Assembly: GCA_963978095.1 (NCBI GenBank)
Contig: CAXBQP010000005.1
Span: forward strand, 1 to 64,000
Length of the DNA stretch: 64,000 bases
Source of the DNA: an uncultured bacterium
GTDB taxonomy: Bacteria > Gemmatimonadota > Gemmatimonadetes > Gemmatimonadales > Gemmatimonadaceae
Reading direction: 5' to 3'
The notes beneath the pieces were generated by a model, which saw only the letters and a program-made list of their open reading frames with translations, had not been told where the DNA came from and searched no databases. This document shows positions 1-64,000 of this stretch, piece by piece. Made by a program: the position numbers and the translations under genes. Numbering within the stretch: the first letter of the stretch is position 1; every line of letters starts with the position of its first letter.

Positions 1-99
1 GAGGCCGACATCATCGCGCTCGACGGTGATCCCTTGACGGACATCACCGCCGTGCGGAAGGTGGCCTTCGTGATGCGGAGTGGGAAGGTTCGGCAGTAG
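1..99 (+). CDS. 3' end of a metal-dependent amidohydrolase family protein (partial)
   Basis: Frame 1 reads EADIIALDGDPLTDITAVRKVAFVMRSGKVRQ*, the typical ADxxxxDGDPLxDI...VMxxG C-terminal signature; TAG at 97-99. Confidence 0.8.
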   Translation, partial: EADIIALDGDPLTDITAVRKVAFVMRSGKVRQ

Positions 100-128
100 C
101 CGCAGCGCACGACCGTCTCCGGTATGTG

Positions 129-162
129 ACGAGGGGCGCGCTCCGCAGAGCGCGCCCCTCGT
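129..162. terminator. GC-rich hairpin between convergent genes, probable bidirectional terminator
   Basis: ACGAGGGGCGCGCTC-CGCA-GAGCGCGCCCCTCGT, perfect 15-bp stem; no U-tract. Confidence 0.7.
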
Positions 163-183
163 GTCTCGTACCCTTCCGCCAGC

Positions 184-1233
184 TTATCGCTCCGTGAGTG
201 TCCCCAGGAACTCCTTGAGATAGCCACCCCAGATCGCTGGCAACGAGTGCGTCCCATGCCCCCGCGTCTGATCCGTGATCGGCAGCAGCACGAACTTCAC
301 ATTCTTCATCCCGCTGGTGAGCTTCTCCACCACCCCGAGCTCGGGCGGATTCACGAAATCGTCCGCCGAGTTGATCGCCAGCACCGGCGCCTGCACCGCG
401 CCCAGATGCGATGACGGGTCGTATTCCCGACTCGACGCGAACTGATACAGCATGTCGTTCGCGTCCGTGGTCTTGACGCGGTCATCCACGTACTTCCGGA
501 TCACTTCGTCGGCGCGGTCGCGAGTCGGCGCCTGCTTCAGCTGCTGCAGTGGCGCGCTCGTCATCATGTACAGGAACCCCTGCGCGGCCTTCAGCCCCGG
601 CGGCTGCGTCTTGTACTCGCCCCCCATCCACGCCGGATCGTTGGTGATGTTGTCCATGATCAGCGTCCGGATCATCCGGTTGCGCCCCACGATCGCCGTC
701 GGCGCGCAGGCGAGCGGCACGAGGCCATCCATGAACGCCGGATACGTGTACCCCCACACCCACCCCTGCATGCACCCCATCGACGTGCCCATCACCAAGC
801 GCAGGTGATTCACGCCGAGCCCTTCGGTGAGCAGCACATGATGCGCGCGCACCATGTCCTCATAGGTGTACTTCGGGAACTTGGCGTGCATCCCATCGCT
901 GGGCTTGCTCGACCCGCCGTGGCCGATCCCGTCGGGGAGCACCACGTAGTACTTGGCGGTGTCGAGCAACTTCCCGGGACCGAACAGCTCCCCCGCGAAG
1001 TTCGCACTCAGGAAGCCGCGCCCAGTACCACCGGTGCCATGCAGCACGATCACCGCGTTGCGCACCTTCCCCGAGGCATCCTTCCGCGGCGCGCCGAGCG
1101 TCGTGTAGTGCAATTTCAACTCGGCGAGCTTCTCGCCCGTGTTGAACGTGAAGTTCTTGGCAACATAGTCCCCTTCCTTGCCTTGGGCGGCAACAGTCGA
1201 GGCGGCGAGGACGAGTAGCAGCAAAGCACGCAT
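184..1233 (-). CDS. Exported alpha/beta hydrolase, homoserine O-acetyltransferase (MetX)-like family
   Basis: LHYTTLG, HGTGG, nucleophile elbow GTSMGCM, SADD, GHGTH; signal peptide MRALLLLVLAASTVAAQ; start chosen at ATG 1233. Confidence 0.8.
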   Translation of the reverse strand: MRALLLLVLAASTVAAQGKEGDYVAKNFTFNTGEKLAELKLHYTTLGAPRKDASGKVRNAVIVLHGTGGTGRGFLSANFAGELFGPGKLLDTAKYYVVLPDGIGHGGSSKPSDGMHAKFPKYTYEDMVRAHHVLLTEGLGVNHLRLVMGTSMGCMQGWVWGYTYPAFMDGLVPLACAPTAIVGRNRMIRTLIMDNITNDPAWMGGEYKTQPPGLKAAQGFLYMMTSAPLQQLKQAPTRDRADEVIRKYVDDRVKTTDANDMLYQFASSREYDPSSHLGAVQAPVLAINSADDFVNPPELGVVEKLTSGMKNVKFVLLPITDQTRGHGTHSLPAIWGGYLKEFLGTLTER

Positions 1234-1327
1234 GGTCGTGGCGGGTGGAGGGTCTGCGTGGAATCTACGAAGGCGGCCTCCGCGCCGCGCTAGGCGCCAT
1301 ATTTCGGGACCACTCGAATCCGCCCCC

Positions 1328-2446
1328 GTGCATAACACCCCGATCTGGGACGACGGTCAGTCCCTCCCCCTCCGCCCGCTCGACGGTGATGTCGAGACCG
1401 AGGTCTGCGTCATCGGGCTTGGGGGATCGGGACTCACCGCCCTCGACGAACTCACCACCATGGGGCGCGGCGCCGTGGGGATCGACGCCGTCGGGATCGC
1501 CCCGGGCGCTGCCGGCCGTAACGGTGGACTGTTGCTCGGCGGAACCGCCGATTTCCATCACGATGCCATCGCAACCCTCGGGCACCAACGGGCTTTGGGG
1601 ATTCATCGCGAGACGATGGCCGAGATCCGCCGCATCGACGAGCAGGCTCCGGGGGTGGTGCGCTACACTGGGTCGATCCGCCTCTCGTCCGGCCCCGACG
1701 AGGACGCGGACATCGCCCGCCAGCGCGAAGCGATGCTCGCCGACGGGATCCGCTGCGAGCGCTACGAGAGTCCGCTCGGTCACGGCATCTACATGCCCGA
1801 CGATGCCTGCTTCCACCCGCAACGTCGCGGTCGCGCTCTCGCCGAGCGGGTGATCGCCCAGGGGGCTCGCCTCTACGGGCAGACGCGCGCCACGCGCTAC
1901 TCGGCTACGGAAGTACACACCGACAGCGGCACCATCCGGTGCGAGCGGGTGATCGTGGCGGTCGATGGCCGGCTCGAGGTGCTGGTTCCCGAACTCGCAG
2001 GGCGCGTACGGTCCGCCCGGCTTCAGATGCTCGCGACCGCGCCGATCGCCGAGCCACGCTTCCCCGCCCCGATTTCCACCCGCTACGGCTACGACTACTG
2101 GCAGCAAGCCCCAGACGGTTCCGTGGCCCTCGGTGGCGGGCGCGACCAGTCGGTGGATACCGAATGGACCACGAACGCCGAGCCGACCGAGCAGATCCAA
2201 GGGTATCTCGAGCGGACGCTCCGTTCGAGATGCGGGGTCGCCGCGCCGATCACCCATCGGTGGGCGGCTTCCGTCTCGTACACGGAGACCGGGCTCCCGG
2301 TGTGCGAAGAGCTCCGCCCAGGACTCTGGGTGATCGGTGCATACAGCGGGACCGGCAATGTCATGGGCGCCCTCTGCGGCCGAGCCGCCGCGCGCGCGGT
2401 GAGCGGTGAGACCACCACGTTCGCTAGACTTCTGTGGTATCCCTAA
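1328..2446 (+). CDS. FAD-dependent oxidoreductase (DAO/PuuB-like family)
   Basis: VIGLGGSG Rossmann motif, GAAGRNGG, C-terminal AYSGTG; start GTG 1328 inferred. Confidence 0.85.
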   Translation: MHNTPIWDDGQSLPLRPLDGDVETEVCVIGLGGSGLTALDELTTMGRGAVGIDAVGIAPGAAGRNGGLLLGGTADFHHDAIATLGHQRALGIHRETMAEIRRIDEQAPGVVRYTGSIRLSSGPDEDADIARQREAMLADGIRCERYESPLGHGIYMPDDACFHPQRRGRALAERVIAQGARLYGQTRATRYSATEVHTDSGTIRCERVIVAVDGRLEVLVPELAGRVRSARLQMLATAPIAEPRFPAPISTRYGYDYWQQAPDGSVALGGGRDQSVDTEWTTNAEPTEQIQGYLERTLRSRCGVAAPITHRWAASVSYTETGLPVCEELRPGLWVIGAYSGTGNVMGALCGRAAARAVSGETTTFARLLWYP

Positions 2447-2464
2447 GACCAGAGGCGATTCCTG

Positions 2465-2830
2465 ATGGTTGGCATCACGATCGAAGGTGGCCGCGTCGTG
2501 TTCGAAATCGAAGGGTGGGACAAGCTCTGGGCGCTCAAGAGCCGCCTTGAAATCCCCCTCGATCACATCAAGAGCGTCAGCGTCGATGACGACGCCGCCA
2601 AAGGGTGGTGGCACGGGCTGAAGCTGGGCGGCTCCGATCTCCCCGGCGTCATCACGGCCGGGACCTTCTACACGAACGGGCGGTTGGTCTTTTTCGACAC
2701 CCACGCGCCGGATCATACGATCGTCGTGGAGCTCGATGATCACGAGAAGTATGACCGGCTCATCCTCCAGGTGCGGGATCCGGCCGCGACGGCCGCCAAG
2801 ATCAACGCGGCGCTCACGCGACGTGCGTAG
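2465..2830 (+). CDS. Hypothetical protein (small beta-rich, possibly PH-like fold)
   Basis: Compact ORF with normal codon usage between co-oriented genes; LPGVITAGTF motif. Confidence 0.7.
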   Translation: MVGITIEGGRVVFEIEGWDKLWALKSRLEIPLDHIKSVSVDDDAAKGWWHGLKLGGSDLPGVITAGTFYTNGRLVFFDTHAPDHTIVVELDDHEKYDRLILQVRDPAATAAKINAALTRRA

Positions 2831-2907
2831 TCGGCTCCAGACCGGCAGGGCGGAGGCCCCCCGGCCCGGGCGGGGCGGACGGCCGTCGCCCGTCGTAGTT
2901 TAGAGGG

Positions 2908-4329
2908 ATGCGTCCTTTCCGTATCACGACCCTGGTCGCGCTCCTGCTCGCGTCGCCGAGCACGCTGGCCGCACAGGATCGCTCGGCGGTGCAACAGTCC
3001 GCGCGCGAGATCCTCCGCGAGCTGATCGGCATCAACACCGATGGCGATTCCGGAAGCACCACGGCGGCCGCCCAAGCCTTGGCCAAGCGGCTGATCGCCG
3101 CGGGATTCCCGGCGCAGGATGTCTCGATCGTGGGGCCATCGTCGAACCCCAAGAACTGGAATCTGGTCGCACGGTATCGCGGCCGCGGCAAGGCCAAGCC
3201 GATCCTCCTGATGGCGCATCTCGATGTCGTGACGGCACGCCCTGCCGACTGGTCGATCGCGCCCTACGCCCTCACCGAGAAGGACGGGTTCCTCTACGGC
3301 CGTGGGACGAGCGACCAGAAGAACGGCTGTGCGCTGCTCGTCGCGTCGCTGATTCAGCTGAAGCAGGAAGGGGTCGTGCCCGACCGCGACCTGATCCTCG
3401 CCCTGACGGCCGGCGAGGAAGGGGGGATCGACTATGTCGGGATGGAGTGGCTCGTGCAGAACCAGCGTCCGTTGATCGACGCCGAGTTCGCATGGAACGT
3501 CGATGCCGGCGATCCGCAGCTGAAGAACGGCCAGCGGATCGCACGTGTGGTCCAAGCCAGCGAGAAGGTCTATGCGACCTTCGCGCTCGAGGCGACCAAC
3601 ACGGGCGGCCACTCCTCGCTCCCCACCAAGGACAACGCGATCTACCACGTGACGGCGGCCGTCAACAAGATTGCGGCGCACGAGTTCCCGCTCCACTGGA
3701 GTGAGATCACCCGCGGCTGGTTCGCGCAGATGATGCGAACCGAACCGCCAGCTGTCGCTGCGGACATCCGCGCCGTCCTGGCGCCGAAGCCGGACCCGGC
3801 GGCGATCGCACGGCTTTCCCGGAATGCGCTGTTCAACGCCCAGATGCGTACCACCTGTGTGGCCACGATGTTCGAGGCGGGTCATGCGGAGAATGCCCTC
3901 CCCCAGCGGGCAAAAGCGACCATCAACTGCCGCATACTCCCGACCGAATCTGCAGACGCCACCGCGCGAACATTGACGCGACTCATTGCCGACACCGCCG
4001 TCCACATCACCCCGGTCGGGGCGATCGTCCCGAGCCCTCCGTCTCCGCTCACACCGGCCGTCCTCGCGCCGCTCGCCGCGGTGACGGCGCGCTTCTACCC
4101 TAAGCTCCCGATCGTGCCCTTGATGGAGACCGGCGCGACCGACGGGATCTTCCTCCGCAATGCCGGCATCCCCACGTACGGGATCTCCGCGCTTTTCCTG
4201 GATGTCGACGATACGCGCGCGCACGGACGCGACGAGCGTATCATCGCCGCCGAGTTCGATCGTGCCGCCGAGTATCAACTCGCGCTGCTCAAGGCATTCG
4301 TCACTACGACTAATCCCACCGTCCCATGA
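2908..4329 (+). CDS. M20/M25/M40 family metallopeptidase, exported
   Basis: MAHLDVV, YGRGTSDQK, GEEGG, GGHSS, AHGRDE motifs; signal peptide. Confidence 0.92.
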   Translation: MRPFRITTLVALLLASPSTLAAQDRSAVQQSAREILRELIGINTDGDSGSTTAAAQALAKRLIAAGFPAQDVSIVGPSSNPKNWNLVARYRGRGKAKPILLMAHLDVVTARPADWSIAPYALTEKDGFLYGRGTSDQKNGCALLVASLIQLKQEGVVPDRDLILALTAGEEGGIDYVGMEWLVQNQRPLIDAEFAWNVDAGDPQLKNGQRIARVVQASEKVYATFALEATNTGGHSSLPTKDNAIYHVTAAVNKIAAHEFPLHWSEITRGWFAQMMRTEPPAVAADIRAVLAPKPDPAAIARLSRNALFNAQMRTTCVATMFEAGHAENALPQRAKATINCRILPTESADATARTLTRLIADTAVHITPVGAIVPSPPSPLTPAVLAPLAAVTARFYPKLPIVPLMETGATDGIFLRNAGIPTYGISALFLDVDDTRAHGRDERIIAAEFDRAAEYQLALLKAFVTTTNPTVP

Positions 4330-6623
4330 TCCGCCGCTCGCTCCGCCGACTGCTCGCCTGCCTCGCCCTGACCATCGCCGGACCGCTCGGTACCAGCCTC
4401 GCGGCGCAACAATCCCCCACCCGGGAGTCCCCGCTCCTTTCGGTCGACCGGATCTTCAACTCGCGGGAGTTCCGCGGCGAGGGATTCGGCCCGGTGCGCT
4501 GGCTGGACGACAGCACCTACACCGCCGTCGAACCGTCGAGCAGTGGCAAGGGCGCAGACCTCGTGCGGTACGACGCAGCGAGCGGCAAGAAGCGTGTGCT
4601 GGTCAGCGCGGCCCAACTCACCCCACCGGGCGCCAAGGAACCGCTCGACATCGAAGACTACGAGTGGTCGCCCGCGCATGACCGCTTGCTGGTGTTCACC
4701 AACTCGGCGCGAGTCTGGCGCGCCAACTCGCGCGGCGATTTCTGGGTGCTGGATCTCACGAGCGGGAAACTCGCCAAGCTCGGCGGCGCCAAGGCGAAAC
4801 CGTCGAGCCTCCAGTTCGCCAAGTTCTCGCCGGATGGTAAGCGCGTCGCCTATGTGCGCGAGCACAACATCTACGTGGAACAGGTGCTCTACCACGAGGT
4901 GATCGCGCTGACCGCGGACGGCTCAGTCACCACGATCAACGGCACGTTCGACTGGGTATACGAGGAAGAACTGTCGATGCGCGACGGCTTCCGCTGGAGC
5001 CCCGACGGGTCGAAGATCGCGTACTGGCAACTCGATGCCAGGGGAGTGCGCGACTTCCTGCTCATCAACAACACCGACTCGCTGTACTCCTTCGTGAAGC
5101 CGGTGCAGTACCCGAAGGCAGGGACCACCAACTCGGCCGCGCGCGTCGGCGTCGTGAGCGCGGAAGGCGGAGCGACCACATGGATGAAGGTCCCCGGGGA
5201 TCCCCGCAACAACTATCTGGCGCGCATGGATTGGGCCGGTCCGTCGTCCGCAGACCTCACGATCCAGCAACTCGATCGCCGGCAGCGGCAGAACACCCTC
5301 TGGCTCGCCACGGCCCGCACCGGAGCCGTGCAGTCCGTGCTCGTGGAGAAGGACAGTGCGTGGCTCGACATCTCCGATGACCACGACGACTACGGTCCAG
5401 GCCCGTCGTTGCACTGGATCACCCCACAATCGTTTCTCTGGCTGAGCGAGCGCGACGGGTGGCGCCATGCGTACGTCGTCCGTCGCGACGGCACCGCCAC
5501 GCTCGTCACCAAAGGCAGCTACGACGTGATGAAGGTCGTGCGCCTCGACGTTTCCGCAGGCTGGCTCTATTACCACGCGTCGCCATTGAACGGGACACAG
5601 CTCTTCTTGTTCCGCACGAGACTCGACGGCACCGGTGCGCCCGAGCGCATCACGCCGGTCGCGAGCCGCGGACGCCACGATTACGACATCTCCACGAACG
5701 GCTCGTGGGCCATCCACAGTTTCTCGTCGTGGGGCACGCCGACGACGGTCGATCTGGTGCGGCTGCCCACGCACAGTGTGGCCCGCACGCTCGTCAGCAA
5801 CTCCGCGCTCAAGGCGCGACTCTCCGGCCTCAAGCAGGGGCCGATGGAGTTCTTCCAGGTCGACGTCGGCAACGGCGTGAAGCTCGACGGATGGATGATG
5901 AAGCCCGCCGATTTCGACCCGAACAAGAAGTACCCGGTCCTGTTCTACGTGTATGGCGAGCCCGCCTCGCAAACGGTCACCGATGCCTACGGCGGGTCGC
6001 GCTGGCTCTGGCACCTGATGCTCACGCAACAGGGTTACATCGTCGCGAGCATCGACAACCGTGGCACGCCGAGCCCGCGCGGTCGCGACTTCCGGAAGGC
6101 CGTGCTGAATCGCATCGGAGCACTGCGCGTGCAGGAACAGTCGGCGGCGGCGCGCGCACTGGCCCAGCGATCGTATGTGGACAGCACGCGCATGGGAGTC
6201 TGGGGATGGAGCGGCGGAGGCTCCTCGACGCTCCTGCTCATGTTCCGCGCACCGGACGTCTACCGGATGGGGATGTCCGTGGCGCCGGTCGCGGACGTCC
6301 ACAACTACGACACGATTTATCAGGAGCGCTACGTCGGCCTGCCCACCACGGATGCGGCGGCGTACAAAGATGCGAGCGCCATCAATTTCGTGAATGGACT
6401 CAAGGGCGACCTGCTCGTCGTCCACGGATCGGGCGACGACAACGTGCACTTCCAAGGCACCGAGCAGCTGATCAACGCCTTGGTAGCCGCGAACAAACCC
6501 TTCTCGATGATGGAATACCCGAATCGGACCCACGGGATTTACGAGGGGCCCGGCACGACCGTCCATCTCTACAACTTGCTGACCAAGTATCTGCGCGAAC
6601 ATCTCCCTGCCGGCGGCCGCTGA
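4326..6623 (+). CDS. Dipeptidyl peptidase IV (S9B), exported
   Basis: DWVYEEE, YPKAG, GWSGGG nucleophile, HGSGDDNVH, catalytic His in RTHG; ATGA overlap with the M20 gene. Confidence 0.95.
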   Translation: MIRRSLRRLLACLALTIAGPLGTSLAAQQSPTRESPLLSVDRIFNSREFRGEGFGPVRWLDDSTYTAVEPSSSGKGADLVRYDAASGKKRVLVSAAQLTPPGAKEPLDIEDYEWSPAHDRLLVFTNSARVWRANSRGDFWVLDLTSGKLAKLGGAKAKPSSLQFAKFSPDGKRVAYVREHNIYVEQVLYHEVIALTADGSVTTINGTFDWVYEEELSMRDGFRWSPDGSKIAYWQLDARGVRDFLLINNTDSLYSFVKPVQYPKAGTTNSAARVGVVSAEGGATTWMKVPGDPRNNYLARMDWAGPSSADLTIQQLDRRQRQNTLWLATARTGAVQSVLVEKDSAWLDISDDHDDYGPGPSLHWITPQSFLWLSERDGWRHAYVVRRDGTATLVTKGSYDVMKVVRLDVSAGWLYYHASPLNGTQLFLFRTRLDGTGAPERITPVASRGRHDYDISTNGSWAIHSFSSWGTPTTVDLVRLPTHSVARTLVSNSALKARLSGLKQGPMEFFQVDVGNGVKLDGWMMKPADFDPNKKYPVLFYVYGEPASQTVTDAYGGSRWLWHLMLTQQGYIVASIDNRGTPSPRGRDFRKAVLNRIGALRVQEQSAAARALAQRSYVDSTRMGVWGWSGGGSSTLLLMFRAPDVYRMGMSVAPVADVHNYDTIYQERYVGLPTTDAAAYKDASAINFVNGLKGDLLVVHGSGDDNVHFQGTEQLINALVAANKPFSMMEYPNRTHGIYEGPGTTVHLYNLLTKYLREHLPAGGR

Positions 6624-6651
6624 GCCGCGTCCCTTCACCTCCCTCCCACGA

Positions 6652-8232
6652 ATGATGCGTCTCACTCCGCTCCTCCTGCTCGGTGTTTCCCTCTCACTGG
6701 CGGCGCAACGCCCGGCCAAGAGCGCTGCCCCCGGCAAGTACCCCGCGGCTCCCGCCGCCGCGATGGCGGCGATCAAGGAGGCCGACCTCAAGCGCGACCT
6801 GTATGCCATGGCCGGCGACGCGATGCGCGGACGCGAGGCCGGCTCACTCGACGAGATGCGCGCCTCCATCTGGGTCGCGGAGCAGCTGCGCACCATCGGT
6901 GTGAAGCCCGCCGGCGACGACGGCACCTACTTCCAATGGTGGAACATGCGCCGGACCCGCGTCTCAACAGCGGCCAGCAGCGTGAAGAGCGGTGGCAAGA
7001 CGCTCGAACTCTGGAAAGACGTGGTCCCGACCGGAAACGCGGAAGGCGATGGTGCGGGCCCAGTGCTGTTCGTCGGGGACGGCGGTGACAGCACGGTCGA
7101 TGTGCGCGGCAAGGTCGCGGTCGTGACGATGTCCGCCCCGCCGCGCCCGGTCTTGCAGGAAGGGACCAATACCTACGAGTACCGCTACGCCACCAGCGCG
7201 ATCCAAGCCACGACGGCAAAGTTCCGTGGTCGCGGCGCGGCCGCCGTCATCATCATCGCCGACTCGACGGCGGACATCGCCTTCGACGGCTACGCGGCCA
7301 TCCGTTCGCGCGGCACCTACGACGTGGAAGGGGGCGCCCCACGCTTCGCACCGGCGGCCGCGGGTGCCGCCGGGGCAGCTGGTACCGGCGGCCGCGGTGG
7401 CGCCGGTGGAGCCAACGGCAGCGGCGCGATGCCGGCCGTGGTATTGCTCGCCCGGCGCAACGCGCTGAACAGCTACAAGAACGCCGGGACGGTGGAAGCG
7501 CACATCCGCATCGAACGCTTCGACTCGCCCTCGGTCAACATCGTGGGCGTCATCAAGGGTACCGATCCGAAGCTCAGGGACGAATATGTCCTCTACAGTT
7601 CGCATCAGGATCACGACGGGGTGCGCTTCGAAACCCACGGCGACTCCATCTGGAACGGCGCCGACGACAACGCCTCGGTCAGCGTCGCGCTGCTCGCCAC
7701 CGCTCGCGCCTTCGTGAAGAATCCGGGCAAGCGGTCCGTCCTCTTCGTCTACCACGGCGCTGAGGAGCGCGGACTTCTGGGTTCACGGTACCATGCCGCC
7801 CACCCGGTGGTACCACTGCAGCAGATCGTCGCCGTCCTCAATGGCGACATGATCGGCCGCAACAACCCGGATTCCGCGTCCATCCTCGGCATCCAGCCCC
7901 CCCACAAGAACTCGTCCGAACTCGTCGACATGGCCCTCGCGGCCAACAACATGACCGGCAAGTTCAAGCTGGATTCGATCTGGGATCGTCCGACCCATCC
8001 GGAAGGGTGGTATTTCCGCTCCGACCACGTCCCCTATGCCCGGCTCAACGTCCCGGCCATCGAATACTCCACCAACCTCCACCCGGACTACCACACGGTG
8101 CGCGATGAGCCCAGCCGGATCGACTATGCCAAGCTCACCCGGATGACCCAGTGGATGTACCTCACCGGGTGGTACGTGGCCAATGTCCCCAAGCGCCCCG
8201 GCATCGACCCGGGCTTCAAGCTCGAACGCTAG
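6652..8232 (+). CDS. M28 family metallopeptidase, exported
   Basis: SHQDH, NGADDNAS, AEERGLLGS, NGDMIG, RSDH, DYHT motifs. Confidence 0.92.
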   Translation: MMRLTPLLLLGVSLSLAAQRPAKSAAPGKYPAAPAAAMAAIKEADLKRDLYAMAGDAMRGREAGSLDEMRASIWVAEQLRTIGVKPAGDDGTYFQWWNMRRTRVSTAASSVKSGGKTLELWKDVVPTGNAEGDGAGPVLFVGDGGDSTVDVRGKVAVVTMSAPPRPVLQEGTNTYEYRYATSAIQATTAKFRGRGAAAVIIIADSTADIAFDGYAAIRSRGTYDVEGGAPRFAPAAAGAAGAAGTGGRGGAGGANGSGAMPAVVLLARRNALNSYKNAGTVEAHIRIERFDSPSVNIVGVIKGTDPKLRDEYVLYSSHQDHDGVRFETHGDSIWNGADDNASVSVALLATARAFVKNPGKRSVLFVYHGAEERGLLGSRYHAAHPVVPLQQIVAVLNGDMIGRNNPDSASILGIQPPHKNSSELVDMALAANNMTGKFKLDSIWDRPTHPEGWYFRSDHVPYARLNVPAIEYSTNLHPDYHTVRDEPSRIDYAKLTRMTQWMYLTGWYVANVPKRPGIDPGFKLER

Positions 8233-8327
8233 CAACAGGCAGGGGACTCCCTGACGGCTCCCACGGGCGCTTTCGATACATTTCGGAAGCGCCCGTTGCG
8301 TTCTTCCCCGCTCCGTGAGTCCCCCCT

Positions 8328-10088
8328 ATGGCCAATCATCTCGCCGACCCGGATCACAACCCGTCGTTCACCAAGGGCGTCTTCCTGGGAGAAATTCGCG
8401 AAGACCTCGTGTTCCCCTTTCCGGAACTCGCAAAAGACGAAGCGGAGAATCTCGCCGCCGTCCTCGACTCCTTTCGTTCGTGGGCGGCGGACACGGTGAA
8501 CTCCGCGCAGCTGGACCACGACGGCAAGTTCCCCGATGCGGTCCGTACGGGCATGGCGGAACTCGGCATGATGGGGATGAACATTCCCGAGGCCTACGGC
8601 GGATTCGGTGCCTCGGCGCTCTTCTTCAGTCGCATGTTCGCCGAAGTCGGGACCACGGACCCCGCCCTCACGGTGTATTTCGGCGCCCACCAGTCGATCG
8701 GATGCAAAGGCATTACCCTGTTCGGCACCGAAGCGCAAAAGCAACGCTGGCTCACCAAGTGCGCGTCCGGTGAACTCATCGCGGCATTCTGCCTGACCGA
8801 AGCGGGCTCCGGCTCCGACGCCCAAGCCATGCGAACCTCAGCCGTTCCCTCAGCCGATGGCTCGCACTATGTCCTCAACGGCGAGAAGATCTGGATTTCC
8901 AACGCAGGGTACGCGGGGGTCTTCACGGTGTTCGCCAAGGTGCCCGTGGAGATCGAGGGCAAGCTCAAGCAGCGTGTCACGGCGTTCATCGTGGACGCGC
9001 ACGCCCCGGGCATCACGCTTGGCGCCGTCGAACAGAAGATGGGGATCAAGGCGAGCGACACCCGCACCGTGAGTTTCGAGAACGTGCTCGTTCCGGTCGA
9101 GGATCGCCTCGGGGATGTGGGCGCGGGGTTCAAGATCGCCCTCGAAATCCTGAACAGCGGCCGACTCGGCCTCGCCGCCGGCTCATCACGCGGCACGCGC
9201 GCCATCCTCGACCGCGCGCTGGCCTACGCCAAGGAGCGTGAACAGTTCGGACGCCCGATCGGCTCCTTCGAGATGATCCAGCGCAAGTTCGCGGTGACCG
9301 CCGCCGAGTGCTACGCCGCCGACGCCGCGTGGATGACCTGTGCGGCGATGGTCGACCGGGGCGGGATCGATTTCTCCCTGGAGACGGCCGCCTGCAAAGT
9401 GTACGCGAGTGAACTCGCCTTCCGCGCTGCGTGCGACGCCCAGCAGATCGCCGGCGGCATCGGGTATTCCAAGGACTATCCCTACGAGCAGGCCGTGCGC
9501 GACAGTCGCATCAACCTGATTTTCGAAGGCACCAACGAGATCCTGCGCGCCCTCATCGCGCTCAGCGGATTGCAGCAGCCGGGAGAGAGCCTCAATGCAC
9601 TCGGCAAGGCGTTCAAGGATCCGCTCCACTCGCTCGGCGCGATCGGATCGTACATCACGGGCCGCGTCAAGAAACAGATCGTGAAACCCGAGTTCACCAA
9701 GGTGCATCCGGCACTCCAGGACGAGGCCGACATGGTGGCGGACGCGATCCATGGCCTCGCCTTGGCCGTCGAGAAGTGCCTGATCGAGCACGGCAAGAGC
9801 ATCATCGAGCGTCAGTTCCATCAGGAACGGATGGCCAACGCCGCCATCGACATCTTCTTCAGCACCGCCGCACTGTCACGCTGCACCTGGGCCATCCACA
9901 AGGCGGGATCGGTGGAGGCCGCGGGAGCGGACATCGACAACGTGAAGGTGTTCGTGCCCATGGCGATGCGTCGGACCCGCCGCTTCGTGCGGGCCCTCGA
10001 GAAGAACGCGGATGGCCGTCTCAAGGCCCTCGCCGAGCGGGCGCTCGCCAACGGGACGCTCACGGTCCAGACACCGACCGACGCCTGA
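8328..10088 (+). CDS. Acyl-CoA dehydrogenase (VLCAD/ACAD9-like long form)
   Basis: AHQSIG, FCLTEAGSGSD, LNGEKIWISN, REQFGRPIG, IFEGTNEILR; extra C-terminal helical domain. Confidence 0.95.
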   Translation: MANHLADPDHNPSFTKGVFLGEIREDLVFPFPELAKDEAENLAAVLDSFRSWAADTVNSAQLDHDGKFPDAVRTGMAELGMMGMNIPEAYGGFGASALFFSRMFAEVGTTDPALTVYFGAHQSIGCKGITLFGTEAQKQRWLTKCASGELIAAFCLTEAGSGSDAQAMRTSAVPSADGSHYVLNGEKIWISNAGYAGVFTVFAKVPVEIEGKLKQRVTAFIVDAHAPGITLGAVEQKMGIKASDTRTVSFENVLVPVEDRLGDVGAGFKIALEILNSGRLGLAAGSSRGTRAILDRALAYAKEREQFGRPIGSFEMIQRKFAVTAAECYAADAAWMTCAAMVDRGGIDFSLETAACKVYASELAFRAACDAQQIAGGIGYSKDYPYEQAVRDSRINLIFEGTNEILRALIALSGLQQPGESLNALGKAFKDPLHSLGAIGSYITGRVKKQIVKPEFTKVHPALQDEADMVADAIHGLALAVEKCLIEHGKSIIERQFHQERMANAAIDIFFSTAALSRCTWAIHKAGSVEAAGADIDNVKVFVPMAMRRTRRFVRALEKNADGRLKALAERALANGTLTVQTPTDA

Positions 10089-10111
10089 CCCGCGCACTTC
10101 GCGCGGGAACA

Positions 10112-10145
10112 ACGAGGGCGCCGTGCAACGGCACGGCGCCCTCGT
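10112..10145. terminator. Hairpin between convergent genes, probable bidirectional terminator
   Basis: ACGAGGGCGCCGTGC-AACG-GCACGGCGCCCTCGT, perfect 15-bp stem; smaller hairpin just upstream at 10089-10107. Confidence 0.7.
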
Positions 10146-10164
10146 GTCCATCATTCGTCGATCC

Positions 10165-10653
10165 TCAGGCGGTGACGAAGGCCGTCGGCCACTCCGCCTT
10201 GTCGGAATCCTCCTCGTACAACTTGTCGAGGTTCACGACGATGTTCGCACCGTCCTTGCGCACCTGATACCGATCCATGGAGCGGGTGGCGCGCCCCTCG
10301 AGGTACTTGCCGTCCGGCGCGTACTTGGATTTGTGTTTGGGGCACTGGAAGCGGTTGTCAGAGGCCAGCCACTTGAGTGCCGTGTTCTGGTGCGGGCACG
10401 ACAGCGCGAAGGCATAGACCTTGCCCGCGGAGCGCGCGAGAATGACTTCCTTGTCCTTGTCCACGGTCACGCCGTCGGCCGCGGGGATCGCATACTTCGC
10501 CTCGGCGCGAGTCGACTCGAGCGCCGAGATGAATCGAAGCGGCATCGCGTCCGCGGTGCTGCTGATGGCCACGAGCGTCGCCGCCGCCATGGCCGCGTCG
10601 CGCAGGAAGGCCCGGCGCCCCACTTCACATCCGTTGCAGTTCTCGTCGCTCAT
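10165..10653 (-). CDS. Tat-exported Rieske [2Fe-2S] protein
   Basis: GRRAFL twin-arginine motif; ligand boxes CPHQ and CPKH. Confidence 0.9.
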   Translation of the reverse strand: MSDENCNGCEVGRRAFLRDAAMAAATLVAISSTADAMPLRFISALESTRAEAKYAIPAADGVTVDKDKEVILARSAGKVYAFALSCPHQNTALKWLASDNRFQCPKHKSKYAPDGKYLEGRATRSMDRYQVRKDGANIVVNLDKLYEEDSDKAEWPTAFVTA

Positions 10654-10671
10654 GAGTGTCGGAGGAATTGT

Positions 10672-11169
10672 TCAGGCAGCGCTCGTTAGTGCGACGCCCA
10701 CCAGTGCGGTCCACAGCCACAGCGTCAGGCTCGCGCGCGCGCCGAACGCAAAACGGTTCCACAGCGGGTTTCCGGTGGACGGATTCTTGGCCAGCGCTTG
10801 CTCGGTCTTCTGCACCAGGAGGCCGTTCGCCATCAGCAGCACGAATGAGCCAATCTTCAGGTAGTACACCGGGGAGGCCAGGAATGTGCCGGCGTCCGAC
10901 AACATCAGCAGCACGCCCGAGATCACGACCAGCGTCAACGCGATGAGCACCGGCCGGTGAATGGACGAGAAATCGACCAGCACGCGTCGGCGGTCGTCAT
11001 CCGTCCCTTTCATGGCGCGGAGCGCGGCACGATCCGAGGCCATCGCGAAGCCGCCGCCGACCATGATGCCCGCGATGTGCACGAAGGTCACCGCCGTGGA
11101 AACCGGCTTGGAGTGTCCGTAGAGATCCGCCCATGGTTTGGCGAGTTCGACCACCGTTTCAATGACTGA
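10672..11169 (-). CDS. 4-TM integral membrane protein (DUF6644/CopD/HemJ-like appearance)
   Basis: Four hydrophobic segments, FVHIAG, ISGVLL, YYLKI; start ATG 11169 or TTG 11190. Confidence 0.75.
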   Translation of the reverse strand, partial: SVIETVVELAKPWADLYGHSKPVSTAVTFVHIAGIMVGGGFAMASDRAALRAMKGTDDDRRRVLVDFSSIHRPVLIALTLVVISGVLLMLSDAGTFLASPVYYLKIGSFVLLMANGLLVQKTEQALAKNPSTGNPLWNRFAFGARASLTLWLWTALVGVALTSAA

Positions 11170-11325
11170 CATCCGGATCTCCCGATTCAAGCGTCAATCG
11201 GCGCAACGGGCGCCGATTCTTATCGTTGTCCAACGTCGAGAATCTAACGGCGCGCCCCATGGAATACACGGTGGGGGAACCGGTCGTGGGGTGTCGGAAG
11301 CCCACGGAATGAAGCCGCTGGGGCG

Positions 11326-12204
11326 TCAGCCGTCGCCGCGTCCTCCGCTGCCGGTCGAGCTACCCGAGACCGTGATGGTGACGGTCCCCTTGGCGCTATC
11401 ATAGACATTCGACAACGCGGTGAGTGCGGACGTCGATTGCCCGCCGGTCCAGCTCCCCGTCGCCGAGAAACGGGCCCCGTGGTTCGGGCAATAGAACGTA
11501 CCGCTGGTGATCTGCACCGTGGTCCCTTGATGCGGACACACCATGGAGAGCGCCGTGAACGCGGTGGCGCTCGTGCGGACCAGCGCCACCGGTGTGCCCG
11601 TTCCCCCGTCGACGCGGGCAATGCCGCCGACCGTCGCCAAGGCGGGGAACGCGCTCAACGTGACCACCAAGGTACTGCTCGTGGTGGGCGTGGTGGGGTT
11701 GGTGACCGGGGTACCGGCGATGGTCAGGAGCCCCGTGGTCGCGTCGTATTGCGTGGTGTAGCTCACCAGATTCCCGGTGATCTGCCCGCCGGTCCACGTC
11801 CCCGACGTGTTGAACGCGGCGCCATGGTTGGGGCAGGTGAAGCCGTTGGCGGTCACCGTCAGGGTTGTCCCCTGATGCGGGCAGACCAGCGAAAATGCCG
11901 AGTAGGTGGCCGTTCCCGTGCGCACGACGGCGAGCGGTGCGCCCGTGCCGTTGTCCACGCGAGCGACGCCACCCACGACATTCAGTGCCGGAAAGTTCGA
12001 GACCTTCACGCCCACGCCGGCCCCGAGGGTCAAACTGCCTGGGGCGACGGCGTCCCACACCCCTGTGCCGCAGGCATCCGCGAGCAACGCCGCGACGACG
12101 GCGAGCGTCCCCTGCGAAACGAAGGTACGGCGGTCGACGCCGCCGCGCCCGCATGGGCACCCCCCTCCGCAGCCGCTGGCGTCCCCTGCCGGTCGCGTCG
12201 ACAC
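11326..12204 (-). CDS. Tat lipoprotein with two tandem Rieske [2Fe-2S] domains
   Basis: DRRTFV...LADAC lipobox; two copies of CPHQG...CPNHG joined by a Thr/Pro linker; GTG start 5 nt after the upstream stop. Confidence 0.88.
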   Translation of the reverse strand: MSTRPAGDASGCGGGCPCGRGGVDRRTFVSQGTLAVVAALLADACGTGVWDAVAPGSLTLGAGVGVKVSNFPALNVVGGVARVDNGTGAPLAVVRTGTATYSAFSLVCPHQGTTLTVTANGFTCPNHGAAFNTSGTWTGGQITGNLVSYTTQYDATTGLLTIAGTPVTNPTTPTTSSTLVVTLSAFPALATVGGIARVDGGTGTPVALVRTSATAFTALSMVCPHQGTTVQITSGTFYCPNHGARFSATGSWTGGQSTSALTALSNVYDSAKGTVTITVSGSSTGSGGRGDG

Positions 12205-12209
12205 GTGCG

Positions 12210-12860
12210 TCAGTCCTGGCGGAATGGCTTGAGCATCATCACCCACGACGCCACGGCCAACGATCCGGAGATGATCGCAGCCGACTTGTGGCGGTCACGC
12301 GCATCACCGCTCTGCTTGGCCTGCCCCGAGATCGTCCCGACATAGGTGAAGCCCGCGTCGGCCAGCAGCATCAACACCGAATGGGTGGTGCGCCATCCGC
12401 GCCCCGATGGATCCGCACGTCCCTCCCACCAGTTCCACGCCCCGGTCACCGTGTTGGTCGCGAAGAGCGCCGCCACACCGGTCGCCAGAATGGGGTGCGT
12501 CGTCTTCACCCATTGCGGCGCATCGGTCCCCTTCTGAATCAACGTCGTACCGGTCACATACTGCCCGACGAACAACGGCAGCATGGCCCAACTGGCGTAC
12601 TTGTGAATCTGCAATCGAGTCTCGTACCAGTCGCTGTACTCGATGGCGACAGCCTTCTTCTTCGGCTTCGTGGTGTCGCTGGCGATGTCCACCTGGAGGG
12701 GCGTCGCCATCACGGGAACAGCCGTCGCACTGACGCTGGGCTCGACGCGCGGAGCCCCGACCGCCGCAAACAGGGGACGAGCCGTCGCATCAACGCGAAG
12801 CGCGGGGACGGTGTCGGTCACTTGCACCAGCACGGCGAGAACCAGATGAAGCATGTCCAT
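12210..12860 (-). CDS. Hypothetical membrane protein with four His-bearing helices (cytochrome b561-like candidate)
   Basis: N-terminal hydrophobic peptide, low-complexity linker, then four hydrophobic helices each starting with His (H86, H122, H160, H191); GGAG-free but purine-rich leader, start 12860 or 12854. Confidence 0.75.
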   Translation of the reverse strand: MDMLHLVLAVLVQVTDTVPALRVDATARPLFAAVGAPRVEPSVSATAVPVMATPLQVDIASDTTKPKKKAVAIEYSDWYETRLQIHKYASWAMLPLFVGQYVTGTTLIQKGTDAPQWVKTTHPILATGVAALFATNTVTGAWNWWEGRADPSGRGWRTTHSVLMLLADAGFTYVGTISGQAKQSGDARDRHKSAAIISGSLAVASWVMMLKPFRQD

Positions 12861-12937
12861 CTCTGGAGAAAGGGTGTACCGCCCTGCGTCGGTACCGCTG
12901 CGTGCCGCCGCGTCGTCGCAGCCGTACGTTCAAGTAG

Positions 12938-12966
12938 ATTATACACCAGCGTGATCGTTTCGGCAG
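12938..12966 (-). promoter_or_regulatory. Putative sigma70 promoter for the Rieske/membrane operon
   Basis: Perfect TATAAT on the minus strand at 12943-12938 in a GC-rich background; weak -35 CTGCCG 17 nt upstream. Confidence 0.45.
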
Positions 12967-13064
12967 GGGACCAGCCGTCGATCCCTACAACGGTCGCGTC
13001 ACATCCGCCTCGTGCATCGCGGCCAGAGCCTCCGCCCCCGGTTCCGCCGCGCCATCTCACCATC

Positions 13065-14993
13065 GTGACTCTCCTCTCCCTCTCCAGCGTCGGCATCGAA
13101 TTCGGCGCGACCCCCCTGCTGGACGGCGTGTCCTTCACGGTCGCCAAAGGAGAGCGATGGGGGATCGTCGGCCGCAACGGGTGCGGCAAGACCTCGATCT
13201 TCAAGGTCATCACGGGGGCCCTCACTCCGACCGCGGGAAGCGTGGCCCGCATGCCGGGATTGCGGGTCTCGCTCCTCGACCAGCACCGCGACTTCGGCGA
13301 CGCGACCACGGTCTGGGCCGCCGCCGCCCGGCCGTACGCCGACGTGATGCAGCTCGAGATCACCCTCGCCGACACGGCGCAGAGGCTCGCCGAACTCGGC
13401 GAACACGCCCCGGAGGCGCTGCTGGAGCAGTACGGGCGGGACATGGAACGATTCGCCCACGAAGGGGGCTACACGTTTCACGCGCGCGTCGATGCGGTGC
13501 TGCAGGGACTGGGTTTCGATGCCCATGCCGCCAAGACACAACTCGTCAAGACGCTGAGTGGAGGCGAACGCGGCCGACTGGGGCTTGCCGCACAACTCGT
13601 GTCCCCCGCCGACCTCCTCCTCCTCGACGAACCGACCAACCACCTGGACCTCGAGACCACCACGTGGCTGCAGGAGTACCTGCGCGAGCTCGACGAGACG
13701 GTGATCGTGATCAGTCACGACCGCGCGTTCCTCGACGACGTCGTCGACCATGTGCTGCATCTTGAAGGCAAGACAGGCTACACCTATCGCGGTGGCTACT
13801 CCCAGTTCGTCCTGCAGCGGGCGGAACGGCGACTCGCCCAGGAGCGGCAGGTCGAGCAGCAGCGCAAAATGATCGCGAAGGAAGAGGACTACATCCGGCG
13901 CAACATCGCGGGCCAGAACACCGCCCAAGCCAAGGGGCGCCGCAAGCGGCTGGATCGCCTCCCGCGTCTCACCCCGCCCCCCGGTGAGAGCGGAGTGATG
14001 GTCCTCCGGCTGGAGTCCGACGATCGGGGGGGCGACCGCGTGATCGTCGCCGAGCAACTCGCCATCCGCATGGGCGACCGCACGCTCGTGCAGGGCTTCA
14101 GCGCCACCGCCAACCGTGGCGACGTGATCGCGCTCGTCGGCCCCAATGGCGCGGGCAAGTCGACATTCATCAAGACCCTCATCGGCGAGCGCGCCCCCAC
14201 GGCGGGAGAGGTGAAGCTCGGTGGCTCCATCAACGCCGCGTACTTCCGCCAGGATCTCGACCAACTCCCACTCGACCAGTCGCTCTATGACGTCATCAAC
14301 GACCTGCGACCACTCTGGACCCGTGGCGCCATCCAGAATCATCTCGGGATGTTCGGGTTCTCGGGTGACGAAGTCTTCCGCTCCACCCGCTCCCTTTCCG
14401 GGGGCGAGCGGGCCCGCCTCGCGATGGGGATCATCGTGCTGCAGCGCGCCAATCTCCTGATCCTCGACGAACCCACGAACCATCTCGACGTGGAATCGAT
14501 CGAAGCGCTCGAGGACGCGATCGATGACTACGACGGATCAGTGCTCCTCGTCTCGCACGACCGCGCGTTGCTGCGCGAACTGGCGACACGCGTCTGGGCC
14601 TTCAACGGCAACGCGTTGATCGACTACGGGGGCACCTTCGCCGAGTGGGAACGCGAGCGCCAGTCGACGGTGCTCGCCGAACGCGCGGCGGCGGCGCTGG
14701 CGAACGATGCGCGCAAGGAACAGGAGAAGGCCAAGGCCAGGCAGAACGCCGCCGCACAGCAGCAGGATCATGCCGCGCGTCGCGAGTCCAAGCGCGCCCT
14801 CGACAAGGCGGAACAGGCGGTGGCAGCGGCCGAGGACACGGTGGCCGCCATCCGGCGCGAACTCGAGGATCCGGCGCTGTACGACGGCAGCGGCGCGAAT
14901 GCGAAGCGCGCCGGCCTGCTCGACAAGCAGTTGGCCGACGCGCTCAAGACGCTCGACGCCGCGTTCGCGCGCTGGGCGGAGCTGGACGGATGA
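13065..14993 (+). CDS. ABC-F family ATPase (Uup/YheS-like ribosome-associated factor)
   Basis: Two ABC domains (GRNGCGKT, GPNGAGKS; LSGGE; LDEPTNHLD twice), no TM segments, C-terminal coiled coil; start GTG 13065. Confidence 0.93.
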   Translation: MTLLSLSSVGIEFGATPLLDGVSFTVAKGERWGIVGRNGCGKTSIFKVITGALTPTAGSVARMPGLRVSLLDQHRDFGDATTVWAAAARPYADVMQLEITLADTAQRLAELGEHAPEALLEQYGRDMERFAHEGGYTFHARVDAVLQGLGFDAHAAKTQLVKTLSGGERGRLGLAAQLVSPADLLLLDEPTNHLDLETTTWLQEYLRELDETVIVISHDRAFLDDVVDHVLHLEGKTGYTYRGGYSQFVLQRAERRLAQERQVEQQRKMIAKEEDYIRRNIAGQNTAQAKGRRKRLDRLPRLTPPPGESGVMVLRLESDDRGGDRVIVAEQLAIRMGDRTLVQGFSATANRGDVIALVGPNGAGKSTFIKTLIGERAPTAGEVKLGGSINAAYFRQDLDQLPLDQSLYDVINDLRPLWTRGAIQNHLGMFGFSGDEVFRSTRSLSGGERARLAMGIIVLQRANLLILDEPTNHLDVESIEALEDAIDDYDGSVLLVSHDRALLRELATRVWAFNGNALIDYGGTFAEWERERQSTVLAERAAAALANDARKEQEKAKARQNAAAQQQDHAARRESKRALDKAEQAVAAAEDTVAAIRRELEDPALYDGSGANAKRAGLLDKQLADALKTLDAAFARWAELDG

Positions 14994-15054
14994 ACAACGC
15001 GAGCACGGTCATCCGACCGGGCCCGCGTCACACCGGCACTACCGCCGGATCACG

Positions 15055-15567
15055 TCAGGGACGGCTGACGCGCACCGTGCCAGCCGCCGCATCATATGTC
15101 GTGCCGAAAGACACGAGATTCGAGGCGCGCGTCTGGCTCGTCACCCAGTTCCCGCTCGTGTCGAACTTCGCCCCGTGATTGGGGCAGGTGAAGCCTCCGG
15201 AGGTGATGCCGATCGTCGTCCCCTCATGCGTGCAGACCATGGACAGCGCCACGAAGCTGCTCGTCCCCGTGCGCACGAGCGCCACCGGGCTCCCGGATCC
15301 GCCATCCACGCGAGCCACGCCACCAACACTCGCCAACGCCGAGAAGTTCGCGAGCGATACCGTGAAAGCACCGCCGCTTCCGCCCGGACCGCTCAGGCCG
15401 CCGGTCGCACCACACGCCTCGAGCATCGCCGCCACCGTCGCCAGCGTGGCCGCGGACACGAACGTCCTGCGACTCACGCCATTCCGCTTGGCGGCCAAGG
15501 CATCGCACAGCGCGGCACAGGCAGGTACCTCGGAGAGCACAGCGGGATTCACGGGTGTCGCGTCCAT
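15055..15567 (-). CDS. Tat lipoprotein with a single Rieske [2Fe-2S] domain
   Basis: SRRTFV...MLEAC lipobox; CTHEG...CPNHG; clear paralogue of the domains at 11326-12204. Confidence 0.88.
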   Translation of the reverse strand: MDATPVNPAVLSEVPACAALCDALAAKRNGVSRRTFVSAATLATVAAMLEACGATGGLSGPGGSGGAFTVSLANFSALASVGGVARVDGGSGSPVALVRTGTSSFVALSMVCTHEGTTIGITSGGFTCPNHGAKFDTSGNWVTSQTRASNLVSFGTTYDAAAGTVRVSRP

Positions 15568-15697
15568 GAGAAGGTCAATCCTGTCTGAGAGGTGAGGGCA
15601 GATCCGCACGGCGTGCCGCGGCGCGCGGGACCGGAGACTCCAGAGGCGCCGCAGGCTGCGTTCTTCAACCCCGCCGCGGTCAAAAGGTTCGCGAACC

Positions 15698-16171
15698 CTA
15701 CTCCGCTTCCGGACGCAACTTGCGGTACGCGGCGATCGCCTGTCGCATGGCGAGCAAGGAGGACGCCTGCAACTCGAACTCCACCTGCACCTGCTGGAGC
15801 TGTTCCGGCGTGTGCTTGCCGAGCCGACGCACGAGCGTCGCCGGCAGGTCATGGCGGCGCACCGTGTCACGGCCCGCGTGCCACAGACTGTTGGCGGTGC
15901 GCCACAGCGTCTCGTCCAGCGCGCCCTTTCCCTGCGATGCCGCCCGCTCATAGCCATCGGCGCAGACGGTCAGGTGGCCCACGGCGGCATCACACATCTG
16001 CGCCACGTGCTTGAGCTCGTCATCGAGCCACCCTTTCGCGAGCAGGCGTCCCACCCGCTCGTGCTGGCGGGATGCTTCGACGGCCGCGCGCAACAGCGCA
16101 TCGGCGACTTCGATCAGCGACGGCGCGACGGCGACGTCGTCCTTGGCGGTGGACTGCTTGGCGGGGGGCAT
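15698..16171 (-). CDS. Hypothetical helical protein
   Basis: Well-formed ORF, AGGA upstream of ATG, all-alpha character. Confidence 0.7.
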   Translation of the reverse strand: MPPAKQSTAKDDVAVAPSLIEVADALLRAAVEASRQHERVGRLLAKGWLDDELKHVAQMCDAAVGHLTVCADGYERAASQGKGALDETLWRTANSLWHAGRDTVRRHDLPATLVRRLGKHTPEQLQQVQVEFELQASSLLAMRQAIAAYRKLRPEAE

Positions 16172-16251
16172 CGGTCCTAAGTGCGAGAGGTATCTGAACT
16201 ATGACAGGGCCCGCATCCGGCGACAAGTCTGCCCCGCCCCGGTGGACCGCA

Positions 16252-16983
16252 TCAGCGCACTTCGCCGATCCGAAAATGCAGGGGCCATCGGACCTGACGC
16301 CGCACCGCCGGATTCCCCCACCCCTCGAGCAACGCCTGTTCGAAGGTCAGCAACGCCTCCTCCCCCCGGGCCTCCACGTATCGCACCACCCCGGACCAGG
16401 TACGCACATACTGCCGAAACATCTCGTACGTCCAATCCTCGACCATGTCGAACGGGGGCGGCACGAACTCGTCGAGCGGGAGCGCAATCCCGCGATACCC
16501 GTCGTCGACCATCCGCCGCTCGGCTGGCCAGTATGAGCCGACCGTCACGCGATGGAACTGCTCCACCACGGCATCGAGCGGATCACTGAGCCGGCAGCGC
16601 GGATAACACCACGCCGCGAACACGCCCCCGGGCACCATGGCGCGCCGGACCTCCCGCATCAGGAGCGTCACATCCATCCAGTGGAGCGCCTGGGCGACCG
16701 TCACCAATGCCACCGACCGGTCCGGCAGCCCGGAGTCATACGTGGCCACCGCATACCGCACGCGCGGGTTCGCGATGCCGTGGGAGATCATCTCCTCGCT
16801 GGGGTCGGTCGCGAGCACGCGCGCCCAGCGCTCGGCCACCCCGATCGCCGCCTGCCCATTGCCCGTACCGACGTCCCACGCACTGCGATTGTCGTTCGTG
16901 ATCGTCGCGAGATAATGGAACAACGCTCGCGGATACCGCGGCCGGAATTTCGAATACGCCAGCGCGCGCGGACGATCCGTCAC
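16252..16983 (-). CDS. Class I SAM-dependent methyltransferase
   Basis: FRPRYP, WDVGTGNGQ, VAQALHW, PGG motifs. Confidence 0.9.
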   Translation of the reverse strand: MTDRPRALAYSKFRPRYPRALFHYLATITNDNRSAWDVGTGNGQAAIGVAERWARVLATDPSEEMISHGIANPRVRYAVATYDSGLPDRSVALVTVAQALHWMDVTLLMREVRRAMVPGGVFAAWCYPRCRLSDPLDAVVEQFHRVTVGSYWPAERRMVDDGYRGIALPLDEFVPPPFDMVEDWTYEMFRQYVRTWSGVVRYVEARGEEALLTFEQALLEGWGNPAVRRQVRWPLHFRIGEVR

Positions 16984-17582
16984 GACGCGCCGGAACCGGG
17001 TGTGCCCGACGGCAGAGCCGCCAACCGCTGCTCGATCGCGGCAAGACGCGCGATCACCTCACGATGCTGTTGCGTGGCGGTGCCTGGCTCGTGCAAGACG
17101 AAACTCAGCGAACCGCTCACTTCCAACTGCGCGCTCTCCACCGCGTGCAGATGATCGATCCCCTGCTTGCGGGCGGCGGTCTCCAGCTCGTCCCGCGTGA
17201 TCATGTTCCGACGCAACGCTGCGCGCAGCACCTTCCCGTCCCGGATCAACTCCTCCGGTCGTCCCTCGATCACGCGCCGGGCCCTGGGATGGCGGAACAC
17301 GAAACGCACCAACCCCTCGTTCACCACGAACAGCACGGCGGCGCCGAGCAAGCCCCCAGCCAATGAGTTGTCGTTGCCGATGATCGCATTCTGGACGGTA
17401 TTCGACAACAGCAACAGCACGATGAAGTCGAGGGGATTCAACTGCCCCAGCTCCCGCTTGCCGAAGACTCGAAGCCCCGCCACCAGGAAGGCGTACACGG
17501 CAATCGTACGGGCCACCTTCTCCACCACGGGAATGCCGGTCACCATCATGTCCTGCCATACGCTCTGCATCAGGGCCTCCAT
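16980..17582 (-). CDS. DUF421/YetF family membrane protein
   Basis: GKRELGQLNPLDF, EGRPEELIRDG, AQLEVSGSLS. Confidence 0.88.
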   Translation of the reverse strand: MEALMQSVWQDMMVTGIPVVEKVARTIAVYAFLVAGLRVFGKRELGQLNPLDFIVLLLLSNTVQNAIIGNDNSLAGGLLGAAVLFVVNEGLVRFVFRHPRARRVIEGRPEELIRDGKVLRAALRRNMITRDELETAARKQGIDHLHAVESAQLEVSGSLSFVLHEPGTATQQHREVIARLAAIEQRLAALPSGTPGSGAS

Positions 17583-17597
17583 CGTTGAACCGCGAGA

Positions 17598-18953
17598 CTA
17601 TTCCGCAGCCAACACCTCGCCGCGGCACTCGCCAAAGCCGATGCGCACCGCGCCGTCGCGCTCGCACCACCCACGAAACGTCACGACATCGCCATCCGCC
17701 AGGAAGGCCCGGGTCTCCCCGCTCGGCAACACCACCGGCGTCCTGCCGCGCATCGTGAGCTCCATCATCGACCCCCGTTCCGTCGCCCCCGGTCCACTGA
17801 CCGTACCGCTCCCGAGCAAATCGCCGGGACGCAGATTGCAGCCGTTCGAGGCATGGTGCGTGAGCATCTGCGCGAAGGTCCAGTACATGCTGCGAAAATC
17901 CGCGCCACACACTTGGGTCGCCGGTATCCCGGTCGCGCGCATCGCCGCGCTCTGCAGCCAGACCTCCAATCGGATATCGAAGGCACCGCGGGCCACATCG
18001 TCCACATCGGACAAATACGGCAGCGGCGCAGGGTCGCCCGCCGGACGTGCATAGGACGCGCAACGAAACGGCGCGAGGGCGTCGAGCGTGACCACCCAGG
18101 GCGATACCGACGTCGTGAAACTCTTGGCCAAGAACGGACCGAGCGGCTGGTACTCCCACCCTTGCACATCGCGCGCCGACCAGTCATTCAGCAGGCAGAT
18201 GCCGAACAGCCGCGACTCGGCCCGGGCGATCGGGACCGTCTGCCCGAGCGCCTGCTCCCCACACACGTAGGCGCCGAGTTCGAGTTCGTAATCCAGACTG
18301 CGCGTCGGTGCGACGAACGGATCCGCTGCAGGATCAGGACGCAACTGCCCCGACGGTCGGCGCACCGCGACACCGCTGGGCACAACACTCGACGCCCGCC
18401 CGTGATAGCCGATCGGAATCCATTTGTAGTTCGGCATCAGCGGCTGATCGGGCCGCAACATCACCCCGATGTTCGTCGCGTGATGGATCGAGGCATAGAA
18501 ATCCGTGTAATCACCGATCTGCGCCGGAAGCACCATGGTGGCCTCCGCCATCGGGACCAACAACTGCCCGCGCATCCGCGCAGCGCGACCGGCCGCCTCG
18601 CCGCCGACGCGCAGCAGTCGACTCGCCGCCCGTCGCACGACACGGGCACCATCGCGCCCGAGCGCCATCAAAGCGTTGAGCGTGGACTCTCCCAGCGCGG
18701 CGTGGACCGCGGCACGGCCAACGTCGGGAATCTCGTCGAGCAGACCGGCACGCACTGCGGCCTGGGCATCGAGGATCTGATCCCCGATCGCAATGCCGAT
18801 CCGCGCGGCATCGCGATCCGGAGCGCGAAACACGCCGAACGGAAGATTCTGGATGGGGAAATCGGTGGTCGGCTCGTTGGCGCCGTCCACCCATGACCGC
18901 AGGGTGGGATCGTGCGTCGCGTCGAGCATGGAGTCGTGGGACGAATCGGTCAC
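17598..18953 (-). CDS. fahA: Fumarylacetoacetase
   Basis: DFPIQNLPFG, GDYTDFYASIHHA, YHGRASS, LDYELE, NDWSARDVQ, GDLLGSGT, IGFGEC. Confidence 0.96.
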   Translation of the reverse strand: MTDSSHDSMLDATHDPTLRSWVDGANEPTTDFPIQNLPFGVFRAPDRDAARIGIAIGDQILDAQAAVRAGLLDEIPDVGRAAVHAALGESTLNALMALGRDGARVVRRAASRLLRVGGEAAGRAARMRGQLLVPMAEATMVLPAQIGDYTDFYASIHHATNIGVMLRPDQPLMPNYKWIPIGYHGRASSVVPSGVAVRRPSGQLRPDPAADPFVAPTRSLDYELELGAYVCGEQALGQTVPIARAESRLFGICLLNDWSARDVQGWEYQPLGPFLAKSFTTSVSPWVVTLDALAPFRCASYARPAGDPAPLPYLSDVDDVARGAFDIRLEVWLQSAAMRATGIPATQVCGADFRSMYWTFAQMLTHHASNGCNLRPGDLLGSGTVSGPGATERGSMMELTMRGRTPVVLPSGETRAFLADGDVVTFRGWCERDGAVRIGFGECRGEVLAAE

Positions 18954-19828
18954 AACATCGCCAGTTGCTTGAGGTCGTGGAGGGGTTCCTCGAACGAACA
19001 GGAACCAAAGGAGTTTGCAGCGTCAGCACGCGCACGCCGGATCTCCTCGACTGGCACGAACCAATCCCGCCAGCGGAAGCCGGCGTCATCCAGCTGGAAT
19101 GCCGAGGGGGCGCGCTCCTCCAGCAGGTCCACGAGCTCGTGCGTGGACAGCCCTCGCGCCACGAGCATGGACGCACCGATCACATTCAGGAACCCGAACA
19201 TCGTCCCCGACTCCGCGTGCGCATCGTACGTCAATCGATATTCGCCGCGCAGGGGATGGTGCAGACCCGCCGTCGCCTTGCATGGGATCCCCGCACGCCG
19301 GCACGATGACAAAAAGTGCGCAACGGCCGCCGCCGGAGGAAACGCCGCCGCGGTCACCCCACCCGTGCGGACTTTCGCCCGCAGTCCGTGGGCGGCGATC
19401 GCATCCACCAACGCGTCACACGAATCATCCAGCGGAATCTCCACGTACACCAGTCGGTCCGGCCCGGTCAGACGCGTCAGCGCGGCCACCTCATCGACGG
19501 TCGCCGCTTTGGCTTCGACCGTGTCGATGATCGCCAGTCCGTGCTGCTCCCGATCGAACGCGTCGATCGCGGTCGCGTCCGGCGCGCCCGCGAGTACCGA
19601 CAGCCGCCACGGCTCGCCACTCGTGATGCATGAGGCCGCCTCCGCACGGAACTCGGCAAGTCGTCCGACGGGCACGACGAAGCGGCCGAGTGCCCACGCC
19701 TCGGCACCCGCGCGGTAGCGCGCGTACGCCTGCACGGCATCACGCATGCTGAGTGCCGCTGGCGGAAAGAGGCCGGCATAGTCGATCAGCCCCGCCAGCA
19801 GTTCGTCGATCGCACGAGGACGTGGCAC
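18950..19828 (-). CDS. Conserved hypothetical protein coupled to fahA
   Basis: LIDYAGLFPPA, KVRTGG, KATAGLHHP, GFLNV, FGSCSFEEP; GTGA overlap with the fahA start; start GTG 19828 or 19834. Confidence 0.8.
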   Translation of the reverse strand: MPRPRAIDELLAGLIDYAGLFPPAALSMRDAVQAYARYRAGAEAWALGRFVVPVGRLAEFRAEAASCITSGEPWRLSVLAGAPDATAIDAFDREQHGLAIIDTVEAKAATVDEVAALTRLTGPDRLVYVEIPLDDSCDALVDAIAAHGLRAKVRTGGVTAAAFPPAAAVAHFLSSCRRAGIPCKATAGLHHPLRGEYRLTYDAHAESGTMFGFLNVIGASMLVARGLSTHELVDLLEERAPSAFQLDDAGFRWRDWFVPVEEIRRARADAANSFGSCSFEEPLHDLKQLAML

Positions 19829-19830
19829 TC

Positions 19831-21927
19831 TCACATCCGCGGCTTGGCGTCCAGGTACTTGCCGAGCCACCCGTGCATCTCCTGCCACCACAGCTGGGAA
19901 TTCTGCGGCTTCTGGATCCAATGCCCTTCGTCCGGAAAGACGACCATTCGGCTCGGTACGCCCTGCCGCTGCAAGGCGGTGAAGAGCGACAGTCCCTCCG
20001 TGTACGGGACGCGATAGTCGAGTTCGCCGTGGAACACGAGCGTGGGGGTCTTGAAATTCTTCGCGAACAGATGCGGCGAGAACTTGCGATACTGCTGCGC
20101 CATCGCCGTGCTGTTGTACCACGGCCCGCCGAACTCGCCGTCGATGAACCACTGCTCTTCCGTTGCGCCGGCCATCGACTCGAGGTTGAACACCCCGGCG
20201 TGCGACACGAGGGCCTTGAAGCGGTTCGTGTGCCCCGCGATCCAGTTCACCATGTAGCCGCCGTAGGAGCCGCCGGCCGCAGCCATTCGCGTCGAATCGA
20301 GCCAGGGATACTTCACCAAGGCCGCATCGACCCCTTTCATGAGGTCGTCGTAAGTCTTTCCTCCCCAATCCTTCGACACCGCATCCACGAACTTCTGACC
20401 GTAGCCGGTGCTTCCATGCGGGTTGATCATCACCACGCCGTAACCGCCGGCCGCGAAGAGTTGCGGCGCCCAGCGCGACCCCCACGAATCGAGCCACGCA
20501 CCCTGCGGGCCGCCATGCACGAGCAACAGCAACGGGAACTTCTGCCCCGGCTTCCACTGCGGCGGCTTCACCAGGAATCCGTGCACGCGGTCACCGCCGG
20601 CTCCCGTGTACCAGAAATCCTCGGCTGGATGCAACGCGAACGTCGCAATCGCCGCATCATTCTCGTGCGTGATCGCGTGCGCATTGTCGATGCCGCGATC
20701 ACCGAGCGTCCCCATCCACACTTCACCGGGAAGGTCCGCTGCGTCGCGCACCCACACGATGGTGCGCCCATCCCTGGAGAGCGACGGTGCGGTGTTGTTG
20801 TGTTCCGCGGTGACCGCGACCGGCGCCGAGGCTTTGCCGGCCGCATCGAGCACCACGCGGAAGAAGTGGTCGCGCCCACGATCGCCGGACTGAACGAGCA
20901 CCGTGTGTCCATCCGCGGCGGCCACGTACCCTTCGGCCCAACGATCCCACGATGGGGTCAGCTCGCGCGAGGTCCTGGCCGCGCGATCATACGCCATCAG
21001 GCGGAACCGATCGGATTCCAGCCCCCCGCGCTTCTGCGACGCGTACACGATGTAGCGACCATCCGCGGTGTACACCGGGTTCTGGTCGTTGCCGACATTC
21101 GCCGCCGTGATGACGGTGGACGCCCCGCCACTCACGGGCACGAGGTACAGGTTGTTGTCCGTCGTCCACGCGTCGGCACGGCCTTGATCCTTGGCAGTGT
21201 ATGCGAGTTCGCGCCCGTCCGGAGCGAACGCGTACCCTTCGCTCCCGCCGAACGGACCAGGCGGCACATCGTATCGGGCCCCGGGGATCAGATCGCGCGG
21301 CGCCTCAGCGAGCCCGACCACGAACAGATGCGACCGCGTGCCATCGTCGTACGCATTCCAGTGCCGGTACATCAGCGCGTCGGTCACGTGCGCCTTGACC
21401 GCGCGGTCCGCCACGGCCTTGGCCTTGGCCGCATTGCAGGCATCATCGCGGCACTCCGGATACACCGCCGACACGATGGCGATCCGATCCCCGGTCGGCG
21501 ACCAGACCGGACCCGTTGCGCCACCCGAAAGATGCGAGAGTTGACGCGCATCGCTGCCGTCCGCATTCGCGACCCACAACTGCCCGAGCGCCACGTACGC
21601 GACTTTCGATCCGTCGGGCGCCCATCGGGCTTCACTCGCCGCCGTCCGGTCGTCCGGGAACACGCGCGCCGCGCCGCCCGCGGTCGGCATCACGAATGTC
21701 CGCGTCGTCCGACGATTGGCCGACACATCGGTCGTCCGTACCGCGTACAGTACGCGCGCGCCATCGGGGGAAAGTTGCGGATCGCTCACCGCGCGGAGCG
21801 CCGAGAAATCCTCGAAGGTCAACACCTGTTTCCCCTGCGCCTGCAGGGGGGTGAACGCGGTGGCCCAGACGAGCAGCGCACCCGTCAGGACCGTCCACCG
21901 TCTCGATGCAGCGTGCATGAACATCAC
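19831..21927 (-). CDS. S9 family prolyl oligopeptidase/dipeptidyl-peptidase 5-like, exported
   Basis: PD40-like propeller repeats, HGGPQ, GGSYGG, GELDYRV, DEGH. Confidence 0.93.
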   Translation of the reverse strand: MMFMHAASRRWTVLTGALLVWATAFTPLQAQGKQVLTFEDFSALRAVSDPQLSPDGARVLYAVRTTDVSANRRTTRTFVMPTAGGAARVFPDDRTAASEARWAPDGSKVAYVALGQLWVANADGSDARQLSHLSGGATGPVWSPTGDRIAIVSAVYPECRDDACNAAKAKAVADRAVKAHVTDALMYRHWNAYDDGTRSHLFVVGLAEAPRDLIPGARYDVPPGPFGGSEGYAFAPDGRELAYTAKDQGRADAWTTDNNLYLVPVSGGASTVITAANVGNDQNPVYTADGRYIVYASQKRGGLESDRFRLMAYDRAARTSRELTPSWDRWAEGYVAAADGHTVLVQSGDRGRDHFFRVVLDAAGKASAPVAVTAEHNNTAPSLSRDGRTIVWVRDAADLPGEVWMGTLGDRGIDNAHAITHENDAAIATFALHPAEDFWYTGAGGDRVHGFLVKPPQWKPGQKFPLLLLVHGGPQGAWLDSWGSRWAPQLFAAGGYGVVMINPHGSTGYGQKFVDAVSKDWGGKTYDDLMKGVDAALVKYPWLDSTRMAAAGGSYGGYMVNWIAGHTNRFKALVSHAGVFNLESMAGATEEQWFIDGEFGGPWYNSTAMAQQYRKFSPHLFAKNFKTPTLVFHGELDYRVPYTEGLSLFTALQRQGVPSRMVVFPDEGHWIQKPQNSQLWWQEMHGWLGKYLDAKPRM

Positions 21928-22014
21928 CTCGCGGAAATCACCAGGGAAGCATCAGGAAAATGCGTCGAGTGGCAGAAACGCGGCCCGCGCCGCCTCCGCC
22001 GCTCGGTGTCTGCG

Positions 22015-23010
22015 TCATGTCGGACTCCCGGTCAGCGTCATGTCCCAGCGATGCGTCTCGCCAGGGGCGAGCCAGCGGGCGTTCCCGTCATCGACGGCAG
22101 CCGCCAAGGAGCCGAACGCGGAGAAACAGGGTTCGAGCGCGAAGTTGCAGTACGCCGCACGACGCCGCCTCGTGACGCGTGCCCACAGGGAGCGGCGCTT
22201 CGGGAATGGCGACCACCCGCCGCGATTCAACCAGAGTCCCACCCAGGGCGTCTGGGCGCCGTGCACCGTGAAGGCGAGCCGCACGCCCTCTTGTACGATG
22301 CCGAGCGTCGTGGGCTGTGGCGGCACGCCGACGAACAGCATGCATGCCTGCCCCCGCTCCAGGCCCACGAAGGGACGGGTCAGGTCGCGCGGCACCCCGC
22401 CGACCATCACGTGCGGCCAAACGCGCCCCTCGATCGGCGCGGCCGCTGTCCCACCGGCGACAGCCGCGTGCGGCATGCCATGGTGCGCGTCGATCCGGAT
22501 CGCCGCGCCTTCCGGAAGCTCGATGCGCGTATCCGGAGTCAGCGGAAAGAGCGGATGCGTCGCCCACTGGAACGGCCGCCGCTCGCTCCCGGTATTGGTC
22601 AGCGCGTACGCGAAGCGGACCGCCCCCGACGGGGTCACCGTCACCGTGCGCCGCGCAAGGAACGGATAGGCGCGGCCCGTCCACTCACAGGTCGCGCGCT
22701 GTCCGTCCGGGAGCGTTTCGATGGCCACCGCGGCGCGCTGCGACCACAGATCGCCGTGATCGACCAGCACGGCCGCATCCAACGTACACGGCGCGATGGT
22801 CGGCGCGCATTCATCCCATCCGCCGGAATCGGCGGCCAACACGTACGATGTCGCATCGGCCGGCGGCACCGCAAAGGGAATCTCCGGATTGTGCCACAGC
22901 CACTGGCGGCCGGCGATCGTCAGGTCCCGAATCCGGCCGCCGAGCGCTGGCAACAGGACCACGCGCGATCCCCCGCCATGCAACTCGGCGAATCCGAGCG
23001 CGTCAGCCAA
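22015..23010 (-). CDS. Galactose mutarotase/aldose 1-epimerase-like protein
   Basis: LPALGGRI, GGWDECAPTI, DHGDLW, WATHPL, FALEPC; TTG start overlaps the ispH stop. Confidence 0.75.
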   Translation of the reverse strand: MADALGFAELHGGGSRVVLLPALGGRIRDLTIAGRQWLWHNPEIPFAVPPADATSYVLAADSGGWDECAPTIAPCTLDAAVLVDHGDLWSQRAAVAIETLPDGQRATCEWTGRAYPFLARRTVTVTPSGAVRFAYALTNTGSERRPFQWATHPLFPLTPDTRIELPEGAAIRIDAHHGMPHAAVAGGTAAAPIEGRVWPHVMVGGVPRDLTRPFVGLERGQACMLFVGVPPQPTTLGIVQEGVRLAFTVHGAQTPWVGLWLNRGGWSPFPKRRSLWARVTRRRRAAYCNFALEPCFSAFGSLAAAVDDGNARWLAPGETHRWDMTLTGSPT

Positions 23011-24220
23011 TCGTGGCCGGGTCCACGCCCCGACTCGCAAAGACGCGCGCGACCGATTCCCCGATCTTGTTGTTCGGCGTACTCGCTCCCGCGGTGAGCC
23101 CCACGCGGATCGGCCCTTCCTTGGCCAGCCACCCCGCGGTCTCGATCTCCGTCGTGGTGCCGGGTGCCATGTGACGCACCGACCCACGCTCGACATCCAG
23201 GCACGACGCATCCGCCACGTGATACGTCGTGACCCGCTCCGCACACAGCGCCGCGAGCGAAATGGTGTTGCTCGAGTTGTAGCCGCCGACCACGAGCATC
23301 ACGTCGAGTGGTTCGCGCAGCAGTTCGTTCACGGCATCCTGACGATCCTGCGTGGCACTGCAGATCGTATCGAAGGTGCGGAAGTGCTCACGCACCGCCG
23401 CCTCCCCGTAACGACGTGCCATCGCCTGCCCGACCTCCACGCCGATCGCCAGCGATTCGCGCGCGAGCATCGTCGTCTGGTTGGCCACGCCGATGCGCTG
23501 CAGATGCACATCCGGGTCGAAGTGCGGACTCGCGCATTTCGCGTACTTGGAGAGGAAGGCATCCCGCGACATCCCGCGCCCTTCGATGTAGGCGCACACC
23601 TCCTGCGCCTGCTCCATGTTGCGCACCACCAGGTAGCTGCCGCCGGGATACCGCTCCACCTGCGACGCCGTCGCACGCGTTTCCTCATGGTAGTACTTGC
23701 CATGGATCAGCGACGTGTAGCCGTCACGTGCGTACGCATCCACCCGCTTCCACACATTCAGCACCGAGCCGCAGGTGGTGTCGACCATCACACACCCGAT
23801 GGTACGGAGCGTCTCGAAATCCCCGATCGTCACGCCGAACGCCGGGAGGATCACCACGTGCTCCGGGCGCACCTGGGAGTAATCGAACCCCGTGTCGCTG
23901 GCCGAGAGGAACTCGATCCCCATCTCGCTCAGCTTGTTGTTGACATGCGGGTTGTGGATGATCTCCCCCGCCAGGAAGATCCGGCGGTCCGGAAACTTGG
24001 CACGCGCCTGGTACGCGTATTCCACCGCACGCTCCACGCCGTAGCAGAAGCCGAACTCCTTGGCCAAGCGCACGGTGACCCCCCCGGCATCGAGCGTGTA
24101 GTCGCGCGAGCGGAGGAGATCCACCAGGCGACCGGTATAGTCGCTGGCGAGCGAGTCCTGGATCTCGGACTTGAGCCCGAATCCCTTGCGGTAATAAGTG
24201 GAGGGATCGCTGGTCGGCAT
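23003..24220 (-). CDS. ispH: 4-hydroxy-3-methylbut-2-enyl diphosphate reductase
   Basis: FGFCYGVERA, IIHNPHV, DTTC, HEET, NQTT, TICSATQDRQ, SSNT, TAGASTP. Confidence 0.96.
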   Translation of the reverse strand: MPTSDPSTYYRKGFGLKSEIQDSLASDYTGRLVDLLRSRDYTLDAGGVTVRLAKEFGFCYGVERAVEYAYQARAKFPDRRIFLAGEIIHNPHVNNKLSEMGIEFLSASDTGFDYSQVRPEHVVILPAFGVTIGDFETLRTIGCVMVDTTCGSVLNVWKRVDAYARDGYTSLIHGKYYHEETRATASQVERYPGGSYLVVRNMEQAQEVCAYIEGRGMSRDAFLSKYAKCASPHFDPDVHLQRIGVANQTTMLARESLAIGVEVGQAMARRYGEAAVREHFRTFDTICSATQDRQDAVNELLREPLDVMLVVGGYNSSNTISLAALCAERVTTYHVADASCLDVERGSVRHMAPGTTTEIETAGWLAKEGPIRVGLTAGASTPNNKIGESVARVFASRGVDPATIG

Positions 24221-24285
24221 CGTCGGGGAAAGATAGCCGGAACGGAGGGATTCTGCCGCGCCCCGGTGGGGCGGCGACGCCCCCG

Positions 24286-24735
24286 TCACGCACTGAGCCG
24301 CAACAACCGCTCCCGCACATCGTCCGGGAGCGGCTGCGGAGTCATGGACTCCTTGTGGACGCTCACGACCGTCAACGCGCCACTGGCCCGGTGCAGCAAG
24401 TCCTCCGCGCGGTGCACGTCGAACCGGATCGTGATCGCCGTCCGGCCGATTCGCGCGAACCAGCTCCGGATCACCACGGCTTCGTCGAGTTCCGCCGGCG
24501 AGTGGAACTCCATCTCGAGCGCCTTGCGCGGGATCCAGACGCCGCGCCCCAGGCGAAGCTCGCGGAAGGGAAGCCCCGCCGCCCGAAACAACTCCTCCTC
24601 TCCGACCTGAAAGAGTCGAATGTACGCCCCGTAATAGATGATCCCGAACGGATCGCTGTCGCTCCAGCGCACCCGCTCCGGCGTCTCCACCGCACAGGCC
24701 GGCGGCGGCGCATGCAACAACGATTGACGGGTCAT
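24286..24735 (-). CDS. Acyl-CoA thioesterase (YbgC/FadM hotdog family)
   Basis: VRWSDSDPFGIIYYGAY motif; AGGAAGG before ATG 24735. Confidence 0.88.
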   Translation of the reverse strand: MTRQSLLHAPPPACAVETPERVRWSDSDPFGIIYYGAYIRLFQVGEEELFRAAGLPFRELRLGRGVWIPRKALEMEFHSPAELDEAVVIRSWFARIGRTAITIRFDVHRAEDLLHRASGALTVVSVHKESMTPQPLPDDVRERLLRLSA

Positions 24736-24941
24736 GGCTGTCCTTCCTGGCGGTTCATGGTAGGGGAAACCCCTATACTGGGTACGCAGGTTGTCCGACA
24801 CCTTGGACACCACCAACCGATACCCTACGGAGGCAGTGGTCTCGTGTCCGACCGGCACGCCTTTCCTCCATTATACGCGCGGAACTCCGTGACTGCGTAT
24901 CCCAACGTGCTCGCCCTGCCGATCGCCGCCGCCGACTCCGC

Positions 24942-25481
24942 TCAGCCCCAGTATGCCGGCGTGAGAAACGGGGCGAGTGCGTACGTCACCAGGACCTCAT
25001 ACGCCCGCTGCCGATCCACCAGCCCGGCGGTCAGGATCCCGACGGCCCCGGCCCCGTGCTTGGTGTTGTGCTGCGCGACCAGCGCGTCCATGGCGTGGCC
25101 CAACTCCATGCCCGACCGGACCATGGCCGCGACACTCGGCGGCAACGGCATCGCCAGCGAGCCGCCCGTCCCGACGCGGCCGGTTCGGTCGACCACCACC
25201 GCCCACGCGCAGCACCGCATCCCCGAGGTACTGTCCACGCAGCCCCCCTCGATCCCCACCGCCAGGTCCGCACCGGTGGCGGCAAGTGCCGCGTCCGCCC
25301 GATTGCGTGCCCCCCGGATCGTCTCCTCGTCGCCCATTGGCTGGTCGGGGACCTGCGACGGCACGGAAATGCTGGTAACGTGTGCATGGGCCGTGAGAGG
25401 TTCGAGCACGGCGCGCGCTGCCGCTACCTTCACGGGGTTCGTGGAGCCGACGGCGATGGTGCGGATGTCGGAGAGCAGCAT
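24942..25481 (-). CDS. yjjX: Inosine/xanthosine triphosphatase (non-canonical purine NTPase)
   Basis: VGSTNPVK, VPDQPMG, GARNRA, GIEGG, GAVGILT. Confidence 0.88.
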   Translation of the reverse strand: MLLSDIRTIAVGSTNPVKVAAARAVLEPLTAHAHVTSISVPSQVPDQPMGDEETIRGARNRADAALAATGADLAVGIEGGCVDSTSGMRCCAWAVVVDRTGRVGTGGSLAMPLPPSVAAMVRSGMELGHAMDALVAQHNTKHGAGAVGILTAGLVDRQRAYEVLVTYALAPFLTPAYWG

Positions 25482-25577
25482 GGGTTCGCAGGTCCAGTTC
25501 GAGAAACGACGACGCCTGGTCGATGGCGTCCCGAAACTTACGTCGAGATTCCCTACCCCTTACACCCCGATCCAGTC

Positions 25578-26237
25578 ATGACGTCCATCCTCCCGCCCGT
25601 CGCGACCGTCCTCGAGTCGACACCGGATTCGCTGATTTTCGTCGGGGAGCGACTCTGGCTCGATTTCGTCAACAGTGACGACGCGGTCCGCTCGCGCCGT
25701 CCTGGCCGGAACGACGCCCTCGACTCCTTCGACGGCTTCATCGGATGGCTCTCGGCCGCTCGCGTCCTCGACGCGGAACGGTCGGCCGCCATGCGCCGCC
25801 GCGCGCACCAACAACCCACCGCCGCGAGCGCCGCGGTCCACGAGGCACGACGCATCCGGAACGTCCTGCGGGCGCTCGCCGAGAAGGGCACCGACCCGAA
25901 CGACCGGGCCACGCAACTGGCCATCGGCGAGATCAACCGCATCCTCGGCCGGAGCGCGGGCACGCGCCGCGTGGAACCGCGGGCCGACGGCGGATTCGTG
26001 CGCAACTTCGTCACCGTCGGCGATGTGTTCGCCGGCCTGTTGATCCCCGTGATCGAGTCCGCGGCCGACGCGCTCGTCTCGGGCGAACTGCTGCGCGTCC
26101 GCCGATGCGCCGACGTCCGCTGCGCGCGGGTCTTCTTCGATGCCAGCCGCAACGGCAAGCGCCGCTGGTGCGACATGGCGACCTGCGGCAACCGCGCCAA
26201 GGCCGCGCGGCACCGCGTCAAGCTCAAGCGGGGGTGA
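25578..26237 (+). CDS. ABATE/CGNR zinc-finger protein (DUF1470)
   Basis: LWLDFVNS; CADVRC...FFDASRNGKRRWCDMATCGNRAK. Confidence 0.93.
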   Translation: MTSILPPVATVLESTPDSLIFVGERLWLDFVNSDDAVRSRRPGRNDALDSFDGFIGWLSAARVLDAERSAAMRRRAHQQPTAASAAVHEARRIRNVLRALAEKGTDPNDRATQLAIGEINRILGRSAGTRRVEPRADGGFVRNFVTVGDVFAGLLIPVIESAADALVSGELLRVRRCADVRCARVFFDASRNGKRRWCDMATCGNRAKAARHRVKLKRG

Positions 26238-26874
26238 GCACCGCCGCGTCGTCCGTCACCACGTCCTCGTCCAGCGCACGGGCCGCCGCCTGCGCGTCAC
26301 GCGGCTTGATGTATCCCATCTCCACCGCGTAGCCCACCAGCTCCTTCTGCAGGATACGACGGCCGCGGAACAGCCGTGACTTCACCGTGCCTTCCGGCAC
26401 CTGCAAGACCTCGGCGATCTCCGCGTACCGCATGCCGTGCAGGTCGCTCATGACGACCGCCGCCCGATACTCGTCCGGGAGATTGGCGAGCGCCCCCGTG
26501 ATTTCCTCGTCGAGGAAGGAATCGTAGAACGCCCCTTCCGGGTTCGCATCGCCCACCGCGTTCATCAACGCCCAGCCATCCTCGTCCTCCGGCGCCTGCA
26601 CCTCGCGGGCGTCCACCCGGCGCTTGCGGCTCACGAACACATGGTACAGGATCGTGAACAGCCACGCGCGGATGTTCGTCCCGAGCCGGTACTGCTCCCA
26701 CCGCTGGAACGCGCGGAGCATGGTGTCCGACACCAGATCCTCGGCGTCGTCACGGGCCTTGGTGAGCTTCAGCGCAAAGCTGTACAACGCTTCGAGCTGG
26801 GCGAGTGCTTCCTGGTCAAACCGGGCGCGCTGCGGATCGCGCGGCGCGAGCCCCGTCAAAACGTTGGCGGTCAT
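26224..26874 (-). CDS. ECF sigma-70 factor (SigH/SigR-like)
   Basis: DAEDLVSDT, GTNIRAWLFTI, YAEIAEVLQVPEGTVKSRLFRGR. Confidence 0.93.
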   Translation of the reverse strand: MTANVLTGLAPRDPQRARFDQEALAQLEALYSFALKLTKARDDAEDLVSDTMLRAFQRWEQYRLGTNIRAWLFTILYHVFVSRKRRVDAREVQAPEDEDGWALMNAVGDANPEGAFYDSFLDEEITGALANLPDEYRAAVVMSDLHGMRYAEIAEVLQVPEGTVKSRLFRGRRILQKELVGYAVEMGYIKPRDAQAAARALDEDVVTDDAAVLTPA

Positions 26875-27467
26875 TGAACGGTCATGGGCTTCTGGTGACT
26901 GGCGACGAACCGCTTGAGATCCAATCCGACTCCCTGCACGATGCCAACCTCCCGCTTCATGCGGGCCATCTGCGTCGCCCCCTCAAGGGTCGAGATGATG
27001 AACCGCGCGAGCCGCTGCGACGACACATCCGGGCTCAGGTCGTCCTGCGCTTCCTCGATCACGGTCTGCAGTTGGCCGCTCCACACGCGGAACATTTGCG
27101 CGATCCGGAGGCGAAACCCCTCATCGAGGTCACCCATCTCGGTCGCCAAGGCGCCGAACGGCGACCGGCACCGATCCGGTGCCTCCAGCTGCAGCTCGAC
27201 GATGGCATCGATGAACGCATACAACCGCTCCATCGGCGGACGCATCGCGTCGCGCAGGATCGCGAGGCCGCGCTCCGCGACCAGGTCGAACTGCCGCGTG
27301 ATGACCTCATGTCCAAGCTGCTCCTTGGACGAGAAGTAGTGGTAGAAGTGGCTCTTGCCACTCAGTCCCGCACAGCTGATCAGCTCATCCACCGAGGTCT
27401 TGGCAAAGCCCTTGGTGCCGATGAGGTCAGCGGCCGCGTCGAGGATCTGTAAGCGTCGAGTGTTCAC
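26871..27467 (-). CDS. TetR family transcriptional regulator (NemR/YxaF-like)
   Basis: N-terminal HTH GFAKTSVDELI...FYHYFSSKEQL; SPFGALATE and STLEGA C-terminal motifs; ATGA overlap with the sigma gene. Confidence 0.9.
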   Translation of the reverse strand: MNTRRLQILDAAADLIGTKGFAKTSVDELISCAGLSGKSHFYHYFSSKEQLGHEVITRQFDLVAERGLAILRDAMRPPMERLYAFIDAIVELQLEAPDRCRSPFGALATEMGDLDEGFRLRIAQMFRVWSGQLQTVIEEAQDDLSPDVSSQRLARFIISTLEGATQMARMKREVGIVQGVGLDLKRFVASHQKPMTVQ

Positions 27468-27476
27468 GACCTGAAA

Positions 27477-27496
27477 TTAGGACTATCGAGTCCTAA
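27477..27496. promoter_or_regulatory. Palindromic operator 1 (probable TetR site)
   Basis: TTAGGACT-ATCG-AGTCCTAA perfect inverted repeat, about 10 bp upstream of the TetR start. Confidence 0.75.
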
Positions 27497-27556
27497 AAAC
27501 AAGTGGAACACTCGGAATTGCTATAACACTATACAATACATAGAGTTACCATCAAC

Positions 27557-27574
27557 TAGGACCAAACGGTCCTA
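27557..27574. promoter_or_regulatory. Palindromic operator 2 (probable TetR site)
   Basis: TAGGACC-AAAC-GGTCCTA; same TAGGAC-N6-GTCCTA consensus as operator 1. Confidence 0.7.
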
Positions 27575-27578
27575 CGTG

Positions 27579-28451
27579 TCAGACCGTGCAGAGTTCTGCC
27601 GCCTGACGGAGCGACACCATCGGATCACGGCGCGGCACGAACTCATGCGCGAAATACCCGCCGTAACCCGCGTCGGCGATCACCTGCGCCACGCGACGGT
27701 AGTTCAGCTCCTGCGTCTCGTCGATCTCGTTCCGTCCCGGCACGCCGCCGGTGTGGAAGTGCCCGATGTACGGAAGGTTCGCCTTGATCGTGTCGATGAC
27801 GTTCCCCTCCATGATCTGCATGTGGTAGATGTCGAACAGCAGCTTCACGCGCGGTGAGCCCACCCCCTTCACCACCGCCGCGCCGAAGGCGGTGCTGTCG
27901 GCCTGATAGTCCTTGTGATCCACCTTGCTGTTCAGCAACTCGAGGCAGAGCGTCACCCCGTGCTTTTCGGCGAGCGGTGCCAACCGCTTCAGCCCGACGA
28001 TGCAGTTCCCCACCCCCTCGGCGTCGCCCATCCCGCCGCGGTTGCCGCTGAAGCACACGATGTTCGGCACCCCGGCCGCCGCGGCCGCGGGGATCATCCG
28101 CTCGGCGTCGGCCACGAGCTGGTCGTGCTGGTTCGGTCGGTTGAAGCCCTTGGGGATCGTGCCGAATCCATTGGCCATGGCGCATACGAGCCCGTGCTGC
28201 TTGGGCACGAGCCAGTCCTTTTCGTCGAGCAGGTCGATCGCCGCCAAGCCCATTCCCTTGGCGGCGATGCACAACTCATCGAGCGTGCTCCGGCCGTAGC
28301 ACCACCGGCTGACGCTCTGCTTGAGCCGACCGGCGCGGACCTGCACCGCGCGCATCGGTTCACCCGCTCCCGTTGCACGCGCGGCAGACACCGGGACAGC
28401 GCCCATCACCGCCGCGCCGGCGAGCGCACTCAGCGCATCACGCCGCTTCAC
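27579..28451 (-). CDS. Tat-exported hydroxypyruvate isomerase-like TIM-barrel protein (xylose isomerase-like/AP endonuclease 2 family)
   Basis: KRRDAL Tat motif, LKQSVSRWC, ELLNSKVDH, FDIYHMQIMEG, HFHTGGVPGR, HEF; GTGA overlap with the upstream gene. Confidence 0.88.
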   Translation of the reverse strand: MKRRDALSALAGAAVMGAVPVSAARATGAGEPMRAVQVRAGRLKQSVSRWCYGRSTLDELCIAAKGMGLAAIDLLDEKDWLVPKQHGLVCAMANGFGTIPKGFNRPNQHDQLVADAERMIPAAAAAGVPNIVCFSGNRGGMGDAEGVGNCIVGLKRLAPLAEKHGVTLCLELLNSKVDHKDYQADSTAFGAAVVKGVGSPRVKLLFDIYHMQIMEGNVIDTIKANLPYIGHFHTGGVPGRNEIDETQELNYRRVAQVIADAGYGGYFAHEFVPRRDPMVSLRQAAELCTV

Positions 28452-30148
28452 AGCGCCCCTCGCTTCATCTCCGCCGCCGCGTGCGCGGCCGCGCGCGCGG
28501 TGAGCGCCATGTAGGTAATGCTCGGGTTCTGGCACCCATTGCTGGCCATCGCCGCGCCGTCCGTGACGAAGAGGTTCTTCACCTGCCACGCCTGGTTCCA
28601 CCGATTGAGCACCCCTTCCTCGGGCGTCTTGCTCATGCGGGCGCCCCCCATCTCGTGAATGCAGTGTCCGGGCGGGTTGCTCGAGCCGTGCGCATTGATG
28701 TTCGTGCACCCGGCCGCGTCGAGCATCTCCGCCATCGCCGTCTTCATGTGCTCGTCCATCGCCTTCTCGTTCTCGCGCCAGCGCACGTCGATGTGCGCCG
28801 CGGGGATCCCCCACTTGTCCTTGACCGCCGGGTCGAGGGTGATCCGGTTGGCCTCGTGCGGCAGCGTCTCTCCCCAGCCGCTGGCGGAGAGCCCCCACGG
28901 GCCGAGATCGTCGATGAGCATGTTCTTGAACGCCGCACCGTAACCCGGCATCGAGCTGCCGCGCCCCCAGCCGCCGCGCCCTCCGCCCCCCTGCATGCCG
29001 TAGCCGCGGAGGAAGTTCTTCTCCTCGCGCTTCACGTTCTGGAAGCGCGCGATGTAGATGCCGTTCGGACGGTGCCCGATGGTCTTCTTGTCGAGGAAAC
29101 CGGGCATGGTGCCGCTCGCCCCGGAGCCGTAGTGATGGTCCATGACGTACTTGCCGAGTGTCCCCGAGCCGTTCGCCATGCCATCCGGGAAGTGGTTGCT
29201 GGTGCTGTTGAGCAGGAGCCGCACGCTCTCGATCGTGCTCGCACAGAGGAACACCACCTTCGCCTCGAACTCCATGCTCTCCATCGACTGCGCGTCGATC
29301 ACGCGCACCCCACGCGCCTTCCCCTTCTTGGCGTCGTAGAGCACCTCGGCCACGACGCTCCAGGGGCGCAACGTGAGACGTCCCGTCTTGCGCGCGGCCG
29401 GGAGGGTGGAACCGATCGAGTTGAAGTACGAGTGCGTCACGCACCCGCGCTCGCATGGCCCGCAGTAGTGACAGGCGAGCCGGCCGTTGTGGTTGGCGGT
29501 GAGGACCGCCGCGCGCCCGATCGTCATGACCCGCTCGCCGCCGAACTTCTTGAGGATCTGCTCACGCCCATGGCGCTCACTCGCGCTCATCGCCATCGGC
29601 GGCAGGAACTCACCATCCGGGAGCTGGCTCAATCCCTCCTTGGCACCCGTGACGCCGATGAACTTCTCGACGTGCGAGTACCACGGGGCGATGTCCGCGT
29701 ACCGGATCGGCCAGTCGTTGCCGTGGCCGTCCTTGGCGTTCGCCTCGAAGTCGAGATCGCTCCAGCGGTACACTTGGCGCCCCCACATGATGGAGCGCCC
29801 ACCGACCTGACGGCCGCGGAAGAACTTGAACGGTGCATCCGCCGGCGTGGTGTACGGATTGTCGTGGTCGTTCACGAAGAACTTGTGCCCCGCCTCGTCG
29901 CAGGCATAGCACTCGCGCTGAATCGGGTGCTGATCCGCGAGGATCTTGCGATCCCCCCACCCGCGGAAATGCATCTCCCACGGCTGCACATGCTCGGTGA
30001 AGTCGGTCTTGTCCACCGGCCCACCGGCCTCGAGCACCAACGTCCGCAGTCCGCGCTCGGTGAGCTCCTTGGCCGCCCAACCGCCGCTGATCCCGCTGCC
30101 GACGACGATGGCGTCGTACACCTGCTTCTTCTGCTGGGTCATGGCCAT
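28448..30148 (-). CDS. GMC family FAD oxidoreductase (glycoside 3-dehydrogenase large-subunit type)
   Basis: VGSGISGGWAAKEL, QVGGRSIMWGRQ, CHYCGPCERGC Fe-S cluster, IHEMGGARM, NPSITYMAL. Confidence 0.92.
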   Translation of the reverse strand: MAMTQQKKQVYDAIVVGSGISGGWAAKELTERGLRTLVLEAGGPVDKTDFTEHVQPWEMHFRGWGDRKILADQHPIQRECYACDEAGHKFFVNDHDNPYTTPADAPFKFFRGRQVGGRSIMWGRQVYRWSDLDFEANAKDGHGNDWPIRYADIAPWYSHVEKFIGVTGAKEGLSQLPDGEFLPPMAMSASERHGREQILKKFGGERVMTIGRAAVLTANHNGRLACHYCGPCERGCVTHSYFNSIGSTLPAARKTGRLTLRPWSVVAEVLYDAKKGKARGVRVIDAQSMESMEFEAKVVFLCASTIESVRLLLNSTSNHFPDGMANGSGTLGKYVMDHHYGSGASGTMPGFLDKKTIGHRPNGIYIARFQNVKREEKNFLRGYGMQGGGGRGGWGRGSSMPGYGAAFKNMLIDDLGPWGLSASGWGETLPHEANRITLDPAVKDKWGIPAAHIDVRWRENEKAMDEHMKTAMAEMLDAAGCTNINAHGSSNPPGHCIHEMGGARMSKTPEEGVLNRWNQAWQVKNLFVTDGAAMASNGCQNPSITYMALTARAAAHAAAEMKRGAL

Positions 30149-30688
30149 TTACCTCGACGGCACGATATGGGGAGCATCGCCCACGTACCGCCCGGGCATG
30201 ATCTCGTTCTTGAGCACGTCCTTCTGCACCCGCTCGCTCGTGAAGTAGCCGTGCACCACGAGCCCCTTGAGACGCCAGTAGCCGCGAGCGGCCATGTCGC
30301 TGCGGGGCCTCTTCTCGAGCATCTCGAACAGCGCCGCATTCGCGGCGGGCGAGTACGCAGGGCCCGGAACTGATCCTCCCTTCATCAGCGCGTCGATCGC
30401 GGCGAGGCCGTCGTCGAGCTGCTTCCGTTCGGCGTCCGAGTAGTACTCCTTCACGACGACGTCGATCCACGCGACCACGCCAACATCGGTGGCGCTCGGC
30501 GTGTCGGTGCGCGGGAACCAGGTATCGGCGAGCGCGCCGAGCGCGGCGGCATCGGCGGCCGTCAGCGCACCGAGCGCTCCGGTGGCCGGCGTGGCCGCGA
30601 CCGAGGCCCAAGCGGCTTCGGCCGTGCTCGGCAGCATGGTGAAGGCGGCGGCAGCGCCGAAGGCGCGCAGCAGATCACGACGGTCCAT
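30149..30688 (-). CDS. Gluconate 2-dehydrogenase subunit 3 family Tat small subunit
   Basis: MDRRDLL Tat motif, FPRTDTPSA, GYFTSE, MPGRY. Confidence 0.85.
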   Translation of the reverse strand: MDRRDLLRAFGAAAAFTMLPSTAEAAWASVAATPATGALGALTAADAAALGALADTWFPRTDTPSATDVGVVAWIDVVVKEYYSDAERKQLDDGLAAIDALMKGGSVPGPAYSPAANAALFEMLEKRPRSDMAARGYWRLKGLVVHGYFTSERVQKDVLKNEIMPGRYVGDAPHIVPSR

Positions 30689-30795
30689 CGGAACGGCCTC
30701 GTGGCAGGAGGATACGGCGAAGCTACGCGCGGGGGCGGGGGGCGTCCAGCGGGGCATGGGTTCGAGTGTGCACCACCGGTATCCGAGCCCCGGGT

Positions 30796-31689
30796 TCAGT
30801 GCTTCCCTGCCTCGATCGCAGCCCTCAGGCCCGCGAGGACGTCCCTCGGCTTCCCATCCGCCCAGAAGTGGATGTAGTACACCCGCGGCGATTCTTCCAC
30901 GAGATGGCCGTGCATCGCCGTGGCCGCGATCCCACCGGTGGCCAGCGCGGCGATGACGGCATTCACGCGGTCCCCAAGGATCGAGAAGTCTCCCGTCGCC
31001 ACATAGCGGTCGACGCTCACCATCTGGATGTTGATCGGCGTGCCGTAGCCCTGCGACGGCACGACGGGAATGCCGCCCATCGTCACTGCGCCGGTCACGA
31101 GCAACGGCGTGAACTGCATCACGGCGCCGTTGACCTTGCCGGCCATGCCGAGGGCCGTCGCGACCATGGCGCTGTCGATCGTGGCGGGGACGGGAGCAGC
31201 CGCGGGCGGCACCGGGCGTGGCGATGCGGTGTGTTTCATGACCGCGTCGAACTTCCGGGCCAGCTCGACCGCATTGCCCATCGCGTGTACATGCACGTAG
31301 GTGAGTTGCGGCGCGGCGCCCGCCAGATGATTGTGGATCGCCGAGATCTCGATCCCCTGCGCATGAAGCTCGGCCTGCACGGGCGTGAGCTCGTTCGGGA
31401 GGAGAATCAGATCGCCCATCACCGTGGTCATCGCGGGCGGACCGGAGAACCCGAGCCAGGCACCGCTCGCCATCGCGGGCGCGAGCGTGAGATCACCGAC
31501 GTTCAGCGTGATGTCGCGGCGCGGGAAGTTGTAGCGGGTGTAGCCCGCGGCGACGGTGGGTGGCGACTGCAGGATGCGGCCGACGTCGAGTTGCTCGAGC
31601 GTGAATCCCTGTGCCGATGCCAGCGATGCGACGACAGCGCTGAGCGCCAACGATCGCAGCGCGATGCGCGCGATGACCCCCTGTGACAT
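30796..31689 (-). CDS. DUF1259 (LppY/LpqO-like) exported protein
   Basis: Duplicated domain with MGDL/TGDF, AIHNHL/AMHGHL, YVHVH/YIHFW; signal peptide; GAGGAG RBS. Confidence 0.85.
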   Translation of the reverse strand: MSQGVIARIALRSLALSAVVASLASAQGFTLEQLDVGRILQSPPTVAAGYTRYNFPRRDITLNVGDLTLAPAMASGAWLGFSGPPAMTTVMGDLILLPNELTPVQAELHAQGIEISAIHNHLAGAAPQLTYVHVHAMGNAVELARKFDAVMKHTASPRPVPPAAAPVPATIDSAMVATALGMAGKVNGAVMQFTPLLVTGAVTMGGIPVVPSQGYGTPINIQMVSVDRYVATGDFSILGDRVNAVIAALATGGIAATAMHGHLVEESPRVYYIHFWADGKPRDVLAGLRAAIEAGKH

Positions 31690-31723
31690 GTCGGACTCCT
31701 CGGTCGATGCCCCTGCCGTTCGA

Positions 31724-34426
31724 TTACTTCCCTCTGCGCTTCCCCTTGCCCGCCGGCGAACCTGGCCGGAACCCGCCCTTGCCACGCGCCCACGGCGACT
31801 GGTCCGGACGCCCCGAGGCACGCCCACCGCGCGCAGGACGACGCTCCTCGCGTCGGACCTCGTCTTCGGTGAACGGCTTGTCCAATGCGTCCTGGATCTC
31901 CTCCACCGAGTCCGCCTTCACATTCCCGCGCGCGCCGCGCGTGATCGTGAAACGCACGGGACGGTCGAGCAACGGCAATTCCTCGAAGATCAACCCGCGC
32001 GCCACCTTCTCCGGCAACACGAGGCGCACCACCCCCTGCACCTTCCCGTCGCCAACCTCCTCCACTTCATAGTGCATCGGCACGGTGCGATCACGCACTT
32101 CCGCCGCACCCGGCAGCGCATTCAATCGCGCGCGCTCCTCCGGGGACACGAAGTCGTCCGCCCGGAACCGCATCGGCGCCGCGCGGAATCCCTGGATCGT
32201 GGTCACGTTCCCCAACTGCGACTCGTACCACGCCGTGAGCTCCGCCAATCCCATCTTCGGCGTGCGCCCGCCGCTCCGACGATACGCCTCGCGCACCTCA
32301 GCGATCGGCTGCCGGTTCCGCTGCACCGCGGCGTGGTGCGCTTCCTCGCGCGCCATCGCTTCGGCCAGCACGCGCCGGGCGTCAGCTTCCATTCCCGACG
32401 GGAACTCGTGCAACGCCTCACGTTCGCGCTGCAACTCGAAGCCGAAGTACTCCACCCGCCGTTCCATGGCGAGCGGATGGCTCTTGTGGCGCGGGTCGAA
32501 CACCAGCTTGGCCGCACTCGACGTCGCGTACTTCCGGATCAGTTGCTGCGGGACGTTCGTTCCCTCGATCGCCGCGCGCGAGTTGCCATACGCATCAGCG
32601 AAGTAGCGCAGCGTGCCGCTGATCCCGCCCCAGCTCCCGGCCACGCTCGTCTTGCTCACCCGCGCTTCGTGTCCATCGGCGGTGTGCTCGTCGATCACCA
32701 GATCGAACGGCTGATAGCGCGCGAGCAGCTCCACGAACTGCCGCTCCACCGCCTCCGTCACCATCGGCATCACGTCCGGCAACGGGAGCCGCACCGCCCG
32801 GTAGATCGACGCCATCGCGAGTGCGGCATCCTCCACGCTCTTCATGAGCACGCCGCGACGGTCCGCCCACCGCTCCAACGAGGCATCGAACAGATGCCGC
32901 GGCAAGCCGTACACTTCGCCCACATAGCCGCACTTGTGGAACGCCTCGGCGTACACGTTGTACGCGGTGAGGTTGTCGCTCCCGCGGATGATCAGCCCCG
33001 CAAGATCGCGATCCTCGCGCGTCATCCGGTGCAGCGACTCAATCCCGGCCATGACGGCGACATACGGCAGCATGGTATCGTCGCAATGCACGAGCATCTC
33101 GGCCCACGGCCGATCCACCGGCATCGCCTCGACCGCCTTCCCGTACTTCGTGAGTCGCCCGTTCTCGACGATCCCGCGCACCTCGAGGTGTGCCATCGCC
33201 TTGCGATACGCAAGGCGATCGAGCGGCACGGGGAGTTCGAGTTCGTCCGCCCGAACCCCCAGATCCGCGCAGGTGAGTGCCACGCGCTCGCTGTCGCCGG
33301 CGAGCTGGAAGTCGGGCGGCGTCGGACGCAGCGCGTCGAAGGCGATGTCGCGATCGCTCAGAATGAACACGCGCCCACCCGCCACACGCCCGTGGACGCG
33401 CCCGGCCATCTGCAGGATCTCGTTCGCGCCAAGATGCACGCGCGTCAGCACGTTCTTGCCACGATCGATGACATTCGCGAATCGCGTGTCGTCGATCACC
33501 ACCGTGTCGAGCCCCTGGACATTGAGCGCACTTTGGCCGGCCGCGGTCATCGCCAGCAGATACGGCTTGGCCACCGTGCCGTCGAGGAACGGCCGGATCA
33601 CACGAATCGGCTCGCCGCCGTGATAGAACTGCGCGGTGATCCCGCGGAACCGCGCCTGCACGCTCGTCGCCACTTGCTCGACACCGGCACGCGTCGGGAG
33701 GAACACCCCCACGCCGCGTTGCTCCTTGACCACCTTGGCGAGGAATCGATCGTCGAGAAAATGTTGCGGATTCGCGCGCACGACCTCCACATGCGCCGCC
33801 TTGGCGGGATCGAAGGCGCTCGATTCCACCACCGCCTCGGCGTCGAGATAGCGCCGATAAAACGCCGGATCGACGGTGGCCGACAACCAGATGAAGCGGC
33901 ACCCCACGCGCTTCCCCAGCGCGAGACAGAGCTCGAGTTCCGCACTGGTCTGGTGGATCTCGTCCACCACGAGCGTGTCCTGGCGGCGAATATCCCCATC
34001 CTGGAACCAGCGCCGCGCGATGCCGGTGGTCACGATCACCACATTCCAGCTCGGCGACTCGGGCGTGGCCTCGCGCTCGCGGTTGATCACGCCGACGCGC
34101 AACTCGGTGGTGCCGAGCAGTTCCTGCGCGATCGGTTTGACGCTCAGCGTCTTGCCTGTCCCCGTGCCGGCGACGATGCCGAACCCGCGGCGCGGCGCCG
34201 AGAGGGGGGCTTCCAGGTCGTGCGCACGGAAACGTTCAGCGAGCTCGCGCAGTTCAGCGCCACGCGCCTTCCAGAGCACCGTCTCGATGTCGAGGGCGAA
34301 GGCCAGCTCGATCGTCTCGCACGCCGCACGCGTCGGCGCGATGATGATGATGCGGCGAGTCTCCCCCGACCCGACGAAGGCGTCGTGATCGGGGGGGAGG
34401 AACGGGTCGCGGACGTCGCGCAGCAC
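31724..34426 (-). CDS. DExH-box (HrpB-like) SF2 helicase with atypical motif order
   Basis: GTGTGKT, DEIH, SAT, FLPTR, QMAGR motifs; basic RGG-rich C-terminal tail; start GTG 34426 inferred. Confidence 0.88.
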   Translation of the reverse strand: MLRDVRDPFLPPDHDAFVGSGETRRIIIIAPTRAACETIELAFALDIETVLWKARGAELRELAERFRAHDLEAPLSAPRRGFGIVAGTGTGKTLSVKPIAQELLGTTELRVGVINREREATPESPSWNVVIVTTGIARRWFQDGDIRRQDTLVVDEIHQTSAELELCLALGKRVGCRFIWLSATVDPAFYRRYLDAEAVVESSAFDPAKAAHVEVVRANPQHFLDDRFLAKVVKEQRGVGVFLPTRAGVEQVATSVQARFRGITAQFYHGGEPIRVIRPFLDGTVAKPYLLAMTAAGQSALNVQGLDTVVIDDTRFANVIDRGKNVLTRVHLGANEILQMAGRVHGRVAGGRVFILSDRDIAFDALRPTPPDFQLAGDSERVALTCADLGVRADELELPVPLDRLAYRKAMAHLEVRGIVENGRLTKYGKAVEAMPVDRPWAEMLVHCDDTMLPYVAVMAGIESLHRMTREDRDLAGLIIRGSDNLTAYNVYAEAFHKCGYVGEVYGLPRHLFDASLERWADRRGVLMKSVEDAALAMASIYRAVRLPLPDVMPMVTEAVERQFVELLARYQPFDLVIDEHTADGHEARVSKTSVAGSWGGISGTLRYFADAYGNSRAAIEGTNVPQQLIRKYATSSAAKLVFDPRHKSHPLAMERRVEYFGFELQREREALHEFPSGMEADARRVLAEAMAREEAHHAAVQRNRQPIAEVREAYRRSGGRTPKMGLAELTAWYESQLGNVTTIQGFRAAPMRFRADDFVSPEERARLNALPGAAEVRDRTVPMHYEVEEVGDGKVQGVVRLVLPEKVARGLIFEELPLLDRPVRFTITRGARGNVKADSVEEIQDALDKPFTEDEVRREERRPARGGRASGRPDQSPWARGKGGFRPGSPAGKGKRRGK

Positions 34427-34446
34427 GGGGCTCGGAGGCCGGCCCC

Positions 34447-34947
34447 TCAGGGAACCTTCGTGCTGGGCGTCGGAACGGTGACTTGGGGCCCCGTCAGCGG
34501 CTTGGCCGGCCCTAACTCGGTCACGACTTTCACCGTGACGGCCCGGTCCGGCGACTGGAGCGCCGACCGAATGGTCTGCTCCTGCAGCGCGCGACGCGCC
34601 AGCTCCCGCTGCCGCGCGTCGGGATCCGTCGGGAGTTCCCACAGATTCACCGGCTGCGCCGCCCGGGAGCGGCCGTTGGCGCGCGCGTCAATCGGCGTGG
34701 ACCGGACCTCACCGCCGAAGAGCACCGAGGCGCCCTGCGGCCGGGCGCGGATCGCGGCGGCACAGTCGGTGGGTGCCGGCTGTTGAGCGGGGGCCACATC
34801 CTTCAGCCAGATGCGGCACATCCCCGCCGGGGGCATCGCCGACCGTGGAATGAGCGGCTGCGCCGGTTCGGACATGCCCCGATCCTGCGCTCCCAACGGG
34901 AACGCCACCAGGAACGCCATGATCGGCGCCGACCGCTGCAACGGCAT
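34447..34947 (-). CDS. Hypothetical exported protein
   Basis: Signal-like N-terminus; PPAGMCRIW...QPAPTDC Cys-pair motif; start uncertain (34962, 34947 or 34920). Confidence 0.65.
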   Translation of the reverse strand: MPLQRSAPIMAFLVAFPLGAQDRGMSEPAQPLIPRSAMPPAGMCRIWLKDVAPAQQPAPTDCAAAIRARPQGASVLFGGEVRSTPIDARANGRSRAAQPVNLWELPTDPDARQRELARRALQEQTIRSALQSPDRAVTVKVVTELGPAKPLTGPQVTVPTPSTKVP

Positions 34948-35052
34948 GATTCCTCGCACCACGACTCCCTCCCCTCGGTTTCCCGGTTCTCACCGGAGAC
35001 GAACCATCCGCCCCACGCGACACAATCTGCCGAGAATCCGGGGCATTCGGTA

Positions 35053-36138
35053 CTACCCCAGATCCCCGAAACTGATTCCCAATCGACGGGCGGTCCGTAC
35101 GATGTCGTGGTTGGGATCCACCCGTTTCGGGTGCCCAAGCACCTGCGCGATGGGCACGGTCACGATATCCGGCGATTGGAGCGCGACCATATGCCCCCAC
35201 TTGCCGTCTTCCACCGCCTGAACGGCGGCCGACCCGAACCGCGTGGCCAGCATACGGTCGTAGCCGGTCGGCATTCCTCCGCGCTGCAGGTGCCCCAACA
35301 CCAGCGACCGGCACTCCTTCCCGGTCCGTTCCTGGATCTGCTTGGCCAAACGCTCCGCGACGCCTCCCACCCGTTTGGCCTGCCCCGGCAGCGAGGCCCC
35401 CAGCGTGGACTCGCTCCCCCCGCGCTCGAACGCCCCCTCGGCCACCACGACGACCGCAAAATGCCGTCCGCGTTTGTCCCGCTCCATGATCGACCGGCAG
35501 ACCACATCCACGTCGTACGGGATCTCCGGGATCAGGATCACATGGGCCGCACCGGACACCCCCGAATGCAACGCGATAAACCCGGCGCTGCGGCCCATGA
35601 CCTCCATGACGATCACCCGATCATGGCTTTCGGCGGTCGTGTGCAACTTGTCGATGGCTTCCATCGCGGTATTCACGGCCGTGTCGAAGCCGAACGTCGT
35701 GATGGTCCCACTCACATCGTTGTCGATGGTCTTCGGGACGCAGACCATCCGGAGACCGACGTTCCCCATCTGTTGGGCGATCGCGAGGGAGCCATCCCCG
35801 CCGATGGCGATGATCGCGTCGATCCCCAGATTCCGCGCATTGTTGACCAACTCCGCCGATCGGTCGATTTCGCGATACGAGCCGTCGGGCTGCCGCACGG
35901 GATACGAGAACGGGTTTCCCCGGTTCGTCGTGTGGAGGATCGTCCCGCCGAGGTGCCCGATCCCCCGCACCGAATCACGGGTCAGGGGCACCACGTCCCC
36001 CTCGCCGAGCAGTCCGGCGTAGCCCCGCGTGATGCCGAGTACGTGCCAGCCGCGATCGATCGCGGAGAGCACGGCCGCGCGGATGACCGCGTTGAGTCCC
36101 GGGGCGTCACCCCCGCCCGTGGAGATCGCGATTCTCAC
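35053..36138 (-). CDS. pfkA: 6-phosphofructokinase (group III type)
   Basis: TGGGDAPGLN, GGTIL, GGDGS, PKTIDND, EVMGR, LGHLQRGG; GAGGAGG RBS before GTG 36138. Confidence 0.95.
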   Translation of the reverse strand: MRIAISTGGGDAPGLNAVIRAAVLSAIDRGWHVLGITRGYAGLLGEGDVVPLTRDSVRGIGHLGGTILHTTNRGNPFSYPVRQPDGSYREIDRSAELVNNARNLGIDAIIAIGGDGSLAIAQQMGNVGLRMVCVPKTIDNDVSGTITTFGFDTAVNTAMEAIDKLHTTAESHDRVIVMEVMGRSAGFIALHSGVSGAAHVILIPEIPYDVDVVCRSIMERDKRGRHFAVVVVAEGAFERGGSESTLGASLPGQAKRVGGVAERLAKQIQERTGKECRSLVLGHLQRGGMPTGYDRMLATRFGSAAVQAVEDGKWGHMVALQSPDIVTVPIAQVLGHPKRVDPNHDIVRTARRLGISFGDLG

Positions 36139-36368
36139 CTGGTTCTGACCTCCTCGATGAGCGCCAACACTTCCCCGGGCCTGGCGTGCCGCCCGAGTTT
36201 CGATTTCTCGAAGATGGGGACCGCGTCCACACTCACCTCGAACCGGCCACCGCGCGAGGGTTCCATGGACACATCGACATCCGGATAGGTCGCACGAATC
36301 GCAGCTGCCAGACCGACAGCCCGGGGTTCGTAGTTTCAGACGGTGCAGTATTCGATGTTGATGTGCAT
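36135..36368 (-). CDS. SelT/SelW/SelH (Rdx family) selenoprotein, 77 aa, UGA read as Sec at codon 11
   Basis: MHINIEYCTV-U-NYEPRA...GGRFEVSVD...IFEKSKLGRHARPGEV; CxxU motif; UGA at 36338-36336; true stop overlaps the pfkA start (GTGA). Confidence 0.9.
36304..36335 (-). promoter_or_regulatory. Bacterial SECIS-like hairpin
   Basis: 15 nt after the UGA: GCUGUC-GGUCU-GGCAGC stem-loop; the apical GGUCU resembles the E. coli fdhF SECIS loop. Confidence 0.7.
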
Positions 36369-36430
36369 GGCGGGCGGTGCGGGATGCCTGAAATATGCGC
36401 GACGGGCGGCCGGACGGGACGTGACGCCGG

Positions 36431-36706
36431 CTACTTGAGCACCACCACGCCGGTGACGTTCGCGAGCCGCGCGATGGTCGTGTCCTGCTTGGCGACCACG
36501 ACCCGGAGGGAATCCAAGGTGCCCCGCAGTTCGGAGATCTCGTTCTTGGTCGCGTTGACGGCATCGCCCATTTCCAGGACCTGCTGGGCGCGCGCGGCCT
36601 CCCCCTGCGGGGTGCTGCACGAGGCGGAGATGCCGACCGCCGCCGCGAGCAGGAGCGCGCGGCGCACGGAGGGTGGTGAGCACTGGGTGTTCCCGGAACG
36701 CATCAT
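36431..36706 (-). CDS. Small putative lipoprotein with coiled coil
   Basis: RRALLLAAAVGISASC lipobox-like segment, heptad-rich C-terminus; AGGAG before ATG; alternative start GTG 36667. Confidence 0.65.
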   Translation of the reverse strand: MMRSGNTQCSPPSVRRALLLAAAVGISASCSTPQGEAARAQQVLEMGDAVNATKNEISELRGTLDSLRVVVAKQDTTIARLANVTGVVVLK

Positions 36707-36832
36707 GATCTGCTCCTGAGGGCGGAGCGCCGCGCGGTCGCGGCGCGTGGAACGGGTGCGTCGCGCAATCGAACGATGCGACGTCCACTCGCGTCGGAAC
36801 GTATCTCCCTCCCGTACCCGACGGGAGGCGTC

Positions 36833-37267
36833 ATGCGGTGCACCCCATGCTCGGATCGCCGCGGGATCACCTTGCCCGAGTTGGCGGTCGCCTGCACGAT
36901 CGTCGGGCTCACCGCCGGCATCGCGGTGCCGCGGTTCGCGGCGCTGGCCACGCGGCTCATGCTCCGCGGGGGGAGCTACGATGTGCATGCCGCACTCGCG
37001 ATCGCGCAAGCACAGGCGGTGCGCCGGGGGGAACTCGTGGCCTTCGTGGGTGATGGCCCGCGGGGCCGGATTCGGGTCGTCGCGGGCACCGATACCCTGT
37101 TCGCACGTGACCTGGGCGCGCGGGGCCTGACGCTGGCGCTGACCCGCGACTCCATCACGTGGTCCCCGAATGGCCAAGGGTGGGGAGCCGCCAACACCAC
37201 CATCATCGTCTCACGTCGGGGGCTCGCGGACACGATCACCGTCTCGCGCCTGGGCCGCGTGCGGTGA
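36833..37267 (+). CDS. Prepilin-type N-terminal cleavage/methylation protein (GspH/FimT-like minor pilin)
   Basis: RRG|ITLPELAVACTIVG class III signal peptide with Glu at +5; C-terminal VSRLGRVR; GGAGG RBS. Confidence 0.8.
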   Translation: MRCTPCSDRRGITLPELAVACTIVGLTAGIAVPRFAALATRLMLRGGSYDVHAALAIAQAQAVRRGELVAFVGDGPRGRIRVVAGTDTLFARDLGARGLTLALTRDSITWSPNGQGWGAANTTIIVSRRGLADTITVSRLGRVR

Positions 37268-37286
37268 CGCGTCTCTTCCCCGGACC

Positions 37287-38501
<1,215 letters not shown>

Positions 38502-38552
38502 GTTGCTGAAAGCTAATCCCCCGTGCGGTCCCGCGCTGACACGGGCCCCACC

Positions 38553-39425
38553 TCACTCCGCGAGGAAGTCGAGGAGCAGGGCGTTGATCCGGTCGGGCGA
38601 CTCTTCCATCACCACGTGACCTCCCCCCTCGACCAACGTGAGCCGTGCGCGCGGCATCGCCGCCACCAACCCCGCGGCGACGTCCGGGCGCACCGTGCGG
38701 TCATCGGTTCCGAACACCACGAGCGTTGGCACCGGACAGCGGGCGACGACCCGCGGTGCGAGCGGGCTCCAGGTGAACTCCCGGAGCATTTGGAGCTGCG
38801 CCCGGAGAATCTCCGGGAACTGCGACGGGGCCCAGTACTCGTCGATGTCACGCTCGGTGAACCACCCGATCTTTCCGTAGACACGGCGTTGCACGAGCTC
38901 CACCGCGCTGCGGGGAAACAGGTACGAGAGGAGCTCGCCGCGCATGTCCGGGATGAACGGCACCAGTTCCCGCGCGGGGCGCACGTGCCCGAAGCCCACC
39001 GCACCGAACAGCACCAATCGCTCCACCCGCCCGGCCAGCGCCGCTTCGAAGGCGACACGCCCGCCCATCGACTGCGCCACCACCGTCGGCCGCTCCAGCC
39101 CCAGGGCATCGAAAAGCTGCAGCAACCGACCCGCTTGCACCTCCAGGGTGTAACTCCCCTTCGCCTGCGGTGCATCACTCAACCCGTGCCCCGGCATATC
39201 GCAGGCGAACACATGGTACCCCGCGCGCGCGAGGGCTTCGATGTTGTAGCGCCAGAGATAGGCCGTGACCGCCCATCCGTGCACCAGCACCACGGGACGT
39301 CCCGACGATGGCCCGGCCTCCAGCACCCGCATATCGGTACCGTCAGCCAGCGTGACGCGACGGCGCGCGATGGCCGGGTTCCCCGCAGGCCACCACTGCT
39401 CGGGCGGGAGGCGGTCGAGAGCCAT
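38553..39425 (-). CDS. Alpha/beta fold hydrolase
   Basis: LVHGW, DMPGHGLS, AQSMGG, GTDD, GGH. Confidence 0.9.
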   Translation of the reverse strand: MALDRLPPEQWWPAGNPAIARRRVTLADGTDMRVLEAGPSSGRPVVLVHGWAVTAYLWRYNIEALARAGYHVFACDMPGHGLSDAPQAKGSYTLEVQAGRLLQLFDALGLERPTVVAQSMGGRVAFEAALAGRVERLVLFGAVGFGHVRPARELVPFIPDMRGELLSYLFPRSAVELVQRRVYGKIGWFTERDIDEYWAPSQFPEILRAQLQMLREFTWSPLAPRVVARCPVPTLVVFGTDDRTVRPDVAAGLVAAMPRARLTLVEGGGHVVMEESPDRINALLLDFLAE

Positions 39426-39479
39426 GTCGGTGGGCTCAAACGCCTCGGGCGCGACGGTCAGCCGCCACGCCCGCGGCGA

Positions 39480-40628
39480 TCAGAGGAAATCGACCGGGCG
39501 TCCGATCAATCGCGCGATCAGCCCGATGCGGAAAGTGATGTCGCACCACCGTTCCTCGCCACCGTGGACCGGCTCCAGCGGATGCGACGGCCACACCCAC
39601 GGCGTCGTGCTCTTCGGACTCGACATCCCCTTGTGCGGATGCCACACGCCGCTGCGGTCGCAGTCGTCGACGAACCGCTCATACATCTTGAGCCAAGTCT
39701 CGTTGCGCTTGAGGAAGCCCAGGCGCGCCATGAGTTCCAGCCACGCGATCGCCGCCGGCACGTCCGCCTCCACCGCGTTGCGGTGCGGCAGTCGGTCCCC
39801 CATCACATAGAGCGGCACCTCGAGGATCTTCTTCCCCACCTGCTGCATCTGCTCCTGACGCGGCAACGCCCGACAGAGCCAGCGATACAGCATCTCCATC
39901 CCCTCGTAATGCTCATTCCGGAACAGCGGCATGTGCGCATACATCCGCAACGCATGGATGCTGGGCGGAAATGCCTCCGGCGACAACACCTGCTGATTCC
40001 CGACCCGGATCCACGGCTTGGCGCCCAGCGGCGACCGCAAGAAGTCCATCGTGCGCTCCAGGGTCCTGCGCGCCATGCCACGCAACCGTGGGTCCCCCTC
40101 GTAGCCCGCCTGCGCCAACGCCGCACCCGCCGCCTCGCGAAGCGTCTGGCGGAGCATCAGCCGCGCCTCCTCCTCCATTGGCTTGGGCTTGGGACCAGCA
40201 TCCGGGGCAAACTCGAACAGCAAGGCCGGATCATCGTCCTCGGCGAGCAACCGAAAGAGGATCTTGCGCGCCTGATGCACCGCTGGGGCATCCTTATGCC
40301 ACCCGTACTCCAACAAGCGGTTGAAGGCATTGATCGTGCCGACCCCCTCAAGCCCCTCGCCGCGGGAGGGCAGGGTGAGCATCGCATGGTTCCAGATACC
40401 ATCGCCAGATTGACGCATCGCGAGCTCAAGCGCCGGCCGGTAGGTCATGGGAAGCAGGTGAAAATCAGGCGGAACGCTGTCCGCAAGCTTCACTACCTCC
40501 ATGATGGCGCGATACTGTATTGGTGCTGACGCATTCGCCATCAACCACGTGATGGGAAAGCGAATCGACGCCGGCGCGGTCGGCGGCGGTGCAATGGTAG
40601 GAACTGTCGGGATGATCGGTGCAGTCAA
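39480..40628 (-). CDS. Hypothetical protein (helical, Trp-rich)
   Basis: Long ORF in the co-oriented run with plausible composition; no motif recognised with confidence. Confidence 0.75.
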   Translation of the reverse strand: MTAPIIPTVPTIAPPPTAPASIRFPITWLMANASAPIQYRAIMEVVKLADSVPPDFHLLPMTYRPALELAMRQSGDGIWNHAMLTLPSRGEGLEGVGTINAFNRLLEYGWHKDAPAVHQARKILFRLLAEDDDPALLFEFAPDAGPKPKPMEEEARLMLRQTLREAAGAALAQAGYEGDPRLRGMARRTLERTMDFLRSPLGAKPWIRVGNQQVLSPEAFPPSIHALRMYAHMPLFRNEHYEGMEMLYRWLCRALPRQEQMQQVGKKILEVPLYVMGDRLPHRNAVEADVPAAIAWLELMARLGFLKRNETWLKMYERFVDDCDRSGVWHPHKGMSSPKSTTPWVWPSHPLEPVHGGEERWCDITFRIGLIARLIGRPVDFL

Positions 40629-40771
40629 ATCTGGACGCCCCGTGCTAAACCGTTGTCAGACAACAGGATATGAGAAAACACCCGCGGAGCGGGGACCCTC
40701 TGTCGTAAGGATACCACTTTTTGGGATTTCCGCTAGGGTCCTGTGGGCCCCAACTCCTCAGGCGTGGAGCC

Positions 40772-42640
40772 CTACAGACGCTGCACTTCGTCCGCCGCTT
40801 CGATCGCGCGGACGATGTCGCGCGACAACGCCCGCGCCTCCTGGGTGGCCCCCGTGCTCGACTCCGGGCGTGTGTCCAGGCCGCTGCTCCGCAGCTTGAG
40901 CAGGTCGAGCCTGATGGTCTCGAGTACCGTGCGCGCACTGTCCAGTTGCGCGCGGACGCCATCGCGCTTGGCGCTGAGTTCCCGGAGCGTGACGAGTTGT
41001 CGCTCGAGCAACTCGAGCATTCGCCCACGAGTGGACGATCCGTCGTCGCGACTTCGGACATCGGCGATGCGATGTTCCAGTTTGTCGATGGCGACGACCG
41101 AGGCCTCGGTCTCCAGTTGGTGCACCGAAGCCCCGAGCGCGGCAATGCGTTCCACCAGCGCATCGATGGTCGGGAGTACCGATGGCGGCAACAACCGCCG
41201 CTCGGCGTCCGGGAGTCGCGCGAGCACTTCCCGCATCTCGGCGCGCGCCTCGACCGCCTCGCGCACGATCAACCCGACGGGGCCGACCCGCGCGCTGGCG
41301 CTCCCCGCCGTTCCCGCCGCTCCGGTCGGGGAGGCCACCAGAGGGGCTCGTTCGCCGGACACGCCGAGCGGCTGCCGCTGAAACACTCGCACCAGCGGGA
41401 TGCCATCGATCACCATCCCGGCGATTCGTTTGCCCAGGCCGACGAGCATCACCGCCGATGGGATCAGGAACCACGGGACACGGACATACCGGCCCGTGAA
41501 CAGGTTGACGACGAACAGCACCACGATGTTCAGCAGCGTGCTCCAGAACTTCTTCTGGAACCGGCGAATCCGTTCCTCGGGTGAGGCCGGCGCGTCACCG
41601 AGCGGGGCACGGAGATCGTCGGCGCCGCCGAGTCGCGCTGTTGCGCGGCGCACCTTCCGCTCGGCGCGCGCGAGTCGACGAGCACGTCGATACTCCCGGG
41701 CCTGCAGCGCGTAGAGCGCCTGCATCGCCGCGTCGCCCGCCGCGTCGCCCGCTTCGTCGTGCGCTTCGTTGTGCGCTTCGTCGCGCGGGGCGTCGTCACT
41801 CAGCGCCGCACGGAACGCCAAGGCGTCGGGCCACCGGTCGCCCTTCCCTTTGGCCATGGCCCGCTCGATGGCACGGATCAGCGGCGCCGGCAGGTCGGGA
41901 CGCCGTTCATGCAACGGTGCCGGCAGCTCGCTGATGTGCTTCATGAGCATCGCCGGCGTGTTGCCAGCGGTGAAGGGGATCGTACCCGCCAGCAGCTGAT
42001 AGCCCACCACGCCCAGTGCGTAGAGATCGGCGCGTCCGTCGATATCGCGCTCTCCCATGGCCTGCTCGGGACTCATGTAGGCCGGCGTGCCGACCGCGAT
42101 GCCGGTCACGGTAAGTCGACCATCGGCTTCCGCCGCGCGCGCGATGCCGAAGTCCGTCACGCGTGCATGCCCCGTCGCCCGCTCGATCAGGATGTTGTCG
42201 GGCTTGACGTCCCGATGGACGACGCCGTGGGCGTGCGCATAGGCCAGAGCGTCCGCCACCTCACGCAGGATTCGGCGCACCGTCGCCACATCGGGGTGGG
42301 GATCGCGTGCAAGTTGCTGCGCGAGCGTCTCTCCCTCGACCAGTCCCATGGCGAAGTACACGAGGCCATCGTGTTCGTCCACCGTGTAGATCGGCACGAT
42401 GTGTGGATGCGAGAGCTGGGCCGCCATCTGGGCCTCGCGCAGGAAGCGTGCCCGGATCTCGTCGCGAAAGGCGAGCTCCGGGGGGAGCACCTTGAGCGCG
42501 ACCTTCCGGTGCAAGCGGCTGTCCACCGCGCGATACACCACGCCCATCCCGCCGCGCCCGATCTCCGCCTCGACCATGAAGCGCGGGCCGACCGCCCGTT
42601 CGACGCGTTCACGGAGCGCCTGCTGCTCGCGAGCGTTCAC
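40772..42640 (-). CDS. Hanks-type Ser/Thr protein kinase with 2 TM helices and C-terminal helical bundle
   Basis: GRGGMG, VALK, HRDVKPDN, DFG, GTPAYMSPE. Confidence 0.93.
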   Translation of the reverse strand: MNAREQQALRERVERAVGPRFMVEAEIGRGGMGVVYRAVDSRLHRKVALKVLPPELAFRDEIRARFLREAQMAAQLSHPHIVPIYTVDEHDGLVYFAMGLVEGETLAQQLARDPHPDVATVRRILREVADALAYAHAHGVVHRDVKPDNILIERATGHARVTDFGIARAAEADGRLTVTGIAVGTPAYMSPEQAMGERDIDGRADLYALGVVGYQLLAGTIPFTAGNTPAMLMKHISELPAPLHERRPDLPAPLIRAIERAMAKGKGDRWPDALAFRAALSDDAPRDEAHNEAHDEAGDAAGDAAMQALYALQAREYRRARRLARAERKVRRATARLGGADDLRAPLGDAPASPEERIRRFQKKFWSTLLNIVVLFVVNLFTGRYVRVPWFLIPSAVMLVGLGKRIAGMVIDGIPLVRVFQRQPLGVSGERAPLVASPTGAAGTAGSASARVGPVGLIVREAVEARAEMREVLARLPDAERRLLPPSVLPTIDALVERIAALGASVHQLETEASVVAIDKLEHRIADVRSRDDGSSTRGRMLELLERQLVTLRELSAKRDGVRAQLDSARTVLETIRLDLLKLRSSGLDTRPESSTGATQEARALSRDIVRAIEAADEVQRL

Positions 42641-44562
42641 CGGCGATTCGAAGCGGCGCGCGGGGAGCCGGAGGTTCTCGGGTTCACGCGCTGCAGCTCG
42701 TCCGCGACATACACCGCGGTATCGATTTCCTTGGCGAGCGCGAGCGCCTGTTCCGCCACGGTGGTCACCTGCTGCCAGGAGCGGGCGCCGGTGGAGAGCC
42801 GCAACACGTCGAGCTTGATGTTCTGCAGTGCGACCGCCAGCGTATCGAGCCGTGCCGACAGGTCCTGGCGGCGTCCATCGAGTTGCGCCAGCGTACGCCG
42901 CTGTCGCTTGAGTGTCGCGAGGCGGCGCACCCGCTCCTCGCTGGCGCTCCCTTCCAGCGGGTTCGCCTGGGATTCCAGGAGGGCGATCTCCTGCTCGAGC
43001 GCGTGCGACGAGCGTCCGTCCGCGGCACGATCGATCTCCCCCAGGGCCGCCGCCACCTCGAGCATCGAGCGGGAAAGCCGGTCCGCCACCGCGGGGACGT
43101 CACGGACGCGATCGCGTTCGGAACCGGGCAGCTGGGTGATCAGGCGGGCGATTTCGTCGCGGTCGATCAGCGCCTGCCGCGCGATGGCGGCGTGCGGCCC
43201 CGACGCCAAGGCGGTGCTCTCCCCAACGCCGATGCGCGGCGTGGGATTTTCGCCCGCGGGTTCGAACAACCCGGGTTTGCCGACCGTCAGACGCTGGCGC
43301 TCACGCACGCGATCCCGCTTCACGGGGTTCCAGAGCGCCTGCACCTCCTCCAGCCGTTCGGTCACCAGGTCGAGGAACAGACGATCACGCGGCTCCCGGA
43401 AGACATCGTGCCAATCGTAGCCTGCGCTCCACAACCGGGCGTACTTGTAGGCGAGATACACGCCATACAATCCGGTCACCCCGACGAGGTCCGGGCCGCC
43501 GAACAGCCGGATGATGAGCGTTGCCGCGCTCATGAACAGAAAAGGACCGAGCCGCTTGCGGAACAGTTGGACCTGGGGCCGTGCCCACCGTTCCAGCTCG
43601 GCGGCCCCCGGCGTGTAGCCGCTCGCGGCGAAGCCTCCGTGGGGCGCGGTCTCTCCGACACTAGTCGGTCGCGCCACCGGGAGACTCGGGACCTCACCGC
43701 GGTCGAGCGCGGTCACGAAGGCGGCGGCACTGGGGAACCGATCCTCGGGACGCTTCTCGAGACAGAGCATGACGGCGCGCGCGAGGTCCGGCGGAAGGTT
43801 CGCGCGTCGTTGATCGATCGACACCGGGCGTTCGCTCAGATGCTTGACGAGCAGCGCCGGGGTGTTGGTGGCCGTGAACGGGAGGTCCGCACACAGCATC
43901 TGATAGGCGACCACGCCGAGCGAATAGAGATCGCTGCGGCCGTCGACGTCGCGGTCCCCCGCGCTTTGCTCGGGACTCATGAAGGCCGGCGTCCCGATGG
44001 CGATGCCCGTGGCGGTGAGCCGAACATCGCCCCCCTCCGTGATGGCCCGCGCGATCCCGAAATCGGTGACCATCGGCCGGCCGTTCGGTCCGTCGAGCAG
44101 GATGTTGTCCGGCTTGATGTCGCGGTGCACCACGCCCTGCTGATGCGCATAGGCCAGCGCGTCCCCCACGTCGCACAGGATGCGACGCACCTCGGCGGGA
44201 TCCATCGGGCCGCGATCGTGGATCCGCTTGGCCAGATTGTCGCCGTCCACGAACGCCATCACGAAATAGACGAGCCCGTCTTTTTCGTCGACGCTGTAGA
44301 TCGGGACGATCGACGGATGGGACAGCTGGGCCGCCGTCTCCGCTTCGCGCAGGAAACGCGAGCGGATCTCGGACCGGAACGCGAGTTCCGGCGGCAACAC
44401 CTTGATGGCCACCGGGCGCTTGAGACGTTTGTCCTTGGCCCGATAGACGATTCCCATCCCACCCCGCCCGATCTCGCGGTCCAGCTCGTACGTGACTTCG
44501 AGGGTACGCGCCACATGGGAGCGCAACTCGGAGTCAGACTGCGTGATCTTCGGGTCTTCCAC
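42637..44562 (-). CDS. Hanks-type Ser/Thr protein kinase, paralogue of the downstream gene
   Basis: GRGGMG, VAIK, HRDIKPDN, DFG, GTPAFMSPE; start GTG 44562 or ATG 44598. Confidence 0.93.
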   Translation of the reverse strand: MEDPKITQSDSELRSHVARTLEVTYELDREIGRGGMGIVYRAKDKRLKRPVAIKVLPPELAFRSEIRSRFLREAETAAQLSHPSIVPIYSVDEKDGLVYFVMAFVDGDNLAKRIHDRGPMDPAEVRRILCDVGDALAYAHQQGVVHRDIKPDNILLDGPNGRPMVTDFGIARAITEGGDVRLTATGIAIGTPAFMSPEQSAGDRDVDGRSDLYSLGVVAYQMLCADLPFTATNTPALLVKHLSERPVSIDQRRANLPPDLARAVMLCLEKRPEDRFPSAAAFVTALDRGEVPSLPVARPTSVGETAPHGGFAASGYTPGAAELERWARPQVQLFRKRLGPFLFMSAATLIIRLFGGPDLVGVTGLYGVYLAYKYARLWSAGYDWHDVFREPRDRLFLDLVTERLEEVQALWNPVKRDRVRERQRLTVGKPGLFEPAGENPTPRIGVGESTALASGPHAAIARQALIDRDEIARLITQLPGSERDRVRDVPAVADRLSRSMLEVAAALGEIDRAADGRSSHALEQEIALLESQANPLEGSASEERVRRLATLKRQRRTLAQLDGRRQDLSARLDTLAVALQNIKLDVLRLSTGARSWQQVTTVAEQALALAKEIDTAVYVADELQRVNPRTSGSPRAASNRR

Positions 44563-44862
44563 TGGCGTCAGGAGGGGTGGGAGGCAAACGGCAAGCATAG
44601 CAGGACAGACCCTGTCGTGAAAGGTCAGGGCAAAAGGGCGCGGCGCCGACCGCCAAGCGTGCGAGCCACCGACTTTCGACACCCTTTGCCACGTCCATCC
44701 TGACAGTCCCTACGTCACCGCGGCATGCGAAAGTTGCAAAGTGTGCCGTTATGTCGTAAGTCAGAGTGGCCCGAGGTTTGCTTGGTAACCAGGCATTCTC
44801 CGGGTCCGGTCCACGACCCGGCCCACCTCTGCCGGTTTCGGCACGAAGGAGACGTCTTTTCG

Positions 44863-47412
<2,550 letters not shown>

Positions 47413-47425
47413 GGTCCGGTCGAAA

Positions 47426-47465
47426 CGACAGCGGGCCAGCCCATCGAAGGGCTGGCCCGCTGTCG
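47426..47465. terminator. Hairpin between convergent genes, probable bidirectional terminator
   Basis: CGACAGCGGGCCAGCCC-ATCGAA-GGGCTGGCCCGCTGTCG, 17-bp stem. Confidence 0.75.
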
Positions 47466-47478
47466 CATGTGCCGTCCG

Positions 47479-48474
47479 CTATGGCTTCTGGCCGGGACGG
47501 AAGACGCCGGCTGGGCGCAGAATCGTCTCCGGAATCGGGGTCCCCGAGGTCGCGGGAGCGTCGCCGGCGATCAGGTTCATCACGGGCGACGAGCCGGCCG
47601 GAAGGGTGTACGGCTCAGCCAAGCTGGTGGTGACCGTGTACCCAAGGTCCGCCAGCGCGCCGAGTGTCATGGCCGAGAGCGGCATCCGCACGCCGCGCGC
47701 CTCGATGGTGCCGGTCATGAGCTCCGTCTTGAAGATCGATTCGCGCCAGTGATCGTCCGCGGTTCCCGAACCACCGATGTTCTCGAGCGGGATGGTCGGC
47801 GAGCAGGTGGAAGAGACCGTCGGCGAGAAGGTCAGGCAGGCAATCTTCGCGTTGGAGCCGCGGAACGCGGTCGCGCTGCTCCCCGCCCCCGTGATGAGCG
47901 GGTTGACGGAATCGGGGCGCATCCCGAAGGTGGTCGAATTGAAGCCGAGCGTATGGATCATCTCGTGCGTCATGACGTCGACCAGTTGGTTGTTGGTCGC
48001 CAGCGGTGCGAGATAGTCGGTACGGAATCGCATGGAGGCGACGATCGGGAGCCCGCCATTCCGCACCAGACAGGGGCCCGCTTGCGCGATGATCTGCGCG
48101 GATCCCAGCGTTGCGGTGTCCTGCGCGAAGATCACGATGCCCGGATATGCACCCGAGGGAAGGGTCGCATTGCCGAGGCCGCATCCGCCATTCGTGGTGG
48201 CCTTGCGGATCGTGGTGGTGTAGCTCGCCGCGTCAGTGGTGCTCATGCTGGTCGGGTAGCCCGCCGGTCCCGACGTGATGATGGCCGTCAGACGCTTCAC
48301 CGCGGAGTCCATCGCGACCTGAAAGGACGCGCTCGGCGTACTGAGATAGATCACCTGGATCGCGAAGCGGGTGCTGACCGGCGTCGTGGTGTTGATCGTC
48401 GTGGGCGACGAACTGGAACAGGCGACGGCCGAGCCGACGAGTGAACAGATGGCGAGCGAACGGAAGAGACGCAT
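47479..48474 (-). CDS. Leishmanolysin-like (M8) zinc metallopeptidase lipoprotein
   Basis: AVAC lipobox, AQAGPC, HEMIHTLGF, HWRE, ELMTG. Confidence 0.87.
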   Translation of the reverse strand: MRLFRSLAICSLVGSAVACSSSSPTTINTTTPVSTRFAIQVIYLSTPSASFQVAMDSAVKRLTAIITSGPAGYPTSMSTTDAASYTTTIRKATTNGGCGLGNATLPSGAYPGIVIFAQDTATLGSAQIIAQAGPCLVRNGGLPIVASMRFRTDYLAPLATNNQLVDVMTHEMIHTLGFNSTTFGMRPDSVNPLITGAGSSATAFRGSNAKIACLTFSPTVSSTCSPTIPLENIGGSGTADDHWRESIFKTELMTGTIEARGVRMPLSAMTLGALADLGYTVTTSLAEPYTLPAGSSPVMNLIAGDAPATSGTPIPETILRPAGVFRPGQKP

Positions 48475-48503
48475 GCGGAATTCCTGATCGGTGACGCGGG
48501 CGA

Positions 48504-48794
48504 CTACGGGCGCTTCTTGAGCGGGACGAATTTCCCGTTCGAGTCCACCATGCCGATGGGGAGTGTAACACTGTCGCGGAGCCGATGTTCGGCCGCGGGC
48601 CGTGACGCCCTGCCTGCTGGCGCTGGTGCGCTCGGGGAAATCACGCGTGGCATACTCTCCGCCGGCGGCGTGACGGACGGTGCGGAATCAGTCGACTGCA
48701 CCGGCGGCGGCAATGCAGGCTGCGCCTCGGGCTTCGGGGCACCGCCGCAGGCACTGATGAACGCGACGAGGCCGACCGCCGTCGGGGATCTCAT
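48504..48794 (-). CDS. Small Pro-rich lipoprotein
   Basis: MRSPTAVGLVAFISACGG lipobox; ATGA overlap with the upstream gene. Confidence 0.7.
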   Translation of the reverse strand: MRSPTAVGLVAFISACGGAPKPEAQPALPPPVQSTDSAPSVTPPAESMPRVISPSAPAPAGRASRPAAEHRLRDSVTLPIGMVDSNGKFVPLKKRP

Positions 48795-50362
48795 GGTTTT
48801 CGGAGATTCGACGAGGTGCCACTCGCCGGGATGTAGCCGATCGGCCTGAGCAGTTCTTCGCCCAACGGTATCGCGGTGACGTCCAGAATCCCGGTCCCGG
48901 AACTGAACGGGGTGCGGAGCAACTGACCGACGACATACGCATCGGCGACGTTCATGTTGACCTGGTAGCCGAGATCCTGCATCGATGCGATCGAGATGGT
49001 GGACAGCGGTCGCACGGTGCCTGAGATGAAGCCGGTCATCAGCTCGGATCGGAAGGTCGTTTCCTTCCAGTGTGCGTCGGCGGTCCCGCTCCCACCGGTC
49101 GTCTCGAGCGGAACACTGTCGCACGCGGTGGAGAGCCCGCCGAGGGCCTTGCAGGCCGTGATCGCATTGGAGCCGACGAACGCGCTCAGCGCGGTTCCCG
49201 TCCGCACCCGGAGCGCGGGCGTGCTCAGCCCCCAGATGGTGCCGAACCCGAGCGCGTGGTGCATCTCATGCAGGATCACATCGTTGAGCGTCCCGTTCGT
49301 GACCATGCCGGCGATATCGGCCTCGTCGAATCGCATCTGGGCCAAGACGGGCATATTGGTGCCGTCGCTGCGCAGGAAGCAGGGTCCCGCACTCCCCAAG
49401 ATGTTTCCGACGCCGTCGATCGGCACGACCTGCCAGAAGATCACGATGGAGGAGATGACTTCGTTGAGTGTACCGCCCGGTCCGCAGGTCTGGATGTTGA
49501 AGTTGTTGAGGTTGGCGGAGCGCGCGCCGCCGATGATCTCGGCGCTGATCCGAGTCGCCGCGTTGAGGAACGCCGCGTTCACGGCATCGGCGATCGTCGG
49601 CAGCGTCGCCGGCCCGTATTGGCGGATATCGACGTTGTAGTTCGTGAGGATGGTCGCCGACGCCGTCGCCGCGGCAGCGCCCACCACGGCGCGCAATCCC
49701 TGCGGCTCGGCGCGCCGGCCGAGGGTCCAGAACGGGGCGGTGGCAGCGCCCGTGGAATCGGTGCTCACGTTGGCCGAGCCCGAGAGAAAACCGTTGCCGC
49801 CGCTGATGCTGAAGGCCACCGGCGTCGACGGCACTCCATTGCCGAACTGATCGGACACCTTGAAGCGAATGGCCGTCGGCACGACGGTCCCGCCGAGGCC
49901 GCTCTGGTTGTTGCCGCTGAGGACCGCGATGCTGGCCGCGGCGCCCGGCGTGCCGGTCGCGGAGATGATCAGGGCCGGCACCGACCCGACCGAGACGCTG
50001 AGCGTGTTCCGACCCGCGATGTTCCCCATTTTCCAGACCCCGACGGAGGTCTCGCCGCTCCCGGTGGTGGTCGGGGCTCCCGTGATGGTTCCGGCACCCG
50101 ATGCCACGGTGACCGTCACGGGAACGCCGGTGAGCACGTTGCCTGCCGCGTCCTTCACGACGAAGGTCGGCGCGGTGGCGAGCGCGGTGCCCACCGTCGC
50201 GGTCAGCCCGGAGCTGGTCGCTCCGGCCGTGATCGACGCAGGGGTCACGACTTTGGTGGCATCCTTGCCGCTGCATGCGGCGACGACCACCGCGAGCAGG
50301 GTCAGCAGGGACTGGCGGGGTGTGCGCATCGCAGGGTCTCCCGGGGGGTGGCGTTCAGACAT
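48791..50362 (-). CDS. Leishmanolysin-like (M8) metallopeptidase lipoprotein with two Ig-like (Big) domains
   Basis: VAAC lipobox, DAAGN/DQFGN Ig repeats, HEMHHALGFG, HWKE, ELMTG; start ATG 50362 (TGATG overlap) or 50329. Confidence 0.87.
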   Translation of the reverse strand: MSERHPPGDPAMRTPRQSLLTLLAVVVAACSGKDATKVVTPASITAGATSSGLTATVGTALATAPTFVVKDAAGNVLTGVPVTVTVASGAGTITGAPTTTGSGETSVGVWKMGNIAGRNTLSVSVGSVPALIISATGTPGAAASIAVLSGNNQSGLGGTVVPTAIRFKVSDQFGNGVPSTPVAFSISGGNGFLSGSANVSTDSTGAATAPFWTLGRRAEPQGLRAVVGAAAATASATILTNYNVDIRQYGPATLPTIADAVNAAFLNAATRISAEIIGGARSANLNNFNIQTCGPGGTLNEVISSIVIFWQVVPIDGVGNILGSAGPCFLRSDGTNMPVLAQMRFDEADIAGMVTNGTLNDVILHEMHHALGFGTIWGLSTPALRVRTGTALSAFVGSNAITACKALGGLSTACDSVPLETTGGSGTADAHWKETTFRSELMTGFISGTVRPLSTISIASMQDLGYQVNMNVADAYVVGQLLRTPFSSGTGILDVTAIPLGEELLRPIGYIPASGTSSNLRKP

Positions 50363-52419
50363 CAATACACGATGGGCCCGAGGGTGAAGATCCGCCGCGC
50401 ATCCACGCGCAACGCCCCCGGTTCGGTGCCCGCAAGAAAATACTCCAGATACCGACGCTCGGCAGGCGTCGACGGCGTCGCGAGCGTGCCGCTGGCACGG
50501 TCCAGCTCCGCACTCACGATCCCCTCCGGTGCCGCCCATGCGCTGGAGGGGCGCGCATAGCCACCGCGGGCGATCATTTGTGCCCAGATCGGGGCCGCCA
50601 GCGTGCCGCCCGCCACGCCGCGCTCGGCGATCGGTTTCCGTTTATCCATGCCGAGCCAGACCCCGCCGACGATCTCCGGGGTGAGTCCCACGAACCAGAC
50701 ATCGGCGTTGTCGTCGGTGGTGCCCGTCTTGCCCGCCACCGGAACCGTCACGGGAAGATACTTGCGAATGCTGGTCGCCGTCCCGCGCTCGACCACGTCC
50801 CGCATCATGTCGCGCACGACGAATGTCGCGGCGGCATTCATGGCCGGTGGACGCATGCGGACCGGTTGTCCCCACACGGTCTTGCTCGTGGCATCCTCGA
50901 CGCGGTACACGAAGCGCGGCTCCACGGGCGTTCCGAGATTCGCGAACGCGGTGTAGGCGGCCACGAAATCGAGCGGCTGCACCTCGGAGGCCCCGATGGC
51001 ACTCGAGGGGTAAGGCGCGATCGCCGTCGAAATCCCCAGACGGCGCGCCAGCGCGATCACCGAATCGGCACCACTCCTGAGCCACAGTTGCACGGCCACC
51101 GGATTCCGCGACCTGGTGATGGCCTCACGCAGCGTGATGTTGCCGAGGAACAGCCCGTCGGAGTTCCTGGGACTGTACTCCTGCCGATCGAACATCACGT
51201 GCAGATTCGTGTCCGGGACGATCGTGTTGGCCGGGAGGGAATCGCTGATGGCGCGCGCGTACACGATCGGCTTGAAGCTCGACCCCGGCTGACGCAAGCC
51301 GTTCATGGCGCGATTGAACTGGGATTCCTGGTAGTTGCGGCCTCCGACGAGCGCCTTCACGTCGCCGCTGGTGGGATCGATCGCGATCGCGAGTCCCTGG
51401 AGGTAGTCGGTGCTCCCCTTGGGGTGTTTGTCGTAGGTGGCATTCGCGTACCCGGGGCGGGCTTCGACAGCGGCCGTCCCCTCGACGAGCGCGGTGACCG
51501 CAGCGCGCTGCAGCGCCGGCTCCAGCGTCGTGAACACCTTGTAGCCGCCGGCGCTCACCGGGATCCCCGCGGCTTCCGTCTGCGCTCTGACCACGTCGAC
51601 GAAGTAGCCGGAGGGTGCCGCGACTCCCGCGCCCGGATCGGTCTGCACCGGCAAGGACTTGGCGACTTCCGCATCGCTCTTGGCGATCATGTGCTGATCG
51701 ACCATGAGGTCCAGAATCAGATTCCGCCGCGCGCGATTCTTGTCCGGATTGCGCGACGGATCATAAATGGCGGGTCCTTTCGGGAGCGCGGCGAGCGAGG
51801 CGGCTTCGGCCAAGGTCAGCCGCGATGCGCTCTTGCCGAAATAGTGACGCGCGGCGGTCTCGATGCCGAACCAACCGTGCCCGAACGCGATCGTGTTCAG
51901 GTAGGCCTCGAGGATCTGTTCCTTGTTGTAGTGCTTCTCCATCTCGCGCGCCGCGCGCTGCTCGCGGAGTTTGCGCAGCGGGCTCATGTCGCGCCGATCG
52001 ATCTGGTCGGGGTGGAGATTGCCCACCAGCTGCTGGGTGATGGTACTCGCCCCGCCACGCGCCTGGCCGAGCATCTTCCCCTTGATGGCACCAGCGACAC
52101 CGACCATGTCCACGCCGTCGTGCTGGTAGAACCGATGGTCCTCGACCGCGACGAAGGCCTGATGGACGTACTTGGGGAGTGTGCGCAACGCGATGCTGGT
52201 CCTCCACTGCCGCCCGATCTCGCCGATCAGCGAGCCGTCTCGAGCGTAGACCAGCGAGGATTGCGGCAGCGCGATGATGGTCCAGGGCTCCCCGGTGGGG
52301 ACCGGCACGGCCTTGGGGCGTACGGCCCCCGCCGGCGCGCCTTGCGCGCGCGCCAGCGATGCCGCCACCAGCACGGCAACCGTGGCGCGACGGATGAGCG
52401 GGGGCCGATGGGACCGCAT
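50362..52419 (-). CDS. Class A penicillin-binding protein (PBP1A family)
   Basis: EDHRFYQHDG, GASTITQQL, RKLRE; transpeptidase motifs SSFK, SRN, KTG. Confidence 0.94.
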   Translation of the reverse strand: MRSHRPPLIRRATVAVLVAASLARAQGAPAGAVRPKAVPVPTGEPWTIIALPQSSLVYARDGSLIGEIGRQWRTSIALRTLPKYVHQAFVAVEDHRFYQHDGVDMVGVAGAIKGKMLGQARGGASTITQQLVGNLHPDQIDRRDMSPLRKLREQRAAREMEKHYNKEQILEAYLNTIAFGHGWFGIETAARHYFGKSASRLTLAEAASLAALPKGPAIYDPSRNPDKNRARRNLILDLMVDQHMIAKSDAEVAKSLPVQTDPGAGVAAPSGYFVDVVRAQTEAAGIPVSAGGYKVFTTLEPALQRAAVTALVEGTAAVEARPGYANATYDKHPKGSTDYLQGLAIAIDPTSGDVKALVGGRNYQESQFNRAMNGLRQPGSSFKPIVYARAISDSLPANTIVPDTNLHVMFDRQEYSPRNSDGLFLGNITLREAITRSRNPVAVQLWLRSGADSVIALARRLGISTAIAPYPSSAIGASEVQPLDFVAAYTAFANLGTPVEPRFVYRVEDATSKTVWGQPVRMRPPAMNAAATFVVRDMMRDVVERGTATSIRKYLPVTVPVAGKTGTTDDNADVWFVGLTPEIVGGVWLGMDKRKPIAERGVAGGTLAAPIWAQMIARGGYARPSSAWAAPEGIVSAELDRASGTLATPSTPAERRYLEYFLAGTEPGALRVDARRIFTLGPIVY

Positions 52420-52508
52420 GGGTCGAATTGTACCCTTCCGGTCGGCAATCGGCACCGGCTCCACCCCGAACGTTGCCCCATCCCTACCGAGGGTGCGAAC
52501 TTTGGAGC

Positions 52509-54389
52509 ATGCCACTGCTCCACCTTGCGATCGCCCAGTTCCGCCCCCGCAAAGCCGATGTGCCCGGCAATCTCACCCGCATCGGTGAGGTGCTGGCGCA
52601 GGCGGCCGCGCTGTCGCCGCGTCCGCACGTGGTGCATTTCCCGGAAACGGCGACCTCGGCGTATTTCGTGGAGGGGGGGGTGCGGGAGTGTTCATTGACC
52701 ATTGCCGAGCTCACCGCCGGAATTGCGCAGGCCTACGCGGCGGCCTCCTCGGCGGCCTCCGCCGACGGCGTGCCGATCGCGGCCGTGGTGGGATTCTACG
52801 AGCGGCTCGACGGCACGTTGCACAACAGTGTGGCGTATCTCGAGGTGACCGGACATTCCGCGCGTGCCCTGCACGTGCACCGCAAGAACTTCCTCCCGAC
52901 CTACGGGATGTTCGACGAAGAGCGATTCGTCGAACGCGGTTACGGCGTGCGCGCCTTCGACACGCCCTGGGGACGCGCGGCGATGCTCGTCTGCGAGGAT
53001 GCCTGGCATTCGCTCACCGGGACGATCGCGGCACTCGACGGCGCGCAGATCATCTTCGTCTCGTCCGCCGCGCCGGCGCGGGGGGCCTTCGAGCGCGAGG
53101 ACGGAGACGCGGTCCCCGCGACCGTCGCGCGGTGGACCCGACTCATTCGCGACATCGCCGAAGAGCACGGGCTCTTCGTGACGCTGGCGAATCTCGTGGG
53201 AAGCGAAGGGGGGAAGATGTTCCAGGGTTCCTCCCTCGTGATGGGTCCGCGCGGCGACACCCGCTGTCGTGCGCCGCTCTGGGACGAAGCGCTCCTCACC
53301 GCGAGCGTGGAGCTCGACGACATCGCGCACGCGCGGGCGAGCGGCAACCTGCTGAGCGATCTGCGGACCGCGCTGCCGGTGCTGCGCGCGGAGTTGGATC
53401 GGGCGGTGACCGGGGTGCGGGGCGAGGCGGAGACGCCCACCGCGGCGACTGCGGAGACCGCGGCGATCGCGGCGTCTCCCGCAGCGCCATCAGCGCCCCC
53501 GGCCACGGTCGTTCGCGCCGGCGCGACCTCAGCGCCGCTCACCGTCGTCACCTCGGGCGACCACGGTCGCAGCGCCCCGCCCCCACTCGACATCGACGCG
53601 AAGCTCCTCGAACAGTGGCTCGTGGCCTTCCTCCGCGACGAGTTCACGCGACGCGGCTTCACCGATGCGGTCGTGGGTGTCTCCGGCGGTGTGGACTCTG
53701 CGGTCGTCGCGGCGCTCGCCGCGCGCGCGCTCGGGCCCGAGCACGTGATCGGCGTACGGCTGCCGTATCGCGCCTCGAGCGCCGACTCGCTCGCGCACGC
53801 CGAGCTGTTGATGACGCAACTCGGCATCCGGCAGCGCACGCTGGAGATCACCGCCGCAGTGGACGGCTACCTCTCCCTCGAACCCGACGCCGACGCCGCG
53901 CGGCGCGGCAATGTGATGGCGCGCATGCGGATGATCGCGCTTTTCGACTTGAGCGCCAAGCATCGGGCCCTCCCGCTCGGTACGGGCAACAAGAGCGAGC
54001 GATTGCTCGGCTACTTCACGTGGCACGCAGACGACTCGCCGCCGGTGAACGCCATCGGCGATCTCTTCAAGACACAGGTCTGGCAGCTCGCGCGGCACCT
54101 CGGCGTCCCCGATGCGATCATCTCGAAGCCGGCCTCGGCGGATCTGTTGCAGGGACAGACCGATGAAGGAGACTTCGGCATCTCGTATGCCAAGGCGGAT
54201 GTGATCCTGAACTGGCTCGTGCACGGGTGGACCCCCGCCGAGTTGGTGGCGCGGGGCTTCGCCGCGTCGGAGGTGGAGCTGGTGCGGAAGCGCCTCGATG
54301 GGACGCACTGGAAGCGTCGACTCCCGACCGTGGCCCTCGTGAGCGGCGCGGCGATCGGCGAGAGCTATCTGCGCCCGGTCGATTACTGA
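52509..54389 (+). CDS. nadE: Glutamine-dependent NAD+ synthetase (nitrilase-like glutaminase plus synthetase domains)
   Basis: FPE, RKNFLPTYGMFDE, VCED triad; SGGVDS, NVMARMRM, GNKSE, DLFKTQV, KPASADL. Confidence 0.93.
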   Translation: MPLLHLAIAQFRPRKADVPGNLTRIGEVLAQAAALSPRPHVVHFPETATSAYFVEGGVRECSLTIAELTAGIAQAYAAASSAASADGVPIAAVVGFYERLDGTLHNSVAYLEVTGHSARALHVHRKNFLPTYGMFDEERFVERGYGVRAFDTPWGRAAMLVCEDAWHSLTGTIAALDGAQIIFVSSAAPARGAFEREDGDAVPATVARWTRLIRDIAEEHGLFVTLANLVGSEGGKMFQGSSLVMGPRGDTRCRAPLWDEALLTASVELDDIAHARASGNLLSDLRTALPVLRAELDRAVTGVRGEAETPTAATAETAAIAASPAAPSAPPATVVRAGATSAPLTVVTSGDHGRSAPPPLDIDAKLLEQWLVAFLRDEFTRRGFTDAVVGVSGGVDSAVVAALAARALGPEHVIGVRLPYRASSADSLAHAELLMTQLGIRQRTLEITAAVDGYLSLEPDADAARRGNVMARMRMIALFDLSAKHRALPLGTGNKSERLLGYFTWHADDSPPVNAIGDLFKTQVWQLARHLGVPDAIISKPASADLLQGQTDEGDFGISYAKADVILNWLVHGWTPAELVARGFAASEVELVRKRLDGTHWKRRLPTVALVSGAAIGESYLRPVDY

Positions 54390-54482
54390 TCGCTGCACCG
54401 CGCCACAAGATCGCACGAATCGGATTGAGGCGCGGAGCCGAGAAGCCTAGCATGAAGCCAACGCACATCACCGGAGTTGGCC

Positions 54483-55331
54483 ATGGCGTCTGATTTCGAA
54501 GTCACCGACTACGCGCGCATCGAGCGGGCGATCCGCTTTCTCGACGCGAACCGCGCCGCCCAGCCGTCGCTCGCCGATGTGGCGCGGCATGTGGGGCTGA
54601 GCGAGGCGCACTTCCAGAAACTCTTCACGCGCTGGGCCGGGATCAGCCCCAAGCGCTTCCTGCAGCATCGCACGGCGCGGGTGGTGAAGCGGCTGTTGCG
54701 CGAGGAGCGCACCGTGCTCGATGTCAGTTACGCCGCGGGACTGAGCGGCCCCGGACGATTGCATGATCTCGTGGTGAATGCCGATGCCGTGACACCCGGC
54801 GAATGGCAGCGGGCCGGTGCGGGGATCGTGGTGCGCTATGGATTCCATCCCACGATGTTCGGCGAGTGTCTGCTCGCGATCACCACGCGCGGAATATGTC
54901 ACCTGGCCTTCGTGCATCCGGTCTCGCGTCGCGAGGCGATGGCGCGGCTGAACGCCGAGTGGCCGGCGGCGGATTTGGTACCGAATCAGGACGCCACGCG
55001 GCGGGTCGCGGCGCACGTGTTCCCCGCGCCAGGGAGTGCGCGCAGCGCGCTCGCGCTGCATGTGAAGGGGACGAACTTCCAACTCAAGGTCTGGGCCGCC
55101 CTGCTCGACGTGGCGGACGGGCGCGTCACGACCTACGGGGCACTCGCGGCGGCGATCGGTTCACCGGCCGCGGCGCGCGCCGTGGGTGGTGCGGTGGGGG
55201 CCAACCCGATCAGCTACCTGATCCCCTGTCACCGGGTGATCCGCGCGAGCGGCGAACTCGGAGGCTATGCCTGGGGGCCGGACCGGAAGCGGGTGATGCT
55301 GGCGCTCGAGGGCGCGCGCGCAGTTCGCTGA
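54483..55331 (+). CDS. Bifunctional AraC-HTH / methylated-DNA--protein-cysteine methyltransferase (Ada-like, no N-terminal Zn domain)
   Basis: HFQKLFTRWAGISPKRF, GTNFQLKVW, ARAVG, PCHRV. Confidence 0.92.
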   Translation: MASDFEVTDYARIERAIRFLDANRAAQPSLADVARHVGLSEAHFQKLFTRWAGISPKRFLQHRTARVVKRLLREERTVLDVSYAAGLSGPGRLHDLVVNADAVTPGEWQRAGAGIVVRYGFHPTMFGECLLAITTRGICHLAFVHPVSRREAMARLNAEWPAADLVPNQDATRRVAAHVFPAPGSARSALALHVKGTNFQLKVWAALLDVADGRVTTYGALAAAIGSPAAARAVGGAVGANPISYLIPCHRVIRASGELGGYAWGPDRKRVMLALEGARAVR

Positions 55332-55335
55332 ACGG

Positions 55336-55740
55336 CTACGCGGCCTGCGCGTACGCCAAGCTCACGGCGCGTCGGGCGCCCCGCTTGAGCGTCCGGTGTG
55401 CGACGCGCGCGTAGCGGATGAAGTTCGCACCCGCCCACGGGTACCGCGCGAAGAACTCCTGCGGCAGCAGCGACCCCTTCAGTTGATTGCACTGGCGGCA
55501 GGCCGCCACCAGGTTGCCCGGGTCATGCGTTCCGCCGCGCGAGAGCGGAAACACATGATCCAGCGTCGTGATCTCTAGCCCAAGGATCGCACTGCAGTAG
55601 ACACAGCGCCGCCCGCAATCACGGAAAGTCGACCGCTTGACGTGTCGCTTCTCCTGCTGGGCGAGCACGCGACGGTGATGGCGGGAAGTACCACGGGGTG
55701 CACGGGGCAGTGCGAAACGGTGGACGCTCCGGTGAGACAT
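55336..55740 (-). CDS. HNH endonuclease (McrA-like, Zn-binding)
   Basis: CVYC...TLDHVFPLSRGG...NLVAACRQCNQLKG; GAGGTG RBS. Confidence 0.9.
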   Translation of the reverse strand: MSHRSVHRFALPRAPRGTSRHHRRVLAQQEKRHVKRSTFRDCGRRCVYCSAILGLEITTLDHVFPLSRGGTHDPGNLVAACRQCNQLKGSLLPQEFFARYPWAGANFIRYARVAHRTLKRGARRAVSLAYAQAA

Positions 55741-56180
55741 GACACCTCGCCGAACAGGGCTGAAACGCCGACACCCCGCCTCGGGGCAGGAAGCCCGAGC
55801 GGGGTGGGATTGATGGGGCGGAGGGTCCAGCCGTCCGGCGCGGGTGGCGCCGGCAGCTCAATGGGCTGGACTGGCTGTCGCGTGCGAGCGGCCATTTCCC
55901 TCCACTGACTCCGAATGCCGGAGGTGGCAGTCGGGCTTTCCACATCTGACGAACGAAAATGTTGCTCCGTCACACGAGTCCTGCAAGTACCGGCCAGTCC
56001 CGATATGAACAAGATTAGGACCCCTTCCCGCTGACCGACCCCCGAAACACCCCCCGTCGCGGGGGCGTGCGGCTTGGGATGTGCTTCAAAGTGCGCTAAC
56101 TTTCTCCGGTTCCTGCGCATCCGTCGGGCCAACTCGACCCCGAGTGGTCGTGGCGCCTCCTTCAGCATTTCGCCGAATCC

Positions 56181-58289
56181 ATGGCTACTTCGTCCAAGGC
56201 GCGTCGCGCCACGCACGGACTCACGCGCGAGCAGCTGCTCGGCGCCTACCGCACGATGCTCCTCTCGCGTCGCGTGGACGACAAGGAGATCGCGCTCAAG
56301 CGCCAGAACAAGATCTTCTTCCAGATCTCCGGCGCTGGTCATGAAGCGCTGATGACGGCCGCCGGACTGGTGCTGAAGCCCGGCTACGACTGGTTCTATC
56401 TCTACTATCGCGATCGCGCGCTCTGCCTGCAGCTGGGCATGACCGCGGCCGAGATGTTGTACTCGGCCGTCGGCGCGGCGGTGGATCCCAACTCCGGCGG
56501 TCGGCAGATGCCGAGTCACTGGGGGCACAAACGACTGAACATCACGTCGGTGTCGTCGCCCACGGGCACGCAGTTCCTGCAGGCGGTCGGTGCCGCCGAA
56601 GCCACGTTGCGCGCCAAGCAGGGGAAGCTGGACGACCCGCAGTTCACCGGGGACGACGTGGTGCTCGTCACCACGGGCGACGGCACGACGAGCGAAGGGG
56701 AGTTCTGGGAATCGCTGAGCACCGCGTCGAATCTCAAGCTGCCGGTGGTGTACATCGTCGAGGACAACGGCTACGCGATTTCGGTGCCGGTCGAGGTGAA
56801 CACCCCGGGCGGCTCCATTTCCGAGCTGGTGAAGAACTTCCCCGGACTGTACGTGCAGCAGGTCGACGGCTGCGATCTGATCGCGAGCTATGAGACCATC
56901 CAACGCGCGGTCGCCTATGCCCGTGAGCGCAAGGGACCGGCCCTCGTGCACGCGAAGGTGATTCGCCCGTACTCGCACTCGCTCTCCGACGATGACGTGA
57001 AGTATCGTCCGAGCGCCGAGCGGGATGCCGACGCACTCCGCGATCCGATCACCGTGTTCCCGGCGTGGCTGGTCGAGGAGGGCTACGCGACCGAGGCGGA
57101 GATCGCGAAGATCGCGGAGGAGGTCGACGCGGAGGTGTTGGCGGCGACGGACGACGCGCTGGCGCAGCCGCAGCCCGATCCCAGCACCGTGTACTTCGGC
57201 GTCTACTCCCCGGACGTCGATCCGACGAGCGAGCAGTTCGATACCGAGGATGATCCGCAGTTCAGCGGCGAGCCGACCACGATGCTCGACTTGCTCAACT
57301 CATGCATGAAGGAAGAGATGCGCCGGGACGAACGGATCCTGGTGTTCGGGGAGGACGTGGCCGATGTGTCGCGCGAACAGTATCTGGGCGATGTGAAGGG
57401 GAAGGGCGGCGTTTTCGGCGTCACGTCCGGCCTGCAGAAGGAGTTCGGCAGCGGGCGTGTGTACAACTCGCCGCTCGCCGAGGCCAACATCGTCGGACGC
57501 GCGATCGGCTTGGCGCACCGCGGCTTCAAGCCGGTCGTCGAGATCCAGTTCTTCGACTACATCTGGCCCGCCTACATGCAGATCCGCGACGAGCTCGCGA
57601 CGATGCGCTGGCGCTCGACCAACCAGTTCGCGGCGCCGGTGGTGATTCGCACCACCTATGGCGGCTACATCCGCGGCGCGATCTACCACTCGCAGACCGG
57701 CGCCTCGCTCTTCACGGCCTGCCCGGGGCTTCGGGTCGTCTGCCCGAGCAATGCGTCTGACGCCAACGGACTGCTCCGCACGGCCATCCGCTGCGAGGAT
57801 CCGGTGATCTTCCTCGAGCACAAGCATCTCTACCGGCAGACGTACAACAAGTCACAGAATCCCGGCCCGAACTTCATGATTCCGTTCGGCAAGGCCAAGA
57901 TCCTGCACGAGGGAACCGATGTCACGGTGGTCACCTACGGCGCCACGGTGAATCGCGCCCTGGTCGCGGCCCGCGAAGTCGGGGAGCGTGGCATCAGCGT
58001 GGAGGTCATCGACCTGCGCACGCTCTCCCCGTGGGACCGTGAGGCGGTGTTCACGAGCGTCAAGAAGACGGGCCGCGTCATCGTGGCGCACGAGGATTCG
58101 TTGTCGTGGGGCTACGGCGCCGAGATCGCGGCGGCCATCGCCGATGAGTGCTTCCCGTGGCTCGACGCCCCCGTGAAGCGCGTGGCGAGCACCGATACGT
58201 TCGTGGGATACGCGCCCTCGCTCGAGGACGCGATCCTGCCGCAGACGTCGACGTTCGTGCAGGCGTACCTCGACCTCATGGCCTTCTGA
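56181..58289 (+). CDS. 2-oxoacid dehydrogenase E1, fused alpha/beta (branched-chain type probable)
   Basis: ISGAGHE, TPP motif GDG...[29 protein letters not shown]. Confidence 0.93.
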
Positions 58290-58801
58290 TGACCCCCTGG
58301 CTGTTGATCCTCGCCCTGTGGGCGCAGCAAGGCGTCGGCGCGAAGTTCCCGACCGTCGTGAGCGACAACCTGGAAGGCCGGACCTTCACCCTTCCCCGTG
58401 ATTTCGCGGGGAAACGGAATGTGGTGTTCGTGCCCTTCCTCCGCGAGCAGCAGTCCGTGGTGGACGGATGGGTGCCGTTCGTGAAGCAGCAAATCGCCGC
58501 ACACCCGGGGACCGACTACTACGAGCTCCCCACGATCAAGAAGATGATCGGCCTGATGAAGTGGACGATCAACAAGGGGATGAGTGGCGGGATCCCGGAC
58601 AAATCGGCGCGCGAGCACACGATCACGCTCTACACGGACAAGGCGGCGCTCAAACAGTCGCTCGCCATCACGGACGAATCGGTGGTCACGATTCTCGTCG
58701 TGGATACCGAGGGGAAGATCTACTGGCGCGAGACGGGGGCGTTCACCTCGGCAAAAGGCGCGTCACTGGCGGCCGCGCTGTCGGCGCCGATCGTCCCCTG
58801 A
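58289..58801 (+). CDS. Exported thioredoxin-fold-like hypothetical protein (ATP10-like appearance, no CxxC)
   Basis: FPTVVSDNLEGRTFTLP, LVVDTEGKIYWRETG; TGATG coupling to the E1 gene. Confidence 0.7.
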   Translation: MTPWLLILALWAQQGVGAKFPTVVSDNLEGRTFTLPRDFAGKRNVVFVPFLREQQSVVDGWVPFVKQQIAAHPGTDYYELPTIKKMIGLMKWTINKGMSGGIPDKSAREHTITLYTDKAALKQSLAITDESVVTILVVDTEGKIYWRETGAFTSAKGASLAAALSAPIVP

Positions 58802-58821
58802 GCTCGCGCGGGACTTCGGCC

Positions 58822-58854
58822 CGGCGTTAGCGGTGCGGCGTTAGCGGTGCGGCG
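58822..58854. repeat. 14-bp tandem duplication
   Basis: CGGCGTTAGCGGTG twice followed by CGGCG. Confidence 0.85.
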
Positions 58855-59077
58855 GGGTGAAGGTCACCCGCCCGTTCCGGATGTGTCCTGACGCCCCCTT
58901 CGCGTCCCGCACCTGCACCTCGGCGAGCGGAAGCTTCCGCAGTTCCGCACTGCCCCCCATCGCCAGCACCTGATCTCCCTGGACGACGACGGCGTCGACC
59001 AGGGGACGGCGCGGATCGCCCGTGGCGATCCGTGCGTTCACGACGATCTCGGTGGCCTGCGTGAGTTCCGGATTCAA
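58841..59077 (-). CDS. Small protein resembling the N-terminal beta-domain of YtcJ-like amidohydrolases
   Basis: IVVNARIATGDPRRPLVDAVVVQGDQVLAMG...RDAKG; TTGA overlap with the upstream gene. Confidence 0.6.
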   Translation of the reverse strand: MNPELTQATEIVVNARIATGDPRRPLVDAVVVQGDQVLAMGGSAELRKLPLAEVQVRDAKGASGHIRNGRVTFTPPHR

Positions 59078-59253
59078 CGGCGCTCGAGCGCGTCGCGGAC
59101 GTCGAGCAGCACTTCGAAGTACAACTGCTCCCGACGATACGCGAAATCGAGGGAGGTCTGTGCGGCGAGATCCTCGGAGGCTTTGGCACGCTCGAATGCC
59201 TCACGGTACATCTCTTCCAGATTGTTGAGGATACGGTCGCGAGGACGGGACAT
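59074..59253 (-). CDS. Small helical hypothetical protein
   Basis: GGAG before ATG 59253 (MSRPRDRILNNLEEMY...); the longer start at 59397 is less likely. Confidence 0.65.
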   Translation of the reverse strand: MSRPRDRILNNLEEMYREAFERAKASEDLAAQTSLDFAYRREQLYFEVLLDVRDALERR

Positions 59254-59431
59254 GCGATTCTTCTCCAGGATGGCGGCGGGTGTGAGACGCGGCGGGGCGA
59301 AGTGCTCAGGCTCCGTCGCCTTCGACACGGGTTGGTCGATGAGCAGCTTCTTGGCGGCGCCGAGGGCCAGGCGCCGAGGACTGAACGGTTCGGACATTGA
59401 CGGAATCTAACGTCAGTACCGGACCGTGGGA

Positions 59432-59764
59432 CTAGGGTTCGAGGCGGTGGAACACCGACGCGTCCACGACGTGGCCGTCGCGGAGGTGCTCCACGACGAT
59501 GCGCTCCATGAGTGCTGGTGTCACGCCGGCGTACCAGACGCCTTCCGGGTAAACCACGACGATCGGCCCCCCTTCGCAGACGCCCAGGCAGGGCACTTCG
59601 GATCGTTTGACCCGATTGGGCCCGAAGAGCATCTCGTGGCGCTGCAGCAAGCTTGCCAACTGCGCATACAGGGCACGCCCGCGCCGATCGGGACTGCAGT
59701 AGCCGCCCGTACACACCACCACATGGTGGCGATAGGGGTCCATGACGGGGAGCGTTGGGGGCAT
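59432..59764 (-). CDS. Thioredoxin-like [2Fe-2S] ferredoxin
   Basis: HVVVCTGGYC...CLGVCEGGPIVVVYPEGVWY. Confidence 0.9.
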   Translation of the reverse strand: MPPTLPVMDPYRHHVVVCTGGYCSPDRRGRALYAQLASLLQRHEMLFGPNRVKRSEVPCLGVCEGGPIVVVYPEGVWYAGVTPALMERIVVEHLRDGHVVDASVFHRLEP

Positions 59765-59898
59765 GCACCCGAATGTAACGCGGGACACGCCGAGTCCGAA
59801 TGCGGTCCGCACATTGCCCCCGTGCCGGACGGGGGACAGCTTCCACGAAGCGCAGTCCCACCCCGCGCGTACCCAGTCCTCGAGCATCGGGAATCGAG

Positions 59899-62742
59899 AT
59901 GTCGTGTCGTCGTACCGTGTGGGTTCTGGTGGGTCTCGCAGCGCTGAGTTTCGCCACCGCGAGCAGTGCGACGCTACGCGCGCAGGATCTTGCCGCCCCA
60001 CTCCCGCTCGACACGGCCGTGCATCGCGGCAGGCTGTCCAACGGCGTGCAGTTCGTGATCCGACGCAACGGACGCCCCGAGAAGCGGGCGGAGTTTCGAC
60101 TCGTGGTCAACGCCGGCTCCGTGCAGGAGACCGACGTGCAGCGCGGGATCGCCCACTTCGTGGAGCACATGGCCTTCAACGGGACACGCCGATTCCCGAA
60201 GGCGGCGATCGTGAACTTCCTCGAGCGCGCCGGCATGGCGTTCGGCGCCGATGTCAACGCCGCGACGTCGTTCGACGAAACGGTGTATCAGTTGCAGATC
60301 CCGACCGACAGCGCGCATCTCGTCGCGACCGCTCTCGACATCCTCGAAGACTGGGCGCAGGGCGTGGCGTTCGCACCAGCCGAGATCGCCAAGGAGCGCG
60401 GCGTCGTTCTCGAGGAGTGGCGCACGGGACGCGACGCCAGCACTCGGGTGCAGAATCGTCAGTTCCCGGTGATGCTGCGGGGGTCACGCTATGCGGAGCG
60501 CCTGCCGATCGGAACACCGGAGAATCTCGCGGCCTTCCCCGACTCGCTTCCGGCAGCGTTCTATCGGGACTGGTACCGCCCGGATCTCATGACGGTCGTC
60601 GCGGTGGGCGATTTCGACCCTGCGCAGATGGAAGGGGAGATTCGTACCCGCTTTGCCGGCCTCACGATGCCGGCGCATCCCGTGGCGCGCATCTCGCCCC
60701 CGGTGCCGGACCACGAGGACACCTTGATCTCGATCGAAACGGACCCGGAGTATCCGGCCTCCAGCATCGGGTTGCTCTGGCTGTATCCCCCGGACCGCTC
60801 ACAGCGCATCGGGGATCGTCGTCGCGCCCTCGTGACCGCCTTCTTCGACGGCATGCTCAACGCCCGGCTCGGCGAGATGGCACAGCGCCCGGATGCGCCC
60901 TTCGCGTTTGCGTCCGCCGGCCGCGGAGCCTTCGTGCGCACACGGGACGGGTTCGAACTGGACGCGAGCGTGAAGGACACGGGCTTCGTCCGCGCGGGCT
61001 TGGCAATGCTCGGGGAGGTCGAGCGAGTCGCCCGGTTCGGATTCACGGCGACCGAACTCGAACGCCACCGCACGAACTATCGCCGCGCGCTGGAACAACG
61101 GTTCGTCGAGCGGGACAAGTTGCCGTCGGCGGGCCTCGCCGACAGCTACGCGACCGCCGCAGCCACAGGAACGCCGATTGTCGGCATCGAGAACGAGTCG
61201 CGTCTGGGCGAGCAGTTGCTGGCCACGATCACGCTCGACGAGATCAATGCCGTGGCGCGTCAATCACTCGGGGCCGGCAACCGCGTGGTGCTCGTGGCCG
61301 CCCCTGATCGACCGGACATCACGCTCCCCGACCGCGCGTCGCTGCTGCGCCTGTTCGACCGCGCCAAGGAGACGACACTCACGGCCTACGTCGACTCGAC
61401 CAGCGATGCCGCATTGGTGCCCTCGGCACCGCCTGCCGGGCGCATCACGGCCGAACGCACCTTGCCGGAGACGGGGATCATCGAGTGGACGCTGTCCAAC
61501 GGCGCGCGCGTGCTGCTGAAACCCACGGATTTCAAGGCCGACGAAGTCCTGTTCGCGGCGCGCAGTCCCGGCGGAATCTCGCTGCTTCCGGATGCCGATG
61601 TCTCCACGGCGACGCTCAGCGACTACGTGCTCGCCGCGGGAGGACTCGGCACCTTCAACGCGATCGCGCTGGGCAAGAAGCTGACGGGCATCCGCGCATG
61701 GACGGAGGCATCGCTCGGCGAGTTTTCGGAGCAACTGTCCGGGACTGCCTCGTCCCGGGATCTGGCCACCATGCTGCAGCTGGCATGGCTTCGATTCACC
61801 GCGCCACGCGTGGATGCACCGGCGTGGGACGCCTTCAAGAATCAGGTGCGCACCGGACTCGAGACGCAGAAGAACTCACCGGAGGCCGTGTTCGCCGACA
61901 CCATGCAGCTCACGCTGGCACAGCATCATCCGCGGGTACGCCTCGTGACGCCCGCGATGCTGGACGAGATCCAGTTGCCTCGCGTGCTGGAGATCACCCG
62001 CGCGCGATTCGCCGATGCCGCCGGCTTCACCTTTTATCTTGTCGGCAGCTTCTCCCCCGAGACCGTGCGTCCGCTCGTCGAACAGTGGCTCGCGTCGCTG
62101 CCGTCGACGCATGCCGCGGAGCGCGCGCGTGATGTCGGCATTCGGCCGCCGACCGGGGTCGTGGAGAAGACCGTGCGGATGGGGATCGAACCCAAAGCGC
62201 TCACCACTCTCGTGTTTCACGGGTCGTGCGCGTATTCCATGACCGCCCGATACGCGCTGTCGTCGTTGCGGGAACTCCTCGAGATCCGGCTGCGCGAGTC
62301 GCTCCGGGAGGACAAGGGCGGGACCTACGGCGTCTCCGTCAGCGCGTCGTGCGACCACATTCCGTTCGAGCGCTACGGACTGACCATCAGCTTCGGCTCC
62401 GCCCCCGAACGCGTCGAGGAGTTGACCAGCGCGCTCTGGCGGGTCGTTCAGGAGATCCAGTCCGGGGTCGTCAGCGATTCCAACGTGACCAAGATTCGCG
62501 AGATCCAACTCCGCGGACACGAGACCGGACTCCGACAGAACGGCAGCTGGCTGAGCGCCATGATGGATGCGGATGAGGACGGGCGCGACCAGCGCGACTT
62601 CCTGCGGTATCCGAATCTCGTGGGCTCGCTGAACGCTCCGATGCTGCGCGACGCGGCACGCGCCTATATTCGACGGGATTCCTACGCGCGATTCATTCTC
62701 CTCCCGGCAACCGCGGGAGCCCCACCGAAGCCCGAGCCCTGA
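59899..62742 (+). CDS. M16 family zinc protease (PqqL-like), exported
   Basis: Inverted zincin HFVEH, NAATSFDET, LSNG repeated in both halves, LREDKGGTY. Confidence 0.94.
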   Translation: MSCRRTVWVLVGLAALSFATASSATLRAQDLAAPLPLDTAVHRGRLSNGVQFVIRRNGRPEKRAEFRLVVNAGSVQETDVQRGIAHFVEHMAFNGTRRFPKAAIVNFLERAGMAFGADVNAATSFDETVYQLQIPTDSAHLVATALDILEDWAQGVAFAPAEIAKERGVVLEEWRTGRDASTRVQNRQFPVMLRGSRYAERLPIGTPENLAAFPDSLPAAFYRDWYRPDLMTVVAVGDFDPAQMEGEIRTRFAGLTMPAHPVARISPPVPDHEDTLISIETDPEYPASSIGLLWLYPPDRSQRIGDRRRALVTAFFDGMLNARLGEMAQRPDAPFAFASAGRGAFVRTRDGFELDASVKDTGFVRAGLAMLGEVERVARFGFTATELERHRTNYRRALEQRFVERDKLPSAGLADSYATAAATGTPIVGIENESRLGEQLLATITLDEINAVARQSLGAGNRVVLVAAPDRPDITLPDRASLLRLFDRAKETTLTAYVDSTSDAALVPSAPPAGRITAERTLPETGIIEWTLSNGARVLLKPTDFKADEVLFAARSPGGISLLPDADVSTATLSDYVLAAGGLGTFNAIALGKKLTGIRAWTEASLGEFSEQLSGTASSRDLATMLQLAWLRFTAPRVDAPAWDAFKNQVRTGLETQKNSPEAVFADTMQLTLAQHHPRVRLVTPAMLDEIQLPRVLEITRARFADAAGFTFYLVGSFSPETVRPLVEQWLASLPSTHAAERARDVGIRPPTGVVEKTVRMGIEPKALTTLVFHGSCAYSMTARYALSSLRELLEIRLRESLREDKGGTYGVSVSASCDHIPFERYGLTISFGSAPERVEELTSALWRVVQEIQSGVVSDSNVTKIREIQLRGHETGLRQNGSWLSAMMDADEDGRDQRDFLRYPNLVGSLNAPMLRDAARAYIRRDSYARFILLPATAGAPPKPEP

Positions 62743-62745
62743 GCG

Positions 62746-63078
62746 ATGCCGACGCCCGATGATTTCTTTGCCATCGATATCCGCGTCGGAACGGTGCTGC
62801 AGGCCGCACCGTTCCCCGAGGCACGGAAGCCGTCCATCAAGCTCGAGATCGACTTCGGACCGGAACTGGGCATCAAGCGATCCAGCGCACAGATCACCGT
62901 CCACTACACGCCGGAGCAGCTGGTAGGCCGTCAGGTGGTGGCGGTCGTCAATATCGGGGAGCGCCGGATCGCGGGGTATGTCAGCCAAGTGCTCTGTCTT
63001 GGGGCGATGCCGCTCTCCACCGAAGTCATTCTCCTCAACCCAGACCAGCCGGTCGCCAACGGCACACGGATAGGCTAA
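62746..63078 (+). CDS. csaA: tRNA-binding/secretion chaperone CsaA
   Basis: DIRVG, FPEARKP, SSAQIT, NGTRIG. Confidence 0.9.
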   Translation: MPTPDDFFAIDIRVGTVLQAAPFPEARKPSIKLEIDFGPELGIKRSSAQITVHYTPEQLVGRQVVAVVNIGERRIAGYVSQVLCLGAMPLSTEVILLNPDQPVANGTRIG

Positions 63079-63080
63079 CC

Positions 63081-63527
63081 ATGAAACATGATGCGCTGGG
63101 CAGCGTCGACGCGGTACGCGGCGACAACATCGTCACGATGACGTGGCACGGAGAGCGTCGGTTCGAAGCCGGCCGCTCCGGCGCGCCGACGATCCGGATG
63201 GATGGCGACGCCACCACTGCCCCAAGTCCGGTGGACACCCTCATCTCGGCGCTCGCGGGCTGCACGGCGGTCGATGTCGTGGACATCCTCAAGAAGCGCC
63301 GCACTGAGCCGACCGCCCTCGACATGGTCATCACCGCGCAACGCGCCGATGGCACGCCGCGGCGCCTCGTGAAGGTGCACCTCGCGTATCGCATCACCGG
63401 CGGCGGCGTGGAGCGGGACCACGCGCTGCGTGCGATCGAACTGGCGGTCACCAAGTACTGCTCCGTCCGGGATTCGCTCGACCCGGAACTGCCCGTGACC
63501 TGGAGCTTGGAACTCCTACCGGGATAG
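63081..63527 (+). CDS. OsmC/YhfA family protein
   Basis: PSPVD, AGCTAVDV, KYCSV. Confidence 0.9.
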   Translation: MKHDALGSVDAVRGDNIVTMTWHGERRFEAGRSGAPTIRMDGDATTAPSPVDTLISALAGCTAVDVVDILKKRRTEPTALDMVITAQRADGTPRRLVKVHLAYRITGGGVERDHALRAIELAVTKYCSVRDSLDPELPVTWSLELLPG

Positions 63528-64000
63528 CTCCCGCACGACGTGCCGGAGCTCGGGGATCAGCACGCGCGTGAGCGCGAGCTCGACCGCCGCCGTCGAGCCG
63601 GGCATCGACGCGATGAACGTTCGTCCCGCTGCGCCGGCCACCGCACGCGACAGAATCGCTGCGGTCCCCACCTGCTCCCGGAACGAGAGCAGGCGAAAGA
63701 TCTCCCCGAACCCGGGAAGCTCCTTGTCGAACAACGGCCGCACCGCCTCGATGGTGCGGTCGCGCTGTCCGAGACCGGTGCCGCCCGTGAGCAGGATCGC
63801 GTCGACGTCGCCGCGCCCAACCAGGGCGACGACATGTGCGCGCACCCGGTCCTCGTCGTTCGGCAGCAACGTGGCGTCGATCACGGCGTATCCGGTGGCC
63901 TCAAGCAGTTCGCGCATGCGTGCGCCCGACGTATCGGTGTCCGCGGTCCGCGAATCGGAGACGGTCACGATCGCGCAGCGCACCGTCGGACGACGGTCGC
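63516..64000 (-). CDS. moaB: Molybdenum cofactor biosynthesis protein MoaB/MogA (5' end probably outside the window)
   Basis: TVSDSR, DTSG, TGGTG, RDRTIEA, LPGFGE, SRA, MPGS. Confidence 0.88.
   Translation of the reverse strand, partial: DRRPTVRCAIVTVSDSRTADTDTSGARMRELLEATGYAVIDATLLPNDEDRVRAHVVALVGRGDVDAILLTGGTGLGQRDRTIEAVRPLFDKELPGFGEIFRLLSFREQVGTAAILSRAVAGAAGRTFIASMPGSTAAVELALTRVLIPELRHVVRELSR

Follow-up and report, generated by a model that had tools for sequence, protein, structure and literature searches.

A DEAH/RHA-type helicase family of Gemmatimonadota and Patescibacteria with a motif Ia-like unit ahead of Walker A

SF1 and SF2 helicases are generally taken to share one fixed motif order, I-Ia-Ib-II-III, which is also built into the profile models with which they are annotated. 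Circularly permuted P-loop GTPases of the YlqF/RsgA type keep their fold and activity despite a permuted motif order. These GTPases, however, belong to another P-loop class and are circularly permuted over the whole domain, whereas the helicase family described here has a single strand-helix unit placed ahead of strand 1 in RecA1 of an SF2 enzyme. In DEAD-box proteins, motif Ia (PTRELA) and motif IV share a strand-P-T-R-helix pattern, and the Ia unit follows Walker A. The best solved relative of our family profile is E. coli HrpA (6zww, 6zwx, 7akp, 8po6, 9ggr), in which strand 2, motif Ia (TQPRR) and a helix (residues 132-146) come after the Walker A helix and in which P130 and R132 of motif Ia are described as contacting RNA (PMC8325345). 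In the family these elements are missing at that place and an APTR unit is N-terminal, with a P-x-R spacing equal to that of HrpA P130 and R132 (PMC8325345).

The window (the whole stretch of DNA that was analysed, 64,000 nucleotides) holds the member of this family that is mapped in Table 1. Like HrpA, the family has motifs I, Ic, II, III, IV, V and VI together with winged-helix and helical-bundle domains, with a further, weak collinear match over residues 688-873 of HrpA, its connector and C-terminal region; Pfam DUF3418 scores above its cut-off (27.8 against 25 bits) in a long member from Patescibacteria. Unlike HrpA, the family is without the three-helix N-terminal domain and is shorter (900 aa versus 1300 aa). 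HrpB, of which a canonical copy lies in the same genome (G000:C1:81582-84083), is similar in overall length and collinear with the family from Walker A to about residue 794 (Prob 93), one gap excepted, but differs in that the family's motif order is permuted and its motif IV loop reads P-T-R where HrpB has P-G-x. The closest NCBIfam match of the window protein is TIGR01970 (HrpB), with an E-value of 2.3e-14 and 52.7 bits against a cut-off of 546.15; NF008662 (HrpB) gives 29.5 bits against 1053 and NF008348 (HrpA) 13.4 bits (E 0.0082) against 1400, and the protein thus stays below the equivalog cut-offs of both HrpB (TIGR01970/NF008662) and HrpA (TIGR01967/NF008348).

Table 1. Features of the helicase gene and its product; positions are those of the window, and invariant or conserved residues refer to an alignment of 47 sequences with 26-93% identity.
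Feature	Residues	Position	Strand	Basis or remark
Whole gene, DEAH/RHA-type SF2 helicase of 900 aa		31724..34426	minus	GTG start, stop included
N-terminal tail (LRDVRDPFLPPDHDAFV...)	1-23	34358..34426	minus	[LM]R.V.D.[YF]LPPDHDAFV in frame in 70/86 Gemmatimonadota loci
Hydrophobic strand and A-P-T-R (RRIIIIAPTR), motif Ia-like	24-33	34328..34357	minus	conservation; mapping of the HrpB Ia unit
Putative helix after the PTR loop	34-46	34289..34327	minus	conserved C36 and I39; couplings
Second helix	48-66	34229..34285	minus	aligns to HrpB/HrpA residues just ahead of Walker A
Strand 1 and Walker A / motif I (FGIVAGTGTGKT)	82-93	34148..34183	minus	GTGTGKT, residues 87-93 (34168-34148); G89, G91, K92 invariant
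P-loop helix and short loop	94-109	34100..34147	minus	canonical strand 2 / motif Ia / helix 2 missing here
Strand RVGVINRERE	110-119	34070..34099	minus	alignments to Prp16-like and HrpB
Strand NVVIVTTG, motif Ic (TDG) counterpart	128-135	34022..34045	minus	T133, G135 invariant
Walker B / motif II, TLVVDEIH	151-158	33953..33976	minus	DEIH, residues 155-158 (33964-33953); D155, E156, H158 invariant
Motif III, SAT	182-184	33875..33883	minus	S182, A183, T184 invariant
First strand-PTR-helix unit of RecA2 / motif IV	233-258	33653..33730	minus	closest internal look-alike of the N-terminal unit
Motif V, TAAGQSALNVQG	294-305	33512..33547	minus	T294, G297, L301, N302 invariant
Motif VI, QMAGRVHGR	339-347	33386..33412	minus	Q339, G342, R343, G346, R347 invariant
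Winged-helix, helical-bundle (ratchet) and C-terminal region	about 353-900	31724..33370	minus	HrpB/HrpA collinearity

The two RecA-like domains contain motifs I, II, III, V and VI of the DEAH/RHA type, and motifs I, Ib/Ic, II (DEIH), III (SAT), IV, V and VI follow one another in canonical order, Ia excepted, so that the window protein departs from the collinear I-Ia-Ib-Ic-II order of a DEAH/RHA RecA1 domain. The helix of residues 48-66 is equivalent to the helix before strand 1 in canonical DEAH proteins (LP...helix), and the strand RVGVINRERE corresponds to the VGY.VRF hook-turn strand (motif Ib). The winged-helix and helical-bundle domains are covered by profile alignments to HrpA (169-613), to a Prp16-like protein as far as residue 528 and, with the Prob of 93 given above, to HrpB; the OB/C-terminal part aligns at low confidence only, and a Pfam search with residues 561-900 returned 0 matches. 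The initial annotation had called the family HrpB-derived, with divergent motifs V and VI and a possibly altered mechanism. The first label is too specific, since the family profile favours HrpA (E 3e-19 against solved E. coli HrpA versus 4.5e-4 against HrpB) whereas the single sequence favours the HrpB model; DEAH/RHA-type is the safe name. Both motifs are recognisable, with their key residues invariant, and nothing in the analysis points to an altered mechanism.

The same annotation had placed motif Ia before Walker A, with none between Walker A and the next strand, and here our results agree with it. Only 15 residues (LSVKPIAQELLGTTE) lie between GKT and the strand LRVGVINRE, and for this reason no Ia strand or helix fits after GKT; the usual Ia position is about 26-29 residues too short for a strand plus a helix. 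Alignment of the family RecA1 profile with 11 canonical HrpB sequences (Prob 97.7, E 2.5e-12) shows a single 29-column gap, opposite ...PWL..RRIVMLEPRRLAARAAA, and the match to solved HrpA splits into two parts (profile 39-77 on HrpA 81-116 and profile 102-529 on HrpA 169-613), between which 24 profile positions face 52 HrpA residues, a deficit of 28. Only the second half of the Pfam DEAD model is matched (profile 95-161 of 167; 80-164 in the family member P0134). Low-complexity insertions are found at the site of residues 94-109 in P0032, P0050 and L085. The observation itself is real; the positions first given for the strand, 34351-34322, encode IIIIAPTRAA, and RRIIIIAPTR is encoded by 34357-34328.

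The N-terminal strand-A-P-T-R-helix unit (residues 24-46) is conserved as strongly as motifs I, II and III. P31, which sits 56 residues ahead of G87, is invariant in the 47-sequence alignment and R25, R33 and C36 reach 90% conservation or more, while the mean information over residues 24-33 is 3.33 bits per position, compared with a domain mean of 2.55 and with 3.89 for Walker A, 3.60 for DEIH, 3.48 for Ic and 3.39 for SAT. The unit reads P-T-R in 426 of the 446 family sequences that bear it, P-M-R in 13 and takes other forms in 7, and the arrangement is family-wide. Of 166 homologous loci from genomes and metagenomes, examined as stop-to-stop ORFs, 164 have the unit in frame; one of the two exceptions begins at a contig end, and in the other an insertion breaks the HMM match in two. 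Among 360 database proteins, 282 have it in frame, while 58 of the other 78 begin inside the domain and 20 are frameshifted or derive from short gene calls. Together with a 3660-nt contig from an independent run, which covers 33600-34468 with 0 differences, the in-frame loci show that the order is not a product of misassembly. Across the family, the non-canonical motif order defines a group of thousands of sequences, with more than 4000 homologues. The loop between the second helix and strand 1 is variable in Gemmatimonadota (residues 67-80) and very short in Patescibacteria-type members.

When six 28-residue units of canonical HrpB were searched against the family profile, five mapped in canonical order (Walker A to 84-93, Ic to 124-143, Walker B to 150-171, SAT to 173-200 and IV to 239-258), and the Ia unit mapped to residues 24-33, upstream of Walker A (score 19.0, E 0.014); after column shuffling of the Ia unit, 1 of 150 shuffles reached this score and 9 of 150 had their top match starting in residues 15-40. 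The unit's likeness to canonical Ia is nevertheless weak at the sequence level: the reverse search, with the N-terminal unit against the HrpB profile, picked the Ia strand with E 0.37 and a score of 12.9, which falls within the range of column-shuffled units (means 11-13). By comparison, the unit is closer to the family's own RecA2 motif IV unit (hhalign score 26.4, E 3.1e-4), a likeness whose score is reached by 0 of 200 shuffles and which holds in both clades. Against the single sequence of E. coli HrpA, the best match lies away from Ia (912-925, E 0.53). With a PSSM of the unit, the top match within a RhlE-like protein of the window (37287-38501) falls exactly at motif Ia (RALILTPTRELCVQVEESFAKY, score 6.4), although this match ranks only 18th of 2,652,097 genome positions and hence indicates a pattern-level likeness, homology being undemonstrated. 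No matches at E up to 10 were returned by phmmer with residues 18-62 against PDB sequences or by Pfam with the N-terminal 75 and 35 residues; the ESM Atlas held no model, and a search there with the N-terminal part scored 0.75, below noise level, while an HMM and a PSSM of the unit gave noise against the six-frame ORFs of its own genome. Transplanting residues 24-40 into the gap raised the HrpB profile score from 83.9 to 95.7, and 0 of 35 grid-matched random segments exceeded 90.4; these controls replace an initial version in which the boundaries had been picked after the fact. The RecA2 strand-PTR-helix unit scores as high in the gap (96.7), and the transplant test is therefore not specific.

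Covariation was assessed by mean-field and pseudo-likelihood DCA on 406 unique sequences (Neff80 73), a first run on 146 sequences (Neff80 29) having been dominated by gap artefacts. Both methods couple the N-terminal unit to the helix after the P-loop. In the plmDCA ranking the pair 28-96 is 7th and the pairs 39-100 and 39-93 are 20th and 21st, with 46-101, 41-100, 46-95 and 42-93 also within the top 45, and when RecA2 is included 46-101 and 28-96 stay the top N-terminal couplings. This weak covariation suggests that the unit is placed against the P-loop helix. It cannot give the order of strands at Neff80 values of 73-89, since it misses the known core adjacencies (z 2.4 for strand 1-SAT; SAT-Walker B, 1.7; Walker B-Ic, 1.6).

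The protein is a DEAH/RHA-type (HrpA/HrpB-like) SF2 RNA helicase, and we consider it probable that non-contiguous stretches of the chain make up its first RecA-like domain. Profile mapping, conservation and the weak covariation argue for an N-terminal unit that occupies the vacant Ia slot, as the strand-swapped topology put forward in the initial annotation would have it. The unit would insert into the RecA1 sheet at this slot and pack against the P-loop helix, and P31 and R33 would be presented to the RNA backbone in the manner of HrpA P130 and R132; were this so, the enzyme, its permuted connectivity notwithstanding, would be predicted to act as an RNA-stimulated NTPase and 3'-to-5' translocase of the ordinary kind. 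By the rules that govern such folds, a return from the Ia slot to strand 1 with the helices on the face of the P-loop helix would be a rare left-handed crossover, so that a simple swap may not describe the actual geometry. As to its origin, the unit may be either a relocated Ia, arisen by duplication and differential loss, or a copy of the protein's own motif IV unit that replaced a lost Ia. That the lost strand 2/Ia/helix 2 has been functionally replaced by an N-terminal motif IV copy and, jointly, that the family has an HrpA-type rescue role is a doubtful combination. If it were true, internal duplication would have served as a patch repair for a motor domain; the Ia-type RNA clamp, attached at one end only, could open or come under the control of the conserved N-terminal tail, and the family would represent an HrpA-type ribosome/RNA-rescue helicase in lineages without canonical HrpA, Gemmatimonadales and many Patescibacteria. 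For E. coli HrpA, the rescue of collided ribosomes is described (PMC11419001).

A rather unlikely reading, but the one among the alternatives to be taken most seriously, is that the N-terminal unit is an accessory element outside the Ia slot, which may take the form of an extra edge strand, a nucleotide-site cap or a small subdomain that arose from a copy of the motif IV unit, and that RecA1 does without Ia, its sheet being one strand narrower. The RecA2 motif IV unit is indeed the best and only significant sequence relative of the element, rather than canonical Ia, and no strand-strand covariation puts the unit in the sheet. In the P-loop topology 2-3-4-1-5 described for helicases (PMC7758060), a right-handed connection would moreover reach strand 1 more readily from the opposite side of the sheet, as reasoned from fold rules. 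Against this stand the exact mapping of the canonical HrpB Ia unit onto the N-terminal element and the balance of one strand-helix unit lost and one gained; five consecutive hydrophobic residues of the buried type and an invariant P-x-R, conserved like the catalytic motifs, fit a core strand with a functional loop better than an accessory strand, and the unit is coupled to the P-loop helix, whose course leads from strand 1 toward the Ia side. Insertion in the same chain meets the handedness problem of the crossover, and one way around it would be a domain-swapped dimer, in which the unit would complete the RecA1 domain of a partner chain. Support for this is only circumstantial and comes from the terminal position of the unit and its attachment through two helices and, in Gemmatimonadota, the variable loop 67-80; with no indication of oligomerisation and with so short a loop in the Patescibacteria-type proteins, we regard such a dimer as improbable.

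Canonical topology, with a degenerate Ia after Walker A and a coincidental N-terminal PTR, could draw on KPIAQELLG after GKT, which aligns to the end of the post-Ia helix of HrpB (RHMAQLLGE). The P-loop helix must start at GKT, however, and the 15 residues before the next strand therefore leave no room for a further strand and helix; the HrpB gap, the HrpA deficit and an N-terminal PTR that is invariant across clades sharing only 26-37% identity likewise contradict this reading, which we hold to be very improbable. The chance that an artefact of assembly or gene calling has joined an upstream part from another gene, or a chimeric contig, to the helicase is next to negligible. Many database gene calls do start after the unit, 58 of 360 proteins beginning inside the domain, but these late starts are gene-caller choices for a gene with a GTG start, and the idea is refuted by the in-frame unit at independent loci, by the contig from another run and by the Patescibacteria-type proteins, which start 4-8 residues ahead of the strand.

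The ORF of the window gene extends over 31724..34642 on the minus strand, the upstream gene on the same strand ends at 34447, and the in-frame GTG at 34426 yields the 900-aa product. Comparison of the 86 Gemmatimonadota loci favours this start; in several of 17 such loci, a stop lies just upstream and the start codon stands 25-26 codons ahead of the strand, as in the window. The N-terminal tail is kept in Gemmatimonadota and is missing from Patescibacteria-type members.

The family is near-universal in Gemmatimonadales, being single-copy in 38 of 39 genomes searched, and is widespread in Patescibacteria. Among the 61 Gemmatimonadota genomes searched, 38 have it and 12 have HrpB, and it is a candidate for taking over the function of HrpA in this phylum, canonical HrpA exceeding the cut-off in 0 of the same 61 genomes. 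In the literature on permuted helicases, on motif order and on bacterial DExH helicases, mainly in its titles and abstract openings, we found no permuted SF2 RecA1 domain, and as far as we found the displacement of Ia is apparently undescribed for HrpA/HrpB-like helicases. We believe that its interest lies in the fact that a family of this size breaks the motif order yet keeps all catalytic residues. It indicates that RecA1, as a motor domain, can withstand rewiring, and it provides a natural system for the effect of motif Ia chain connectivity on translocation. The broken order also accounts for the poor scores with DEAD, HrpA and HrpB models and for the frequent N-terminal truncation by gene callers.

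Some observations on the genomic setting may be added. Neighbours of Patescibacteria-type loci, each seen at one locus, are MFS, AhpC and queuosine-synthesis genes and are uninformative. In the window, no Rfam families or tRNAs were found, PADLOC anti-phage defence models gave 0 families at E up to 0.001 with the window protein, and no promoter-like sites were found. One terminator-like site lies within the helicase gene (33875-33863), fewer than in shuffles. Reads of RNA run X15 fall at 34548-34700 only, which is the gene upstream of the helicase.

The helicase reading frame runs from 34642 to 31724 on the minus strand (ORF scan of the window) and its start was placed at an in-frame GTG at 34426, the upstream same-strand gene ending 20 nt earlier. 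This start is backed by comparison with 86 Gemmatimonadota loci: the N-terminal tail ([LM]R.V.D.[YF]LPPDHDAFV) is conserved and in frame in 70 of them, and several of 17 printed loci share with the window a closely preceding stop and a start codon placed 25-26 codons ahead of the hydrophobic strand. In the resulting protein of 900 residues, a strand-APTR-helix unit precedes Walker A (see table), as the initial annotation had claimed with coordinates that were off by a few codons at most.

Features of the permuted helicase, HrpB profile units mapped onto its family profile, and upstream genes (nt, window nucleotides; aa, residues of the helicase)
Feature	Position	Strand	Details
N-terminal tail	aa 1-23
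RRIIIIAPTR	aa 24-33		strand + APTR
First helix-like stretch	aa 34-46
Second helix-like stretch	aa 48-66		followed by a variable loop, then FGIVAGTGTGKT
FGIVAGTGTGKT	aa 82-93		strand 1 / Walker A
LSVKPIAQELLGTTE			directly after FGIVAGTGTGKT, before LRVGVINRE
LRVGVINRE			between LSVKPIAQELLGTTE and NVVIVTTG
NVVIVTTG	aa 128-135
TLVVDEIH	aa 151-158
SAT	aa 182-184
HrpB Walker A unit	aa 84-93		score 23.8
HrpB Ia unit	aa 24-33		score 19.0, E 0.014
HrpB Ic unit	aa 124-143		score 16.5
HrpB Walker B unit	aa 150-171		score 38.4
HrpB SAT unit	aa 173-200		score 37.6
HrpB motif IV unit	aa 239-258		score 18.7
Protein without Pfam family	nt 34447-34962	as helicase	171 aa; upstream synteny in 40/46 related loci
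Phosphofructokinase	nt 35053-36564		upstream synteny in 38/46 related loci
GspH-like pseudopilin	nt 36776-37267	plus	upstream synteny in 27/46 related loci
DEAD-box helicase	nt 37287-38501		upstream synteny in 23/46 related loci

We assign the protein to the DEAH/RHA-type helicases because of its database matches, its collinearity with HrpB and HrpA and its motif V and VI residues. Pfam DEAD is matched in its second half only (residues 127-186 on profile positions 95-161 of 167, E 2.8e-7), Helicase_C stays below its cut-off, and the NCBIfam models give 52.7 bits for HrpB against a cut-off of 546 and E 0.008 for HrpA. A single-sequence search of solved chains matched Prp16-like and Prp22-like proteins and HrpA from residue ~99 on, while the family profile (alignment A1, 47 sequences) found E. 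coli HrpA as the best solved structure (E 3e-19), with HrpB at E 4.5e-4. Collinearity with HrpB covers RecA2 to residue ~794 (Prob 93), and that with HrpA spans the winged-helix and helical-bundle domains. Motifs V (TAAGQSALNVQG) and VI (QMAGRVHGR), initially described as divergent, both keep the class-invariant residues in A1. A canonical HrpB is also encoded in the same genome (G000:C1:81582-84083, 965 bits on TIGR01970) and thus coexists with the permuted helicase.

Profile-profile comparison of the family RecA1 with 11 canonical Gemmatimonadota HrpB proteins (Prob 97.7, E 2.5e-12) leaves one 29-column gap in the family, facing the HrpB segment that begins in the last part of the P-loop helix, continues through strand 2 and motif Ia (EPRR) and ends early in the following helix. 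The HMM match to solved HrpA comes in two pieces, one aligning profile 39-77 with HrpA 81-116 and the other profile 102-529 with HrpA 169-613, so that 24 profile positions face 52 HrpA residues. Since hhalign against the single HrpA sequence divides the deficit into two gaps (10 and 14 columns) in a low-confidence stretch, we regard the size of the deletion, about 24-29 residues, as firmer than its exact borders. A degenerate motif Ia hidden after Walker A was excluded, because only 15 residues separate GKT from the next strand; together with the gap against HrpB, this spacing bears out the earlier reading that no motif Ia follows GKT. Three relatives (P0032, P0050 and L085) carry low-complexity or repeat insertions (e.g. 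QRATQASPL repeats in L085) precisely at the missing-Ia site, in the loop that joins the P-loop helix to the following strand (window equivalent 34100-34120), which suggests that this loop is permissive.

The N-terminal unit is genuine and conserved throughout the family. Among 8000 sequences scored, 4595 were homologues at E up to 0.001, with 977 representatives at 50% identity and 248 of these at E up to 1e-30. Judged by source names, near relatives are Gemmatimonadota, and the more remote sequences, which share 26-37% identity with the window protein in A1, are Longimicrobiaceae and Patescibacteria (Kuenen-, Ryan-, Falkow- and Uhrbacteria, Paceibacterota, Saccharimonas), whose proteins start just 4-8 residues ahead of the strand. 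An HMM of residues 18-235 recovers the unit in frame in 164 of 166 stop-to-stop ORFs from fetched loci, which excludes a gene-calling artefact, and in 282 of 360 database proteins; of the remainder, 58 begin inside the domain and 20 are short calls or frameshifted sequences. Of 446 sequences, 426 have P-T-R, 13 P-M-R and 7 another form, and residues 24-33 carry a mean information of 3.33 bits, comparable to the catalytic motifs (SAT 3.39, Ic 3.48, DEIH 3.60, Walker A 3.89; domain mean 2.55). Moreover, a 3660-nt contig from a run distinct from the possible source spans 33600-34468 without a single difference, so that misassembly, which had been entertained together with absence of the order from homologues, is excluded by both lines of evidence. 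At the level of sequence, the permutation is firmly established. Within the portions available to us of the openly accessible full-text literature on permuted helicases, motif order and bacterial DExH helicases, we found no description of an SF2 RecA1 domain with permuted motifs. A precedent is known among P-loop GTPases, of which permuted members exist. Late gene calls are common, some of the 58 proteins that begin inside RecA1 starting after Walker A, and probably stem from the true start being GTG and from the unit lying outside helicase models. In a further sequencing run (X4), a 442-nt related-strain contig matches both flanks, with 205 other letters replacing 169 at 34101-34271; it carries a diverged form of the stretch from the second helix, across the variable loop, up to and including Walker A.

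Whether the unit is a relocated motif Ia is most clearly addressed by the unit mapping (see table), in which each 28-residue unit of the HrpB profile was used to search the 900-column family profile. Column shuffling of the Ia unit yielded a score of 19.0 in one of 150 trials, and in nine the top match started in residues 15-40. The reverse search, with the N-terminal unit on the HrpB profile, likewise chose the Ia strand (RIVMLEPRR), at E 0.37 and a score of 12.9, which is within the range of column-shuffled units in such scans. Other results speak against linking the unit to Ia by sequence: the best match of the unit to the single E. coli HrpA sequence is not at Ia, Pfam and PDB sequence searches with the N-terminal fragment returned nothing, and a PSSM of the unit, whose best site within the window's DEAD-box protein is that protein's motif Ia, ranks this site just 18th of 2.65 million positions genome-wide. 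When residues 24-40 were moved by script into the gap on the alignment columns, the score to HrpB RecA1 rose from 83.9 to 95.7 (maximum of 35 grid-matched random segments, 90.4). However, the RecA2 strand-PTR-helix unit scored 96.7 in the same gap, and hence what the transplant demonstrates is that the hole accommodates a strand-PTR-helix unit, and not orthology between the N-terminal unit and Ia.

Elsewhere in the family profile, the unit is in fact best matched by motif IV, the first RecA2 strand-helix unit (residues 233-258, VKEQRGVGVFLPTRAGVEQVATSVQA; 26 ungapped columns, score 26.4, E 3.1e-4), against a mean of 11.3 (sd 2.0, maximum 19.3) for 200 column shuffles and 10.0 for the reversed unit. 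The match holds for Gemmatimonadales rows alone (19.7 and E 0.013, with 60 shuffles reaching at most 18.3) and for Patescibacteria rows alone (25.7, E 4e-4; shuffle maximum 19.2). In contrast, the Ia unit of canonical HrpB lacks likeness to its own motif IV, its best internal match of 9.5 lying below the shuffle mean of 12.6. The family's motif IV loop (window 33653-33730) reads P-T-R-A..E, with a DEAD-box-like T-R, unlike the P/T-G-x-x-E-I of HrpA and HrpB. Because the motif IV match is significant and has no counterpart in HrpB, the N-terminal unit may derive from an internal copy of motif IV rather than from a relocated Ia; both origins predict the same structure and are not distinguishable by the present data.

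Direct couplings from 406 unique family sequences (Neff80 73) link the N-terminal unit to the helix after the P-loop in both the mean-field and pseudo-likelihood versions (pairs 28-96, 39-93, 39-100, 46-101, 46-95, 41-100 and 42-93), with an element-level z of 5.0, a shared third rank among 91 element pairs. The helix after the P-loop is also coupled to the second helix (z 5.9), which in addition couples to strand 196-202 (z 5.6). With RecA2 added (L 461, Neff80 89), 46-101 and 28-96 still came out on top, and consistent couplings from the unit to RecA2 were absent. Known strand adjacencies were not recovered (z 1.6-2.4), so that at this low power the couplings say nothing on strand order. Given the 2-3-4-1-5 P-loop topology described for helicases in the accessible text of PMC7758060, and since the P-loop helix runs from strand 1 toward the Ia side of the sheet, the couplings fit the Ia slot better than a place beyond strand 1. 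We consider it moderately probable that the N-terminal unit occupies the Ia slot of RecA1. By fold rules, a return connection from this slot that stays on the face of the P-loop helix would have the rare left-handed crossover, and the real structure may depart from expectation.

In the HrpA-RNA structure, as far as the available text describes it, contacts to the RNA backbone come from motif Ia (P130, R132), the Ib hook-turn (R159) and Ic (T174) (PMC8325345), and P31 and R33 of the window protein share the P130/R132 spacing. As all NTPase residues are intact, the most likely activity would be RNA-stimulated NTP hydrolysis with 3'-to-5' translocation. The permuted helicase is single-copy in 38 of 61 Gemmatimonadota genomes (37 of 60 without the unpublished genome G057, which leaves our claims unaffected): 10 of 10 plus the window's genome in its own family, 27 of 28 in the sister family and 0 of 22 in other families at E up to 1e-30. 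Canonical HrpB was found in 12 of the 61 genomes searched and canonical HrpA over cut-off in none. These counts, the better match to HrpA and a DUF3418 match in one long Patescibacteria member lead us to speculate that the family may stand in for HrpA, which in E. coli rescues collided ribosomes (PMC11419001, available portion).

The conserved upstream synteny (window 34447-38501) does not suggest a specific pathway. Conservation does not extend downstream, where DUF1259, gluconate 2-dehydrogenase subunit 3 and GMC oxidoreductase recur in 0-2 of 46 loci. PADLOC models detected no defence-system signature in the window protein; two long Patescibacteria members of 1400+ aa (P0139, P0136) have C-terminal extensions with weak LmuB matches (E 2.7e-5 and 1.8e-4). 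At a Patescibacteria-type metagenome locus (L108:5291-6724), an ORF just downstream of a short family member (about 690 aa) shows homology (E 1e-7) to the C-terminal region (698-856) of the long-form member P0275, and the gene therefore appears to be split into helicase core and C-terminal domain in some Patescibacteria. Similar unannotated downstream ORFs of 424-480 aa are present at two further loci (L109, L111).

Follow-up and report, generated by a model that had tools for sequence, protein, structure and literature searches.

A predicted SelW-like selenoprotein gene paired with the phosphofructokinase gene in Gemmatimonadales

Genes and features of the locus

The window, i.e., the whole stretch of 64,000 nucleotides analysed here, derives from an uncultured member of the Gemmatimonadaceae and carries a short gene of the SelW/Rdx type (selW), which is interrupted by an in-frame UGA codon and directly followed by a gene coding for 6-phosphofructokinase (pfk). 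The locus comprises the following features:

36135..36368, minus strand: predicted selenoprotein gene of the SelW-like type (Rdx family); 77 codons at 36138-36368, followed by the stop codon TGA (36135-36137)
36336..36338, minus strand: UGA, codon 11, presumably read as selenocysteine (Sec), within C8-T-V-U11
36303..36321, minus strand: putative SECIS upper stem-loop; helix of 7 bp (36321-36315 paired to 36309-36303), capped by the apical loop GGUCU (36314-36310)
36294..36331, minus strand: possible, weak lower stem; ACGAA (36331-36327) with UUCGU (36298-36294)
35053..36138, minus strand: 6-phosphofructokinase gene (361 aa); its GTG start (36138-36136) overlaps the selW stop (GTGA)
36149..36155, minus strand: GAGGAGG, Shine-Dalgarno (SD)-like; 10 nt before the pfk GTG and within the selW coding sequence
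36392..36397, minus strand: CATATT, a possible -10-like element; located 24-29 nt before the start codon of selW

The selW frame starts with an ATG at 36368-36366 (minus strand), its residues 1-10 read MHINIEYCTV, and after the UGA the frame stays open for 66 more codons, up to R77 (36140-36138, minus strand). A plain list of open reading frames contains just the parts before and after the in-frame TGA, and translation through this codon yields a 77-aa protein. The preliminary description had put forward a CxxU gene with its UGA at 36338-36336, a 77-aa read-through product, a hairpin and a GTGA overlap with pfk, and each of them is indeed present at that place. It had also called the gene hidden, which is true in so far as ordinary open reading frames are split at the TGA, but not with regard to the databases, which already hold truncated Rdx/SelW-like products of its relatives.

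The downstream gene product matches PF00365 (E 3e-101) and NF002872 (377.6 bits versus a cut-off of 253), and it scores 428.6 bits on TIGR02483, where the cut-off is 430.55. The SD-like GAGGAGG that precedes its start codon is present in the 4 closest loci (L023-L026). The -10-like element is located upstream of selW and not between selW and pfk, and in most loci of the genus similar hexamers (ATATTT, TATATT or GATATT) can be seen by eye at 20-35 nt before selW; a scan of positions 34800-37200 for consensus promoters and terminators returned 0 sites. The fold of the selW-pfk junction is not unusually structured compared to shuffled sequences (z 0.14). A GGAGGUC/GAUCUCC hairpin around the pfk start, which appears in the minimum-energy fold, was rejected as a candidate element, given that its conservation in relatives was not found by eye. 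Two short metatranscriptome contigs are identical to pfk, one spanning positions 35142-35297 (X19) and one spanning 35975-36153 (X18), the latter reaching 15 nt into selW and hence falling short of the 31-letter rule for bridging; presence in an RNA library is in any case not proof of transcription or co-transcription.

Protein family and fold

The read-through product matches the Pfam family Rdx (PF10262; E 8e-19, 68.1 bits versus a cut-off of 22.6) over residues 3-72, a match that spans the UGA, and it scores 59 bits on the SelT/SelW/SelH profile TIGR02174, above the cut-off of 34.2. These profile searches agree with the family that had been assigned from the letters of the sequence in the preliminary description. 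On the Campylobacter-type equivalog model NF041051 the product reaches 86.4 bits, just below the cut-off of 88.

An AlphaFold2 (AF2) model of the SelW-like protein, built on 55 relatives, has a mean pLDDT of 95 and adopts a thioredoxin-like fold with the order beta-alpha-beta-beta-beta-alpha, where the CxxU motif is placed between strand 1 (residues 2-8) and helix 1 (residues 14-27). The best Foldseek matches of the model are the bacterial SelW-related structures 2obk (E 7e-7) and 2fa8 (E 1.6e-6), both with a TM score of 0.86, and the solved look-alikes comprise 2obk, 2fa8, 2oka and 2p0g (TM 0.85-0.87), followed by MIEN1 and mouse SelW. The model shares its fold with the proteins from Agrobacterium tumefaciens (2fa8), Pseudomonas fluorescens (2obk) and Vibrio cholerae (2p0g), with TM scores of 0.85-0.87, an rmsd of 1.3-1.4 A over 74-75 columns and an identity of 27-39%, while the values for mouse SelW (2npb) are a TM score of 0.77 and an identity of 20%. 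The three bacterial proteins, which we take to be Cys (CxxC) forms, have like mouse SelW no established function to our knowledge, and we know of no substrate of any bacterial SelW-like protein.

The predicted SECIS hairpin

The hairpin GCUGUC-GGUCU-GGCAGC begins 15 nt past the UGA, and an additional G.U pair extends its helix to 7 bp. The apical loop follows the UGA at a spacing of 21 nt, inside the open reading frame, in agreement with the range of 16-37 nt that the available text of a published account states for bacterial SECIS elements (PMC10778597). A conserved G in a small apical loop is likewise among the features of bacterial SECIS elements named in the accessible part of the Sargasso Sea survey (PMC1088965), and the loops of the related sequences conform to the consensus [G/A]GU[C/U]U, G35 and U36 being the same in all 55 sequences. 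U36 is the third base of a GGT or AGT codon, which account for 11.8% of the Gly and 7.4% of the Ser codons, respectively, in 1044 long open reading frames of this genome; by the same count, the U-A pair of the window's hairpin is built from the rare codons GCT (3.1%) and GCA (6.2%).

The 7-bp helix is maintained across the relatives, with 93.8% of the cells of the 55-sequence alignment paired. Its outermost pair (columns 27-45) joins two third-codon positions, in Arg CGN and Ala GCN codons, and occurs as GC in 24, AU in 9, CG in 7, GU in 1 and UA in 1 of the 55 sequences, the remaining 13 being unpaired. A second pair of two wobble positions (columns 30-42) is never unpaired (CG 47, UA 4, UG 4), and a Val/Ala exchange within the stem turns U.G into C-G (25 vs 29). 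The covariation score for the whole structure (12 pairs, lower stem included) amounts to 0.202, compared to 0.138 +/- 0.007 for column shuffles, 0/500 of which reach this value, and to 0.023-0.088 for slid partners, on the understanding that the structure was derived from one of the compared sequences and that these sequences are kin. Mismatches occur as well: an A.C at columns 31-41 in 7/55 sequences, and a C.A in the stem that a variant in one low-depth contig of another study (X4) would give. The possible lower stem has 73.8% of its cells paired and is poorly conserved beyond the genus.

The stability of the hairpin by itself is uninformative: in this DNA of 67% G+C, the 76-nt fold has a z of +1.06, and 171/200 shuffles are at least as stable. 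RNAalifold, applied to the 55-sequence alignment, returned just a 4-bp helix in another register, which lacks covariation, and an Rfam scan of positions 36100-36420 found no SECIS family, the hits being at chance level (isrA, E 0.56; a CRISPR repeat, E 3.4). With an invariant apical G and a covarying helix 3' of the UGA, as the SECIS assignment of the preliminary description led one to expect, we regard the hairpin as a bacterial-type SECIS element that is apparently kept by compensatory change and putatively bound by SelB.

The comparison with the formate dehydrogenase SECIS (E. coli fdhF type), where SelB binds a minimal upper stem-loop, reveals a short hairpin, a fixed distance from the UGA and a G-U in the loop as common traits, and the loop of E. 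coli fdhF is presumably also GGUC. The selW hairpin differs in that no bulged U is evident, and no Rfam model covers it.

Selenocysteine machinery and a second selenoprotein gene

The genome from which the window derives (101 contigs, 91% complete) harbours genes for selB (341 bits), selA (540.6 bits) and selD (386.6 bits), all above the curated cut-offs, as well as a tRNA-Sec gene (selC; 85.4 bits, above its cut-off), which is located 88 nt from selD and is identified by ARAGORN as tRNA-SeC with the anticodon TCA. With all four genes present, the organism is predicted to possess the Sec-decoding trait, in line with the use of selenocysteine that had initially been surmised from the window.

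The genome was also scanned for TGA codons with a frame that stays open and, 3' of the TGA, a hairpin whose loop reads [AG]GU[CU]U, an approach that sees this loop type only. Among the 9 places retrieved, 2 are gene-like, namely selW and the gene for the alpha subunit of formate dehydrogenase (FdhA, contig C24), and two selenoprotein genes are consequently a lower bound for this genome. A selenoprotein filter based on GC3 was dropped, as it yielded 741 candidates and yet missed selW owing to the rare codons of this gene. FdhA scores 648 bits on TIGR01591 across its TGA, for a stop-to-stop stretch in which the start is not set (cut-off 666), and reads ...SCNRTU-HAPSVVGL..., with the hairpin CGUCGUC-GGUCU-GGCGACG. 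Its GGUCU loop spans the V-G-L codons and is identical to the loop of selW, beginning 18 nt past the UGA as compared to 21 nt in selW. Two unrelated genes of one genome hence share the same loop at a similar distance, which is what a single SelB would need.

Conservation of the in-frame UGA

In a sample of 61 genomes of the same order (G000 included), a selW homologue is found in 57, each with an in-frame TGA, and the 4 genomes without a match are 93-100% complete. In all 57 fetched loci the TGA is codon 11 within C-x-x-U, and the products comprise 72-84 aa; leaving out two unpublished genomes (G006, G036), the homologue is present in 55/59 and the TGA at codon 11 in 55/55. The first 10 codons are conserved among the homologues, with C8 and position 11 invariant in 55 sequences. 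The alignment of orthologues called for in the preliminary description, which also reveals a conserved pfk neighbour in 54/57 loci, does not bear out a simple nonsense mutation.

Beyond the order, an even sample of the phylum contains selW in 185/301 genomes at E <= 1e-5, a tally that takes in three unpublished genomes (G103, G222, G036). By family, the gene is present as follows: f1 37/69, f2 111/125, f3 3/3, f4 3/6, f5 1/1, f6 18/23, f7 7/47, f8 1/4, f9 3/3, f10 0/13, f11 0/3 and f12 0/3. One TGA occurs in each of the 150 phylum matches listed, 36 further matches lying outside these, and the codon is kept in 9 of ten more genomes viewed singly; since the sequences are kin, all such counts overstate the number of independent events. 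One genome (G228) contains a CxxC paralogue without TGA or hairpin, and two loci (L167, L170) have a degraded look downstream of the hairpin. Two other studies provide DNA contigs that cover positions 36336-36338 of the window (X4, X5), with no difference listed there.

An Rdx match across the UGA, a TGA in 57/57 homologues and the covariation and rare codons of the hairpin add up to a concurrence far beyond chance. On these grounds we consider the locus a genuine bacterial SelW-like (Rdx-family) selenoprotein gene, with a probability of roughly 0.92. The gene is a new member of a long-known protein family, and the recoding mechanism has long been known, too.

The selW-pfk pairing

Among the 57 loci of the order, pfk lies directly 3' of selW in 54 (52/55 without the unpublished two), and in the 54 related loci a start codon is found at the aligned pfk position. 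The junctions vary: the genes overlap by 4 nt at 23 loci (22 without L028 and L052) and by 10 nt at 8 (likewise 8), so that stop and start overlap at 31 of the 54 linked junctions, and they are separated by a gap of 0-15 nt at 9 (8) or of 16-90 nt at 14 (14), while 3 loci (3) contain no pfk. In two of these three exceptions (L057, L064) selW is directly followed by a DEAD-box helicase gene, which in the window comes after pfk; these two loci look as though they had lost pfk. An SD-like core precedes the pfk start in only 14 of the 54 linked loci. Judged by gene order, selW opens a selW-pfk unit of two genes that is conserved in Gemmatimonadales, a comparative finding of modest novelty.

In other orders of the class, pfk is found downstream of selW in one (L162) of the 6 loci with enough flanking sequence, and the neighbours of selW include no common partner; among them are genes for mannose-6-P isomerase-like, glutamate dehydrogenase, Pyr_redox_2 oxidoreductase, DinB and CNNM/CBS proteins. 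Within the same family, five genomes without a selW match (98-100% complete) lack selA throughout (0/5) and retain pfk throughout (5/5, 73-75% identity), which suggests that selW went with the Sec trait, while pfk stayed. In 2 of these 5 genomes pfk is directly preceded by a gene for a coiled-coil lipoprotein-like product, the same gene that precedes selW in the window. No SD-like core was seen by eye before the 5 stand-alone pfk starts either, and its absence from linked loci is therefore no sign of coupling.

Mechanism and alternative readings

In the proposed mechanism, ribosomes would start at ATG 36368, SelB with Sec-tRNA(Sec) would bind the GGUCU-capped hairpin 21 nt downstream of the UGA at codon 11, and selenocysteine would be inserted to give a protein of 77 residues that has a thioredoxin fold and a redox centre of the form C-x-x-U. 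We infer the actual insertion of Sec, as well as what the SelW-like protein may reduce.

A 4-base overlap of stop and start codons is a common operon feature, and it permits ordinary translational coupling of selW and pfk; on the whole, the evidence leans to plain co-transcription of the two genes. A special link, where either the Sec codon gates pfk on a shared mRNA or the SelW-like protein acts as a dedicated redox partner of PFK, appears rather unlikely; if it did apply, the output of phosphofructokinase would vary with the selenium or redox status. The selenium-glycolysis coupling envisaged in the preliminary description is possible but unsupported, and has been somewhat weakened by the comparison of loci.

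If the coupling depended on Sec, PFK synthesis would need ribosomes that had decoded the UGA as Sec, which we deem unlikely, and glycolytic entry would follow selenium status. The route, to be doubted to the same degree, could be termination-reinitiation at GTGA, or Rho polarity on the approximately 200 nt left untranslated after a stop at the UGA. Such a dependence would be in keeping with the adjacency of selW and pfk in 54/57 loci, the overlap of stop and start in the window and at 31/54 related junctions, the small share of pfk starts with an SD-like core (14/54) and the promoter-like element upstream of selW. Yet, gaps of 16-90 nt separate the genes at 14/54 junctions, the pfk start in the window has a GAGGAGG of its own, the junction fold is no stabler than its shuffles, and the 5 selW-less genomes keep a stand-alone pfk, where no SD-like core was seen.

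A direct reduction or regulation of PFK by the SelW-like protein would explain the fixed pairing in another way, and the synteny across the order as well as the thioredoxin-like fold and CxxU centre of Rdx proteins are compatible with such a role. A comparison of 58 full-length PFKs (L028 and L052 omitted; L029, L046, L055, L057 and L064 absent or cut) revealed, however, no cysteine that tracks the selW linkage: C214 is present in 47/53 linked and 5/5 unlinked proteins, and the other Cys columns are variable. Moreover, the downstream pfk is confined to L162 among the six other-order loci, where the neighbours vary, selW occurs without pfk in 3/57 loci of the order, and Sec-less relatives retain pfk, all of which renders a dedicated redox partnership quite improbable.

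That the UGA is a mere stop (nonsense mutation, sequencing error or pseudogene), with at most an internal-start fragment being made, would accord with the 43-68-aa fragments named Rdx family protein by gene callers and with the degraded look of L167 and L170 past the hairpin, but is highly implausible in the face of the same-codon TGA in 57/57 homologues, the conserved first 10 codons with their invariant C8, the unchanged UGA in the contigs of two other studies, the Sec machinery of the genome and the fact that a post-UGA fragment would have neither strand 1 of the fold nor its redox motif.

Relation to known selenoproteins and implications

SelW-like selenoproteins of bacteria have been on record since 2005. 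Zhang, Gladyshev and colleagues compiled the prokaryotic forms (PMC1088965, PMC1794560): in the available text of the Sargasso Sea survey, SelW-like is listed among the prokaryotic selenoprotein families with a bacterial SECIS (PMC1088965), and that of the 2006 survey of bacterial genomes states that Cys homologues of SelW-like are very scarce in organisms that use Sec and mentions neither Gemmatimonadota nor phosphofructokinase (PMC1794560). The gene in the window shares with the catalogued SelW-like selenoproteins a size of approximately 75-80 aa, the N-terminal CxxU, the thioredoxin-like fold and a SECIS that lies inside the reading frame just past the UGA and carries an apical G. Cys forms are rare here, too, the instances being the CxxC paralogue of G228 and one unverified CVVC database entry. 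The gene differs by its lineage and by its fixed place directly upstream of pfk. A literature search that joined selenoprotein W, phosphofructokinase and operon returned no paper on a selW-pfk unit, and none of the papers retrieved on Gemmatimonadetes and selenoproteins concerns selW-pfk, judged by titles.

The 120 database relatives listed are mostly fragments of 43-68 aa, which bear labels such as "Rdx family protein [Gemmatimonadaceae bacterium]", "SelT/SelW/SelH family protein" or "predicted Rdx family selenoprotein". Among 12 database entries that were read at the protein level, the place of the TGA is taken by W in six full-length products, by the last Cys of a CVVC in one (P0003) and by R in one. 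The selW genes of this phylum are routinely truncated at the UGA, given an internal start or translated with the TGA as Trp, and owing to such mis-called genes the selenoproteomes of Gemmatimonadota are undercounted. For the SelW-like proteins, pfk as a fixed metabolic neighbour provides a concrete candidate link.

Sequence variation in the selW hairpin and at the Sec position

In the 5' arm of the selW hairpin, one low-depth (4.4) contig from X4, a sequencing run of another study whose DNA contigs cover the selW region, differs from the window at positions 36318 and 36321, synonymously in both cases. One change improves the outer pair, with A-U in place of G.U; a C.A mismatch would result from the other. 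Among the Rdx/SelW-like database relatives P0003-P0011, read as protein sequences, full-length entries have W at the Sec codon, a residue that looks like the product of gene calling under a code with TGA=Trp. One entry has CVVC, and one other has R at the Sec position.

Related loci that differ in selW or in its downstream neighbour

Two related loci (L167 of genome G122 and L170 of genome G086) still have the start, TGA and hairpin of selW with pfk downstream, but past about 30-50 codons their selW reading frame is either broken or cut short, which could reflect decay or an assembly error. In two further loci (L057 and L064), selW is directly followed by a gene for a DEAD-box helicase, which in the window lies as follows:

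31727-34642, (-) strand: DEAD-box helicase gene, beyond pfk relative to selW

The helicase gene thus adjoins selW in L057 and L064 but lies beyond pfk in the window, and pfk is therefore missing from those units. At L165, from another order of the class, selW is closely followed in the same orientation by a gene for a Pyr_redox_2 (pyridine nucleotide-disulphide) oxidoreductase (302-1477, (-) strand; E 8e-57).

The region upstream of selW

Two features precede selW in the window:

36392-36397, (-) strand: putative -10-like element, CATATT, with corresponding places in L024-L054
36431 to about 36700, (-) strand: small protein gene; signal-peptide or lipobox-like N-terminus (containing …GISASC…), coiled-coil tail

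The -10-like sequences (ATATTT, TATATT or GATATT) are conserved within the genus, 20-35 nt upstream of selW; sister families have different conserved boxes (cttggca…ctacgatt and gcgtcaag…gtgctagagtg). The small protein is without any Pfam family. In two Sec-less relatives (L173 and L175), its gene directly precedes pfk.

A predicted second selenoprotein gene

Contig C24 of the window's own genome carries a further gene (locus L171):

986-3298, (-) strand: formate dehydrogenase alpha subunit, predicted selenoprotein (TIGR01591, 648 bits)

Its in-frame TGA lies at 2684-2686, the sequence around the Sec position being ...CNRTU-HAPSVVGL, and its SECIS hairpin (CGUCGUC-GGUCU-GGCGACG) has an apical loop identical to that of selW. 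As judged from its sequence, this is the predicted second selenoprotein gene of the genome.
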